Below are positions 1 to 64,000 of a stretch of 64,000 nt of DNA, in pieces; the stretch's first letter is position 1; each line of letters starts with the position of its first letter. Location of the stretch: contig OZ176052.1 of NCBI GenBank assembly GCA_964247055.1, forward strand, positions 6,138,001 to 6,202,000, given 5' to 3'. The notes under the pieces were generated by a model. The model ran no database searches. It saw nothing but the letters and a program-made list of their open reading frames with translations, and was not told where the DNA came from. Both the position numbers and the translations under genes were made by a program. The DNA comes from Paragordius varius (taxonomy: Eukaryota > Animalia > Nematomorpha).

Positions 1-3000
1 TTTTTGCAACGACTATTTTTTTGTTGAATAATATGGCATGCATAGATTTAAATACGCTCTGTATATTTTCTAAGACAATTCGGGGAAGCAATTAGAATTT
101 AATATTTTGGTATTATTATAAATTTTTTAAAGATTTCAATTATTATAAAGTTTTTTTGTTTAATCCACAAGAGTACTCTTAAATTATTTATAAACTTGCA
201 TGACTGTAGGAAGAGGTCAAAATTATTTCATCGAAAATATCAGAATAAATATCATGACGAAATCCTTATATTTCTAATTATAGCTACAAACAATTTTTAA
301 ACAAATCATCGCATCATATTGTGATATGGTTTCGAAATTTCATAATTATATATTTTATAATGTTAATTATCAATTTATCATTCTTGCATACTTCATCCAT
401 ACTTAAACAAAATTACATGGAATGGCCTTTGTTAACAATCTTTTCATGATAAAATTTTTTAAATTTATTGATTCATTACATGGATTACATCATAAAAAGT
501 AATTAAATAATTTTTTTTATTGACAATGCAGATAAAATGTCGTGATCATACCTAAAAATATCATTTTACAATACCTCTAATAATTATAATACGGGTATTT
601 TGAAAACAATATAGTTTTCATAGGATAATATTTTTGTCTTCATACGTTACGCTTAATTTAGAGAAAAATAAATGACAATATCATCATTGATTTATGTTTA
701 ATGTAGAAAAATATTCATTATATATTTCTTCTATTCATTTATATATGTATGATACCCGTAACTCATCACATCTAATCGCTAAAAGCTTTTTCCCTTTAAA
801 ACCAAAATTATACGCCTGCCAATGTTTAAAATATAATTAATCCAAATCTATACACCTTAAAAAAATAAAATAGCGAATCAAAATCCGAAATCAATGATCA
901 TTTTTTTATTCCTCTATTATTGGATCTTGAATCGACATTGTATCATGATTGGACGATGTCAAATCATTCAAAATAATAGTAAGTAGATACGACATTAATT
1001 TCATATTTTAGATAATTTTAAAAGAAATCCTAAAAAACATTTATTGCTTTTATATAGGTTTAATATTATCAATCATAATATTTATTAATAAACAGTATGA
1101 CCATCAAATTATGCTACAAACATAACCAACAAATTTAATATTCATAAAGGATTTTTAAATCGCACATGTCATTAAAACGGTTTAAATATATGTTTATAGA
1201 AAATATACAGTTTAAAGTCTCTTTTGTCCTTTGAGAACTTTAACACTCGCCTGCTCAGTGCTGACAGTGATGATGGAAAAATTGAGTGGTTTCAGGGTTC
1301 AAACTCTGGCACGCAGTGTAAGAGTCCTCCCTACCTACCACAACATCACGCATAATTATATGCTTGTAAAATTTCCTTCAATTTGTGATCCAATTTAGGA
1401 CAGATTAAAATTAAAGAGCCGAAGGTACTCTCAGTTCAAACCGATCGATTTTTACAACAACTGGTCGCAATACCGTTTTAAATGCGAAGAACCAGAAATA
1501 GGATTGTTATTTTTCAGCATTTGACCGTTTCTCAATATTCTAAAGTTCTGGTATTTTAGGTAAGGTTATCATGAACCAATGATTTTTTAACTCTATAAAT
1601 TGATATTACTATTGACTTCATTTAAATTAAAGTTGTAAAATGTTTTAAGGGGTTTTTCGATGTTTCAATGTATGCTTAGCATACATATTTCACACGAGTT
1701 TGCTTGAGGTTTATAATACAAACATGGCGAATAATTGGTATTGTATGCAAATTAAATTATTTTCTCACCTATTGTGGTTGTTCTAATAAATATGTGGAAA
1801 AATATTCTACACTTTCCCTTAACTAAGAGCTGGAAGATTAGGAATGTTGTGTCCCTAAGCAGTTAATTATCACTTCACTTTAAGCGATCACTATGCATTT
1901 ATATATCGAACTAAATAATACACTTTTTTAGTTTGGTTTTAAATTAAATTGCGTTTTTTAACGAAATGGATGTTTTTGAAATGTTTTAGCTTTTACTTTT
2001 AAATAAATATTTGCAACACAAAAACTATATTAAATGTGACATGCTGAAAAAAATATGGTTTTAATATTTTTTGGTGTTTTTCAACACTTCAGCTTTTCAC
2101 TTTTTTGTTCTAGTTTACATATTGTTGACGTTGCTGTTGTAGTTAACGAGGTCAATTGGTGGCTATTTTGTAAGTGTATTACGCCAGATTGTACGGTTAG
2201 GTGTGATGGGTATCAACTGTTGCATTGTTAGTTTGGTTATATTAGTTAAATTTCAATCCAACGCATTGTATAGTTTTATATCGCAGAGCTCCATTTTGTA
2301 AATAAAATACAGTTTGAAAGTTGTATTAGTTAAAATTTAAATACAAACATTGTCTCATGTATTAGATATAAAAGGTTATATTTTTTACAAACTGGGACAG
2401 CTCCAAATGAAACGAACAGCTAATATTAAAATATATCAAGTTTTTTCCGGTAAATCCTGAAACTTTTTTAAGTTATTTATTTACATTTTCCAACCACAAT
2501 ACATTTATTTGCCTCTTGCATTAACGTTTTATAAAAATTTAGTAAAAAAATTGGTGGCATATTTGAGATGAGAATTTTTTCACATTTTACATTTTTGTAA
2601 AAGCTTAAGAAAGCACATTTTATTACATATATTACGGCAACAATATTAAAGAAAATCAACGAAAATTCAAACATGAAATATTAGGGCCGTTTCCATCATG
2701 AACACGATAAACCCAATCAAAACTTATAAGCCGCCTCAAAGATTACATGTTGTCATCCTATCTTAACTTGAATAAAATGTCTTAAATCTTGAACATAACA
2801 TCAAAAATGTATCTAGATTTAGTATTCAGCCAATTGATATTCTACGATGGTACACCATCAAGAATTAAAAGCATCATTGGTGCCATATTCTTTAAATGCA
2901 CTAGTATTATCTCCAAGCTACACATTTAATTTCTACTAAATATATCTTTGCTAATTTGGTCCCATTTAAAATCAAAACACTGACAGTGAATAGTTTGCAT

Positions 3001-3377
3001 ACCTTTTTAGATAGGAGAGAGAAGTTTAAAAAGTATAAAATTATCACACCATTCAGGTTATTTTTAGTCACCGAGTATGGGGCTGGTATTAATACATCCA
3101 ATCAGAGAATAAACTATCCCCCCCCATATTACAGGCTAGGCCAAAATATTAAGATATTTCATGGCTAAACTTACCCGAAAATGTAATGGTTTTTTTATAA
3201 ATTAACCTAAAGATGTGCTAGTTTTATGCACGTATTCAATGTTGTTATTTTTTTGTTTCGTTCCTCCAAAATAATTTGCATCGAATTTAACAAAACCATA
3301 TGTGACAGGACTCAAGATTCGAAATTCAATAAAATGAAATGGGGATACCAAAAACAAATATGGGAAATGTTCTAGCC

Positions 3378-3595
3378 CAATGGAATTAAAACCGAGGCCC
3401 ATGGGCCGCATGCGGCCCCTAAAAGTGCTTTTTCATGACCTGAACTATGTATTAAATTGTAAACATACTTATTTCAAATATAAATATCTGAAAATGAATC
3501 AAACAGTTACGGAATTTTTATTGGTATTACAGGGAAGGCGGTGAGACATGATTAATATTTTTTGCGGGCCTTAAGATTTTTTGTGAGTACCACTG
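3378..3595 (+). mobile_element. Short non-autonomous MITE related to the hAT at 30900
   Basis: Left end caatggaattaaaaccgaggccc...cctaaaagtgcttt resembles 30900 cagtgatactcaaaccgcggccctaagagtgcttt. The right end tgtgagtaccactg matches 33211-33224. Flanks contain ctag but the TSD is imperfect. Confidence 0.6.
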
Positions 3596-3689
3596 TCCTA
3601 GTTCAGGAATTCTACAACAATTAAGGGGAATCATTTAATATATAGAGTTATATCTTTTCCTTACTTAAATATCAAGATTTCTAAAAGCT

Positions 3690-3774
3690 TTAACACTCGC
3701 CTGCTCCGGGCTGTCAGGGATGACGGAAAAATTCCGTATTCAGCAAAATAATTTGGCAAGCGACGTGTTGTTAA
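3690..3774. repeat. TTAA-flanked mini-element; the same left end occurs at 1240-1287
   Basis: ttaacactcgcctgctc...gatga(c/t)ggaaaaatt is shared by 1240 and 3690. Imperfect inverted end ggcaagcgacgtgttgttaa. Confidence 0.45.
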
Positions 3775-4059
3775 AAAAGTATCAATCCATTATATTAATA
3801 TAAAATTTAAATGCGAACCAAATAAGGTCCTAAAATTTTGACTAGTTTAATCAACACTTATGGTTGGTAAAGTAATAAAATGCATAAAAATATTGTTGTG
3901 GCAATAGGTTCGGTTTTAGATAATAAAAAAAATTAGTAAGTCAGTGACAACATTCTTTCAAACTCATTGATTAATTACAATGAGGGTCGTTTTATTCTTT
4001 GACCTACAACACTTACCCATAGACCATAATCTGGAAATATATTTTCTTAATATTTTTAG

Positions 4060-7000
4060 TTGGATATGAAGAATCTTGTCAAAAAAATGAATGCAAGAAT
4101 GGAGGGAGCTGCTATCTTACCGCAGGTTTTAGATAAAGAAATTTTTTTATTTGATTAATATTGTTATGATATAATTTAAAATTAATTTTTATCTATTTCT
4201 CTTTGCGGCCTTTTACATTCATTAGCTAGTATAAAATTTTTTTATGTGATTAATTTAAATGCCTATCAACGATTTAATTAAGATTCCCTAATACCTAACG
4301 AGTGTCCTGAAGGATTTATTGATGGTGGAAACCACTGCATCAAGATAGGCAATTTAAGGAAAGGGGATACAAAATTATTGATGTTTAAAAATGGTAAATA
4401 TAATTGGTTTGATGCCCGACACTTGTGTAAAACACACAATGCTTCATTGTTTGGTCCAAGAACTGTTGAGGACATTGTTAACTTAGGAAAAGTTATATCT
4501 GAACAAACTCAAGAAGGTATTAATAAAATTGATTTCATCTAATGATAATTTGTCTTTTTTGTCTCAAAACTGTGCAATAGTAATAAATTCACAATTGTTA
4601 AACAAAAGCATTTGTTCAAAATTTAGTTACAAATATAAAAATATGCCAGAACAATTATCCGTCCCAAAACGTTTGATTATATTTTTAAACCCAAATACAT
4701 CTCCTTTTGAATGGTTACATTACATTAAGGAATGATTTTTGACCCTGTAATTTTTTTAATTAATTAAAGCATATAACATTATGTACGTTTATTATTTAAT
4801 TAAGTGATTGATTGAACCATAATACCTAAATAAAAAAATCGCTCTCAAAAAACCAAATTTCTAAAAATATTAGATATTATATCGTTAAGTACCTATCCGT
4901 AACAAATTGGTACATTGAGTCTATAGCAAGGGCCGTAAATGATATTTCATTTTTAGATAACGAAATATCCATATGGACGTCGGGTGTTTACATAAAATCT
5001 GATTGGTTTTGGACGCACACATTCAATCGAAAAATTATTCCTCAAGGAATATTTCCTTTTTTTGAGGTAATAGAGTATCAATGTTAACTTAAATATTTGA
5101 GCTAACTCTTATGTCATGTTAAATTATTTTTACACCTTAAAACTAAGATGAATTTGTTTATATCTAACATCATGTCTTTGCCGTGTTTTAGGTATTGCAT
5201 GTTAACTTATAACCCATTTATTTTCGAACATTTTTACTATTTATTCTTAACATTCATGCTAGCCGAAAGCGTAATTTTTGCAAATACAACTATAAACAGC
5301 TTATCTAAATAAAAGATCCGTCATATATTAAACCTAATCATACATAATTTGATATTTTGGTCTTTTAGGGTAAAATATAAGCGAAATATATTTAGCCTTT
5401 ATTATTTTCGCAAATATTGACCTTTAAGACATTTCATTATCCTGTAGAACAGTTAGGAAATCAATAATGTTTATAAGGTTTGTCAGAATATATAAAGTTT
5501 TAAAAGATATCTGAAACCGTAAGAAACTTTCAATATTTCATTTAGGAAGGCGCAACACTAGAAATTCGGGTTGTGTTTAGCCGCATCCCATATAAAGCCC
5601 CAATTAAAAAATACAAATTACCGAAAAATTTGTCTTTAAAACAATTACCGAAAAACGACAAGAATTGTAACCAATAATGTGCCCATTAGTAAACTTTGAG
5701 GCTATTGTATATAGCCACAGGTTTATCCGCATTTCATGCAATAATATACGTATCTAAAATCATACCATTTTTTTAAAAACTAATATTTTGGAAGCTTGTA
5801 GTGAATAATCATCGTTAGCGATTCCATTCGTTAAGATAGTTTTAGTCGGGATGTTTTAGAAAGGTATAACATTTCGCCCATCCAAAGGATACGTCTGCGG
5901 TATATAATAGTTAAATTTTGGCGGTCAATGTAGTTTTTATAATACATTAACGTGTTTATAAAAGAAAGTAAAGTTTGAACAAAGGCGAACACACCCGTGT
6001 GTATCTTTTCAAATGCCGAAGACAACATTGGATCCAATGAAAAATTTCTCATCACAAATGCATTTAATTAACACGAATTGTCTCTCGCTAAATTATGTCG
6101 TCTGTCAAACACCAAAATACTTTTCTCCAGGTAAATTAATATTTTATAATTCCTTAAATTCATAATTAAATAGGGGGAACATCGCAATGTGAATGCCCAC
6201 CTAGGTTTTCCGGTAGGAAGTGCGAACATACAACAAATGGCAAAGATAATGGTTACTTACTTATTACATAATTTTTCATGCGACATTTAACAGTATTAAA
6301 TTTGTTAAAAGCAAAAATGTTATTTAAATTAGACTTAAATTTCTGAATTCCGTCAAACATTAAGATAATATATATATATATATATATATATATTTAATTG
6401 ATTTATCTAAACTTTGGCCTAATTTATCCGATTTCACCGTTTTATAATTTTGTTTTTAAACGATACATTATTGAGATTAATATTTAAATTATTTTATCCA
6501 TTTAGTTATCAAAAAGAAATTCTCCATAAATAAGGACAACAAAATTAACTGTCTTAGTACCAAACTTGGGGGAGCGAAATCAAATCCTGTTCATATTTTT
6601 ATAGAAAGTGTTATAATGGAACGTCAAAACAATAAACAGTTACCACAGTATTGTCAATTGCCTCAAATAGCATCACTTATAAATTTCAGGTCTTCTCAGA
6701 ATTTTAAGGATTTAAAATTTCATTTTTTAATAAAAAATATAATAACCTAATGTTTAAGTGTTAAATATTAAACTATTAACTATAAAATAATTTGAATAAA
6801 TTGCATTATGGGTAATTATTTAGTAATCATTAAAACATGAATTGTATATATTTTAGATGCCACGGTACAGATAATTGTGATTTTAACATACTTAAAAATC
6901 TGACGTATAAACACACATGTCAACTCGAAGATTTTGAAACTGTTTTGAAAGATAATTTTATCATGAATGCTAATTACCAAATTAAAAACAAATCCCGCAG

Positions 7001-10000
7001 AGCTAAACCCACCAACGGTACAAAGCAACCGCTGGAAAATGTGTTCAAAATAAAATATCCCAACATAGAAATCAGATATTCATGTTCTAATAGTCGATCA
7101 TCATGTCCAAACAATACGTTTCAATATCGCGAACACTGTTACTTACTTCAACCTGAGTTGGATTCTCCGTTGCCATTCATGAATTGGTTTGATGCACAGA
7201 GGGAATGTGCCAAATCCTATGGTGGTTTTCTCATAAGTATGGATCAAATGGAAGCAATATTTCTTGAACAACTTTTGAAATCGCTAAGTCAAGCTCGTAA
7301 ATTTCGTATGTCTACGACATCCGTACGTTTTTGGATTGGCCTAAAGCGCAATAATCCCCTGACTCCCTACAAATGGATTGATGGCAATCCATCAGATTAC
7401 AGGTCATTTACACTATTAATTATTTGTAGATTGCTATTATAATTTTATTTAGTATAACTTTTTTTGCACACGCATATAAGGTCCCTAATAAATAATTTAT
7501 ACAAGTAGGTAATAACTAAAAGGATTTTATAATATTCGTTTCGAAAAGTAACTGCCATTAATTACCTTAAATGTCTCACGTATTTGTATAACAATATTAG
7601 GAATTGGGAAAGAGATTTTGAGCAACAAAGCAAAGATCCAAAAAGTAATTGTGCATATTTAGCTTTTCACCCTGAAGCTTTTAGCAATAGTGTTCATTGG
7701 TCAGTCACGGACTGTTTCAAACCGTTTCGTTGGATTTGTCGTTTACCACCACAAGGTTAATTTATTCCAAAAGTCGTTCTGAAAAATTTTAGGTTGTAGT
7801 AAACGAATATTTGCATAATTTATTCCAATTATAAAGTTGTTTTCTGGTAAAAAAGACACTTTAAGCATTATCAATATATTTGCATTTTTGGTACTCGAAA
7901 TATATAAATTTTACTCTAGGAGACGGTTAACAAATAAAAACCATTGAAAATAATAAATGGTAACTCAATTATATTTTTGCGATTAATAATGGCTAAAAAT
8001 ATACTGGTACTGTATATTCCTGCTAAAATCTTTTATAACGTTTTTTTTACTCCAACTTGGATAACTAAACATCAAAAATATGAACCTTTCTAAATATAAA
8101 AAAAACTTAAAAATCTATTTGGCAATGGTAAAAATGGCGTTAAGGTGCAACGCAGAGGATAAAATATATATTTATAATAACTTCACGAATATACAAGCGC
8201 TTTTATTCGATTGATTTCAGTAAACTTTAAGCGTTGCGGCCTATGCTTTTATCGTTTACATACCGTTTCAACAGCACCTATGTTAATTCTCAAAGCAGTG
8301 TTAAAATTTTTATATTAATTTATGTTATAAAATTAACTAAATATCGGATCCCGCCGGACTATTTTATGGAAATAAGCTCAGTTTTAAAGTGTCCTACTTA
8401 TAAAAAAATTTTCCGAAACCCTTGAGGCTAAATAAAATCTCAAAAATTAAATTCTCATACATAAAATTATTCTCTAGATATTGTATTTGGTTTTTACCTA
8501 TTCATAACAGCAAATTAATTTTGCCAAATACTTATAAATTGGATACACAAAAATGTTACTATTTTAAAACCGCTTTGCCGGTACGCTGTCCGAAACTAAA
8601 GCTTTGGCTAATGTTTACCAAACTCTTAATTTTGCCGTTTTTATTAGATATTTAAAATGATCATTATAAACTATAAAATATACGATAATAATATCATTAC
8701 ATTTTTAGAAAATAGCCAAAATTCGGCTCCTCAACCTTACAATAACATGTATAATAATCCATCAAAAGTTAGTAAAAAAACCATTCGTTCCCTTAATTTT
8801 GATGGCCAGCTTATATGCAAGGACCAACAGAGAAAAGAAACGACATTGGTTGGAGAATATTTATTTGAGCCATGCCCAAATCGATCCCAGGGTAATGCAT
8901 TAATGTAAATCAATCGTATTGAGAAAAAAATTTAAAGGGCCGCAAAAAAATATTATGTTGTCTCAAGTGCCGTGACCATATGATACCGATAAAATTTTAT
9001 AGCACATTTGCAGATATATATATTAAAAATAAGTATTCAAAAGTTAAAAATTAATTGGGCCATAAAAAGCACCCGTTGGTTGCAGGGAAATATTTTGATT
9101 AAAACAAATTATTAATCCTCATAAAATAAACGATGCCAGAGATATATTCTTTATTTCTTTAATGAAAATTGAGTAAATGATTTTTATAGTAAAAAACCAT
9201 AATTAATCGATTTCAAACTTCTGATTTTTATAGTAAAAAACCATAATTAATCGATTTCAAACTTCTTTATCACTATTAATAGGATTAGTCTATCTGCCAT
9301 GTAAATATGATATCGGTATGAAAAAAGCTGTTTATGGGGATAAGGTTATGAGATGCGGCAGTTCCAGATTCGATGATCTCGCAACATTGGTATGTTACTT
9401 GTGTGTTAATGTTTAAATTACCTTAATTTTGTTAAAAAAGACCATCCTTCAAATAACCATACAAATAAACATACAGTTAAAATTTTCTCCTTTTTATTTA
9501 AGGTAAGGACTTAAATCTGGGTATCCGACATGCGGTTCTCAGAAATTTTTTTCTCGCGAAAAATTTGGAATAAAAGTATGCCACCTTTTATAATGAAAGA
9601 AAATATCTTGGTAAAATTATAAAATAGATAAATTTCACTTTATAATGTTTGTTAATTAAAATTTATTCAGAATTGTATTTTCGTTTTTTACACCATTAAG
9701 TTTCTGGTAAAGGGTTATTTCAAGGTGGTTGACTATTTAATACCACATATTACCCTTAAACCATAATAACTAAACTCAAATTTTTTCATTAAAGATAAAT
9801 GTTTGAAGGATAAAATCTGAATATATCTTCCTAAATTTGCCAACGGAGGCAAAATTAACTAAATAGTAGATATATCGTAATCCTATCTTTTTTACTATTC
9901 GATTTGTTGTATTTTTTTAATGCGGCCTGCAAACCGGTTTCTGTTAAACACCCCTTACTTAAATTAACTTTATGTCGCATGAAAGCTTTTACACTCCTTT

Positions 10001-13000
10001 GCCCAAGGCTAACAGAGTTAATAGAGCAAATGAGCAATCAGTATCGAATATACCACACACATATACCGCTTTAATCACTCCCCCGTTTCGCCTTAAAAGT
10101 CCCCGTACTGGGAATCAAACTCGGACTGACTATGTAAAAACCATAAATAAAATAAAAATTTATATATTTTACAAATGTTTCTACAATGAACGGATATATT
10201 AACATGATCGCTATTATATTATGCAAATTGTAGTAAATAATTTTGTGGTGTTTATTTGTTATTTGAGATGAATGAATAACATGACGAATTGAATATTCTC
10301 AATATTTTTTAAATAGGAGACAACGTTTCAAAAATTTCAATTATTGAACGTGTTAAAGATATATTTCTAAGCACACCAAATCACTATATCATAAGAAAAA
10401 ACCTGTAGAAACACTTTTTCTAAGGTTTAAAGAACGAGGGCACATATGTAAATTTGGAAAGAGAGGTTGAATCTGAAAAATGAGTGCACATTACAGTGTG
10501 ACTAGTCTACATTACTTGTTTTTCACTGAATTTTGCCAGATAACCTACAAAGTATAGAGAATTATTATTGGGGAATAGTAAGAAAAAGCTAAAAATAATA
10601 TAAGCCACCAATATTTTCCTTTGTTGTAATGCCATCTGACAATAATTAATGAAAAATTAGCAATGTATAATCACTTATATCGTGGATTAAAAACTAGTAT
10701 AAGTGAATAATTTTGACATATCGATTGTCATTAATATCGATCTGACAATAATATAATTTTTATTTGATCCTTTATTAGCTAACAAAAAATGTTGCTGCTA
10801 ATGAAATTAGCCAAAAACTGTTGAATTCAACGCGCGATTCTAAAACATTTCAAGCAAGTGATCTTCAAATTTCGAGCGCTCTCCTAAATGATTTAGCCGA
10901 TTTGCAAATTAAACAGTTATCTAATAGATCACTGAGTAAAAAAGAGAAGAAAAAGATTAGCACCCATTTTGTGCAAACAGTTGGAAACACTTCCAGTAAT
11001 CTGTTAGGCGCACAAACAAACGGTATGTGGGGTCAATGTAATGATAAATTTTTAAAATAAAGTATTTTGTTTAATGTTTTAAATTCTTATCCGAAACGTC
11101 CTGTAATGCCTGAACTTGAAAGTATTTAGTTTATTTAAATTTTATTACCAGTTTGACAATTTGCGTTTATACTTTAACGCTATCATTATAGAAGTGTGGA
11201 AAGATATGGATACTAATGAAAAAGTAACCTCTTTAAATCAAATATTGACGGCGATGGAAAAAAATAATATCATATTATCGGAAAATCATGGATCAGATTC
11301 CCAATTCAAGTTTCCCAATCTAGGTTATAAAACCTAAATAATAATTTAAAGCTTAATTAATTTCCCTTTATTACGTTTATTATTATTCAGAAAAATAATT
11401 ACATTAATGATTTATATTATTATAGAAATGAACAATAAAGTTGTTAAACCCAGTTCCCTTTCAACCAAAAACAATTCAGAAATTTTGGCTTTCAATTTAC
11501 AAACGCACAGTTTGATTGAAAATCATGGTATTGATATACATTTATCTAACAAAATATTGCACCAACTTGGTTCTAACAAACTCAGCCCCATGTCACACGA
11601 AAAATCGAAGATAGAGGAATTCGTTAGTGTTGTTTCCTATACCAATTTAAACGAGTTGTTTCCCACAGCTCAAATTCACACAAATGGGTAATTTCTTTCT
11701 CTTAATCTATTTCAATGAGCTCGAATTAGTTAAATTATTTATCAATAGCTTATTTACTTTGCCAAATATTAGGTGTTGGAATAAGTTTATAAATTCCGGT
11801 TGCAGATTAATTATCATCGAAATTCAAAAATGGATTAACGTTAAATATAGAAACCCAAAATTGTGATTTTAACGACTCCATTTATTTCTGGACAAATTAT
11901 GTAAAATAGACATTTTATTTTGTAAGCAAAGATTTTACTGTTAAATTTTTCCCCTTTTTAAACCAACATATATAAACAAATTATTACAAAATGTAATGGG
12001 ATATTTAAATTTTTTTAAAAAATCTGAGTGTGCATTTTAGACGCTTCACTTTATTAACGAAGCTTTTGAAACAAAAGTACATGAATTTGGGTATTTACTA
12101 TTACTTGTATAATTACAAAGTTTAGCTATTTGGATCCATAAAAAAATGTGTATCAAATTTTAGTTAACTGAAAAAAACAATTTTGAGTTTATTTTCCAGT
12201 ACCAAAATCTCATGAGTTTCTCTGTCCAAATATACTAAAAGGAAATGATAAATAACCCTAAAATTGGCACAATATGATATATTTATTATATACAAATATT
12301 TATAATAAATCTAGAACTTCGGAATTATTTGTTGGGTTTCCTATAATTTCCATCACCAAAAGATTGATGACAGATTCTTATACAAAAGATAACTTACCAA
12401 AAGATCAAATTACGCAAAACGTCTCAGTTAATGCCACTGATCTAGAACAGGAAGTTAAATTGATTTATGAAGCAAACATTTGGAAAAACCAAACATACAT
12501 TTGCGCATTTTGGAACATGGATAATAAGTTCATAATTTATTCAATTCTTTCAATAATTATCTACTATAATGAACTTAACCTAAAATAAATCTTGAAAATT
12601 CGATCTAGTTTTGAACCAAGTAACCCGTTAAAAATTGGCTACCTTGAGTTAAAACCACTATTTGAAATTATTAGTTTGTTGTTTACAACTAAACAATATG
12701 TTCTTATGCAACTCAATTCCTTATTTTGCCACCCAAAACATAGATTATATTGGGAAGTAAAGAAAATGCTTGTCTTTAAAAAATATTTATTTAGTTTTTT
12801 ACGTTCTAATATTATCAATATTGACTGTGTATTTTTTTCCAATTTTTTGCTCATTATGAGGCAACATGTCTGCAAAGTAAAATGTGGGAATACTAACTTT
12901 TAAAGGTCACGACTTAAAGTAAGAACTAATTTAAAAATCGGTCAATCATAGGTGATCCTTATTTTAAAAAATTCACTAGGGGTGCGGGAAGGGCAACCCT

Positions 13001-16000
13001 TTAAAATACAATAAAAATTTGTATCCAATCATATTAAAAAAGCTATTGATAAATTTATCGCTCAAATTGTTACTAATAAAATAATGATATAGCATATTAT
13101 TTTTCAAGTATATCTTTGGAATATTAATTCCTTTAGATCAAACGTACATTGGGATACGATTGGATGTAAAACTATCATCCTTAATATTAGCCATATAGAA
13201 TGTATATGTAATCATACCACAAGCTTTGCCATATTGACTGATCATAAGGGCGTTTTGCTAAATTTGGATCCAACAAATACAATCTTACTTGACTTGATCA
13301 CCAATGTGGGCCTGATAGTTTCAAGTGTTTGTCTCATTGCAACCATACTTATTTTCCTTAAAGTCAGGTATAAATAGTTGGTTAGGAAGGGAATAGTAAG
13401 GAGGTTGGAAGGAATATAAAAACAGTAAATAGATCTATTACATGCCATTTCAGTATATTAATTGATTATAAGGGTACTTATATTACATGGTTGCCTTGTG
13501 TGAAATTTTTTCTTTTTTATTGAAGATTGTGGAGGGAAAATACAGTTTTTAATTATATATGTTAATTAAATCGAAAATCTAATGCATGGAAACAGGGATG
13601 TATATAAAATACTAGGCATTTAATTACCGAAATGGCCTAAAATAGCTCTCGTTGCTGTATATGCCCCAGGCGCCATTAATTAATGGGCACTGAAATAAGA
13701 TTTTTCATAAGTTAATACAGCTTTTTGCATGACTTTGGCAAAACAACGAAAGAGCGCTGTCAAGGTAGGCACCGACGGCAAACGCATGTTACGCCACTAG
13801 TTGGCCATATTTTAACTACTTTTTAAGTCTATCATAATGATACTAATAATAAAAAAAAACAAAATTAATTTTTGTATTTTTAATTTTCGTGAAAATAATT
13901 GGCCACAGCACATTGTTTTATCAGAATACTGATGTGCTCAGTACGTATTACTTTCTATGATAGATTGGTAATTAATTTATTTTTTAACCATAGAGCATTA
14001 CATGGTGAAAGAACTACCATACATCTCAATGTATGTTTCAATCTTCTGACAAGCGAAATTTTATTTCTTGCCGGCATAAATTTTGTCCATATCCAGGCTT
14101 TGTGCTCTATCATAGCAATCTTATTACATTACTTTTTCCTTACGACTTTTATGTGGATTCTGATGGAAGGTGTTTACTTTTTCATACTGCTGAAAAATGT
14201 GTTTGACGATGATAAATCGTATAAAGTTTGGTATCACGTCTGTTCATACGGTAAGCATTTTTAATTATAAGATAACGTTGAAAAATAGTTTTTCAGATAG
14301 AAATGAAAAACATTTTTTATTTAAAAATGATTTTTATTTTATTACATTGTATTAAGCTGAAGGGGTGGTGATTGAATGGTTAAAACATCGAATATGAGTG
14401 CGTCATAGTTCGAATCCCAAAATTATACAATTTTATATCCTAACTGTCAGCCTTGCACAAGTTGGTGTAAAAACTCTAATGGGTCATTCGATTGAAGTGT
14501 TTACCCTTTTAACACTTGGATACAACACATTCATTTTAGTCCTTCGATTCAAATTGGGGTAGTTAAATACCCCAGGCCAGTTAATAATTAAATTCTTCAA
14601 AAAATATGGAATGAATCGAAACCATGGCAAAATCATGCACTTATATAACATCAATAAACCCAAATATATAAAAAAATTTATTCAAAAATACTTGATATTA
14701 CTTATTTTAAGCTAAAACCGAAAGGTAAAAATTTAGTCAATGTGACATGCGGGCAATGGTAAAATTCAAAAACAATACAAAATAAACAGCTTTTATATTT
14801 CTATCAATGTTAGATGTAATTTAAATCAAAAATTAGCTTTGATTTTACCCTTAAAATTAAATAAAGACGATATTTTGCAAAATTTTTGTAAAATAAAAAT
14901 GGCGGCCAAGTAGTTTGACATGGAGCTTTTTTTTCAAAACAAAATTTTATTTAGATATTTTGGCATATTTACATAATTTTTATTAGGATAGAAGCATAAA
15001 TTTAAATTGGGACCGTTTCCTTCAATAGTTTTTTAAAAATCCTAACTCAAATTTAGTCTGGGGTATTTAGATACCCCAATTTGAATCGAAGTGTTAAATA
15101 AGAAAAATACCATAAAATAATTTATTATATTATTGTAACCTAGTCATGTGATTGACCATATTGGTTCATAATATTATAGAACTTTTTCGAATCCCACATT
15201 TTTTTGACACAATATCAACAAAAGAACAATTTTTAAATCAAAAATCTGTGTAATTAAAATCTTTTGTAATATCTATTGTTTTTATAATTTGCAAAGGAAT
15301 TTAGGACATTTCAAAGATGGGGTACATTATCATAAAATGCGCCTCGACAAATATTAAAGTAAAAATATTTGATTTAAAAATCTAACATATATAAAAAAAT
15401 TATCGCACTACCTCAGCTATTCTGTATTTTTCAAGACCTAGGCCCATTTTAAAGCTCATATCAAACTTATAACATTTTCATAGTTATTGTAAGTATCAGA
15501 AATGCGTTTTTTAGCTTGTGGTATTAATATTAAACCATTATTTTGGGTAAACAATGAAAGATAAGATCGTATGACACATAAGTCTCAAAATTAAAAGCAT
15601 TATTAATATATTAAAAACATTTTGTTATATCAGAGTAATATATTTCATTAGGATATATTTTGTGTGTAATTCAAAAAGCTGGAATGTAAAGTTTTCTGAT
15701 CATTCTAATAAATGAATAAATTAAAATTTGGCCTGTAAACATGAAATTTGGTCTAACTTAACATTTAAAATTAGTCTGTCATTTATTTATTGTTAATATT
15801 ACAAAGTAATTATTATGAGAAATTGTTTTTAAAGATATATCTGGAAAATCGATTACAATTTACGCCTAAAAAACAATTTATTTGTTCTAATAATCTAAAT
15901 TTGTTTTTTATTAATATTTACGGATGAAGAAAAAGATACCTATGAAATTAATTATCTTGGACACCAAAATTGAAATCGAATTTATTAGACTATTATAAAT

Positions 16001-17787
16001 TTTGTTGATATATAGTCTGTTCTAAAATAAATTGGTGGCAGAATTTACCTTCCCCGTTAAAAGCAGTTGTTGTGTTTATAATATAAAGTTAAAAATACAT
16101 CTTTTCTACAAATATATTTTCAAATAAATCAATCAATGAATTTTAGCTGTTCCGGCAATCATTGTTGGAGTTAGTTATGGTATATGGCCCAACGGGTATG
16201 GTACAGAACACAGTTGTTGGCTAAGCACCGAAAGGGGATTTATCTGGTCTTTCATGGGTCCCCTTTTATTTATAATCTTTATAAATGTTTGCATACTAGT
16301 CTATTCCTTACTCAGAGTCATGCACATTAAAGCACCTTCGAACAATAAAACAGGACGGTTTTGGTATATATTTATATTTAATAACTTGAGAAAAAAGGAA
16401 TAAATGTTTTTATTTGATAAATATATCCATGAAAATAATTTTTAAGCCAGATTTTATTTGTATGCTCTTCTTAGGAAATGGCTAAAGGGTTCGACAATTT
16501 TGCTATCAGTAATGGGTATAACATGGCTTTTTGGATTCATGTACATGAATAAACAAACTTTAGTATTTGCCTACATATTTTGTACCCTGAATGCTTTTCA
16601 AGTTAGCTTTTCTTTTTTAAAAAAACATGCGTTGAATTACAGTATGAATAAGTATATATTGCTAGAAAGTTATCAAATATTGCATAATAATAGCATATGC
16701 AGCAAAGTGAATTATTATTGGCTAAAATAATAAAAAATGTAATAACAACTATTAGCCAATAATTTATCCCTTTGTTGTTTATGCTATTTGGCTATAGTTA
16801 TTAACTTTCTAGCAATGTATACTTACTCATACTGTAGTAAAATATTGTGAGTTTTTTTAAAAAATTTAACCAGCAAATTTTTAGGAAATGTGTTATTAAT
16901 AATAGTATACAATTTAATTTATGGATTTGAAATTTGGCCAATTTGTTTGATTGTTAATAATAAAAAATTTATTTGAACTTAGAAAGGCGATTTTTCGTAA
17001 CTACCACATTATACTTTTATGGGTGAATGTTTTTACAAATGGCCCGACCAGTTATTTTTGATCAGTTAAAAATTTAATCTATTTCCAACATTTCTTCAAT
17101 AACGCATTTTGCGATTTTTGAACTTTGAAAAATATTAATAATATATGCCAAAATTTTAAATAAAATTGTATAATAAAAATATTTTTATCTTTTTTTGGCT
17201 CCATTAAATTTTTATCACATTAGTTAACCCGTATCGCGTCAATTTTAGAATTTATTTTTTGTTTGATAATGTTAGGGTTTATTCATATTCCTGTTCCACG
17301 TATGGATGAATGATAGAACTAAAATAGCTTTACTCAGGCATTTAAAACGCATGGGATTGCTGAATAAGTATATCGGCCCCATTTTAGCCACCACAAGTAC
17401 AACCGGGGCCGGTGGAGGGGAATCTATGGCTAAATCCAATGTAATTTTATTTTTTAATACGGAGCAATAAATATATTTTACGTTTATTTTTTTATTAACA
17501 AATCTCATATGAATCTTGATTGATGATATTGTGTTGAGATGTTAAATGCAGTTTTGTATTGTGGTGATTAAAATTTTTTCAATGAAGTAATTTTAACGAG
17601 CACCTATAATGATTTTTATGATTTTAATCATTTATTTTATTAATGTAACAAATTATAGTCAACGAAAGGTCCATATTTTCTTTCCAATTTCAGTATTAAA
17701 GGTTTTAAACCTTTAACGAATTCCGAAGTTGCCGAAGACGCAGATTTACCTGGAAAATTTAAACCATTATTAAATCGTGAATTTTAA
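4060..17787 (+). CDS. Latrophilin/Cirl-like adhesion GPCR (EGF split by C-type lectin; RBL/SUEL-like; second C-type lectin; HRM; GAIN/GPS; 7TM), 5'-partial, at least 1268 aa
   Basis: Exons: 4060-4125, 4283-4516, 4957-5066, 5965(or 5974)-6130, 6174-6251, 6506-6689, 6857-7402, 7601-7755, 8709-8891, 9283-9389, 10779-11022, 11192-11323, 11426-11687, 12315-12527, 13137-13367, 13994-14250, 16147-16363, 16475-16601, 17276-17440, 17659-17787 (TAA). All junctions are GT-AG and phase-consistent. Motifs: CKNGGSC and CECPPRFSGRKC (EGF); NWFDAQREC, FWIGL, YKWIDG, WIC (CTL); CAFWN...WDTIGC...CICNHTTSFAIL (GPS); ERTTIHLNVC, LHYFFLTTFMWILMEG, YGTEHSCWL...FIWSFMGP, MGITWLFG, NAFQGLFIFLFH (family-B/latrophilin 7TM). 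The start and signal-peptide exon was not found, and the last exon is less certain. Confidence 0.9.
9179..9266 (+). repeat. Direct tandem duplication, about 44-bp unit x2
   Basis: gatttttatagtaaaaaaccataattaatcgatttcaaacttc is repeated back to back. Confidence 0.85.
9870..10140 (-). mobile_element. tRNA-derived SINE relic
   Basis: The minus strand has a B-box-like GTTTGATTCCC, then ctaactctgttagccttgggcaaaggagtgtaaaa, then an A-rich tail. The same internal segment appears at 14440-14480. Confidence 0.5.
14362..14505 (+). mobile_element. tRNA-derived SINE relic (same family as 9870-10140)
   Basis: A-box-like GGTGGTGATTGAATGG, B-box GTTCGAATCCC, then ctaactgtcagccttgcacaagttggtgtaaaaa. Confidence 0.45.
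14509..15097 (+). mobile_element. MITE family A copy 1 (TTAA-flanked, piggyBac-like)
   Basis: ttaa|CACTTGGATAC...GAATCGAAGTG|ttaa, with internal inverted repeat CTTCGATTCAAATTGGGGTA. About 585 bp, in intron 16 of the adhesion GPCR model. Confidence 0.8.
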
Positions 17788-18273
17788 ATATATATATATG
17801 TGTGTAATAGGTATATAATGCTTTTATTATTAATATACCTAAGTGCAATGTTATCCCATTGTGAAGGAATTCAAAGGGAATCATTTAATTTGGATATATC
17901 AATGATTTATTATTCTATTACATTTATAATTTCTAGTCATTGTAACATAAAATCATTATATAATTATTGTTTGCCAAAAATTGTGAAATATTGGAGCCTG
18001 TATCTTATTATAAAAATAATGTTACAGTAAACAGCGGCCATATTTCATTGGTTATCAGGATCTTTTTTAATTGAAGAATAGAGAAAATATATGTAAGTTG
18101 TAAAGGTATTTTATTGTTTTTCATACGATAAAGCTTAAAAAATCCAATTGGCTTACAATATTAACCAATTAAAATACCTTTCTAACCAATAATACAGCTG
18201 TTTACTGTATGACAATTATTAAATAATTAAATAAATATGTATATATTATAATCATATTTTATAGTTGTCTCTT

Positions 18274-21200
18274 CTATGTACTTTCTTCTATCACATTCGA
18301 TAAAATGGTGTGAGGTATCATAGCACCCTTACTTGGAGCATTTGAAATGGAAGGCATCACGATAATATTATAATTATTATTCTTATTATTATTATCTCGA
18401 TGATTAGAGAATTTAAAAAAGTTTTTGACGAAATTAAAATTGCATGTTGTACCACCAATAACATTTTTATCGTTTATCACAGGCTGTTGCTTTACCAGTG
18501 TTAATTCATTCATGTTTGACAGCGAGTGTTGATGATTATTAGGATTATTAAATGGATATTGATAATTATAATTATTGTTGTGATGATAAAGGGACGAAGT
18601 GGTTGTTTTTGTTGTCCCAACACCAAAAAACGATTTGCCATTCTTGCAATGAAAGACTTTGTCACGGAAATCACAAAGAGACATTAGGAAGGAGACTAAT
18701 CTACATAATTGGTACAGGCAATCGAGCAACGTGTATTTCAACGCTCTCCGATACTTGAGAGATATAACATTGTAAATGATGGGATTTATCGTAGCTGACA
18801 CATAAAACAGTATGCCAGAAATGTAAAACAGGACCTTGAATTCTTTAAGCCGCTGTTCATTCCAGTATCTCACGTAACTAAAGTGCAATCTTTGAGCTTG
18901 GTTTGGAGCGTAGCAAATGAAAAAGCAAATTACGACAGCAACTAGATTTGAACATACAAATATTATATATATCACGGATATAATGTTTTAGATTCCTCCG
19001 AATCTAATTTTTCTTTAACCAGTTCCGGTTCCACTTGCTTTTTCAGTTTCCTCTGTTTTTTGGTCAAATGGTTCAAAAATCGGGTGCATTTAAGTAAAAT
19101 TTTATTGTGGGCTATTTTTATTCTGAAAATCGGTTGTTATACTTAAAATAAAAGAAAACTTTCATAAATAAATGAATTTAATATGGTATAAAAATTAAAA
19201 AACTAAAAATTTATATTTCTTTTTGGTAAAATGGTTCCAACCGATTCCGGTTGCCAATCCCTGATAAGTTATACAAAATTGATTAAATTACACTAGACAA
19301 CAAATTTTAACTTTTTTTAACTGCCATTCTTGTAAATTTAAAATTTATTTCATTTAAGTACATAATTAGTATATCTGAAAAGAAAATTGGTCTAGCATAG
19401 AAAAATCTTTTTTTATTAGAGTTTATCGATAATTTTTGGCCCCGATTTAACATTAAGCTAGAAATTTCGAAAATTAAAAGTTTTAGATATGAAGCCAAGT
19501 ATTTTATATCATTCGAAAGAGCGCAAAAAACTGCATCTTTTAAATGGTAGTAAGTCATTTAAATCAATCGGAGGTAAAAGTTATTTGGATTTAAATGGTC
19601 GAAATTTTCAATCCTTAAATAAGTCAAGAATTTTCACAGACACACTAATTTGAAAATCATATAAATTATTTTAATATAATTATTAGGGTTATATTAATAT
19701 TTAATTTAAAAAAAATGTTTAAAAAAGCTTTTGGCTTGCTTTTTTAATAAAAATTATTATTATCATAAATATTTTACCTAGTGGATACTAAAATGCATAG
19801 TTATAACTGTAAAATTATTCCATAATGGCTATAAAAGATCAAAAATACCTTAAACTTTATTTTTATCTTTAAAATTTCGAAATTATCAGCATTATAAAGA
19901 AAATAAATTAATATTGATGAGATGGTAGTTTTTAAAAAACAAAAAACTTAAAAATGGCTGTTTTGAGTGACATAAAAGCAATAAAAAAATGTTTTAATCA
20001 AAAAAACTTTCTTGTGTTATCTTTTTTGGACATTCATCACCATCTAAACAAAGTTTGAGCTATTTTCATCCATTAGTTTTAAAAATATAATAATTAAAAA
20101 AAATGCTCTCGCTTCGCGCGTTTGTCGCTCTTTGTGTCCAATATTAACTGTCGATGTAATACATATTGGTATGCATTTTATAGAGTTTTCATTACTCTTT
20201 CGAATGATATATTACAAATGGGCATTACTTGTATATTTTGAAATAAAAATATTTTTTAGTAAAATTTTGATAAAGAGGGCGCATAATCAAAAAAATCAAA
20301 TTATACAAAATTTTTTCAACGAGTTATAATTTTTATTTCAGATTTTCTGTTAATATGATACTAAATATCAGAAAGTTCAAAAAACTCGAATGGCAGAAAA
20401 ATTTGTTGTCCAGTGTTATTTTGTTTGATTAATTGATTTTATAATTGTTTGCAATGATATCCTTAATACTTCTATTTTGTCAAAAGAACGTTTTAAGGAA
20501 AAGTTTCAAAAGAGTACCGCCAAAATTTATATTTAAGTTAATTTTATTTGAGATATATTATAATTTTAGAGTTAACATTTTCCCCTTTTATGGTCAATGG
20601 CAATAAAATGTATGTTTTGAAGTCTTTTTAGATGCTGCATAACACTAGAAAAAACAAATTTTAATTTTTTAAGTGCCATTCTTGCAAATTTAACATCAAT
20701 AGTATAGTATATCTGAAAAAAATTGGTCTAACTCCCAATAATTTTTTTATTAGGGTTTATCGACAATTTTTGGCCCCGATTTAGCATTAAACAAATTTTC
20801 ATAATTAATAGTTTTAGATATAGAGCCATGTATCTTATATCATTCGAAAGAGCGCGAAAAACTGTATCTTTCGAGTGGTAGTTAGTCATTTAAATCAATC
20901 TGTGAAAGATATTTGGGTATATATGGTCAAATTTTCAACCCTTAAATAAGTCACAAATTTTCACAGACAAACTAATTTAAATATGATATAAATTAATTTA
21001 ATTTAATTATTAGGGTTAAATTAGTAGAAAACTTATAAAAAACTGTAAAAAAGCTTTTCTTTTGATTTTTTAATAAAAATTATTATTATCATAATTATTT
21101 TACCCAGTGGATACTAAAATGAATAGTTATACTGTAAATTTAAATAATCGTCAAAGAGATTAAGTTAATTTTAACTTTTTTAGTCATTGAAATTTTGAAA

Positions 21201-24200
21201 TTATAATCAATAAATCAATATTAATGAAATTAATTTTTTACAAAAACAAAAAACTTAATGTTTGTTTTAAATGACATAAAAGCAATAAATAAATATTATA
21301 ATCAATCTGTTATCTTTTTTGGTCATTCATTGCCATCTACACAAAGTTTGAACTATTTTCATCCATTTTAAAATATATCAATTATGAAAAACGATCTCGC
21401 TTAGCGCGTTTGTCGCTTCCTATGACCATCAAGCATTTTATAGAGTTTTCATTACTCTTTTCGAATGATATATTACAATCGGGCATTTGTTGTATATTTA
21501 AAAAAAAACATTAAAATTTTGATAAAGAGGGCGGACGCATAATAAAAAAAACAAATTATAAAAAAATCTTAGGTGGAATTATACTTTTTACTTCAGATTT
21601 ACTGTTATGGTAGTAAATATCAGAAAATGCAAAAAGCTCGAGTGGCAGAAAAATTTGTTGTCTAGTGCAATTAAATGGTTAACACATTACCTTTTGGAGT
21701 ATTTGTATATCCCATAGCTATTTAAAATTTAAACATCTTAAGAATTATAAAAGCATTGGACGAAATAAAAAATATGCTTTTTTAGTTTTTTATGCGCATG
21801 TTGCAAAAATTTTATTTTTGAAAACTAAATTTTGTAAAAAAAATCCTCATCTCACAGTTTTCGTCGCCATTTTGTTTTCTTTGGATATTTTTATATTAAC
21901 ACTTCGATTCAAATTGGGGTATCTAAATACCCCAGACAATATTAAAGTTTATATTTTTATAAAACTACTGAAAGAAACAGTCCTAATTTGAATTTATGCT
22001 TCTATCCTGAAAATTATATATTAAGTCAAAATATCTAAATAAAATTTAGGAAAAAAGTTCCGTATCAAACTACTTAGACGCCATTTTTATTTTCAACATT
22101 TTTGCAAAATATCCTATTTATTTGATTCTAAGGATAAATTTAAGTTTACTTTTTTATTAAAATCACATAAACATAATTATAAACAGAAAAAGTGATATAT
22201 TTTGCAATGTGTTCATATTTAACTTATGAACACATATCATAATGGCTAAATTTTAAGCTTTGAGTTTTACCTCTGAATAAGTAATATCAAGTAATTTTGC
22301 ATGAATTTTTTATTATATTTTGGTTGATTAGTGATATATAAGCCCAAACTTTTGCCATGGTCTCAATTTATTCAATATATTTTAAAATATTTAATTTTGA
22401 ACACAAGCCTGGGGTATCTAACTACCCCATTTTGAATCGAAGGATTGAAATTAATGTGTTGTATCCAAGTGGTAATACAACAGAAATATATATTATGTTA
22501 AAAATATTAATCAACTTCAGATAGCTTTTATTATATTTCAGCAATTTTTTTATATTTATTAATTTTAAAATCAGCTGTTTCTTTCAATCATGTTTTGGAG
22601 CTATCCGAATTCGGGACTTCAAAAGTTACAAAACATGTAAAAAATATAAGATTTTTATCTAATACAGGAGAACAGTTTACTTAAATTATAACCAAAACTT
22701 TTACCACAATAGTTTATTTACATGTTTAATGCCCTGTATTCCAAAATTTAACCATCTATAAAAAATGAAAAGATAATGAAGTGTTAAATAACGGTATGAC
22801 AATTATCACAAACCATATTTCGAAGATAAAAAATATAAGAAGTCAAAAGTTAAACTATAATAAAATATTACTACACTGTCTATTTAATTAAGCAACAACC
22901 AAAATTTTAGGAAAATTTAAAAAAAAATTGAGGAAAGTTTTGACAGTTAGTATCAAGGGAATTATTTTTGAGAACAAAATTTAAGAACTAATTTTAATTA
23001 TATATCAAAAAAAGTATGGCGTAGACACATAATTAATCAAAACTTTTTATGGGAATGAATTATGCAAGAGTATTTAAAATACCATTAAAAACTAATTTTG
23101 TTGATGAATTACTTTTAATTGTTATTACTGCTATGCAAATTTGATTCCAACTATTTTATTCTAAAAGTTGTGACGTGGTCTATAGAAAATTTGCATAAAC
23201 GTCATAAAAAAGGTGTCATACATAAAAATAATTATAATAGTTCATTAAAAAAATATAATTTCCATCCCAGAAACTACTTGCCGATTCTGGATGCTCGTTT
23301 CTCAAACCGAACCAAATTTTGTTTTTTATACAAATGTAAATGCCGAAAGCTCTGTTTTAGGCCATGTGAACGTATTGGTAATATATAACGATAATTTGGA
23401 TAATTTTATGATATACTATACGCAGTTTATTAAATTTTTGAATTTGTTTACATTCCTGAAGGCCATATTTTCCGAATGAATGATTGGCTTTTAGAATCCG
23501 AAAGTATTTTTGGCCAAACTCCATATGAGAGAAATGCCGAAAAGATGCAATAAAGAGCTTATTATCAGTGTTTTCACTTAACTTTGAAACAAACCGCTTA
23601 AAATCTTTATATAATTTTAATGATAAGAGGTGGGCACTAAAGGCAACCACCCAATAAAGTATTTAAAATTTTATATTTTTATAAAAAAATACCGAAATTA
23701 TGGCAAAAGCTTTGGTAAAATAATTTTAGGATAATATATAAAACATTTGTATACAATTTATTTTATAAAACATGGTCTATAATTAATAAGCTTAAAGTTT
23801 TAGCCAAATCTTATAAGTCTATTAATTTTAAAAGTAAACATTAAAGTTTTAAATACCATACTCTTTTTGTTTAACGTGAGGTACTGTGCAGTAAAAAAAC
23901 CAGTGAAATTTTATGATACATTGAACAAAATTTGTTGAATACCAAAGCATTATAATATATAAATATTGACCAAAGATAAAATTTAAACTTGGTGAAATCT
24001 ATAAAAGCATAATTTCTTAAAAAATCAAAAAATATCGGAGCTAGGTTGGGTAATCTATTCTATATTATTTTTTAAAAGTTAGAGACAAGATATTAATCAG
24101 CTGTATGGCCTATTACTATTTGGCCTTTTTTTCGCTTATATGGCATGTGACTTTCAATTTTTTGTCTAAACTCCGATTATTACATAATTTAATTCTTTCA

Positions 24201-26515
24201 ATACGTACAATCCAATATTTTACACACTATCATATATTTAAAATTAAAATGTGCTACATTGTGAATCATTTTAAACCGCAACTGACGCAAAAAATGATCT
24301 GTTGATGATTGAATCGAAAAAATTTGATATGGCAATTTCATGCCTTTAAACCATACAAAAGTAAGAATATATGATTTCACGAAGATCATGTTGATGTTTA
24401 ATATGTATTCATGGTACACGGCACCATTTGAAAATGATAGAAATGTATATGTTTAAGGAACTTCTAAACAGAAATAAATCTGTAATCTTGTAACAAAATA
24501 TATACAATAGTTATAATACATATCTTTGTGTTATCTTAATCGAGGATATGTAACCGCCCATCTTCATTATAATTAAAACAAGTGTTATTTTTCAAAAGCA
24601 TTGTAAATATTCACGATTATCAAATTTAAAATAAATTAATCGTCAACGCCTTAACCTTTTGTTACATATACACATAAAAATTTCATATATAAAATGTAAT
24701 TATAGTAAAAGACACATACTTAGCATTTTTAATATTGTTTTTCGATTGTAAGCCTTTGCTTTGTACATGGTCCCATGAGATTTATAGTGCTTGGATATGG
24801 TGGAATAACTATCTTTGAAATTTTTAATGAAAGTTTTTACGGACGGTGACATTGTGGTCGTGGCATTACTAGCCCGGTCATAATCATTCATATCATAGTC
24901 TTTGAAAGCGTCTCCATCTTCGCTTACATTACTTTTGATTCTATTATTCGATCCAAAAGTAAATTTTCTGGCATTCGCATTTCGGTTATATAGAAATTTT
25001 TTATCATTGTAGATTGAGGGTGATTGCATTTTTTTATTATGGATCTTGACGTTTTGGTAGGGGAAAACAGAGTCAAAACTTTGATCAAATGTGGATGTAT
25101 TAAAAGAATAATTTTTGTTAAGGGCCATTTCTCTTAGCGTAGCTAACAAAGGGCGTGCATGAGTTCTGTTAGGTTTTTGGTGCTTATCCATGGAATTTAG
25201 ATTCGGTGAATTATTTGACGAGCTATTATTCCCGAAAGGTAAGGAATACGGATTGGAATTTGAGCTCATACCTAACGTATCATTCTTTATCATGACGCTT
25301 TTCCCAATTGATTGAGTAACTGGCGTTTTTGCAACATTTTTTGTGGATTGAACACCATTTATATCTTTACTATTATTATCATAGCTGGCAAGATTATTAT
25401 TAATGGTGTCATCTATATTATATTTTAACAAACACAATTGTGAAGGAGTTTCACTCTTCTCATTGATTACAGCATCTGGTTTGCGGAACAATTTAAAAAC
25501 ATTCTTATGCGTAGGTGTATATTGTACCACCTTTTGACTACTGTCAACTACGTTTTCTTGATTAACATCATCCATATTGGTCGATGAGATGGGGATTGGT
25601 TTAGATTTTGACAAACTTCTTGGCATTGTAGTTTCACTCTTTTGTTTAACAATTATAATTTTCTTTTTGTTCTTATTATTGGTACTGCTGTTAAATGGCA
25701 TTGATTGGCTTCGATTTCCGTATGAATCACGTGCTGCACTTGTACTATTTTCTTGTATTTGAATTTCTGGTATAGTTTTAGAGTGTGAAATTATTTTGCT
25801 AAAAAACGGTGCAACTACATAATTGGAAAACATATTTTTATTTTTTACAACGGTCTGAGAAGTTGTTTTAGTACATTGGGAATTGGAAGGTAGCTTTGAA
25901 ATCAGCCTCCACGAAGAGTTTTTCCCACCAAACCACGTACTACTATTTTCATAATGTTGGCTTATACGTTTATGTTGACTGAATGTCCTTACCCTACACC
26001 CGATCATAGTGTACAGGATTGCGATGAGTATTAGCGGGATCAGGAAAAGCACTATGAAAACAAACGTGAACGCGTACTTTATAATTATTTTATTTCGTTT
26101 TATGGTACATTGGGCTGAAGCTTTGATAGGTATCCCGTCATCATTAACATGATAAAGGACTCCCATTTGTGTCCCGATAGGCAGGGCACACATAATGGCT
26201 AAAAACCATATTAACAAAATTATTTTGAGTGCACGTGACAAGCGTGCCAAACGAAGCCGTTTCATAGGATAGTATATGGCTAAGAATCTATAACCATAAT
26301 AATAATAAAAATAATGAAATTATTTAATTTATTTAAGCTGCAATAAAAAACTTTATTATAATATATATGTATGATGGTAATGGCCTCATTAAGACACTGG
26401 ATGTGGAAAAAACGTTAAATTTGACAAAATCCCTATGCCATTATGCTGCTGGTAGTAGATAGTTTTTTTACTTGGAAAAAGTGCTTACGCCACGTTAAAA
26501 ACTTATATGGCACAA

Positions 26516-26553
<38 letters not shown>

Positions 26554-28678
26554 GTTAAATATGGATTGAATTAAATATTTTCACATGAATTTTCATATTT
26601 TCATTTGAGCTCTTAACACACATTATCACATTTTTAAGAAACTATAGAAAAAGGTTTAAAGATTCTTGGTAAAAAGGCTTAAAAACTAGTTTGGTAATTT
26701 TTTAATATTTATTGCATAGTAACAATATTTAATTCATAGTTATTGCACAATTTGCCGACACCAAAATTTATATGGCGGTGTTGCAATAAAATAAAAAATA
26801 AAATTATTTTTTTTAATCTTAATTTTATGCTATCTAATGGGATACATACGGGCTACTCACATAATATTTTTTGAATTTAAAATCAATATTCCGATTGTGG
26901 ATATACACCATATATATGTAATATATATAAAATTGATAAATAAATTGATTTTTTCGCAAAGTATTGTAACAATTTAATTTACACAAGTGGTAGTAAATTA
27001 AATTTAAAAGACTGGCTATATATATAATATATGGAGGATGACACAGTTATTAAAGTGATACATGTTTGGGATTTTTTTTTATTAGATACAAGATAATTTT
27101 ATTTTTTACCACATAAGGTATATATGAATATACCTAAAAAATTAATTAATTTATAAAAAACATTATTTGATAGGTATATGAGCCAAAATTTATAAGTTGA
27201 AATAGATATACTAAAAAAATTTACATATAAATTGGAAATTGATTTATTTATTATTTCAACAAAGTTTTCGGATGGACGACTACAAAGATAGATTGCATTA
27301 AAAGGCAATAAAAAAATTTTCATTGAGATTATTGGTATTATTATATTAGCTTTGTTCTTCTGTGATTGGATTTTAATTATAATATCTATTTGACGTAAAT
27401 TGCCATTGTAAATACAATTTTTTCTATTTGGGATAATTGTTAAATATTAAGCCATGTCGGTCTGATAATATTGTTAAGCTTTTAGTATTGATACTATTAA
27501 GATAAAAATCGCACTAAAATTCCTTACTCATACGCCATAAATAAAATGCTAAATTTGTTGTTGATGATTGTAAAATGGTTTACTGTCGATAAAAGCCTAA
27601 AATTTTTTAGTGCGTTCTCATTATACCTATCAAAATACTAAAATTTATAATATATGGAGCCTTATACGTTGTATTATAACGTGTTGAGGGGCATTATATT
27701 AACGAAGGTCAAATCAAATGTGAAAAATAATTTTTGTATTCTTGTCATTCTTTAAATTAATTGCTGTGCAGTCAGAGTTCTACATGTCTCTTATCATAAT
27801 TCACAATATTTAAAATTCTACTTAAATCATTTTCTAAAATAAAATAATGATTACCTTTCCGCGGTAAAAGCCGTTATGGTTAAAACTGAAGCATTGTAAG
27901 ATGCCTCACTCACAATAGATCGCGTTATACAAAAGGCATCGCCCGAATTATAGGAAAAATTTGGATCATATAAGGAAACAATTTCAGCCGGTAGGCCGAA
28001 CGTAAGAACTAGAAGATCAGATATAGCCAGACTTATCAAATAAAAGTTAGTTGGTGTATGCATATATCTGTTGCGCCACACAACTAGGCAAGTTGATAAA
28101 TTTCCCAAAACACCAGCAATCATTATACTAATGTATATGGCTACAAACAGCGTTATCAGTTTAGATTGATTTGATGTATGCTGACCCTTAGTTTCATTTT
28201 TTGTGTGAGACGATAATAGGGTTGTATTTCCACCATTATATATTGTAGTAGCGCTTGTTGTCCCATCTAAAAAGTTGTAAGTGGGATTATTCGTACTACC
28301 CAAAATAGAATTGTTATATTCAAATATGTTTGTGATGTTTTGCGTTAGACTATTTGCGAATTCAGATAAAATTGATGGGCTAGTATTATTGTTATCATAT
28401 ATATTGGAACTTCTTTCAAACCTTTTTATAAAACTTAATTTGTTTTTTAAATAATTTGGAGACACTGTACTTTGATTGGAATTCGAAGATGTGATAATAC
28501 CCTGTGAGTACCGTGTAAATGCATTTTGTTGAATAGAATGATGCAAGGTGTTTGAATTAATGGTGGATGCTAAATATCCGGTTTTATTTGCTGCAAGAAA
28601 GGATAATTTCAAAAGATTTTTCAATTGTCGAAAATTAATTTCAGATGTTATTTCATCAGCACTAATATGATACGGCAT
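18274..28678 (-). CDS. Rhodopsin-family neuropeptide GPCR of the PRXamide (pyrokinin/CAPA)/neuromedin U receptor group, about 1019 aa
   Basis: Exons 28678-27855, 26287-24720 and 18941-18274 total 3060 nt, in frame. Motifs: GVLGNLSTCLVV, TPTNFYLISLAISDLL, SEASYNASVLTITAFTAERFLAIYYP, MLIAVVICFFICYAPNQAQRL, SGILFYVSATINPIIYN. The family call rests on remembered similarity to PK/CAPA/NMU receptors; the ligand is unknown. Confidence 0.88.
19291..20415. mobile_element. Family C non-autonomous DNA element, copy 1
   Basis: TIR CACTAGACAACAAATTT / AAATTTGTTGTCCAGTG; TTA flanks on both sides; about 1.1 kb; in intron 2 of the neuropeptide GPCR. Confidence 0.78.
20643..21667. mobile_element. Family C copy 2 (direct orientation, 227 bp downstream of copy 1)
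   Basis: taa|cactagaaaaaacaaattt ... aaatttgttgtctagtg|caa; colinear similarity to 19291-20415. Confidence 0.75.
21896..22475 (-). mobile_element. MITE family A copy 2
   Basis: Reverse complement of copy 1 along its length: ttaa|cacttcgattcaaattgggg ... gtatccaagtg|gtaa. Confidence 0.8.
26517..26548. repeat. (TA)n microsatellite
   Basis: Pure TA run; similar runs at 6368-6393, 29455-29477 and 32063-32079. Confidence 0.9.
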
Positions 28679-30417
28679 TAACTGTTTTCTTTTAAATTTA
28701 CTTTTACTTACGACGGAAATATCAATAAAATATTATTATGCAAAACTATTGGTTTATTGTTGTCATCATAATTTATCAAAAAAATATAGTTTTTCTTTGC
28801 ACAAAAATATGGATAAGTTAAGTTGATCTATATTTACACCAAAATTTTTTTAACCATTATATTATTGGATCTAAAATTCCAAAAATATTTTCCATGGTGC
28901 TTGTTGTTTTATCATCGCGGTAAAATTTAGAAGAAATTTTTTTGCTGTTTTAAATGGAACAGTTACATTTCAAAATAAATATACCCTGAAAATGCGCATG
29001 GATAAAACACACCGTTATAAAACTATTATTTTTCTGTGTGATTTATGAATCAGTTTATTGTACCATTTAATATTTTTTAAAAAAAAAACATAGTTTTGAT
29101 AATTAAGTATGCATAAATTTTATATGTATGTCTGCACCTTTGAATGATTTATAATTGTTCGATGATAATGAACATTATGAGATAAATTAAGAAGAGTGGA
29201 AGTGATTGGGGAAAAAAAAGTATATCGCGAATTGATAAATATTGCATTGGATATACACAGCCATACTCTGCAAAAAAATTGTACGGAATAAAATTTTTTA
29301 AATACTTCAGATTAATTCAATCAATTTTTGTGGACCATTGAATGTAAAAGAGTTCGTTGTCTGAACAAAATATTTGATAATCATAAATTTCCAATTTTTT
29401 ATTTTAAATATTTCAATAACAGTATATTGATTATAAAAAATCATGATAAAATCATATATATATATATATATATATATCATTTTTATTAATATTTAACTAT
29501 TTTTCTCCGTGATGTTAAGCGAAAATGTATAAAATCTTAAGTATGTGTTAAGTAAATACATTTTTTTCTAACAAAAAGTCAAGTGTTTTTGCAAAAAAAT
29601 CTACAATTATGATAAAGACAAAAAAAACATTCACTTCCCCAATAAAAAATTGGGATGTATTATACCAAGCAATATTATTAATTTTTCGGAAATCATTGGA
29701 TAAATATTCATTTTTAATGAATTTTATTTAAAAAATGATTATTATTATTATTATATATTGATTTATAAAATTATTTTATAACATATTTTTTCAATAAAAA
29801 TATATATATTATAATAATAATAACACCATGTTAAATAAACAAAAAAGTTCATATATTATGTGTATCTGGACAGTCAAAATTCAATTACTTAATATTTATC
29901 TATTGCGCATTTACCTGTAATTCTTTTGAAAACTTTTTAAAATTAAAGTTTTATCTAAAAATGCTTAAAATTAAAAAAATTTTCATTTAATATTGACAAA
30001 AAATTTAACTCTCAATTTTTTTATAGTAATTTGATATATTTTCATCATCAATATTATATTTGTCAACAATTTGCATATTTATCAGAAAATTATTTTAAAA
30101 AAATCGATCAATCACTTTGAACCCATTTAATACGGGTTAGTCGATTAGACTTGACATAAGTAAGAATACGATATTCAACATAATTAGTAACATTTAATTT
30201 GAAAGATTTCTTAATTATAGTTAAATAATTTATCAAATTTTTGCTAATAATTTTCTATTATGTTTGTTGGTTATTAAACAATAGTTGATAGCTTTACACA
30301 CACGGTCATTATATATATCTTTAGGATTTTTAAGCAAAATGATTGAGAAAGAATTCAAATTTGTAGCCGAAGAATTATATCTTTTGACCTATATTAAATT
30401 CGTCATTTATACTGTTA

Positions 30418-33400
30418 CACTGTGTGCAAAAAAAATTTTGAAATTTGCCCTAAAAGTTTTTATTTGTTTACGACCTAGGTTTTGAAATATTGAGAGAAAA
30501 CCGAAATCGGGCAAAAAGCGAAAATTAAGGATAATTTAGAATAATTCAAAAAATAATGATAAAATTTGAAATATCATGGTTTATTATCATTTTATGAGAT
30601 ATTTAAAATATATAAATAGCATAAAACCATATATTTAGGGTTTCTATAAAATCTCAGGTCAAAAGATGGCTTTTTCTTTTAACACACTTAGTTTTTTTAT
30701 AAAACTACATTAAAATATTTTTTAATTTTACTAGCTAAACTCACTATTAAAATCTTAACATCCATATTTTATTCAGTAAAAAAACACTTATATATCAAAA
30801 TAAAACTAAATAATATAGTTTTTTATTTTTTCATTTTTTTGTCATCTGGGTTATGAGTGTATAAAAAATTAATACTGTTTAATTTTGGAATCTCTAGAGC
30901 AGTGATACTCAAACCGCGGCCCTAAGAGTGCTTTAAAATTGCCCTATGACCATATTGATACTAAAATTATTTTTTTTATTGATGAAATTTAAAATACACA
31001 TAATCGGATTTTCGCTTATTTCAATATTAATTTATTTTATTTAGATTTAAGTTTGGTAATTTTAATTTTTACCCAATTTGAAATGTAAACAAATTTCCCT
31101 ACGTTAAAATGATTTCAAAATTTTGGAATACGTTGTTTTTGTTTCTGCATTCTATTTTCTTTTTTTAGTTTTGAAATTATTACACTCCTTTTTTGTATTT
31201 AAGCAATTTCATCCAAACTTGCATATATATATTCTTTTCATTGCTATCCTGCATGATTTTTTATAACTCATTTCTTAAATATTTTCAAATCAACATCATT
31301 AAATTTCGACCTATTTTTTTATGGCATTCAAATTATTTTCTTTTTTTGAAAAAATTTACATAATATTTAAACATAAATTCAAAGGATGACATCTAATGCT
31401 GAAAAACGTAAATTATCCAATAAAAATCGCATCTTTTAAAGAGAATGGGAAGAAAAATTCTTTGTCGTTTTAATTAAAATTTTAGCCTCATATGTAAGGA
31501 CAATATAATTAAAATACAATATTGAAAGACATTTTACAATCCATCATTCTCACAAACCAGAAAATCACGAGGAAAGAAACGAAAAATATTAAAAATTAAG
31601 GAATTATACCAGGAAGAAAAATCTACTATGTCCATAGCTTCCTCCCTGGAAAGAGCTGTAACATTAGCTTCATATGTAATTTGCTATATTTTTGGAAAAA
31701 ATATAAAACCGTTTACTGATTGCCAATTAATAAAAGAAAGTATAATAAATGGTTGCACTTTTTTATTTGATAAATTCCATAGTAAAGATCAAATCATGAG
31801 GCTAATTAAAAATCTTCAACTTTCTGATTCAACATGTGCTCGACGCATTATCTGAATATATTTAATGGCTTTGAAAAACTACAAATATTTTAGTATTGCT
31901 ATTGATTGAGCACTGATATTAGTTCAGCTCCTCAGTGTGCGCTCTTATGAGATTTTGCAACGACAACATATCAACTGGGAATATTTAAAACTTTTACCAA
32001 TATATAATACCACTAAAGAGAGTGATTTTCTCGAATAATTAGCACTTTTTTTTTAATAATTATATATATATATATATATGAATAAATTGGTTTCGATCTG
32101 CACAGATGGCTGTCCCTCTATGATTGGAAACAAAGGATTTATTCCTCTTTTGAAAAACAAATATAATTTGCAAAATATTTGATCATTTCACTGCTTCCAT
32201 CAGCAAAACCTGGTTTTGCGTGTAAAAGCTGAATACTCAATTTAGTAATTTAAAACGGTTGTGGATATAGTAAACCAGAGGGGTAGAGAATTCTACCACC
32301 GTTTCTGAAAGCTATCCACAATGAACTTAATGATATTCCTTTGTATACCTGTGAGATGGTTAAGCCTTAAATAGATTTTTTGTTTTGAGACATGAATTAT
32401 TTATAAATGATAACAGAAAGTTTGACGAGGAAATTAATAGAGACAAATGGTGGGTTTTATTAGCCTACCTTTGTGACATTACTTATAAACTTAGTATTTT
32501 AAATACAAGTCAAGGGACAAAAATAATAACCCAATTTGCTAATGGAGATAAATTTAATCATAGACAATTATTTAATTTTATCTAATGAGATGAAATTCAG
32601 ATTTCAGGAATTAAGAAATATTAAAAATTGCTTAAAACTTGAAAATCCCTGGCATATTGATATATCCAATATTAAGCAACTTGGGCATTTCGGTTTTGAT
32701 CAGGTGCTATCATTGAAATCGTTTTTAAAAATGATTCCAATATGGAGGCTATATTCAAGAGAATCGTAGAGTAGAAATATATGAGAGTTTTTGCAAGATG
32801 TGCCAAATAAATATGAAAATACAAAAAAATTGCTCAAGTTATCCTAACTGTTTTTCCCTACCCTTACACGTTTGAGACGGCATATTCAAGGATGAAGTAT
32901 GTCAAGAATAATCGCTTAACCGATGATCATACAAACGACGTATTAAGATTCGCCTGTCATGAGTAGAAACCAAATTTGTCAAAATTATTGATTAATATCA
33001 AAATAAATGTTGTTATCAAAATATTTTAATTTTTTAAATTAAATGGTGCAAAACGAGTTTTTAGCTGGATCACATCCGCAAAAATATTATTGTGCTGATT
33101 TAAAGTATTAATAAGTGCATATGTGTCAAATAGCTATATGATATTTGCCATTATAAAGTTCATGGCCCTCGAAAAAAAAATATATTTAATTTGGCCCTTC
33201 AAATTTTTTTGGTGAGTACCACTGCTCTAGAGACTGGGATAAATTATATAATTTATGCAAAATAATATATACAGGAAATCAAAATCCGTAAAAATCCCAA
33301 TAAAAATATTAATTTGTCTTAAAACAGATTTGTTACATGAATTTTGAGGATTGTTGGTTGATATTCCGCTACTTTTAAGTCCTATTTTGCATAAATAATA

Positions 33401-33908
33401 TAGTTTATCCACTCATGTAAGATTCCAAAATAAAACAGTTTAAATTAATTATACACCCACAAACCAGATGACAAAAAAATGGAAAAATAAAAACCATATT
33501 TTTTGGTTTTATTTTGATATATAAGTTTTTTTTACTGAATAAAATATGGATGTTACGATTTTAATAGTGAGTTTAGCTAGTAAATAATTAAAAAAATATT
33601 TAATATAGTTTTATAAAAGAAATTCGTCTATTTAAATGCATCTTTTGTCCTGAGATTTTACAGAAACCTTAAATATATAATTTTAAGCTATTTATACATT
33701 GAAAATATCTTATAAACTATAATATCTCAAAATTTATCATTATCCTTAATTTTCAGTTTTTGCCCGATTTTGATTTTTTCTCGATATTACAAAAACTAGG
33801 TCATCAACAAATGAAAATTTTTGCGGCAAATGAATGCGCTGGTCATAAGCTATCACATGAAAAAAAAATTTTGCTAAGAAAAATTAACCCTCTTTTTTGC
33901 ACACAGTG
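30418..33908. mobile_element. Family B foldback-like non-autonomous element (about 480-bp inverted arms), interrupted by the hAT at 30900
   Basis: tta|CACTGTGTGCAAAAAA ... TTTTTTGCACACAGTG|tta (3-bp TTA duplication). Arm 30418-30891 is the inverted copy of about 33418-33908, with a unique core at 33233-33417. CAC...GTG ends with a TWA TSD suggest the CMC superfamily (Chapaev3/EnSpm-like); this is an inference. Confidence 0.75.
30900..33224 (+). mobile_element. Decayed hAT DNA transposon (Charlie/SPIN/GTF2IRD2-type transposase)
   Basis: TIRs CAGTGATACTCA.../...TGAGTACCACTG. Perfect 8-bp TSD CTCTAGAG at 30892-30899 and 33225-33232. Internal transposase relics with many stops and frameshifts (KREWEEKFFVV; ASYVICYIFGKNIKPFTDCQLIKE...LQLSDSTCARRI; ICTDGCPSMIG; RDKWWVLLAYLCDIT). 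Confidence 0.9.
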
Positions 33909-34500
33909 TTATAGGTTGTATGTCAAAACATAAATTTATATCTTCATTCAAAATGAAATTAACATGATTAAAAATTCTGCTTATTAACCCAGTGCTTGAA
34001 GTGTTTGTAACTTTAAGCTTAAACTTCCTCCGAAAATCCGAGACTCTACCAAATAATTTCACCAAAATGTCATTATTTTTAAATTAAAAAATATAGATAC
34101 TATCATTGGCCGGTACAAAAATGATTTTTTGTGCGAAAAAAATCCACAAGTACAAACGAATTTTTATGAAGCGTTAAAATGCTTTTTTATATTTTGACAA
34201 CACATTTTCGAAATTGGTATTTTATCATTTAATTAATCGAGTAGTACTCATTAAAAAATTTAATTCCATAAAATATGACAAATATTGCATAGCTGTTCAA
34301 TCGGCTGATATTTATACGTTAATAAAGTACAAAAAATTAATTTAGAAGGGGCACGTAAAGCTCTTTTGGGTCGCGGTTGTAATATCATTGTTTAAGACCT
34401 TACAAAACTGTAAAAATAAAAGTTTTTAAACTAAAATTTAAGTTAAAATTTAGATAATCATACTTCACCCTTAACTTTAATATTTTATTCCAAATTTAAT

Positions 34501-35108
34501 TGAACACTTGGATAGAACACATTCATCTCATCCTTCTATTTAAATTGGGGTAGTCAAGCCTTACACTTGGATACAACACATAGATTTAAATTGGGTTAGT
34601 TGGATACCCCAGGCCTGTTTAAAATTAAATTCATTAAAAAACATGGAAGGAATCAAAACCATCCCAAATTGCACTTATATAAGATTAAGAAACCGAAATA
34701 TATAAAAAGTTTTACTCAAAAATATGATATTACTTATTTTAAGCTAAACCGAAAGGTAAAAATTAGTCAACGTGACATGTGTGCAAGGGCAAATTGAAGA
34801 ATAATACAAAATAAATCGCTTTTTAATGATGGATGTGATTCAAATAAAAAATTAGCTTTATTACCCTTAAAACTAAGAAGACATTTTGCAAATATTTTGT
34901 AAAATAAAAATGGCGTCGAAGTAATTTGACATGAGACTTTTTTTTCAAAACAAAATTTTATTTAGATATTTTGGCATATTTATATAATTTTTATTAGGAT
35001 AGAAGCATAAATTTAAATTGGGACCGTTTCATTCAGTAGTTTTTTAAAAATCATAACTCAAATTTAGTCTGGGGTAGTTAAATGCCCCTTTTTGAATCTA
35101 GGTGTTAA
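34501..35108 (+). mobile_element. MITE family A copy 3 (left end duplicated)
   Basis: cacttggata occurs at 34505 and again at 34564; the body matches copy 1; it ends ggtg|ttaa. Confidence 0.75.
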
Positions 35109-36100
35109 ATGAAATAATTCAAAAAATCTGGGATGAATTAAAACCTATGGTAAAAATTTTCACATTTATAATACTAATAAACCGAAATATATAAAAACGA
35201 AAATACTTGATATTACTAATAAGGTAAAACAAATTTAGTCAACATGACGTGTGCGCTTAGCTAAATTAAAAATATCACAAAATAAAGCTCTTTTTCTGTT
35301 TCTATCAATGTTAGTGATAACACTTCGATTCAAATTGGGGTATCTAAATACCCCAGACTAAATTAAAATTAATATTTTTATAAAACTACTGAAGGAAACG
35401 GTCCCAATTTAAATTTATGCTTCTATCCTAATAAAAATTATATAAATAGGCCAAAATATCTAAATAAAATTTTGTTTTGAAAAAAAAGTTTCATGTCAAA
35501 CTACTTCGACGCCATTTTTATTTTACAAAATATTTGCAAAATGTCGTCTTTTTTTAGTTTTAAGGGTAAAATTAAACTAATTTTTTAATAAATTTACATC
35601 TAACATTGATAGAAATAGAAAAAGTGGTTTATTTTGTATTATTTTTTAATTTTATCATTTCACACATGTCACTTTGACGAAATTTTTACCTTTCGGTTTT
35701 AGCTTAAAATAAGTAATATCAAGTATTTTTGTATAAATTTTTTTTATATTCGGTTTATTAATGTTATATAAGTGCAAAATTTTGCCTTGGTTTTGATTCC
35801 TTCCATACTTTTTAAATATTTGATTTTAAATAGGCCTGGGGTATCCAACTACCCCAAGTTGAATCGAAGGATTAAAATGAGTGTGTTGCATCCAAGTGTT
35901 AAATGAGAAATCACATTTTAGCTTTAAATTCAAATTAACACAATATTTTGCGAAAATGTTGTAGAATAAAAATGTCGTCGAAGTAGTTTGATATGGAACT
36001 TATTTTCACAACTAAATTTTATTTAGATATATCGGTTTATTTATATATTTTTTTAGGATAGAAGCATAAAAAACTTGGGATCGTTTCTTTCAGTAGTTAA
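35109..36100 (+). mobile_element. Older MITE family A copy 4, split by copy 5
   Basis: Diverged family-A body at 35109-35316 resumes at 35903-36100 (aaaaatgtcgtcgaagtagtttga, ggatagaagcataaa). Confidence 0.65.
35317..35902 (-). mobile_element. MITE family A copy 5, nested in copy 4
   Basis: ataa|cacttcgattcaaattgggg ... gcatccaagtg|ttaa. Confidence 0.8.
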
Positions 36101-36253
36101 ATTACTTTAGAATCCATTTATCATATAAAGTCCAAAAAGCAATGAAGTGCTAATATTGTTTTCTCTCTGTCATGTGCATATCATTTTGTTCATTAATTTC
36201 AGATGTTTTTTTAGCAGACGAATTATATGCGGGATATTTAAATAAGTAAATGT

Positions 36254-39200
36254 ATGAATTATCCTTTAAATAATTTGCAACAACACATTTCTTTGTATAG
36301 AAAAAATAAAAGATCTTCCTCATCCTATGTCCCTGAAGCCACTGAAAATTTGCCAATTGTGACTGATAATATCTATATAAATTTGAATTTATCGAAATCC
36401 CCACCTAAAAAATTAGTTGCTCATGTAACACCATTTATTGTAAATGACATTCCAAATCAAATTATAAAGAATGACTCTAATGATGTGATAGATGAATTGG
36501 AAGGAAAATGTAATTCATTAATAATCCAGGGTGATGTGCAGAGCAGCACGCACTTTTTACAAACAATAAAAGATAAAATTTGTGATTTGACAGACAATGG
36601 AATCAATTGTAATTGGGATAATTTATCGGGCTTGCAAAAAATCAAATCGAATTTAGTCCAATTTTTAGATAATCACAAAGCAAAGGAAATTCCCACTCAA
36701 ATAGACAATGATCTAGCATTACTCAATTTTTCGGATGATGATGAAATTCTAAATGCAGAGGAATGCTTCGGTGATATATCAACCATATCGGTCTCTAAAA
36801 AACCTCTTTTCAAAGAAGAGCAAGCAGATGATGGTAGAACTAAGGAGTTTCAAGGAATGGATTTCGCTCATTCGTCGTCAGTTGATGAAGTTTTTAAACA
36901 GGTTTTTGGGTTGAAAGAGTTTAGACACAATCAATTACAAGCCATTAATGCCGCACTCCTTAATCATGATTGTTTTATTTTAATGCCCACTGGTGGTGGT
37001 AAAAGTTTATGTTATCAGCTTCCTGCGATAATAACCGAAGGAGTTACCATAGTTATTGCACCTTTAAGGGCTTTGGTTCAAGATCAAGTTCAAAAATTGC
37101 ACTCCTTAGATATACCAGCAACGTTTTTATTAGGTGATATGACTGTCTCCCAAATTAATGAAATATACAATATTCTCTTTTTGGATGACCCAGGTATTAA
37201 GTTACTCTATTGCACGCCCGAAAAAATTAGCTGCAGCGAAAGATTTATTAAAGTTCTTGAATCACTATATGAACGTGGGCTTTTGGCCCGTTTTGTGATT
37301 GATGAAGCACATTGTGTCAGTCAATGGGGACATGATTTTCGGCCTGATTATAAAAAACTAGGAATGCTCCGCCAACGTTTTAAGGATGTTCCAATTATGG
37401 CACTGACTGCTACAGCTACCTTCAGGGTCAGAAAAGACATCTTACATCAACTAGGGTTAACGGTTCCAAAATGGTTTGTTCAAAGCTTTAACCGTCCAAC
37501 CCTTAAATATTTGGTGATTCCGAAAAAGGGGAAAAGTTGTATCCCACAAATATGTCAATTAATCATGGAAAATGGTTTATCCGAGCAATCTGGTATCATT
37601 TACTGTTTATCTCGTAATGAATGCGAACAAGTAGCTTTAAGTATGCACCAAGAAGGATTTTCCGCTGCTGCATATCATGCTGGCCTAGATTCCAAGGATC
37701 GAAATCGACTTCAGGATGATTGGTTGGCCGATAAATATAAAATTATTTGTGCAACAATCGCCTTTGGAATGGGGATAGATAAACCGGACGTCCGATATGT
37801 CATTCATTACAGTTTGCCAAAGTCTCTTGAGGGTTATTACCAAGAATCAGGCCGAGCTGGAAGGGATGGGGAAAATGCGTTATGCGTGCTTTTCTACAGC
37901 TATAAGGATAGCATACGACTAAAGCGAATCATTCAAAACGAAACCAATACCTCTCATAAAAGCGTTCACCTTGAAAATTTAAATCAAGTAGTTCAATATT
38001 GTGAAAATAAGACTGATTGTAGACGGGCTCAGTTGTTAGATTATTTTGGGGAAAATTTTGATTCTGATGAATGTAAACAATCGCCAGATACAACTTGCGA
38101 TAATTGTACCCAAAAATGTTCTTATTCAATCATTCCAATAACAGAGGACGCTATTGCAGTCGCTCAATGCGTTGCCGTGTTGACAACTAAACGACGCATT
38201 AATATTACTTTGACACAACTTGTAGATATTTTCCGCGGAAATAATACGGCTAAAATTTCAGCAGAAGGATTCAATACATTACCCATATACGGCAAAGGAT
38301 CATCTTATAACAGAAATGATGCTGAGAGATTGGTACGAAAATTGGTGCTAGAAAAATTTTTAGCTGAAAAATTAACAATTAGTAGTTATGATCAAGTAAT
38401 ATCATATGTAAATACTGGTCCACGTTACTTGGAATTAATTTCTGGAAACTTAAAACTTGATATGCCGGTAACAAAAAAATCTGGTCGAACAGCTGGAGAA
38501 AATCGTCGAAACGTACATGGAAACGGTTCTAAATATAATTCACTTCATGATACAGGTAATTCTCTGTTGGAATTACAAAATACATGTTTTAAAGAACTCC
38601 TTGCACTGTGTAAAGTTTTGGGACAAGAAATGAAAACTTCGTACATAAATATCCTATCATCAGATGCATTACGTGAAATGTCTCGTATGTTACCCATAAC
38701 AAAGGAAGAATTAAAAGAAATTACAGGAATGGGTGCTGGAAAACTGGCTAAATTTGGATCAAGGTTTTTAGCCATAACCGTACGTTACAATGAAAGGTTA
38801 AAGGAAATCGAGAAAAATAATCAGATAAAAAATGTTGCTTCCATAGGAAAACAAACTAATTCGACTCAAGTTACGATTTCTCCATACTTTGCTGTAAAGC
38901 CACGCATGGCTTCCACTCAAAAAAACAGTTTAAGCAATAAACGTAAATCAAAAACCATCACACCTACGGTGGCAAAGCGTAAAGTTAATAATTATAATAA
39001 TAACAATAAGGAGATTGGGCTTATGCCCATACCCCAATCTAATCATACTAGTCCTTCATTGAATTATACGATTAAAAACAAATATTCTACCACAAATGAT
39101 AACGATGAGGACGAATGGTTATCAAAAGAGGGCACAACCAACGGTTCATATAAATACATGAAAGGTAATCGGAAATTTACCGGCAAAAAATGGAATACAA

Positions 39201-39256
39201 AGCCATTTAAACCATTTTACAAAAAAACAAAAAGTGCATTTTATCGTAAAAAATAA
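36254..39256 (+). CDS. BLM: Bloom syndrome RecQ helicase (helicase + RQC + HRDC)
   Basis: 1000-aa ORF. Motif I MPTGGGKSLCYQLPA; DEAHCVSQWGHDFRPDY; ALTATA; YYQESGRAGRDG; RQC zinc motif CENKTDCRR...CDNC; winged helix; HRDC (ILSSDALREMSRMLPITKEELKEITGMG); basic C-terminal tail. The ATG at 36254 probably lies inside a 55-nt intron (gtaaat 36246 ... tttgtatag 36300), so the true 5' end may be upstream (candidate exon 36203-36245). Confidence 0.92.
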   Translation: MNYPLNNLQQHISLYRKNKRSSSSYVPEATENLPIVTDNIYINLNLSKSPPKKLVAHVTPFIVNDIPNQIIKNDSNDVIDELEGKCNSLIIQGDVQSSTHFLQTIKDKICDLTDNGINCNWDNLSGLQKIKSNLVQFLDNHKAKEIPTQIDNDLALLNFSDDDEILNAEECFGDISTISVSKKPLFKEEQADDGRTKEFQGMDFAHSSSVDEVFKQVFGLKEFRHNQLQAINAALLNHDCFILMPTGGGKSLCYQLPAIITEGVTIVIAPLRALVQDQVQKLHSLDIPATFLLGDMTVSQINEIYNILFLDDPGIKLLYCTPEKISCSERFIKVLESLYERGLLARFVIDEAHCVSQWGHDFRPDYKKLGMLRQRFKDVPIMALTATATFRVRKDILHQLGLTVPKWFVQSFNRPTLKYLVIPKKGKSCIPQICQLIMENGLSEQSGIIYCLSRNECEQVALSMHQEGFSAAAYHAGLDSKDRNRLQDDWLADKYKIICATIAFGMGIDKPDVRYVIHYSLPKSLEGYYQESGRAGRDGENALCVLFYSYKDSIRLKRIIQNETNTSHKSVHLENLNQVVQYCENKTDCRRAQLLDYFGENFDSDECKQSPDTTCDNCTQKCSYSIIPITEDAIAVAQCVAVLTTKRRINITLTQLVDIFRGNNTAKISAEGFNTLPIYGKGSSYNRNDAERLVRKLVLEKFLAEKLTISSYDQVISYVNTGPRYLELISGNLKLDMPVTKKSGRTAGENRRNVHGNGSKYNSLHDTGNSLLELQNTCFKELLALCKVLGQEMKTSYINILSSDALREMSRMLPITKEELKEITGMGAGKLAKFGSRFLAITVRYNERLKEIEKNNQIKNVASIGKQTNSTQVTISPYFAVKPRMASTQKNSLSNKRKSKTITPTVAKRKVNNYNNNNKEIGLMPIPQSNHTSPSLNYTIKNKYSTTNDNDEDEWLSKEGTTNGSYKYMKGNRKFTGKKWNTKPFKPFYKKTKSAFYRKK

Positions 39257-39401
39257 TTAATACGTGTACATCACTACCATATGCATCCATTTTTCAAAAA
39301 TGTATTTATAAATAGTTTGCATTTAATAACACATAATAAATAAAATATAATGAATAAAATTTTATAACAAGGTACATACATTACATATATATATAAATCT
39401 C

Positions 39402-42400
39402 TTATGGTTTCCACATTTTCAAAATGCCATCTTCGCTAAATGTTACAAGTATATTATGATAAGGATGATGTGTCATTCCCAAAATATCTTTTTCATGAAC
39501 CTAAACATAATAAAATAATTAATTGGATAATTTAATGACATTTTGAATATATTACTGACTATAAAACATACATCAAGTGTGCTTTCAAGTTTCCCCGTAT
39601 TAGTCGAAAAGGAATATAAAATATTATCTTCGCCACAACTATAAATCCATTCACCTTTGGGCGAAATGGCACAACAAACAAAGTCTCCCCCATCTTCGGA
39701 TCTTTTACCAGTGGTATAAGATTTCACAATCTTGAAATAATATCAAATAATGTTACATCTTAATCTAGACATAAAATTTCCAAAAAAACACTTGTGTTAT
39801 CTCATAAGTTTCATTTGCAATTTTTCACTATTGAGTAAATATGAAAAGTTGCTATGGTAAATTAATCCCTAATTTCATTATTAAAACATGTTTTTCTGTA
39901 TAAATATTTGTAAAATTTAGGTTTTATTCCAGATACCTTTGGTAAAGCATAATTAAATATTTTGTCATTGAATATAAAATAATAAGTAATGCAATTTTTT
40001 TCAATTTTATGTCAAAAATTAAAAATATTAACGAAATCTTTCATTTTTTATTATTATAACATTTCAAATTGCAATCAAAAAATATTTAATTACAAAATAT
40101 TATTAATAACCTGTCCTTGCATGTTGAGTATACTTATGGTATTAGAACGATTGGATACAATAAATTGTTCCAAATTCTTTGGATACAGATGGATAGAGTT
40201 AACGGTAACATCGTTAATTGTACCCAATGTTTTGTATGTATGCAAACAATCTACCAATCATCATTAGAGTATATAAATATACGGCATATTTTTAATAAAG
40301 AGCCGCATTTTAAAAAGTAGTCAACTTTCTATACTGCTTATATGATTAGGATATATGAATTAAAAAACCCTTGATTCCAATTCATTATTTAACATCTTTT
40401 CTATCAGCATAGATTTAATTAAATCAAAATATGTTCGAATTATACTTTTCGGGCCCCTTATTAAAAATGTAAACTTTTACTTTACATATTTTACGCCTCC
40501 TATTTCTTTTTTCATTTAAAAAAATCCAATAATAAATGTCAAAAAGTATTATGTTGTAAAGATAAACAGTAAAAAACCTGCAGATTTGATACTCCATATT
40601 TTGACACTCCCGTCCGAAGATGCTGATATAACATGATGACCATCAGCGGAAAAAATGGCACAATTAACGAATGATGTATGCCCACGCATTTCTTTTATCG
40701 TTTTCCCGGATTTCATGCCATGAATCCTGTGAAATATTACACAAATAATCACAATATAAGAAACATAAAAAAGACTAGTGTCTTTTTATAAAGACATTGA
40801 AAAATAAGGAATTGGCAACACACTCGATTTATTTCACACTTGTTATCATAGAGGTTATATGGAATATATAAAACAGGAAAAAAATATGGTTTTTTTATTA
40901 TTAAAAATATTATTTTCCGTTTTATATTTGTCTTTAAAATTTAATTTTTTCCTGTATATAAATGTACACAAAACACATAAAAAATAGGAGTTATCCATTT
41001 AAAAATCGAACAAGCCGAAGACAGAAAGAAATGAAATATCTAACACGCTTACCACCTTTTGAAAGGAGAAAATAGCGTATAAAAGTGCATTAACATATTA
41101 AAATATAGATAAAACGCTTATATTAAAATCAAACTTAAAACAATTGGTTTTATAATAAAACTGGAGACGATACGTATTTTTAACACTTGGATACATCACA
41201 TACATTTTAGTCCTTCGATTCAAATTGGAGTAGTTAAATACCCCAAGCCTGTTTAAATTTAAATTCTTTAAAAAATATGGAAGGAATCAAAACCATGGCA
41301 AAATTGTGCACTTATATAACATTAATAAACCTAAATATATAAAAATATTTATTCAAAAATACTTGATATTACTTATTTTAAGCTAAAACCGAAAGATAAA
41401 TTTGTTCAACGTGACATGTGTGCACTGGTAAAATTGAAAAATAATACAAAATAAACCGCTTTTTTATTTCTATCAATGTAAGATGTAATTAAATAAAAAA
41501 TTAGCTTTAATGTTACACTTAAAACCTAACGAAAACGATATTTTGCAAAAATTTTGTAAAATAAAAATGGCGTCAAAATAGTTTGGGAGGGAACTTTTTT
41601 ATCGAAACAAAATTTTAGTTGGAAATATTGCCATAATATAATTTTTATTGAGATAGACGCATAAATTTAAATTAGGACCGTTCCCTTCAGTAGTTTTCAA
41701 AAAATCCTAACTTAAATTTTGTCTGGGTTATTTAGATACCCCAATTTGAATCGAAGTGTTAAATAAAACTAAAAACTAGCAGTTTAATTAATGTATAATA
41801 TTGATTTAATTGATCGAACTTTATGGTGTAATCATTCGATGCTGATAATATTTGAGTTGAGTCCCGAGAAACGGCCAAACTTGTAACCCCTTTAGTGTGA
41901 ACTTTAGGGAAGTATTTTGTGGTCATGCCCGAACTCATATTCCATACCTATAAAACAAAAAAAGGTAAAATTATTATAAAATAAGAAAAGTGTATGATTC
42001 TACACTTGTAAAACAAAAAAGATAAAATAACTATTGAAATTATATCAAATATTATATTCCACACCTATAAATAAAGCAATCAATAAAAAATAAACAGTAC
42101 GATAAAAAATCATATAAGATTAATCAAACAAAAAATTGAGGAAATTTAGACTGTTTCGAATCTTTAACCTTTATGTCTCCATCTTTGGCGCCTGAAACAA
42201 GTTGTTCTGAATCTCGACTAAAGGCCAAAGATAGAATTGCCTCCTCCATCATCATAAAATTATCCTATCATAATTTAAACTATATTATGGCATAATAAAA
42301 AGTAAAATTGTACAGAAAAAACGTAAAAATAAAAAGACATATATTTTTTTAGGGGGACAACCACACTTTTTAATCTTGACATTTTCTAAATAAATTACTT

Positions 42401-44062
42401 AGTATAATTGAGCAAGTTAACAAATCTCTATTTTTTATTTCGTCACCTAAAACGTTAAATTAAAACACTCATGGTTTTAAATATGGTTGTCTTATAAAAA
42501 AATATTTGTCTTTTATTTTTACATTTTGTCAGTAAAATTTTGATTTTTACTGTAACAGCAATTTAATGAATCAAATGTAATCGAAAAAAGCGTGTGATAA
42601 AAAACCTCAGCTTGATATTTAAGTTCACGTTTCAATTTCCCAGTTGCAGGATCCCAAACCTCCAATATCCAATCTTGACTACCAGTTACCATGTATCGGC
42701 CATCGGGAGATATTTTACAGCATAAAATTTTGCTTTTTGACCCAAATTTGATTTTTTTGAAACAGATATTTGGATATGTTTCCTCTTTATCGGGCTCATC
42801 TTCATCCTCTTCGTTATCTAAACATTAAAATATTTTATAGATAAAATGTTTGTATTAGGTTTATAATTTATTATATGTTACCTTATAATAGATGAATACT
42901 ATTTATATCTAAATATTCTATAAAAATCAGATTTAAAGGTTCATTTAATAATGAACATGGTAAATTGTTTAATGTTTGTATAAAATAGTTATATCTCGCT
43001 TTCATCAAATTTATAATATTTGCGAAAATATTTGCAGCAAAAATTTTGTAAAATATTCATAATATAATGTATTAGAGATATAATATAAAAATTAAATTTT
43101 AAATTGTCATCGTAAAATATATATTTTGCTAACCTTCGTTTTCCTCATCACTCTTTGGATTTAAAGAATCATAATTGCTACGTTTTTTGCTTTTTCGATA
43201 ACTAGATACTTTCCCTCTAAACAAGTCAATGGCAGAGGCTATTAAATAATAGTATTAAATAATTAAATATATAAATAGCATAACATTTATAAATGGGTAA
43301 TAATCATGTTTTCCCTGAATATATCAAATTTACTAAAACCAAATTCATTTAATTAATATAAAAAAATTAAACTTATTAAATTTAGATATCCACATATTTA
43401 TAAAAATTATCAATTTTATATCCTTTATTTATAGCTTGTAAATCTGCGGGGTACACACGGTGAGGGTAGATACCTTTGGGCAATAAGCCTTGACTATGCT
43501 GCCATTTCAAAGCTTGACCCATAAGAGCTAAAAGTCGACTGGGGGGTACAACAGTTATTTCACCGCTTAAAGCTTTAGCGATTGCTGCTCTTCGTTTTTC
43601 TTTGGTAACGCCCTCAGGATAAGCCTAGCAATAAAATTTAGGAAAAAACCTCTCGAGGATCAAAATAAGAGCGTGCCAGTACGTTTTCAAGATGAACGTA
43701 CCTATTAGGATGCTGTTGTTTTAACATAATCATTGGGTCAGTTTGACGCAAGAGCGATCGTGCTGCTCCCAATTCTCTAAGTTCAACTAGTTCCAAAACA
43801 ATTTGCTCATAAAGATCCATTAACTTTTTGTCTGGCAATTTTAATGGTTTAATATTTATTAAAACAGTGTCCCAATGGCCATGGTTTATATCCGATACAA
43901 AACTTTCAATGCTATCAACAGTATTTAAAGATATTCCAGTCTCTTCTTGAAGAGCACTTAGAGAGTGCAATAAATTATTCTCTTTTAGAAACTGCTGGAT
44001 AAGACGAATAACGCTAAAAATATGGTTAAAATTTACTCTGCCGATTCCACTTCGATGGACAT
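39402..44062 (-). CDS. SMU1: WD40 repeat-containing spliceosomal B-complex protein SMU1, about 542 aa
   Basis: Exons 44062-44037, 44013-43650, 43624-43474, 43238-43134, 42817-42606, 42264-42169, 41947-41820, 40726-40578, 40250-40111, 39730-39572 and 39500-39402 total 1629 nt, in frame. The protein starts [21 protein letters not shown] (LisH/CTLH), contains [32 protein letters not shown] and [17 protein letters not shown], and ends [11 protein letters not shown]. Confidence 0.96.
41180..41762 (+). mobile_element. MITE family A copy 6 (SMU1 intron 7)
   Basis: ttaa|cacttggatac ... gaatcgaagtg|ttaa. Confidence 0.82.
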
Positions 44063-44599
44063 GTGAGGGAGTTTGAAAAGTTGTGACAAATATGATATAT
44101 AAATTACATTTAATTTTCTTACATATTTTTTTGTAAAAGATATGGCTTATTAAATTAAAAACATCTTTCACCTCATTTTTTACATATTCGATCTTCAAAT
44201 TTAAGTTCATACATTGTGTTTTATTATAAAAATTTACCAAAACAAACAAATCTTTAAAGCGATAAATATGTTAAACATCATTGAATTATATAGAAAAATT
44301 GTTTTATATTATAAAGCATTTTTACCGTTTCCATCATGCTATAAAATAGAATTTAACAAAATTTTTTTGAAAATAAATTTTGGCCATATTCACAAACTAG
44401 AAAAAAATTACATATACGCTGTATATGTAAATCTATAAAACTAATAAAGACCATGTGTTTTTCATATGCCTGTACTAGAGTTTAAAAACAAGATACCTTC
44501 AAAACTCGATTAATACTCCAATTCTTTCTGGGGTAGATCTATATCCCAGAACGATTTTTAAATATTCTAAATATTTACACTATTAAGCCTTCAAAGGTA

Positions 44600-45560
44600 T
44601 AGTGATCACTTATACAAAAATTTTTTTTAAAAAAATGTAAAATTGTAAAAAATCCTCATCTTTTAGGGCCATTTTTTAGTCTTGTCTTTATATCACCAAT
44701 GCAACAGGTAAATGAATGTATCTAATGTTTGGTAATTGTAAATTTTAAACTAAAGCTTTTAGGCTAATTTTAAATAAAGAAAAATTTTATATATTTAAAT
44801 TTTAATATCAGCCGTTCGTTTCAATCGTGTTTTGGAGCTATACTTTTAGACTCAGAAGAAACAAAACTGTAAAAAAATAATTTATCTAATACATGAGAAC
44901 AATGTTTGAATATTAAATTTTAACGTAAATAACTTTCAAAGCTGTAATATACGAAATTCAGCCATGGAAATTTAAACTAGGACAAAAAGTGAAAAGCTAA
45001 TGATGTGTTAAACAAACAGCTGATACTAAAATTATTAAATATAATTATTAAAAGCTTTCTAAAGTTAATTGTTAACATTTGTGATTATAATATATATTAA
45101 GTTGGCTGTATTATTCCTGATTAAAAAATTTAAAGAAAAATGTCGGCGAAAAAAAGTTTAGATGAGGATATTTTAACTCATTACTTTTTAAGTTTACATT
45201 TTGGGGTATTTATATATCTCAGAGCTCAATTTTGTAACTAAACTACTGTTTTGAATGTGATTTTATAAAATTTAATTATCAAACATTGATCTCAAGAAAG
45301 ATTATATTTTCACAGATTTGTGACTTCGAGTGTATAAAATTGGGACAGCTCTAAAACACCATTAATACCAACAGATTCAAAATAATATATGAAGTTATTG
45401 CTGGTAAAATATGGCCTGAAAGCTTTAGTTATTTATTTATATTTTCTAACCATAATATATATTAATTTACCTGTTGGATTGGCGATCTAAAAAAATAAAA
45501 ATGACGGCAAAAAAGTTTCGGATAAGGATTTTTTTTATATTTTTATATTTTTTTAAAGAA
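44600..45560. repeat. Old dispersed repeat family E (fragments also near 2330-2600, 21750-21860, 22540-22800, 47400-47700)
   Basis: Shared words: tttggagctat, tctaataca(g/t)gagaaca, aaaatcctcatc / gatgaggattttt. Boundaries are approximate. Confidence 0.45.
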
Positions 45561-45579
45561 ACGTATAATGCGCTCAAAA

Positions 45580-46880
45580 CACTGTGTTCAACAAAATTTT
45601 TATAGAAATTTTTTTCTGATGAGCTAGCTTATGACCAGCTAATCTATTTGCCGCAAAATTTTTTATTTGTTTACGACCTAATTTTTGAAATATTCAGAGA
45701 AAATCGAAATTAAGCAAAAGTGAAAATTAAGGATAATTAATTAAATAATGATAAAACTTGAATTATTATGGCTTACTATCATTTAAACAAATTGTTACAA
45801 TTTATAAATAGGCTAAAATCATATAGTTAGGGTTTTCATAGAAGTTCAGATCAGAAACTCGCTTTTTTAACATATTAAAAATACACAAAAAATTTATGAA
45901 ACTATAAAATATTTTTTTTAATTATTTTCTAGCTAACTCACTTATCTTATCATTCATATTTTATTCAGTAAAAAAACTTATATATCAAAATAAAACTAAA
46001 AAAATATTGTTTTTTTTGCCTTCTGGTTTAAAAGCTTATAAAAAATTTACCGATGAGCGAAATTAACACTTGGATACAACACATTCATTTTAGTCCTTCG
46101 ATTCAAATTGGGGTAGCTAAATACCCCAGGCCTGCTTAAAATAAAATTTTAAAAATATGGAAGGAATTAAAACCATGGCAAAATTTTGCACTTATATAAC
46201 ATTAGTAAACCGAAATATATAAAAAAATTTTATTCAAAAATACTGGATATTACTTATTTTAAGCTAAATCTGAAAGGTAAAAATTTAGTCAACATGACAT
46301 ATGTGCATTTGTTAAATCTTAATTTAATGCAAAATAAACCACTTTATCTATTTCAATCAATGTCAGATGTAATTTAAATAAAAAATTAGCTTTAGTTTAC
46401 CCTTAAAGTTAAGTAAAGACCATATTTTGCAAAAAAAATTTTAGAATAAAAATGGCGTCGAAGTAGTTTTACATAAAACTTTTTTTTCAAAACAAAATTT
46501 TATTTAGATATTTTGGCATATTTATATAATTTTTATTAGGATAGAAGCATAAATTTAAATTATGACCGTTTCTTTCAGTAGTTTTTTATAAATTTTAACT
46601 CAAATTTAGTCTGGGGTATTTAGACACCCCAATTTGAATCGAAGTGTTAAAAACAAATAAATTTATGTAAAATAGGATTTAAAAGTGAAATATCAACCAA
46701 TAATCCGTATAAATCCATGTAACAGGTTTCAAGTTTTATCAATTTAATTATCCTCACTTTTTGCCCAATTTTGATTTTTTCTCAAAATTTCAAATAGTCA
46801 AAAAATAAAATTTTTCGCAAATAAATTCGCTTTTCAAAGCTATCTCTTGAAAAAAAAATTGTTAAAAAAAATTTTTTGTA
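45580..46880. mobile_element. Second family B element (right arm truncated), interrupted by MITE A copy 7
   Basis: cactgtgttcaacaaaa at 45580. The arm matches 30418-30870, and the core at 46655-46730 is the reverse complement of 33335-33400. Confidence 0.65.
46063..46650 (+). mobile_element. MITE family A copy 7, nested in a family B element
   Basis: ttaa|cacttggatac ... gaatcgaagtg|ttaa. Confidence 0.82.
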
Positions 46881-48291
46881 AAGAAAGGCTATAGAAAGCA
46901 TATTTTTTAATTCGGCTTCATACCTTAAATTTTAGATATTCAAACAAAGAGCTTTGATATATAAAACCATCCGAAAAGATAATGAGTGTTTTTTGAATCT
47001 TTTTTGAAATCATCCTCCTAAGCTGATGAATGTATATTTTAAAATTCCTAATATTATATATTATTTACAAAAGGTCACGAAATATTAATTTTGGCTTAAT
47101 ATCATAATTAATTTAATCGCTTTTTAATATTACCACAAAATATAATAAAGTGTTATTTATTATTTAGCCAGCAAAGGTTTATTGTAAATTATTAAAATCC
47201 AAGGGAACTTTGAGCTTTCTAAATTACTGTATATGTTTGATAATTATATTTTAGCCATAATACCTTTTGCTAATAGATTTTATTAATTTACACTTATGGG
47301 AGAATATCCACAAATTGTACTCTTCATTTGAAAATTTAATAGGAAAATGTTCAGAATTGGATGATTCATCTAATTATAAAAAGAATGCAGATTTCGAAAA
47401 AGTAGTAACCAAGTTTAGGACTTCATGACCTTTTCACTTTGATGAGGATTTTTTTTATTTTATATTTTAAAAAAATTGTATAATTCCTCTAAAAAGCTAA
47501 AGAAAGCATATTTTTGAATTCCATTTACTTAATACCATAAATATTTTTTAAGATATTCAAATCGCTCTGGAATATAAAACTACCCCTAAAAGTCATGGAG
47601 TGTTAATAATTTATTTTTTTGTTATCCTATCTCCTGTATGATTTTAAAACTTTGTAACCAAAAACAAATCAGCATATCTAATCATTATAAAACTTTCATA
47701 AGTAGTTCAAAAAATATAAAACATTTATCAATATTCATACTTAGACCAAGTGTTAACCTTCCGTCCTCTTTTATTTATTTGTAAAAGTTCGTATCAGGAT
47801 AAATTGATATTTTTTAAATTTATTGGTTTTAGGACTTGCTGAATAATATTACGGATAAATGTTTCAACTTTATTTCTTATTAATTTTATATTATATGAAG
47901 AATCGCAAACAAAACTCAGTCTATTACCCGTTTACTTTTAAACTCCTTCATATATTTTTTGATTTTTTTCAGCTACGAAGCAGAATAGGCTTTTTCAAGT
48001 AACCTTTTGACCACCATTTTGTGACCGAGATAAATGTTAGGGCTATTATATGATTAATATGACATATCAAACCGGTTAATTTATTAAATTTAGATAACAA
48101 TCCAAAGATATAAATATTTAAAATATATTAATAATGACATAAATTAATATACAAATGCAGTGTCTAACTTACAAGATTCTAAAAAAGCATAACTTTATGT
48201 TATGCACACGGGGTTCATTGAGTAAAAATATTTTTTCGTAAAAAGCGTATAATTTACAATATATATTTTGTCATATAATAAAAATTATAAA

Positions 48292-51200
48292 TTATGCAAC
48301 CGCTATCAAAATGATCATTATAAACAAGATGAGCCAAGACACCAATGTATAAAACGCTAACATAGCCATTTTGAATGGTGTACCCTATTAACGAAAAAAA
48401 ATAAATAATAACATAGTTTTAAGTTAAATAATATGATTATAAAAAATGGGAAACAATGTCACCTTCATAATAACTAATTTAATTTTAAGGGAATTCATAA
48501 TAAAATCTACCTTTGGTTTTCGAGCATAATATTTATGAGGCGGTAATTCCATCAACGGGGAAGTTTCTAATTAAAATACGGAGATATTAGATCCAATAAC
48601 TGGTAATTTATCCAAAAACTAAAAAATATACAGTTTATAGTATCGTTTTTTTATATTTTTATGGAATAAGGAAGACAAAAATGGTATTTGACTCGCCTGT
48701 TTAGGGTGAGAGTTATTAAAAATTGCAGTTTGGTAAATCATTTTTCACTAGGCCTTCGAGTTTAATTACATAGCAATGAAAATGTTATAATTTTACTTTG
48801 ATCTCTATCAGTGATACAACAGGCATGGATTTCCAACGCTAACTGAACGATCACGAAAAGGATAATGAATGCAATCATTAACCAATCCAAATGAAAACGT
48901 CGGGTACCAGCCATTTTTGGAAGGGCAAACAGTAGGAAGATATAAATTTCTAATGCAAAAAAATATTCAATTTTAGAAAAATAAAAGAAAAAATTAAGAA
49001 CTTGTGTGAATTAAATAAATCGTAAATATTCTATACGTGCAAGTAAAAGCGCTATCGTTTCAATCAACCAAATTATCCAATTGTATACAGGAGTCATTCG
49101 ACTAGCTGGATTACATCGGAATAAACTTAAGATTGGCTATAAATTATTAATATAATAAATAAGGCGAAAAGTATAAATTTTTCATGTATAGAAAAAAATA
49201 AATTGTATAAAACATTGTGATATACCAATCATTTAAATGAGAAAACAGGTAATTTTGTATTAACACGTAACAAAAATTATTTTATGTAAATATGCAATAA
49301 TAATTTCTTACAACAGCAATGGCCAATAATGTCGCAATTAGTCCGACTGCCAAAGTTCCCCGCGGAAATTCGAAATAATTCTACATTTGGCAATATGAAC
49401 AAAGTAAAAAAATAATTTAAATATTTGTAAATTAAATAATAAAAAAATGGATTAGATAGAATATTTAACTCATCAAGTAAAAACAATTAGGATATTCATA
49501 CCTGTTGCCAATTCAAGAGGTACACAAACAGTAGAATAAAGGCCGGGATCAACAAGCAAATTGCGATTAAGTAACAGATTCGATGCCACTAAATAAAATT
49601 TTACAACATTAAAATTTTAGATTAATTTAAAAGATTTTTTATTTTCACTATATAAAAAGGATGATATTATTATATACGGCTTGTATAAAAACTTACCCCA
49701 AACCAAACTGGTTGACCGAAATGATACCTTCCAGGCCACATTGTCCGGTAGTATCTCGATACGAGAATGGCAAAACTAATAAAACCCAACCAGGCAATGA
49801 GGAAAAGAATAGCTATTACAAGTAAATAATACGATAAAAAACCATTATTCCTAAACTTGTGTTTAAAATGTTAAAAATTAAATTACTAAAGGCAAAAAGT
49901 TATATATTATGTTAAGCTTATAATTAGGATTGTACGCGAATCGATTTGTACCAAAACTTTTTTAGTAGTTAAGTATTATTTTGCTGCAATATAATGTTAT
50001 TCAATTGTTATAAAATAGGTGCATATATAACCATCTAAATCAAATTATAACCATCAGGATTAACTGTAAACATAATGCTCAAAGTAATTTAAATCTTCAC
50101 AAACAAAAATGTATTAATATTTTAATAAAGATTTCAATATTATTAACTTGATTTAAAGAAAAATAAGGTAAAATATCATTACTATGCCACTTATAAACCA
50201 CGGGAACTGGTGGGTAAACATATTCGTGTACGGCATCAGCTGTTAATGGTATTGCCTCATGTGTCATAATCGGCTCCTGATTGTCTTTAAACGGGATCCC
50301 TAGAATCATTAATAAAAATTTACAAAAAATATAAAATGAAAAAAATCAATGACTTTAAACAATTTTTATTTCTCTACAATAAAATGTGAAAAGTTATAGG
50401 CGTAACTTAAGCAAACAAAAAATCTAAAATATTTTACGTTATCACCTTGTAACAAACATATTTTAATATAGTTTCCATGTAAATATATCCATTAGGATAG
50501 TAATATCTTTAACCGACAAATCATCGGCATATATTAAGGGTCCTACCTTTTTCACACCTACCAAATTAGAAATCCCTTTCATACAAATAAAAAATAGGAT
50601 AAGTATTGATCCATGATCCCCTTAGTTAATTTAAATTCACCAAAAACACCCTGCGGTTGTTGAATGTCAAATATACCATTTTTCATGCAAAAACAACATT
50701 CTTTTAACCTAACGCAACATTTTTTCGAGCAAAAGCAACAATTTTTTTATTTTATGACAATTTAATTATTTTTATTTAATTTTAAGTTTATTTAATTAAT
50801 TTTAGCGTAATATTATGATTTTTATTGTTATATCATCACTGATGGTATATTGATTTTCAAGCATCTTTATCCTATAAATTCCATTATTTATTCATACTAA
50901 TTATATTTTCTTTTACAACTTTAGTATCACCTAATCAATGGATAAAATTTGCGCTTCAATGTCCTTGAAAACTTAAAGTTGATATTTCAATATTTTATTT
51001 TGATTCCAACTTTAATTGAAGCAATAAAATATTCATCAAACCTATCATTTTAAACCTTCTCTTTATTTAACCTAAACTTTTCAAATTTTCAAGGAGACTC
51101 TTGAAGCGCAAATGGTATATTTATTAGGTGAAAAAGTTGATGCTTTTGCTTAAAAAAATGTTGCGTTTGCTTGAAAAAATGTTGCGTTTAGTTAAAGTGG

Positions 51201-54200
51201 TATGCATAAATTTTAAAAACATAATAATCATAAGATACCCAACACCAAATAGCCTCTCTGGAATTATATCAAAAGTTTTCTTAATATCTATTAAAGCATT
51301 TTACAAATATTTTTCTAACTACTAATTTTTTAATCGCCTCTCATTAGCTTCAAATAAATCCATAGTATGTGGCAAAATGTTTTATGATTGCAATCTTATA
51401 TGCTGGATATAAACAGGGTAAAGATAGCTCGGATTTCTGATGGTTTTGTATCCAGGGATAGGTAATACAAGGATTAGTTCTTAGCCCAATGTGTATTCAT
51501 TGTATGAATGATCCAAGTGGGGAAGGTTGGACTTTTATGCATGTTTTATATGTGAAATGGATTTACTGAAACAAGAGGTTAACTGCTGATAAATCGCCAA
51601 ATTAGGTGTTAAGGGTAAACAAAAGTAAAACAGAGTTTATGACTTTCGGTATATATTCAACGCATCTTGATTTAGGAGAGATTGGAATTTTGAAAAATAA
51701 AAATTGTCGATATTTTATGTGGTGTGAGCGCTGATAGCATAACAAACGATAATGTAGCGGTTTGATAGAGAAAAAGCTCTATAGTTTGTAACAAGATTAT
51801 TGAGCTAAGATGGGAAGTTAATATTTTATACTGCTATTTAAACTATGATGTCTAACCCACAAAGGGCTAAAAAGGATTTGAAGAAATTATGGAATTATCA
51901 AGATGAAACGCCTAGAATAAGTAGAATTACGAGAAGAGGCAGCTCAAAAGTGGGATATAACGTGAGAAAGTAATTGTACAAAGCGAGACAGTCTGGTCAT
52001 ATTCAAGTGATGAGGATTATTTAGTAAAAAATCGATACGTTTGAAGGCGAGGATAACAGGGAAGACGACCAAACGTGCTATGATATATTAAAGAAAGATT
52101 TAAAATAACTGGAGTTAAAAGTTGAGGATTCTCAAAATAAAAAGTTTTGGAGAACAAGATTGAGTAAAAACGACTGAAGGAGTGATAGTATATTATAAAT
52201 AGGGTGTTATACACGGGGTCAAATATGAAGATATTCGTTACTTCTATGTTTAACATCTCATATTTTATGTTGGTTTTATAGCCCACAGCGATTTTAAATA
52301 TAAATAAAAAATGCTGATGAATTGGTCAATTTAAAAACATGTATTCTATGGCCTTTTAGGCGCATTATAAATAATATAACCTTTAAAATATGTAAAATCA
52401 TATAAAATCTTCATCCCAAACTTTTAGCAGCCAATTGGTTATTTTGAAGTTTCTTGTCGTGCAACCAGTATATATTATAAAAATAAAATTACATTAAAAT
52501 GCTTTGGTAATATTTTGACATCAAATTATCGGTAATTATTTAAAATCAACTGTTTTTAATTAAAGATTGCTATCTAAATTTATACACTAAACCTAAAAAA
52601 GAAAAATTACAAACTTTTTTAGCTAATATATAAATATAATGTTTGATAGCAATCAACTTTCATAGTTTTACAATTTAAAGCTCTGTTATAAAAAAACAGC
52701 CCTAGATGAATCCGTCTTCCAGAAAAAAGGCAAATGTCATAGATTCAAATGTAAAAGATCTAAAGAAAAGCTTTATAGTTAAATGAGAGCCTTTTAGTTT
52801 ATTACGGCTCGCTAAATATTAGACAAATCTATCTTTACATCATACATGTTTTATGCCATATATTTTTTAAATTTTATGTATTTGCAATGTACGTTGGGAA
52901 ATATACAATTTGCACTTCAAAAAAACCCTTAAACTCTTCAAGTTGGTCCTTGAACATTTCAAGTTGGTCCTTGAACATTTCATGTTGGTCCTTGAACACT
53001 TCAAGTAATCGTAATCATTCATCTATTTTATCGTTTTTAACATATTTCCTATTATTTAACATAAATTTTATATCAATATCAACTTTTAATCATTGAGAAA
53101 CCGTATATCAATATTAATTTCTTAAAATAATTTTAGATATTCATAAAATTTTAATGCCTAATTAAATAATATATATGTTTTCTGGGTTATTATTTACTTT
53201 AAATTAAAAACATTTAAAAGTTAATAATTTTGTTAAATTGGAAAAAAATTAGTTTGAAACAAAAAAATGATTTTTGAATAAAATTTTTACTTTAAATGAA
53301 TAAATAATAATAAATAAAAGAAATTAGGTTAAAAATATTAAATTAAAAAACATGCAAAAATTATGTTCAAATAAAAATTTATAAGTTTTAAGGACAAACT
53401 TGAAGTGTTCAAGGACCAACTTGAAGTGTTCAAGGACCAACTTGAAATGTTCAAGGACACTCTCGAAGTGCAAATGGTATACTAAAAGTTAAATTACAAA
53501 ATCTATAAAATAAAATTATACCATGATGGGCTCGTCCGCTCATCATCCCCAAATAATAATCATTTCCACCAAGAGGAAAAACCCTAGGATCGCGAAGAGA
53601 TCCTTCAATAGTTTTACTAAATCTACAACGGATTCTGTCACCCAAAAGCGTGCCACTAGTATTAGTTAAACAATCTTTCTCCTAAATTTATTTTATGTTA
53701 AATATAGTTTACAGCTTTAAAATAGTTTTGTATAATAAACGGTTAATTCCGTGTAATTATTTATTACACAATAAAAAAAGAACTAAACATTAAACAGAAT
53801 AGGTAAAGATTAAAGGTATGACGAGTTATATCTTAGGAACTTAAGTATCAAAAATTGTCCTGTTTTAAATCTAAATTTTAATGGTTTTATATGAAATAAA
53901 AGAAATAATTTACTATAATGCATTAATTTATGTATAAAGAAAATATGTTAGGTATTTGAAAAATGCATTATCCCAAAACGAGCTTAAATAAATCAATTTA
54001 TTTATAAACAAACACACTACGTAAGTCCATAAATCAAATTTTATTAGAAATCAAACTATTTTGCCGTCACGTAAAAACGGCCATTAACCAATTTTATTAT
54101 AGATTTTTTAAAAATGAAATCCCTAACAAATATTTAATAAATTTTATCGTAAATATTATACCGCTTCCGGTAATTGTTCCATAACATTCGCCTCGGGTGG

Positions 54201-57089
54201 AATGTAATAATTTGAGACAAAAACTTGTCCGGTCATGCTATTATACACACAAAGAACTAAGTTTGCATCTTGCTAAAAACAACACAGGAACAAAAAATTA
54301 TATATACATATATATATCAAATGTAATTAGAGGCCTTAATTATTATTATAGCATAAGTCTAATATCTAAGAGAAATCAGAAATTTACAATAAATTGGAAG
54401 ACAATATTGCTTTAACATTAAACCAGTACAAAACAATGTTGATCGCTAATTATTTTGTATAATCAAAAATTGTTTCATAATTAGAAAATTTAAATTGAAT
54501 TTTAGAGCATGAAATTTCGTTTACCACTACTTGTAAACTTCGTCAAACATAGAAAAATAGTCATACAGTAAAAATGAAAATTACAGACAAAATTTATAAT
54601 TATAAGAAAAATATTTTTAAAAAAGACACCCATACTATTTTAAACCTTCACTTTTCCCATATAAACTATTTAATGACTATTTCGATAATTGAGAGTATTT
54701 ACGACGATTAACATCTCTATCTACTCTTCAACCCTATTAAAAATCAGGTTTAAGAAAGTATGGTTTGTTTTTTCTAAAAAATATTTGTTATTTAGTTGTT
54801 ACGTTTTCCCTCTGTAATTCATTTACTGTAATGTCAAAAATTTGTTATATATACCATTGTATTTGATTTTGAAAAAGCTGCACCACCCCATGCATTGTTG
54901 GAATCAACTTTGCTCATGAGTTCAAAATCGATTTGGTGATGAGGATATTGTCGCGATGGTTTATACGTTAAAATTTTGTCACACGAATCCTCGGTTTGAC
55001 ACCCGGCTGGGGATCGAAAACAAGATTTGGTGTAACCGCATTCTGGGCCCACGACTATGGGTGGAACGCTGGCTGATAAATCTGGTGGCTATTAAAATTA
55101 TATAAATATATGGTACGTAAAAAAAAGATGTTTTGAAATCACAAATAAAAAGTAACATAGAGAGGGGTAATGAATGTAGTCCAGCCTACCGTATGCAGAT
55201 TGAATGGGGTATTATTTTATGATCAATGACCCATAATTAAATTTAAATATGGATTGATGTTATCACATAAGCGGATGTTAGTAAAATTTTAATTAATGAG
55301 CAAGGGGTAATAATGTGGCTTAAATGGACATTTCACCATAAAAAACGATTAAAAAGCACTCTTAGGTTGGGATAGAGACGTCCAAAAGCTGAACGTCCCA
55401 AATTAACCTAGGATTAAAACCAATCGGATTTGTACGGCTTTGCGTCTATTTATTACAATATGGCACACTCCAAAAATATTGTTTATCAAAAAGTAACATT
55501 TCATACCGATAATAGTTGGTGATATATCAGATTGAAACAATCCAATTTAAAAATTATTTCTTAATATTAGCTGACCTTAAAGCTTAGCATAACAGACAAA
55601 CAAAATATCTGCCTAATATTATAAAAACGTAAATTTTCGCGTTTGGCATTTAGAACGGTCATAATATAAAATTATCGTTTGCTATTTTCATCACAATATG
55701 TAATATTTCAAGGTTAAACATTTAATTTTTATTTTTGCATGTAAAATTTATGAATAAAAAATGCAAGTTACAGTGATTTATAATTTTTTATGGATGAAAA
55801 AATAATAAACGGTATGTCTGGTTATCAATGCAGTATTTTGAAGTCATAACCAGTCATTTACCACAATCGGATTATTATTTTTACTATACTAAACACTGAG
55901 CTTTTTAAAATGAATAGAACCTCTTACATCTCTGCGATAATTTAATCGTTAAATATTTGAAGTTATAACTCTTTAAAATTGATAGTACCTTCCACATACT
56001 AAATAGTTTGTGGGTGTTTCAAAGAGCCAAAAATATGAATGCTAACAATTTTTTAAATTTAAAATTCAGAAATTATGATGCGGATCATGAGCTTGTAATT
56101 TCCCAACAATGGGATCATTATGGTGTGGTCACCAATATAAGAAATCAACTAATATAATTGCTTTATAGTATTAAAATCTTATAATGGCAAAAAAATAAAA
56201 ATGATAAAATTTAAATTTTATACTGTCATTATATATTTAGTGCATATCGAGTAAAAAGTTTGACTGTAATAGGTGGTCACATTCATAGTCATCATATCTG
56301 CATTTATAACATCATACCTAACATATCAATTCTTAAATCTATGAATAGTTTATTGGTAAATTTTTGTAAAACTCATTTTAAAATCATTTATCTGGCAAGA
56401 ATAATAGGATTTTAATAATAGAGATACCCAGATAAAAATTGAATATTTTCACGTAATAGAGATATATCGATAATTTACATTCATATTCATTAATCTAACT
56501 TTAATCAAATTATTATTCATAAAAAATAATAAAATGCATATAGTAGCGTTTGTATATTGTTATTGAAAAATAATCTCAATACATGATTAAGATTAATGGA
56601 AAAATTTTATTTGAAAGGAAAAAATAAAAACCATAGAATATATTAAAATATATATGTAAAGAAATGGAACGATGGTTGGATATAAAAAATTACATTATAT
56701 AATAGATAATAAAGATTTTATCTCAATATTCGTATAGAAACATTTTAGTTTAAATTTAAAATACAGGCGTTGTCTTTATATCTTGATTATTATAAATATT
56801 TAATTGGTTTTATTTATAATTTCGACACGAGTTTACGATTATTACCAAATTATTAAGGATAAAGGGTAGATAGCATAAGCCTAAAATTTTATCTAATTAA
56901 ATAAAGCAAAAGGCTTATTAAAATTAGTATATGAATGATGATTCCGCAAAAAATATTAATTCTTTAAGTACTGATGTTTTAAAATAATACCTTTGGAGTA
57001 ACTATATCTTCTTGAGCATTCGAATAGATTATTATGGAGATCGCAAAAAATGTGTAATAAAACAGCCGTCCCATCTGAACCCTTAACAT
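48292..57089 (-). CDS. Signal peptide + DOMON + cytochrome b561/ferric-chelate-reductase-like membrane protein (FRRS1/SDR2-like, no Reeler domain seen), about 464 aa
   Basis: Exons 57089-56991 (signal peptide MLRVQMGRLFYYTFFAISIIIYSNAQ), 55088-54855 (CGYTKSCFRSPAGC...AAFSKSNTM), 54272-54162, 53681-53522 (IRCRFSK), 50299-50183 (IMTHEAIP...YKWH), 49812-49697 (LFLIAW...VSRYYR), 49588-49502 (WHR), 49380-49312, 49136-49037, 48949-48797, 48566-48511 and 48384-48292 (GTPFKMAML...AVA*) total 1395 nt, in frame. Confidence 0.82.
50674..51202. mobile_element. Related TA-flanked MITE (different 21-bp unit)
   Basis: ta|TACCATTT ... GTGGTA|tg. Subterminal units GCAACATTTTTTC(G/A)AGCAAA and their inverse AAAAAATGTTGCGTTT(G/A). 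Confidence 0.6.
51340..52200 (+). mobile_element. Heavily decayed non-LTR retrotransposon (RTE-like RT) relic
   Basis: Broken frames give VIQGLVLSP (RT 'GVPQGSVLSP'-like), VNKSKTEFMTFG and a G-R-RP...KKDL-like C-terminal segment; many stops. Confidence 0.55.
52904..53479. mobile_element. TA-flanked MITE with 21-bp subterminal tandem repeats
   Basis: ta|TACAATTTGCACTTC ... GAAGTGCAAATGGTA|ta. About three units of TTCAAGTTGGTCCTTGAACAT on each side, in inverted orientation. Confidence 0.8.
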
Positions 57090-59156
57090 ATGATATATTT
57101 TTATAACACTAGTTGTGAAAACATTTATTTATAGCATATGCGAAATATATTCTAAATATTTAGGCATACCCAGTATTTATTGATTAAAATAATTAATAAT
57201 GCTATTTAATTATTAACGCTTTATTACAGATAAAAATATAGAACATTGGAGAGCCAAATGATAAATACCTTTAAACTTTTGTTCAAATTCAAATAAATTG
57301 ATATTATAAAAAAATCTCTTTACATATTAAGATTACTAAAATAAAAAAATTAATTACTTTATCAAAATTGTGGAAGTTAATTACACAACTAATTGATAAT
57401 CTCTAACTTCGTTACCTTTATATTTTTATACCGATTACATTATGGGTTAGTTTTGTACCCCAGACTTTAAACTTTTAAAACCGTTTTAAAACTTTTGTAT
57501 AGAAATTATCTAATATTGTTTAAGTTCTGAAACACGAAAACCGATTGAAATTAAATCATGTGTTCAAAATCAAATATTAAGAATTTGCTGTTTAAAAATA
57601 ATTCAAATGTTTAGAGTTAATTACATCTCAATGCCTGCTTTAGTAGACAGTTCCTAAAAATGTCATTATAAAATATGTATTCTAATGAAATATATATTCC
57701 AATATATCAACATTTTCGTGGTGCTTTTGGTTTTTGGGCCTATGACTGATGCAAGAAAATGAATTGAATTATTGTGGTAATTGTTCGATATCGAAAATCG
57801 CCAAATTAGCGCACATCAAACTGCGGTTATTGAGGGGTTTTCAAATATCCTGATGTATAATCTGATAGATAAATATCTCAGGATCCATAAGATCCAATTT
57901 TGGTTATTATAAATGATTTAAGAAAGTTTTTTAACTTTTGTGGTAACTGAACCATGTCAGAAAATAAAAAATTGCGCATTTTAAGTACAATTTTTTGTGA
58001 AGGCTAAATGTTTTATTCCGAAAAATATCATCATATTATATATGATTACATATAAAACGCAAAATAATTATCTAAGAAATTTTAAATTATAGCTGTTGGC
58101 TCCATATAAATTTTTGAACCCGTCTTAAATGTACTAGTTCTCTAACACAGTGCGCACAAAAAAATAAACAAACATGATTTTATCTAGAATAATAAGAAAT
58201 CCCTTGGAAAAGACCCCAAAAATTTTGGGGCAAAAATGCGCCCTAAAATGGAAATATTCCATTTTTTCATTTTTGACTAGAAATAAACTTTTGTCCATAT
58301 TTTTAAAACTTATTGAGCAAACATGATAAAACTTTTATATATTATATAAAACCTAATATATTCTTAAGAAAAATACATAAAATTATTTTAAAGTATCAAT
58401 AATTTTTTTTATTCCACAAAAATAGAAATTCGTAAATTTTATGATATTGTCCAAATATATCATAAAAAAATTATTTGTAAGAACTCCATATTGTTTTTAT
58501 TATTTAAGTTTAAGACTTATATATAACATACCAAAGAGTTGGTATATATAATAAAGGCTATGTATCTTTTTAAGTCCCTCAAAAAATTTGTATTTTTTGA
58601 AAAATTTTCGCGATTTTTGTTGCATTTTCCTCACATGCTTCTCACTGTTTCATAAATACAGTATCCAGGTATCAGTAATCCGCAATTTTTAATGCGAATA
58701 CTGAAAAAACCAATAAAACTTCAAGATTATGAAATTCCCATTACATTACTTTGGATAAATGTTTATATACTATTTAATCTATAGATAATAAATTTAATTA
58801 AAGACCTCTTGATATACAGAAAGCAGCATCGGAAATATAAATAGTTTTTTTTGCTATATACATAAGGTGACCAGACGTCCCGCTTTTGGCGGGACAGTCC
58901 CGCTTTTTCACACTTTGTCCCGCCTCCCGCTACGTTTATAAGATGTCCCGCTTTTTCCATGATTATATAAAAAAAAATTTTTTTTAATACAAATAATTTT
59001 TTTTTAATACAAATAAATTTTTTTTATTTTAAATTAAAATTTTTTATTTTTAAATTAAAAATATTTATTTTTTTCCAATTTATATCATATAATTATACAC
59101 TTTCCTTCCTGCTACTACTGTCATTAATATCAAAAAGCCAAGTTATTCTAGATCAA

Positions 59157-59390
59157 AAGACAAATTGATACCATAAATCGATACCTTACACGCTTTTTCC
59201 AGAAAATTAAGGTAATATAACATTTATTATACTAATATTTAGTTTTAATACTTGCCAACATTATAAAAAATTTAAATTAATACTACAAATCGGTAGCTTA
59301 AAAGACAAATTGATACTACAAATCGATACCTTACACGCTTTTTCCAGAAATTAAGGTAATATAACATTTATTATACTAATATTTAGTTTA
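59157..59390 (+). repeat. About 90-bp direct duplication in the hAT 5' subterminal region
   Basis: aaagacaaattgatac...aaatcgataccttacacgctttttccagaaa...ttaaggtaatataacatttattatactaatatttagttt occurs near 59157 and 59302. Confidence 0.8.
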
Positions 59391-59395
59391 TAAAT

Positions 59396-61261
59396 ATGAA
59401 CACAAAAAGAGGCTGTAAATTCAATGATGAATTAATGAAAGATTTTCCTTTCATTAAAAAAACGAAGAATGAATCGTCTGTTAAATGTCTTATATGCGAT
59501 GGGGAATTCACCCTGGCACATGGCGGCAAACATGACATTACAAAGCATATTGATACACACAAACATCAAAAATGTTTAATTATAACGGCATCATCTCACA
59601 AGATGAGCGATTTTTTTCGAAAAACCGCTTTTGGAGAGGAAGAAAGGAATTTAGCACTTGCTGAGGGCCTGTTTTCCTTTCACGCCTTAAATCATTGCCA
59701 TTCATTTCGTTCAATGGATTGTACCTCACAGGTTATTCGCACGTTATTCAATAAAAAATTTTCATGTGCCCGTACAAAGGCTGAAGCCATTGTATGCAAG
59801 GTTTTTTCGCCACATGCTTTTTCTGAAATACAAAAAGATTTGCTAAAAATTATTTTCTTTTCCCTATACTCTGATGCTTCAAATCACCATGAAACAAAAT
59901 TATTTCCTACTTTGATAAGATATTTTGATTCAGAAACCGGAGTAAAAATTAAAATTTTAGATTTAATTTCCCTACCCGGTGAAAATTCTGAAATAATATT
60001 TACTTCAATAATGCATATTCTAGAAAAAAATAATTTAAAAGACAAAATTATCGCATATTGCGCTGACAACACCAATACGAACTTTGGTGGAAAAGCAAGG
60101 AGGGGAACAAAAAATATTTTTCATAAATTAACAGATAATCTTAATCAAAACATTATTGGCGTAGGGTGTGCAGCGCATATAATACACAACGCTATTCAAA
60201 CAGCTGCAGATTTGTTACCCTTAGATGTGGAAAATGTAGTTGTTAAAATATATTCCCATTTTTATATATACACGGTACGTGTTGAAACGCTTAAAGAATT
60301 CTGTGAAAATGCAGAAGTGCAATATCAAAAAATGCTTGGATATAGTAAAACTCGTTGGTTAGCTTTTATGCCAGCTATCGAAAGAATTTTAAAAATGTAT
60401 GATCCTTTAAAATCTTTTTTTTATCACAGGATAAATGTCCTACAACTTTAAAAAAAATTTTTGAAAGTGATTCTTCAAAAATATGGTTAGAATTCTTACA
60501 TAATCAAGCTTCTCTCTTTCAAAATGTTATTAAATTTATTGAAGGTGACAAAATTTCGGCAGTCGAAGTAGCCAATGAAGTTAGTAACCTGAAATTCCAA
60601 TAGAACGGTTAGAAAATAGATTTATTCCATTAACCATCCGCAATACAATAAATAATTAGAAAAACAAGGCTTAATAAATCGCCAAGATATCCTGTACCAT
60701 ATAAAAATGTTTTATACAAACTGTAAAGATTATTTGGAAGACTGGACGACGCAATTCAATGAAATTGATCATTTTCATTGGATAACATTAAAATCAGAAT
60801 TTAATTGGTGCGATGTTCAAAAATCATAAGATTATATCTGCTCCCAAAAATTTTCAAAAATTGATCTTTCAGAAAATGATCTTTTTTCTGAGTATCATTA
60901 GTTAAAAGATATATTAATAATGAAAAACTTAAATTATGGACAAAAATATATAGTAGAAAAGAAATGGTTGGAAATATTTCATCATTTTGAAGCCAACTAT
61001 ATTACATACAATAATATTTTAAAAATTGTGGAATTCGCACTATCTTTACCTGGAACCAACGCTGCTACTGAGCGCGTTTTTTCCACAGTAAATCAGGTGT
61101 GGACATCGGAAAAATCAAATTTAAATGTTGAAACTTTGAAGGCCGTTTTATCTGTCAAATATAATTTGACAAATTCTTGTGAAGACTTCTACAATATTTT
61201 AAAAAATGATGACAATCTGCTAAAACGCATTCATTCAAACCAAAAATATACCAAAGAATAA
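59396..61261 (+). pseudogene. Frameshifted hAT transposase
   Basis: Zinc finger (CLIC...HGGKHDITKHIDTHKH), YSDASNH, CADNTNTNFG, GCAAHIIHN, KTRWL and the C-terminal dimerisation motif LPGTNAATERVFS. The frame breaks near 60420, 60600, 60655 and 60830-60915. Confidence 0.88.
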
Positions 61262-64000
61262 ATTTCTTTAAAGTTTTTGTGTTAAAAAACATAATTACCT
61301 AAAATATTGTATAAGTCTTCATAATTTGTCAAATTATATTTGAACACATAAAATGGCTTTTATTCAACATTTAAATTTGATTCCGTGTCCTAACTTAATT
61401 TACTGTGGAAAAACGCGTTCAATAGCAGTGGTTCAGGTAAAGATAATGCAAATTCTACAATTAAAATATTATTGTATGGAACATAATTTTTTTAAAAATG
61501 ATTATTTTAACCTATCCTATCCTACGTATTTTTTCTGTTGTTTATAATATAAGCTTTCATTCAATATATTTATTTAATAATGAGACTTCATTAAAAAGTG
61601 TCATTGTGCACCGTTTTGTCTTCCAAATAATCGTTTCTGTTTGTATAAAACATTTTTATATTCTGGCTATTCATTGAGCCTTGTTTTTCTGGATGCTTTA
61701 TGATATTGCGATTAAGTAATGGTATAAAATTATTTTCTAATTTTGACCTTTGTCCTGTGATAAAAATTAGGAATCTAGGAGATCATATTTTTATAAATAT
61801 TTCAATTGCTGGCAAAAGAGTTAACCAACAGTTCTGCAATATCCAAGCATTTTAACATCTATATTTTCCACATCCAGGGGTAACAAATCAGTAGCTGTTT
61901 GAATAGCGTTGTGTATCTGCCAATAATGTTGTGATTAACATTCTTCGCTAAATTGTTAAAAATATTTTTTGTGCCGCTTCTTGCATGACCCAGCGCACTT
62001 TGTGATGATTTCGTCTTTATTATTTTTTTCTAGAATATTACAATCACTTACCCTTTGTTCGTGCACATGTAAATTTATTGAATAAGGTACAAACAACCTG
62101 TGAGGTACAAATTTTTTTATATTTATAATCTATTTGTGTTAAAAATAAATAAATATTACAATAAATCCCCCAATGACCCCCCCCCTCAGATTTGTCCCGC
62201 TTTTTCCTTCAAAAAATCTGGTCACCTTATATACACTATATTTAGCTTTTTAAGTAAAATTCTATTTGTATTCACGTATATTTTCTTCATATAATTTTAG
62301 TAAAATAGAATTTTCCTTGCAACAAATTATTCTGACATTTGTAAATAATCTACTTCCAGAAACTCTATTGCCAAATTATTTTGGGGCGCATTTTTGCCCC
62401 AAAATTTTTGGGGTCTCCTTTTCCAAGGGATTTTTTATTATTCTAGATAAAAATCATGTTTGTTTATTTTACCCCCCTTTTTTGCGCAGTGTTATATATA
62501 AAAGCAAAAATGCCGAGATTGCGCGATAAATTTTTTATTATATGGTAAATATTGACATCAATGAAGTTTTTTGATGTCAAAATAAATATTTTTTTAGAAA
62601 TTAGATGAAGCGTCTTCTATTTTGAAGCATGATGGAGACGGTCTAAAAACCATTTATATTATAAAAAAAACCTTTTTTTATAATTCGATGATGCCGAACA
62701 TTTATATCGCCTTTTGTTAAAATATTTTTTCGTCTTTAAATTGATGTTAAAAATGAATTGTTGTTTTACATAAGTACGCCCAAATTTAAAAGCAAATGGA
62801 AATTTAAATTTTTTGAGGTGATAGGAATGTTTATGAACTTATTATATAGAAAAGTTTTTAAATAATATCTTAAGCCGTATTTATACTTTTTCCAGCAGGC
62901 TAAATTATATAAAGTATACTTTACTCAATGTTTGCTACAAATTAAATTATTTTAGCAAAATATACATTTTTATTGATGCCAAATTTAGCATAAATTTTAA
63001 TATTTTACTGCTCTATCTCAGCATTATCGCGTTTATTTAAAGAGAGCTGTCTGTTTTAGAAGTGCAAAAGAAACTAAGGAGCATACATCTAACATCTTAC
63101 AAAAATATAGTTTTGAATGTTCTTATAAAAAATATATTGCACATGCGCTCAAGATTGTAACGGTTTCTTTTATGTTACTTTCCTTTGTCTATTATATCAA
63201 TTTATAAGCATTGATTTGTCTCACATTTAATTTCATTTTATATTTTTTTCTTGGTTATACTTTATTTTAAGTTTTTTCTTTTAACAACTCCTGATGATGC
63301 CATTGCGCGAAAATTTGAGTCTATAATAAATTTATTTTTATTTTCTTTCATTATTCACACGACGTTAACACACGAATCTTATTTAACAACACTTCGTCGT
63401 CACCCACTCAATTTATACTAATTCCCAATGTTTTTTAAAATTAAGCATTTAGCTTTCACCAAAAAGTTTATTCGGCAAAATGTGAAATTTTGCTTGATAT
63501 TCAGTTACCACCAAAGTGTATATAACTTTCTTATATCACTCGTAATAAAAACAAAAGCACCATGATAATACTGATGCATTTTCTTATCCTATATATTTCA
63601 TCAGGATATTTTTTGGACACTGTGTTATGTTTGATAAAATATTTTTGGTAAATGCTGAATGCTTTATTCCATAATATATCATTATATGATATACCATAAT
63701 TTAAATGATCAATATTTTAATTAAGAATTTTTAGTTTTGGGCTCCGAGATTCCCAAATTTTCTAACCCTCCTAAAGGGTCTAGTTTTAAAAGAAACGCAA
63801 AAATGCCGAGATTTCAAAATAATTTTTTAAATATATGCTAGATCAAGGATGTTTAACATGCGGCCCTCCAAATTTTTACGAACCGAGATAAATTTAAAAA
63901 AACAATTATTCAACATTTTATATAATTTTAATATATACCACAAATAAATGATAGATATAATATCATTTACATTACAACATTTGATAATAATTTATTTAGA

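Follow-up and report, generated by a model that had tools for sequence, protein, structure and literature searches.

A predicted C-type lectin-like domain within a split EGF module of an adhesion GPCR gene in Paragordius varius

Can a complete globular domain be carried inside a canonical EGF module? The question is raised by a locus of the nematomorph Paragordius varius, where the two halves of what appears to be a single EGF module lie on separate exons and three exons with the character of a C-type lectin-like domain (CTLD) lie between them. The stretch of DNA that was analysed, here called the window, comprises 64,000 nt (OZ176052.1, positions 6,138,001-6,202,000 of the forward strand, assembly GCA_964247055.1) and has a GC content of 27%. 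The assembly measures 110.6 Mb in 44 contigs, and in the genome-wide coordinates used below the window corresponds to C3:6,138,001-6,202,000. The five exons on which the question turns are all bounded by AG/GT and are located as follows (positions in the window):

4060-4125, plus strand: exon A, N-terminal half of an EGF module with Cys1-Cys3 (C-x4-C-x5-C, CxNGGxC), phase 1 in, 1 out
4283-4516, plus strand: exon B, N-terminal part of a CTLD with a CPxGF...C hairpin and the NWFDA..C helix alpha1 region, phase 1 to 1
4957-5066, plus strand: exon C, middle of the CTLD with IWTSG...DWFW, the equivalent of WIGL...W.W, phase 1 to 0
5965-6130, plus strand: exon D, C-terminal part of the CTLD with its Cys2, Cys3 and Cys4, phase 0 to 1
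6174-6251, plus strand: exon E, C-terminal half of an EGF module with Cys4-Cys6 (CxCPPxFxGxxC), phase 1 in, 1 out

Two profiles were applied to the window. Other genes of the same genome supplied 26 intact EGF repeats for the EGF profile, and the CTLD profile was derived from 45 CTLDs of proteins that were matched in a library search with exon B. Both were scanned against the six-frame translation of the 64 kb, which falls into 3,609 pieces free of stops. All profile and database scores for exons A, B, C, D and E refer to a single exon, each taken alone.

Exon A matched positions 1-12 of the EGF profile with 13.7-14.0 bits, the second-best score among the 3,609 pieces, and exon E matched positions 20-32 with 17.0-18.2 bits, the best; the third-ranked match in the window reached 8.2 bits. 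In all six frames the window holds only these two EGF-like pieces, which are complementary halves on the same strand and flank the CTLD exons. A second EGF half hidden within the introns was also considered and rejected, as no further EGF-like piece was found in any frame of the window. Exon A contains the NGG motif that is typical of EGF modules, and its GC content is 39% versus 18-30% in the flanking introns. When the exons were searched singly in Pfam, exon E matched EGF_laminin (E = 0.002) and EGF_2 (E = 0.012) and exon A had no match. If exon A is read straight into exon E, the spacing becomes C-x4-C-x5-C-x9-C-x-C-x8-C, which falls inside the range of the 26 intact EGFs of the genome and follows the general EGF spacing C-x(3-8)-C-x(4-7)-C-x(6-12)-C-x-C-x(7-13)-C. 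The hairpin between Cys3 and Cys4 then counts 4 + 1 + 4 = 9 residues, with a Ser two positions before Cys4, where 22 of the 26 intact EGFs have an aromatic residue. The first-pass annotation had taken exon A for Cys1-3 and exon E for Cys4-6 of an EGF with textbook spacing, and both the direct reading and the match of each exon to its own half of the profile bear this out.

Between the two halves, exons B, C and D add up to 510 nt, or 170 codons, with phase 1 at both outer boundaries. Given the stop frequency of the window (0.073 per codon), the chance that 170 codons stay open is about 2e-6. The three exons cover the CTLD profile in order, exon B at positions 4-50 (28.1 bits), exon C at 53-72 (1.5 bits) and exon D at 90-123 (8.2 bits). 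Exon C is insignificant by its own score; what speaks for it as part of the CTLD is its place between B and D, together with the motifs, the open frame and the splice sites. Exon D, for which an alternative in-frame acceptor would give a start at 5974, ranks fourth among the CTLD matches of the window, behind exon B and two exons (F and G) that lie further downstream. In a library of 1.84 billion proteins (HMMER), exon B had 12 weak matches, mostly to proteins with multiple CTLDs, the best at E = 2e-10. For the same exon the PDB gave an alignment with NKG2D over the beta1/alpha1 region of the latter (E = 0.003), and the ESM Atlas gave similar clusters of Lectin_C fragments (score 0.93). Pfam Lectin_C was not matched by B, C or D taken singly (E <= 1), and no CTLD was matched when the PDB was searched by sequence with exon C or D. 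The features of a long-form CTLD are all present, namely six cysteines and the WIGL-type and W.W motifs (IWTSG, DWFW, P-C, N-C, VVC), with some 12 extra residues between the N-terminal Cys hairpin and NWFDA. The coordinates, the phases and the ordered profile coverage thus agree with the original proposal of three exons, 510 nt in length, that encode a whole C-type lectin fold in a phase 1/1 setting between EGF halves.

In exons C and D, direct reading revealed neither the calcium/sugar motif EPN/QPD nor WND. The inserted domain, CTLD-1, is probably a CTLD in the structural sense and not a sugar-binding lectin; with both motifs missing it would probably act as a protein-binding or other non-canonical ligand head.

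The gene to which this block belongs is indicated by further features on the same strand:

2055-2169, plus strand: candidate first exon, ATG and a signal-peptide-like hydrophobic stretch, with a phase-1 donor (T/GTAAGT) that fits the phase of exon A
6506-6689, plus strand: exon X, newly added, a 184-nt linker exon, phase 1 in, 2 out (TTTAG/TT, CAG/GT)
6857-7402, plus strand: exon F, a Cys-rich linker and the N-terminal two thirds of a second CTLD, CTLD-2 (Lectin_C E = 7.9e-8; CTLD profile 36.7 bits)
7601-7755, plus strand: exon G, the C-terminal third of CTLD-2, phase 2 in, 1 out (Lectin_C E = 0.0015; CTLD profile positions 80-122, 16.7 bits)
8709-8891, plus strand: exon H, phase 1-1, a two-Cys stretch like the hormone-receptor motif, blank in Pfam
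10779-17467, plus strand: receptor body with GAIN, GPS and 7TM exons
10779-11334, plus strand: GAIN (Pfam GAIN 5.9e-9)
13093-13374, plus strand: GPS (Pfam GPS 2.9e-11)
13899-14261, plus strand: 7TM exon (7tm_2 2.5e-20)
16140-16400, plus strand: 7TM exon (7tm_2 2.1e-14)
16446-16727, plus strand: 7TM exon (7tm_2 2.2e-5)

A direct join of exon E to exon F was rejected, since exon E leaves in phase 1 and a phase-2 donor is required by the strong acceptor at 6857. This conflict is resolved by exon X, with phase 1 at its acceptor and phase 2 at its donor; its split codons encode V and R, and the exon itself has no family match. The phase chain then runs from E through X, F, G and H to the GAIN, GPS and 7TM exons, with exon H carrying the frame on towards GAIN. 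Exon H is possibly a hormone-receptor-like domain upstream of GAIN. At the other end, the stretch at 2055-2169, which is blank in Pfam, may represent the signal-peptide exon of the receptor gene.

GAIN, GPS and a secretin-type 7TM region follow each other on successive plus-strand exons, the arrangement by which an adhesion GPCR is recognised. The solved structures nearest to the 7TM exons are those of ADGRL3/L2, followed by ADGRE5. By these predicted domains the gene is an adhesion GPCR of the L/E group, and since the phase of exon X ties the split-EGF/CTLD block to CTLD-2 and to GAIN, GPS and 7TM, the block would form part of that receptor.

The first-pass annotation did not know the architecture from described latrophilins, and the label of latrophilin does not hold for this gene. 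SUEL/RBL (PF02140) has no match in the window, and six-frame searches of the whole genome found it at C3:10.48 Mb and C4:2.40 Mb only. Only two GPS matches exist genome-wide, the second of which adjoins strong SUEL/RBL matches at C3:10.48 Mb. On this domain evidence the latrophilin of the genome is predicted to be the gene at C3:10.48 Mb, the only one with both RBL and GPS, 4.3 Mb away from the window. The window gene, in turn, is predicted to be a second, lineage-specific receptor of the L/E type with an EGF/CTLD head.

How, then, are the five exons to be read together? Three cysteines are encoded in exon A, six in B-D and three in E, and both A and E are needed for an even count. The open frame of exon B has no upstream ATG and requires a phase-1 donor, the nearest of which is that of exon A, 157 nt upstream; this is also the length of the A-B intron, whereas the D-E intron measures only 43 nt. 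The cysteine counts, the need of exon B for a phase-1 donor and the short distance of 43 nt between the donor of D and exon E make A-B-C-D-E the natural reading. The GC content within the block is 34-46% in the exons versus 12-30% in the introns. Some of the splice sites are weak: purines abound in the acceptors of exons B and D, and position +3 is a T in the donors of A and E. Most likely, the mature mRNA would join all five exons in this order.

The insert is placed after four residues past Cys3 and before four residues ahead of Cys4, so that in the predicted module it would occupy the tip of the main hairpin. A CTLD has its N- and C-termini near each other (PMC7618208), which makes the geometry of an insertion at the tip of a hairpin feasible; the adjoining termini had been put forward earlier for this locus as an established fact, and the literature confirms it. 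With a confidence slightly above even, we therefore favour a nested arrangement, in which the adhesion GPCR of the L/E group would have as its N-terminal module a 170-residue long-form CTLD set into the Cys3-Cys4 hairpin tip of a single EGF. The EGF halves would close around the insert with the disulfides 1-3, 2-4 and 5-6, and CTLD-1 would close with three disulfides of its own. Connected by linkers of about 6 and 9 residues, CTLD-1 would hang peripherally on the EGF, much as the L4 domain of laminin does on its LE module.

The nested fold would be compatible with a second use of the same exons, in which B, C and D are an optional cassette. Splicing from 4125 to 6174 would then yield a plain six-Cys EGF and inclusion a lectin-on-EGF form, giving one receptor two ligand heads. 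Skipping would be frame-neutral, with a Gly codon at the join, as both outer boundaries are in phase 1, and the spacing of the skipped form (4-5-9-1-8) lies inside the range of the EGFs of the genome. Compared with the acceptors of A and C, the purine-rich ones of B and D look weaker. Moreover, adhesion GPCR ectodomains are widely splice-varied, an example being ADGRE5 with 3 to 5 EGF repeats (PMC13197933). However, the introns of 43 nt (D-E) and 157 nt (A-B) tie the cassette closely to the half-EGF exons, and the plain form would lack the aromatic residue before Cys4 that is present in 22 of 26 plain EGFs, a weak hint that this form is not under selection. A splice switch at this position is therefore conceivable, but in our estimate rather unlikely.

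Less probable still is that the exons are spliced as read but that the two halves are disulfide-stapled linkers around the CTLD, with the cysteines paired in a pattern other than that of an EGF. For example, an EGF-like unit with five cysteines could arise from exon A together with the CPEGF...C loop with which exon B begins. This loop is indeed weakly similar to the Cys5-Cys6 loop of an EGF (Pfam cEGF, E = 0.16; EGF_Tme5, E = 0.29; positions 22-32 of the own-genome EGF profile, 1.6 bits), and the alignment to the CTLD profile begins only past the loop, some 12 residues before NWFDA. Yet the Cys4-6 half of the profile fits exon E far better than it fits the loop (18.2 versus 1.6 bits), and in a five-cysteine unit Cys2 would be left over for pairing with Cys4 of exon E. 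The other CTLDs of the genome are headed by hairpins of the type CP.N[FWY]...C, and the loop thus fits a long-form CTLD. We regard a non-EGF pairing as improbable.

In a further reading the block is an artefact of the gene model: the EGF would be split in the ordinary way by an intron of 2 kb, and the CTLD exons inside it would be relics out of use or parts of some other transcript. In line with this, exon C is not significantly matched when taken by itself, and the genome and protein-library searches found no relatives that show conservation. The artefact is nonetheless very improbable, for 170 codons are open over three exons with matching phases and AG/GT sites (the open-frame chance of about 2e-6 given above), all six CTLD cysteines are kept, the GC content of the exons is 34-36% versus 12-29% in the introns, and the frame of exon B, with no ATG upstream, cannot start an independent gene.

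If the CTLD is nested in the EGF, the question arises how it got there. In other genes of the same genome, ordinary EGFs often have an intron in their Cys3-Cys4 hairpin, and four such introns were verified by read-through, which runs into stop codons:

hairpin intron at locus L035: 70 nt, phase 1
hairpin intron at locus L022: 35 nt, phase 1
hairpin intron at locus L019: 461 nt, phase 0
hairpin intron at locus L018: 214 nt, phase 2

The occurrence of phase-1 hairpin introns in ordinary EGFs makes the insertion of a phase 1-1 exon set plausible. The earlier suggestion of exon shuffling into an intra-EGF intron gains plausibility to the same extent, from four such introns of which two are in phase 1. 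Most likely, a symmetrical phase 1-1 CTLD exon set would have moved into a phase-1 intron by which the hairpin of the EGF was split beforehand. CTLD-2 next door may have served as the donor. CTLD-1 and CTLD-2 have NWFDA in common, are weakly similar at both ends (E = 0.004 and 0.001, each from a single comparison) and have their last introns about two codons apart, and a local duplication between them is possible. That the locus represents a true domain-within-domain, created by exon shuffling into an intra-module intron and perhaps toggled by cassette splicing between a bare EGF and a lectin-like head, is a tentative proposal, which we hold with a confidence somewhat under even.

The search for relatives was directed at the genome, the protein libraries and the literature. 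Searches of the own genome for paralogues with exons B and F returned only exons B and F themselves. The genome has about five CTLD loci, all with two-exon CTLDs, and at none of them is the CTLD flanked by EGF halves. No match, and thus no transcript fragment or contig of a related species, came from word-index searches of proteins in which exon B, exon F and one 7TM exon served as queries. Among the 12 weak library matches of exon B there was no orthologue, and regular expressions detected no half-EGF beside a CTLD in these matches. A literature search retrieved no paper on a CTLD inserted in an EGF, nor on a split EGF module.

The closest precedent is found in laminin alpha2, where, as proposed here, a globular domain is located inside an EGF-like module. 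The L4b domain is inserted in LE14 with the disulfide pattern of the latter undisturbed, and L4 sits peripherally (PMC6744579). The host in P. varius differs in being a canonical six-Cys EGF instead of an eight-Cys LE module, and here it is from the exons that we infer its closure around the insert. The insert would be a CTLD and not an L4 beta-sandwich, and the protein an adhesion GPCR and not a matrix protein.

Among the adhesion GPCRs, the EGF-TM7 receptors (ADGRE1-5) and ADGRL4/ELTD1 resemble the window gene in their N-terminal EGF, in GAIN/GPS and in the phase-1 exons of the extracellular modules, and the 7TM exons of the window gene are closest to ADGRL and ADGRE structures. These receptors have whole tandem EGFs and no CTLD, whereas the window gene would have one split EGF and two CTLDs. 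In the cited part of the 2026 review of adhesion GPCRs, C-type lectins are not mentioned (PMC13197933). The latrophilins (ADGRL1-3, Cirl, LAT-1) are similar in the 7TM region (ADGRL3/L2), GAIN, GPS and the possible hormone-receptor-like exon, but differ in their RBL/SUEL lectin domain, which is absent from the window gene.

A combination of CTLD and EGF in one ectodomain, as seen here, also occurs in the selectins, the lecticans and the thrombomodulin group. The CTLDs of lecticans are likewise encoded by three exons with flanking phase-1 introns. In all of these proteins, however, CTLD and EGF are arranged side by side, like beads on a string, whereas in the window gene they would be nested; we know of none in these groups that has been described with a CTLD inside an EGF.

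Domain insertion in an EGF-like module is thus already known from laminin, as are adhesion GPCRs that carry EGF modules. To our knowledge, no globular domain nested in a canonical EGF has been described so far, so that the module in P. varius would be the first case. The practical weight of the finding is modest, because it concerns a single gene in a single genome, read from its DNA alone. Exon shuffling is usually described as the addition of modules between modules, in beads-on-a-string fashion. If the proposed reading is true, exon shuffling can also build nested folds, by placing a CTLD in an intra-EGF intron with both domains left intact; the locus would be a clean natural example of this and would extend the L4-in-LE precedent to a canonical EGF. 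Should the cassette be optional, it would provide a compact switch of the ligand head of the receptor. For the adhesion GPCRs, the gene would represent a new ectodomain layout, in a phylum of which the receptors are almost unstudied.

One exon of the adhesion GPCR gene is absent from the first-pass annotation:

window 6506-6689, + strand: exon X, 184 nt, entered in phase 1 and left in phase 2

The exon encodes two cysteines, and a search for a family match returned none. The link from the EGF/CTLD block to the second CTLD, which runs through the strong acceptor at 6857, depends on this exon. Several donors of the gene model carry a pyrimidine at +3, which is unusual for animals:

window 4126, + strand: donor of exon A, GTTTTA
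window 6252, + strand: donor of exon E, GTTACT
window 6690, + strand: donor of exon X, GTCTTC
window 7403, + strand: donor of exon F, GTCATT

Either the donor rules of this genome may be relaxed, or the gene model may contain mistakes at these sites.

Introns within the Cys3-Cys4 hairpin also split EGF repeats of other genes on contigs C2 and C3 (loci L035, L022, L019 and L018, in phases 1, 1, 0 and 2, respectively), and some of these introns are very short, at 35 nt and 70 nt.

Three further features were identified in the window:

window 1240-1290 and 3690-3740, + strand: two near-identical copies of a stretch of ~50 nt
window 18277-18987, - strand: C-terminal part of a rhodopsin-type GPCR, 237-aa open frame
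window 59387-61258, + strand: probably hAT-related frames, of 354 aa and then 119 aa

Both copies of the first (CTTTAACACTCGCCTGCTC...GATGA(C/T)GGAAAAATT) lie upstream of exon A and probably represent a short interspersed repeat. The rhodopsin-type frame, located just downstream of the adhesion GPCR, matches 7tm_1 with 2.7e-5, below the curated cut-off; it carries an NPxxY-like motif and a long tail rich in asparagine. The long 354-aa frame starts zinc-finger-like and has no Pfam match, and the 119-aa frame gives a match to the hAT C-terminal dimerisation domain (1.5e-7); the two are probably the remnant of a hAT-type transposon, or a domesticated copy.

Finally, the six-frame search of the genome detected just two GPS-bearing genes, since only one other GPS match was found:

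C3 (the contig of the window) 10481922-10486620: GPS match with SUEL/RBL lectin matches

The lectin matches lie ~4 kb upstream of the GPS, and this gene is probably the true latrophilin orthologue.
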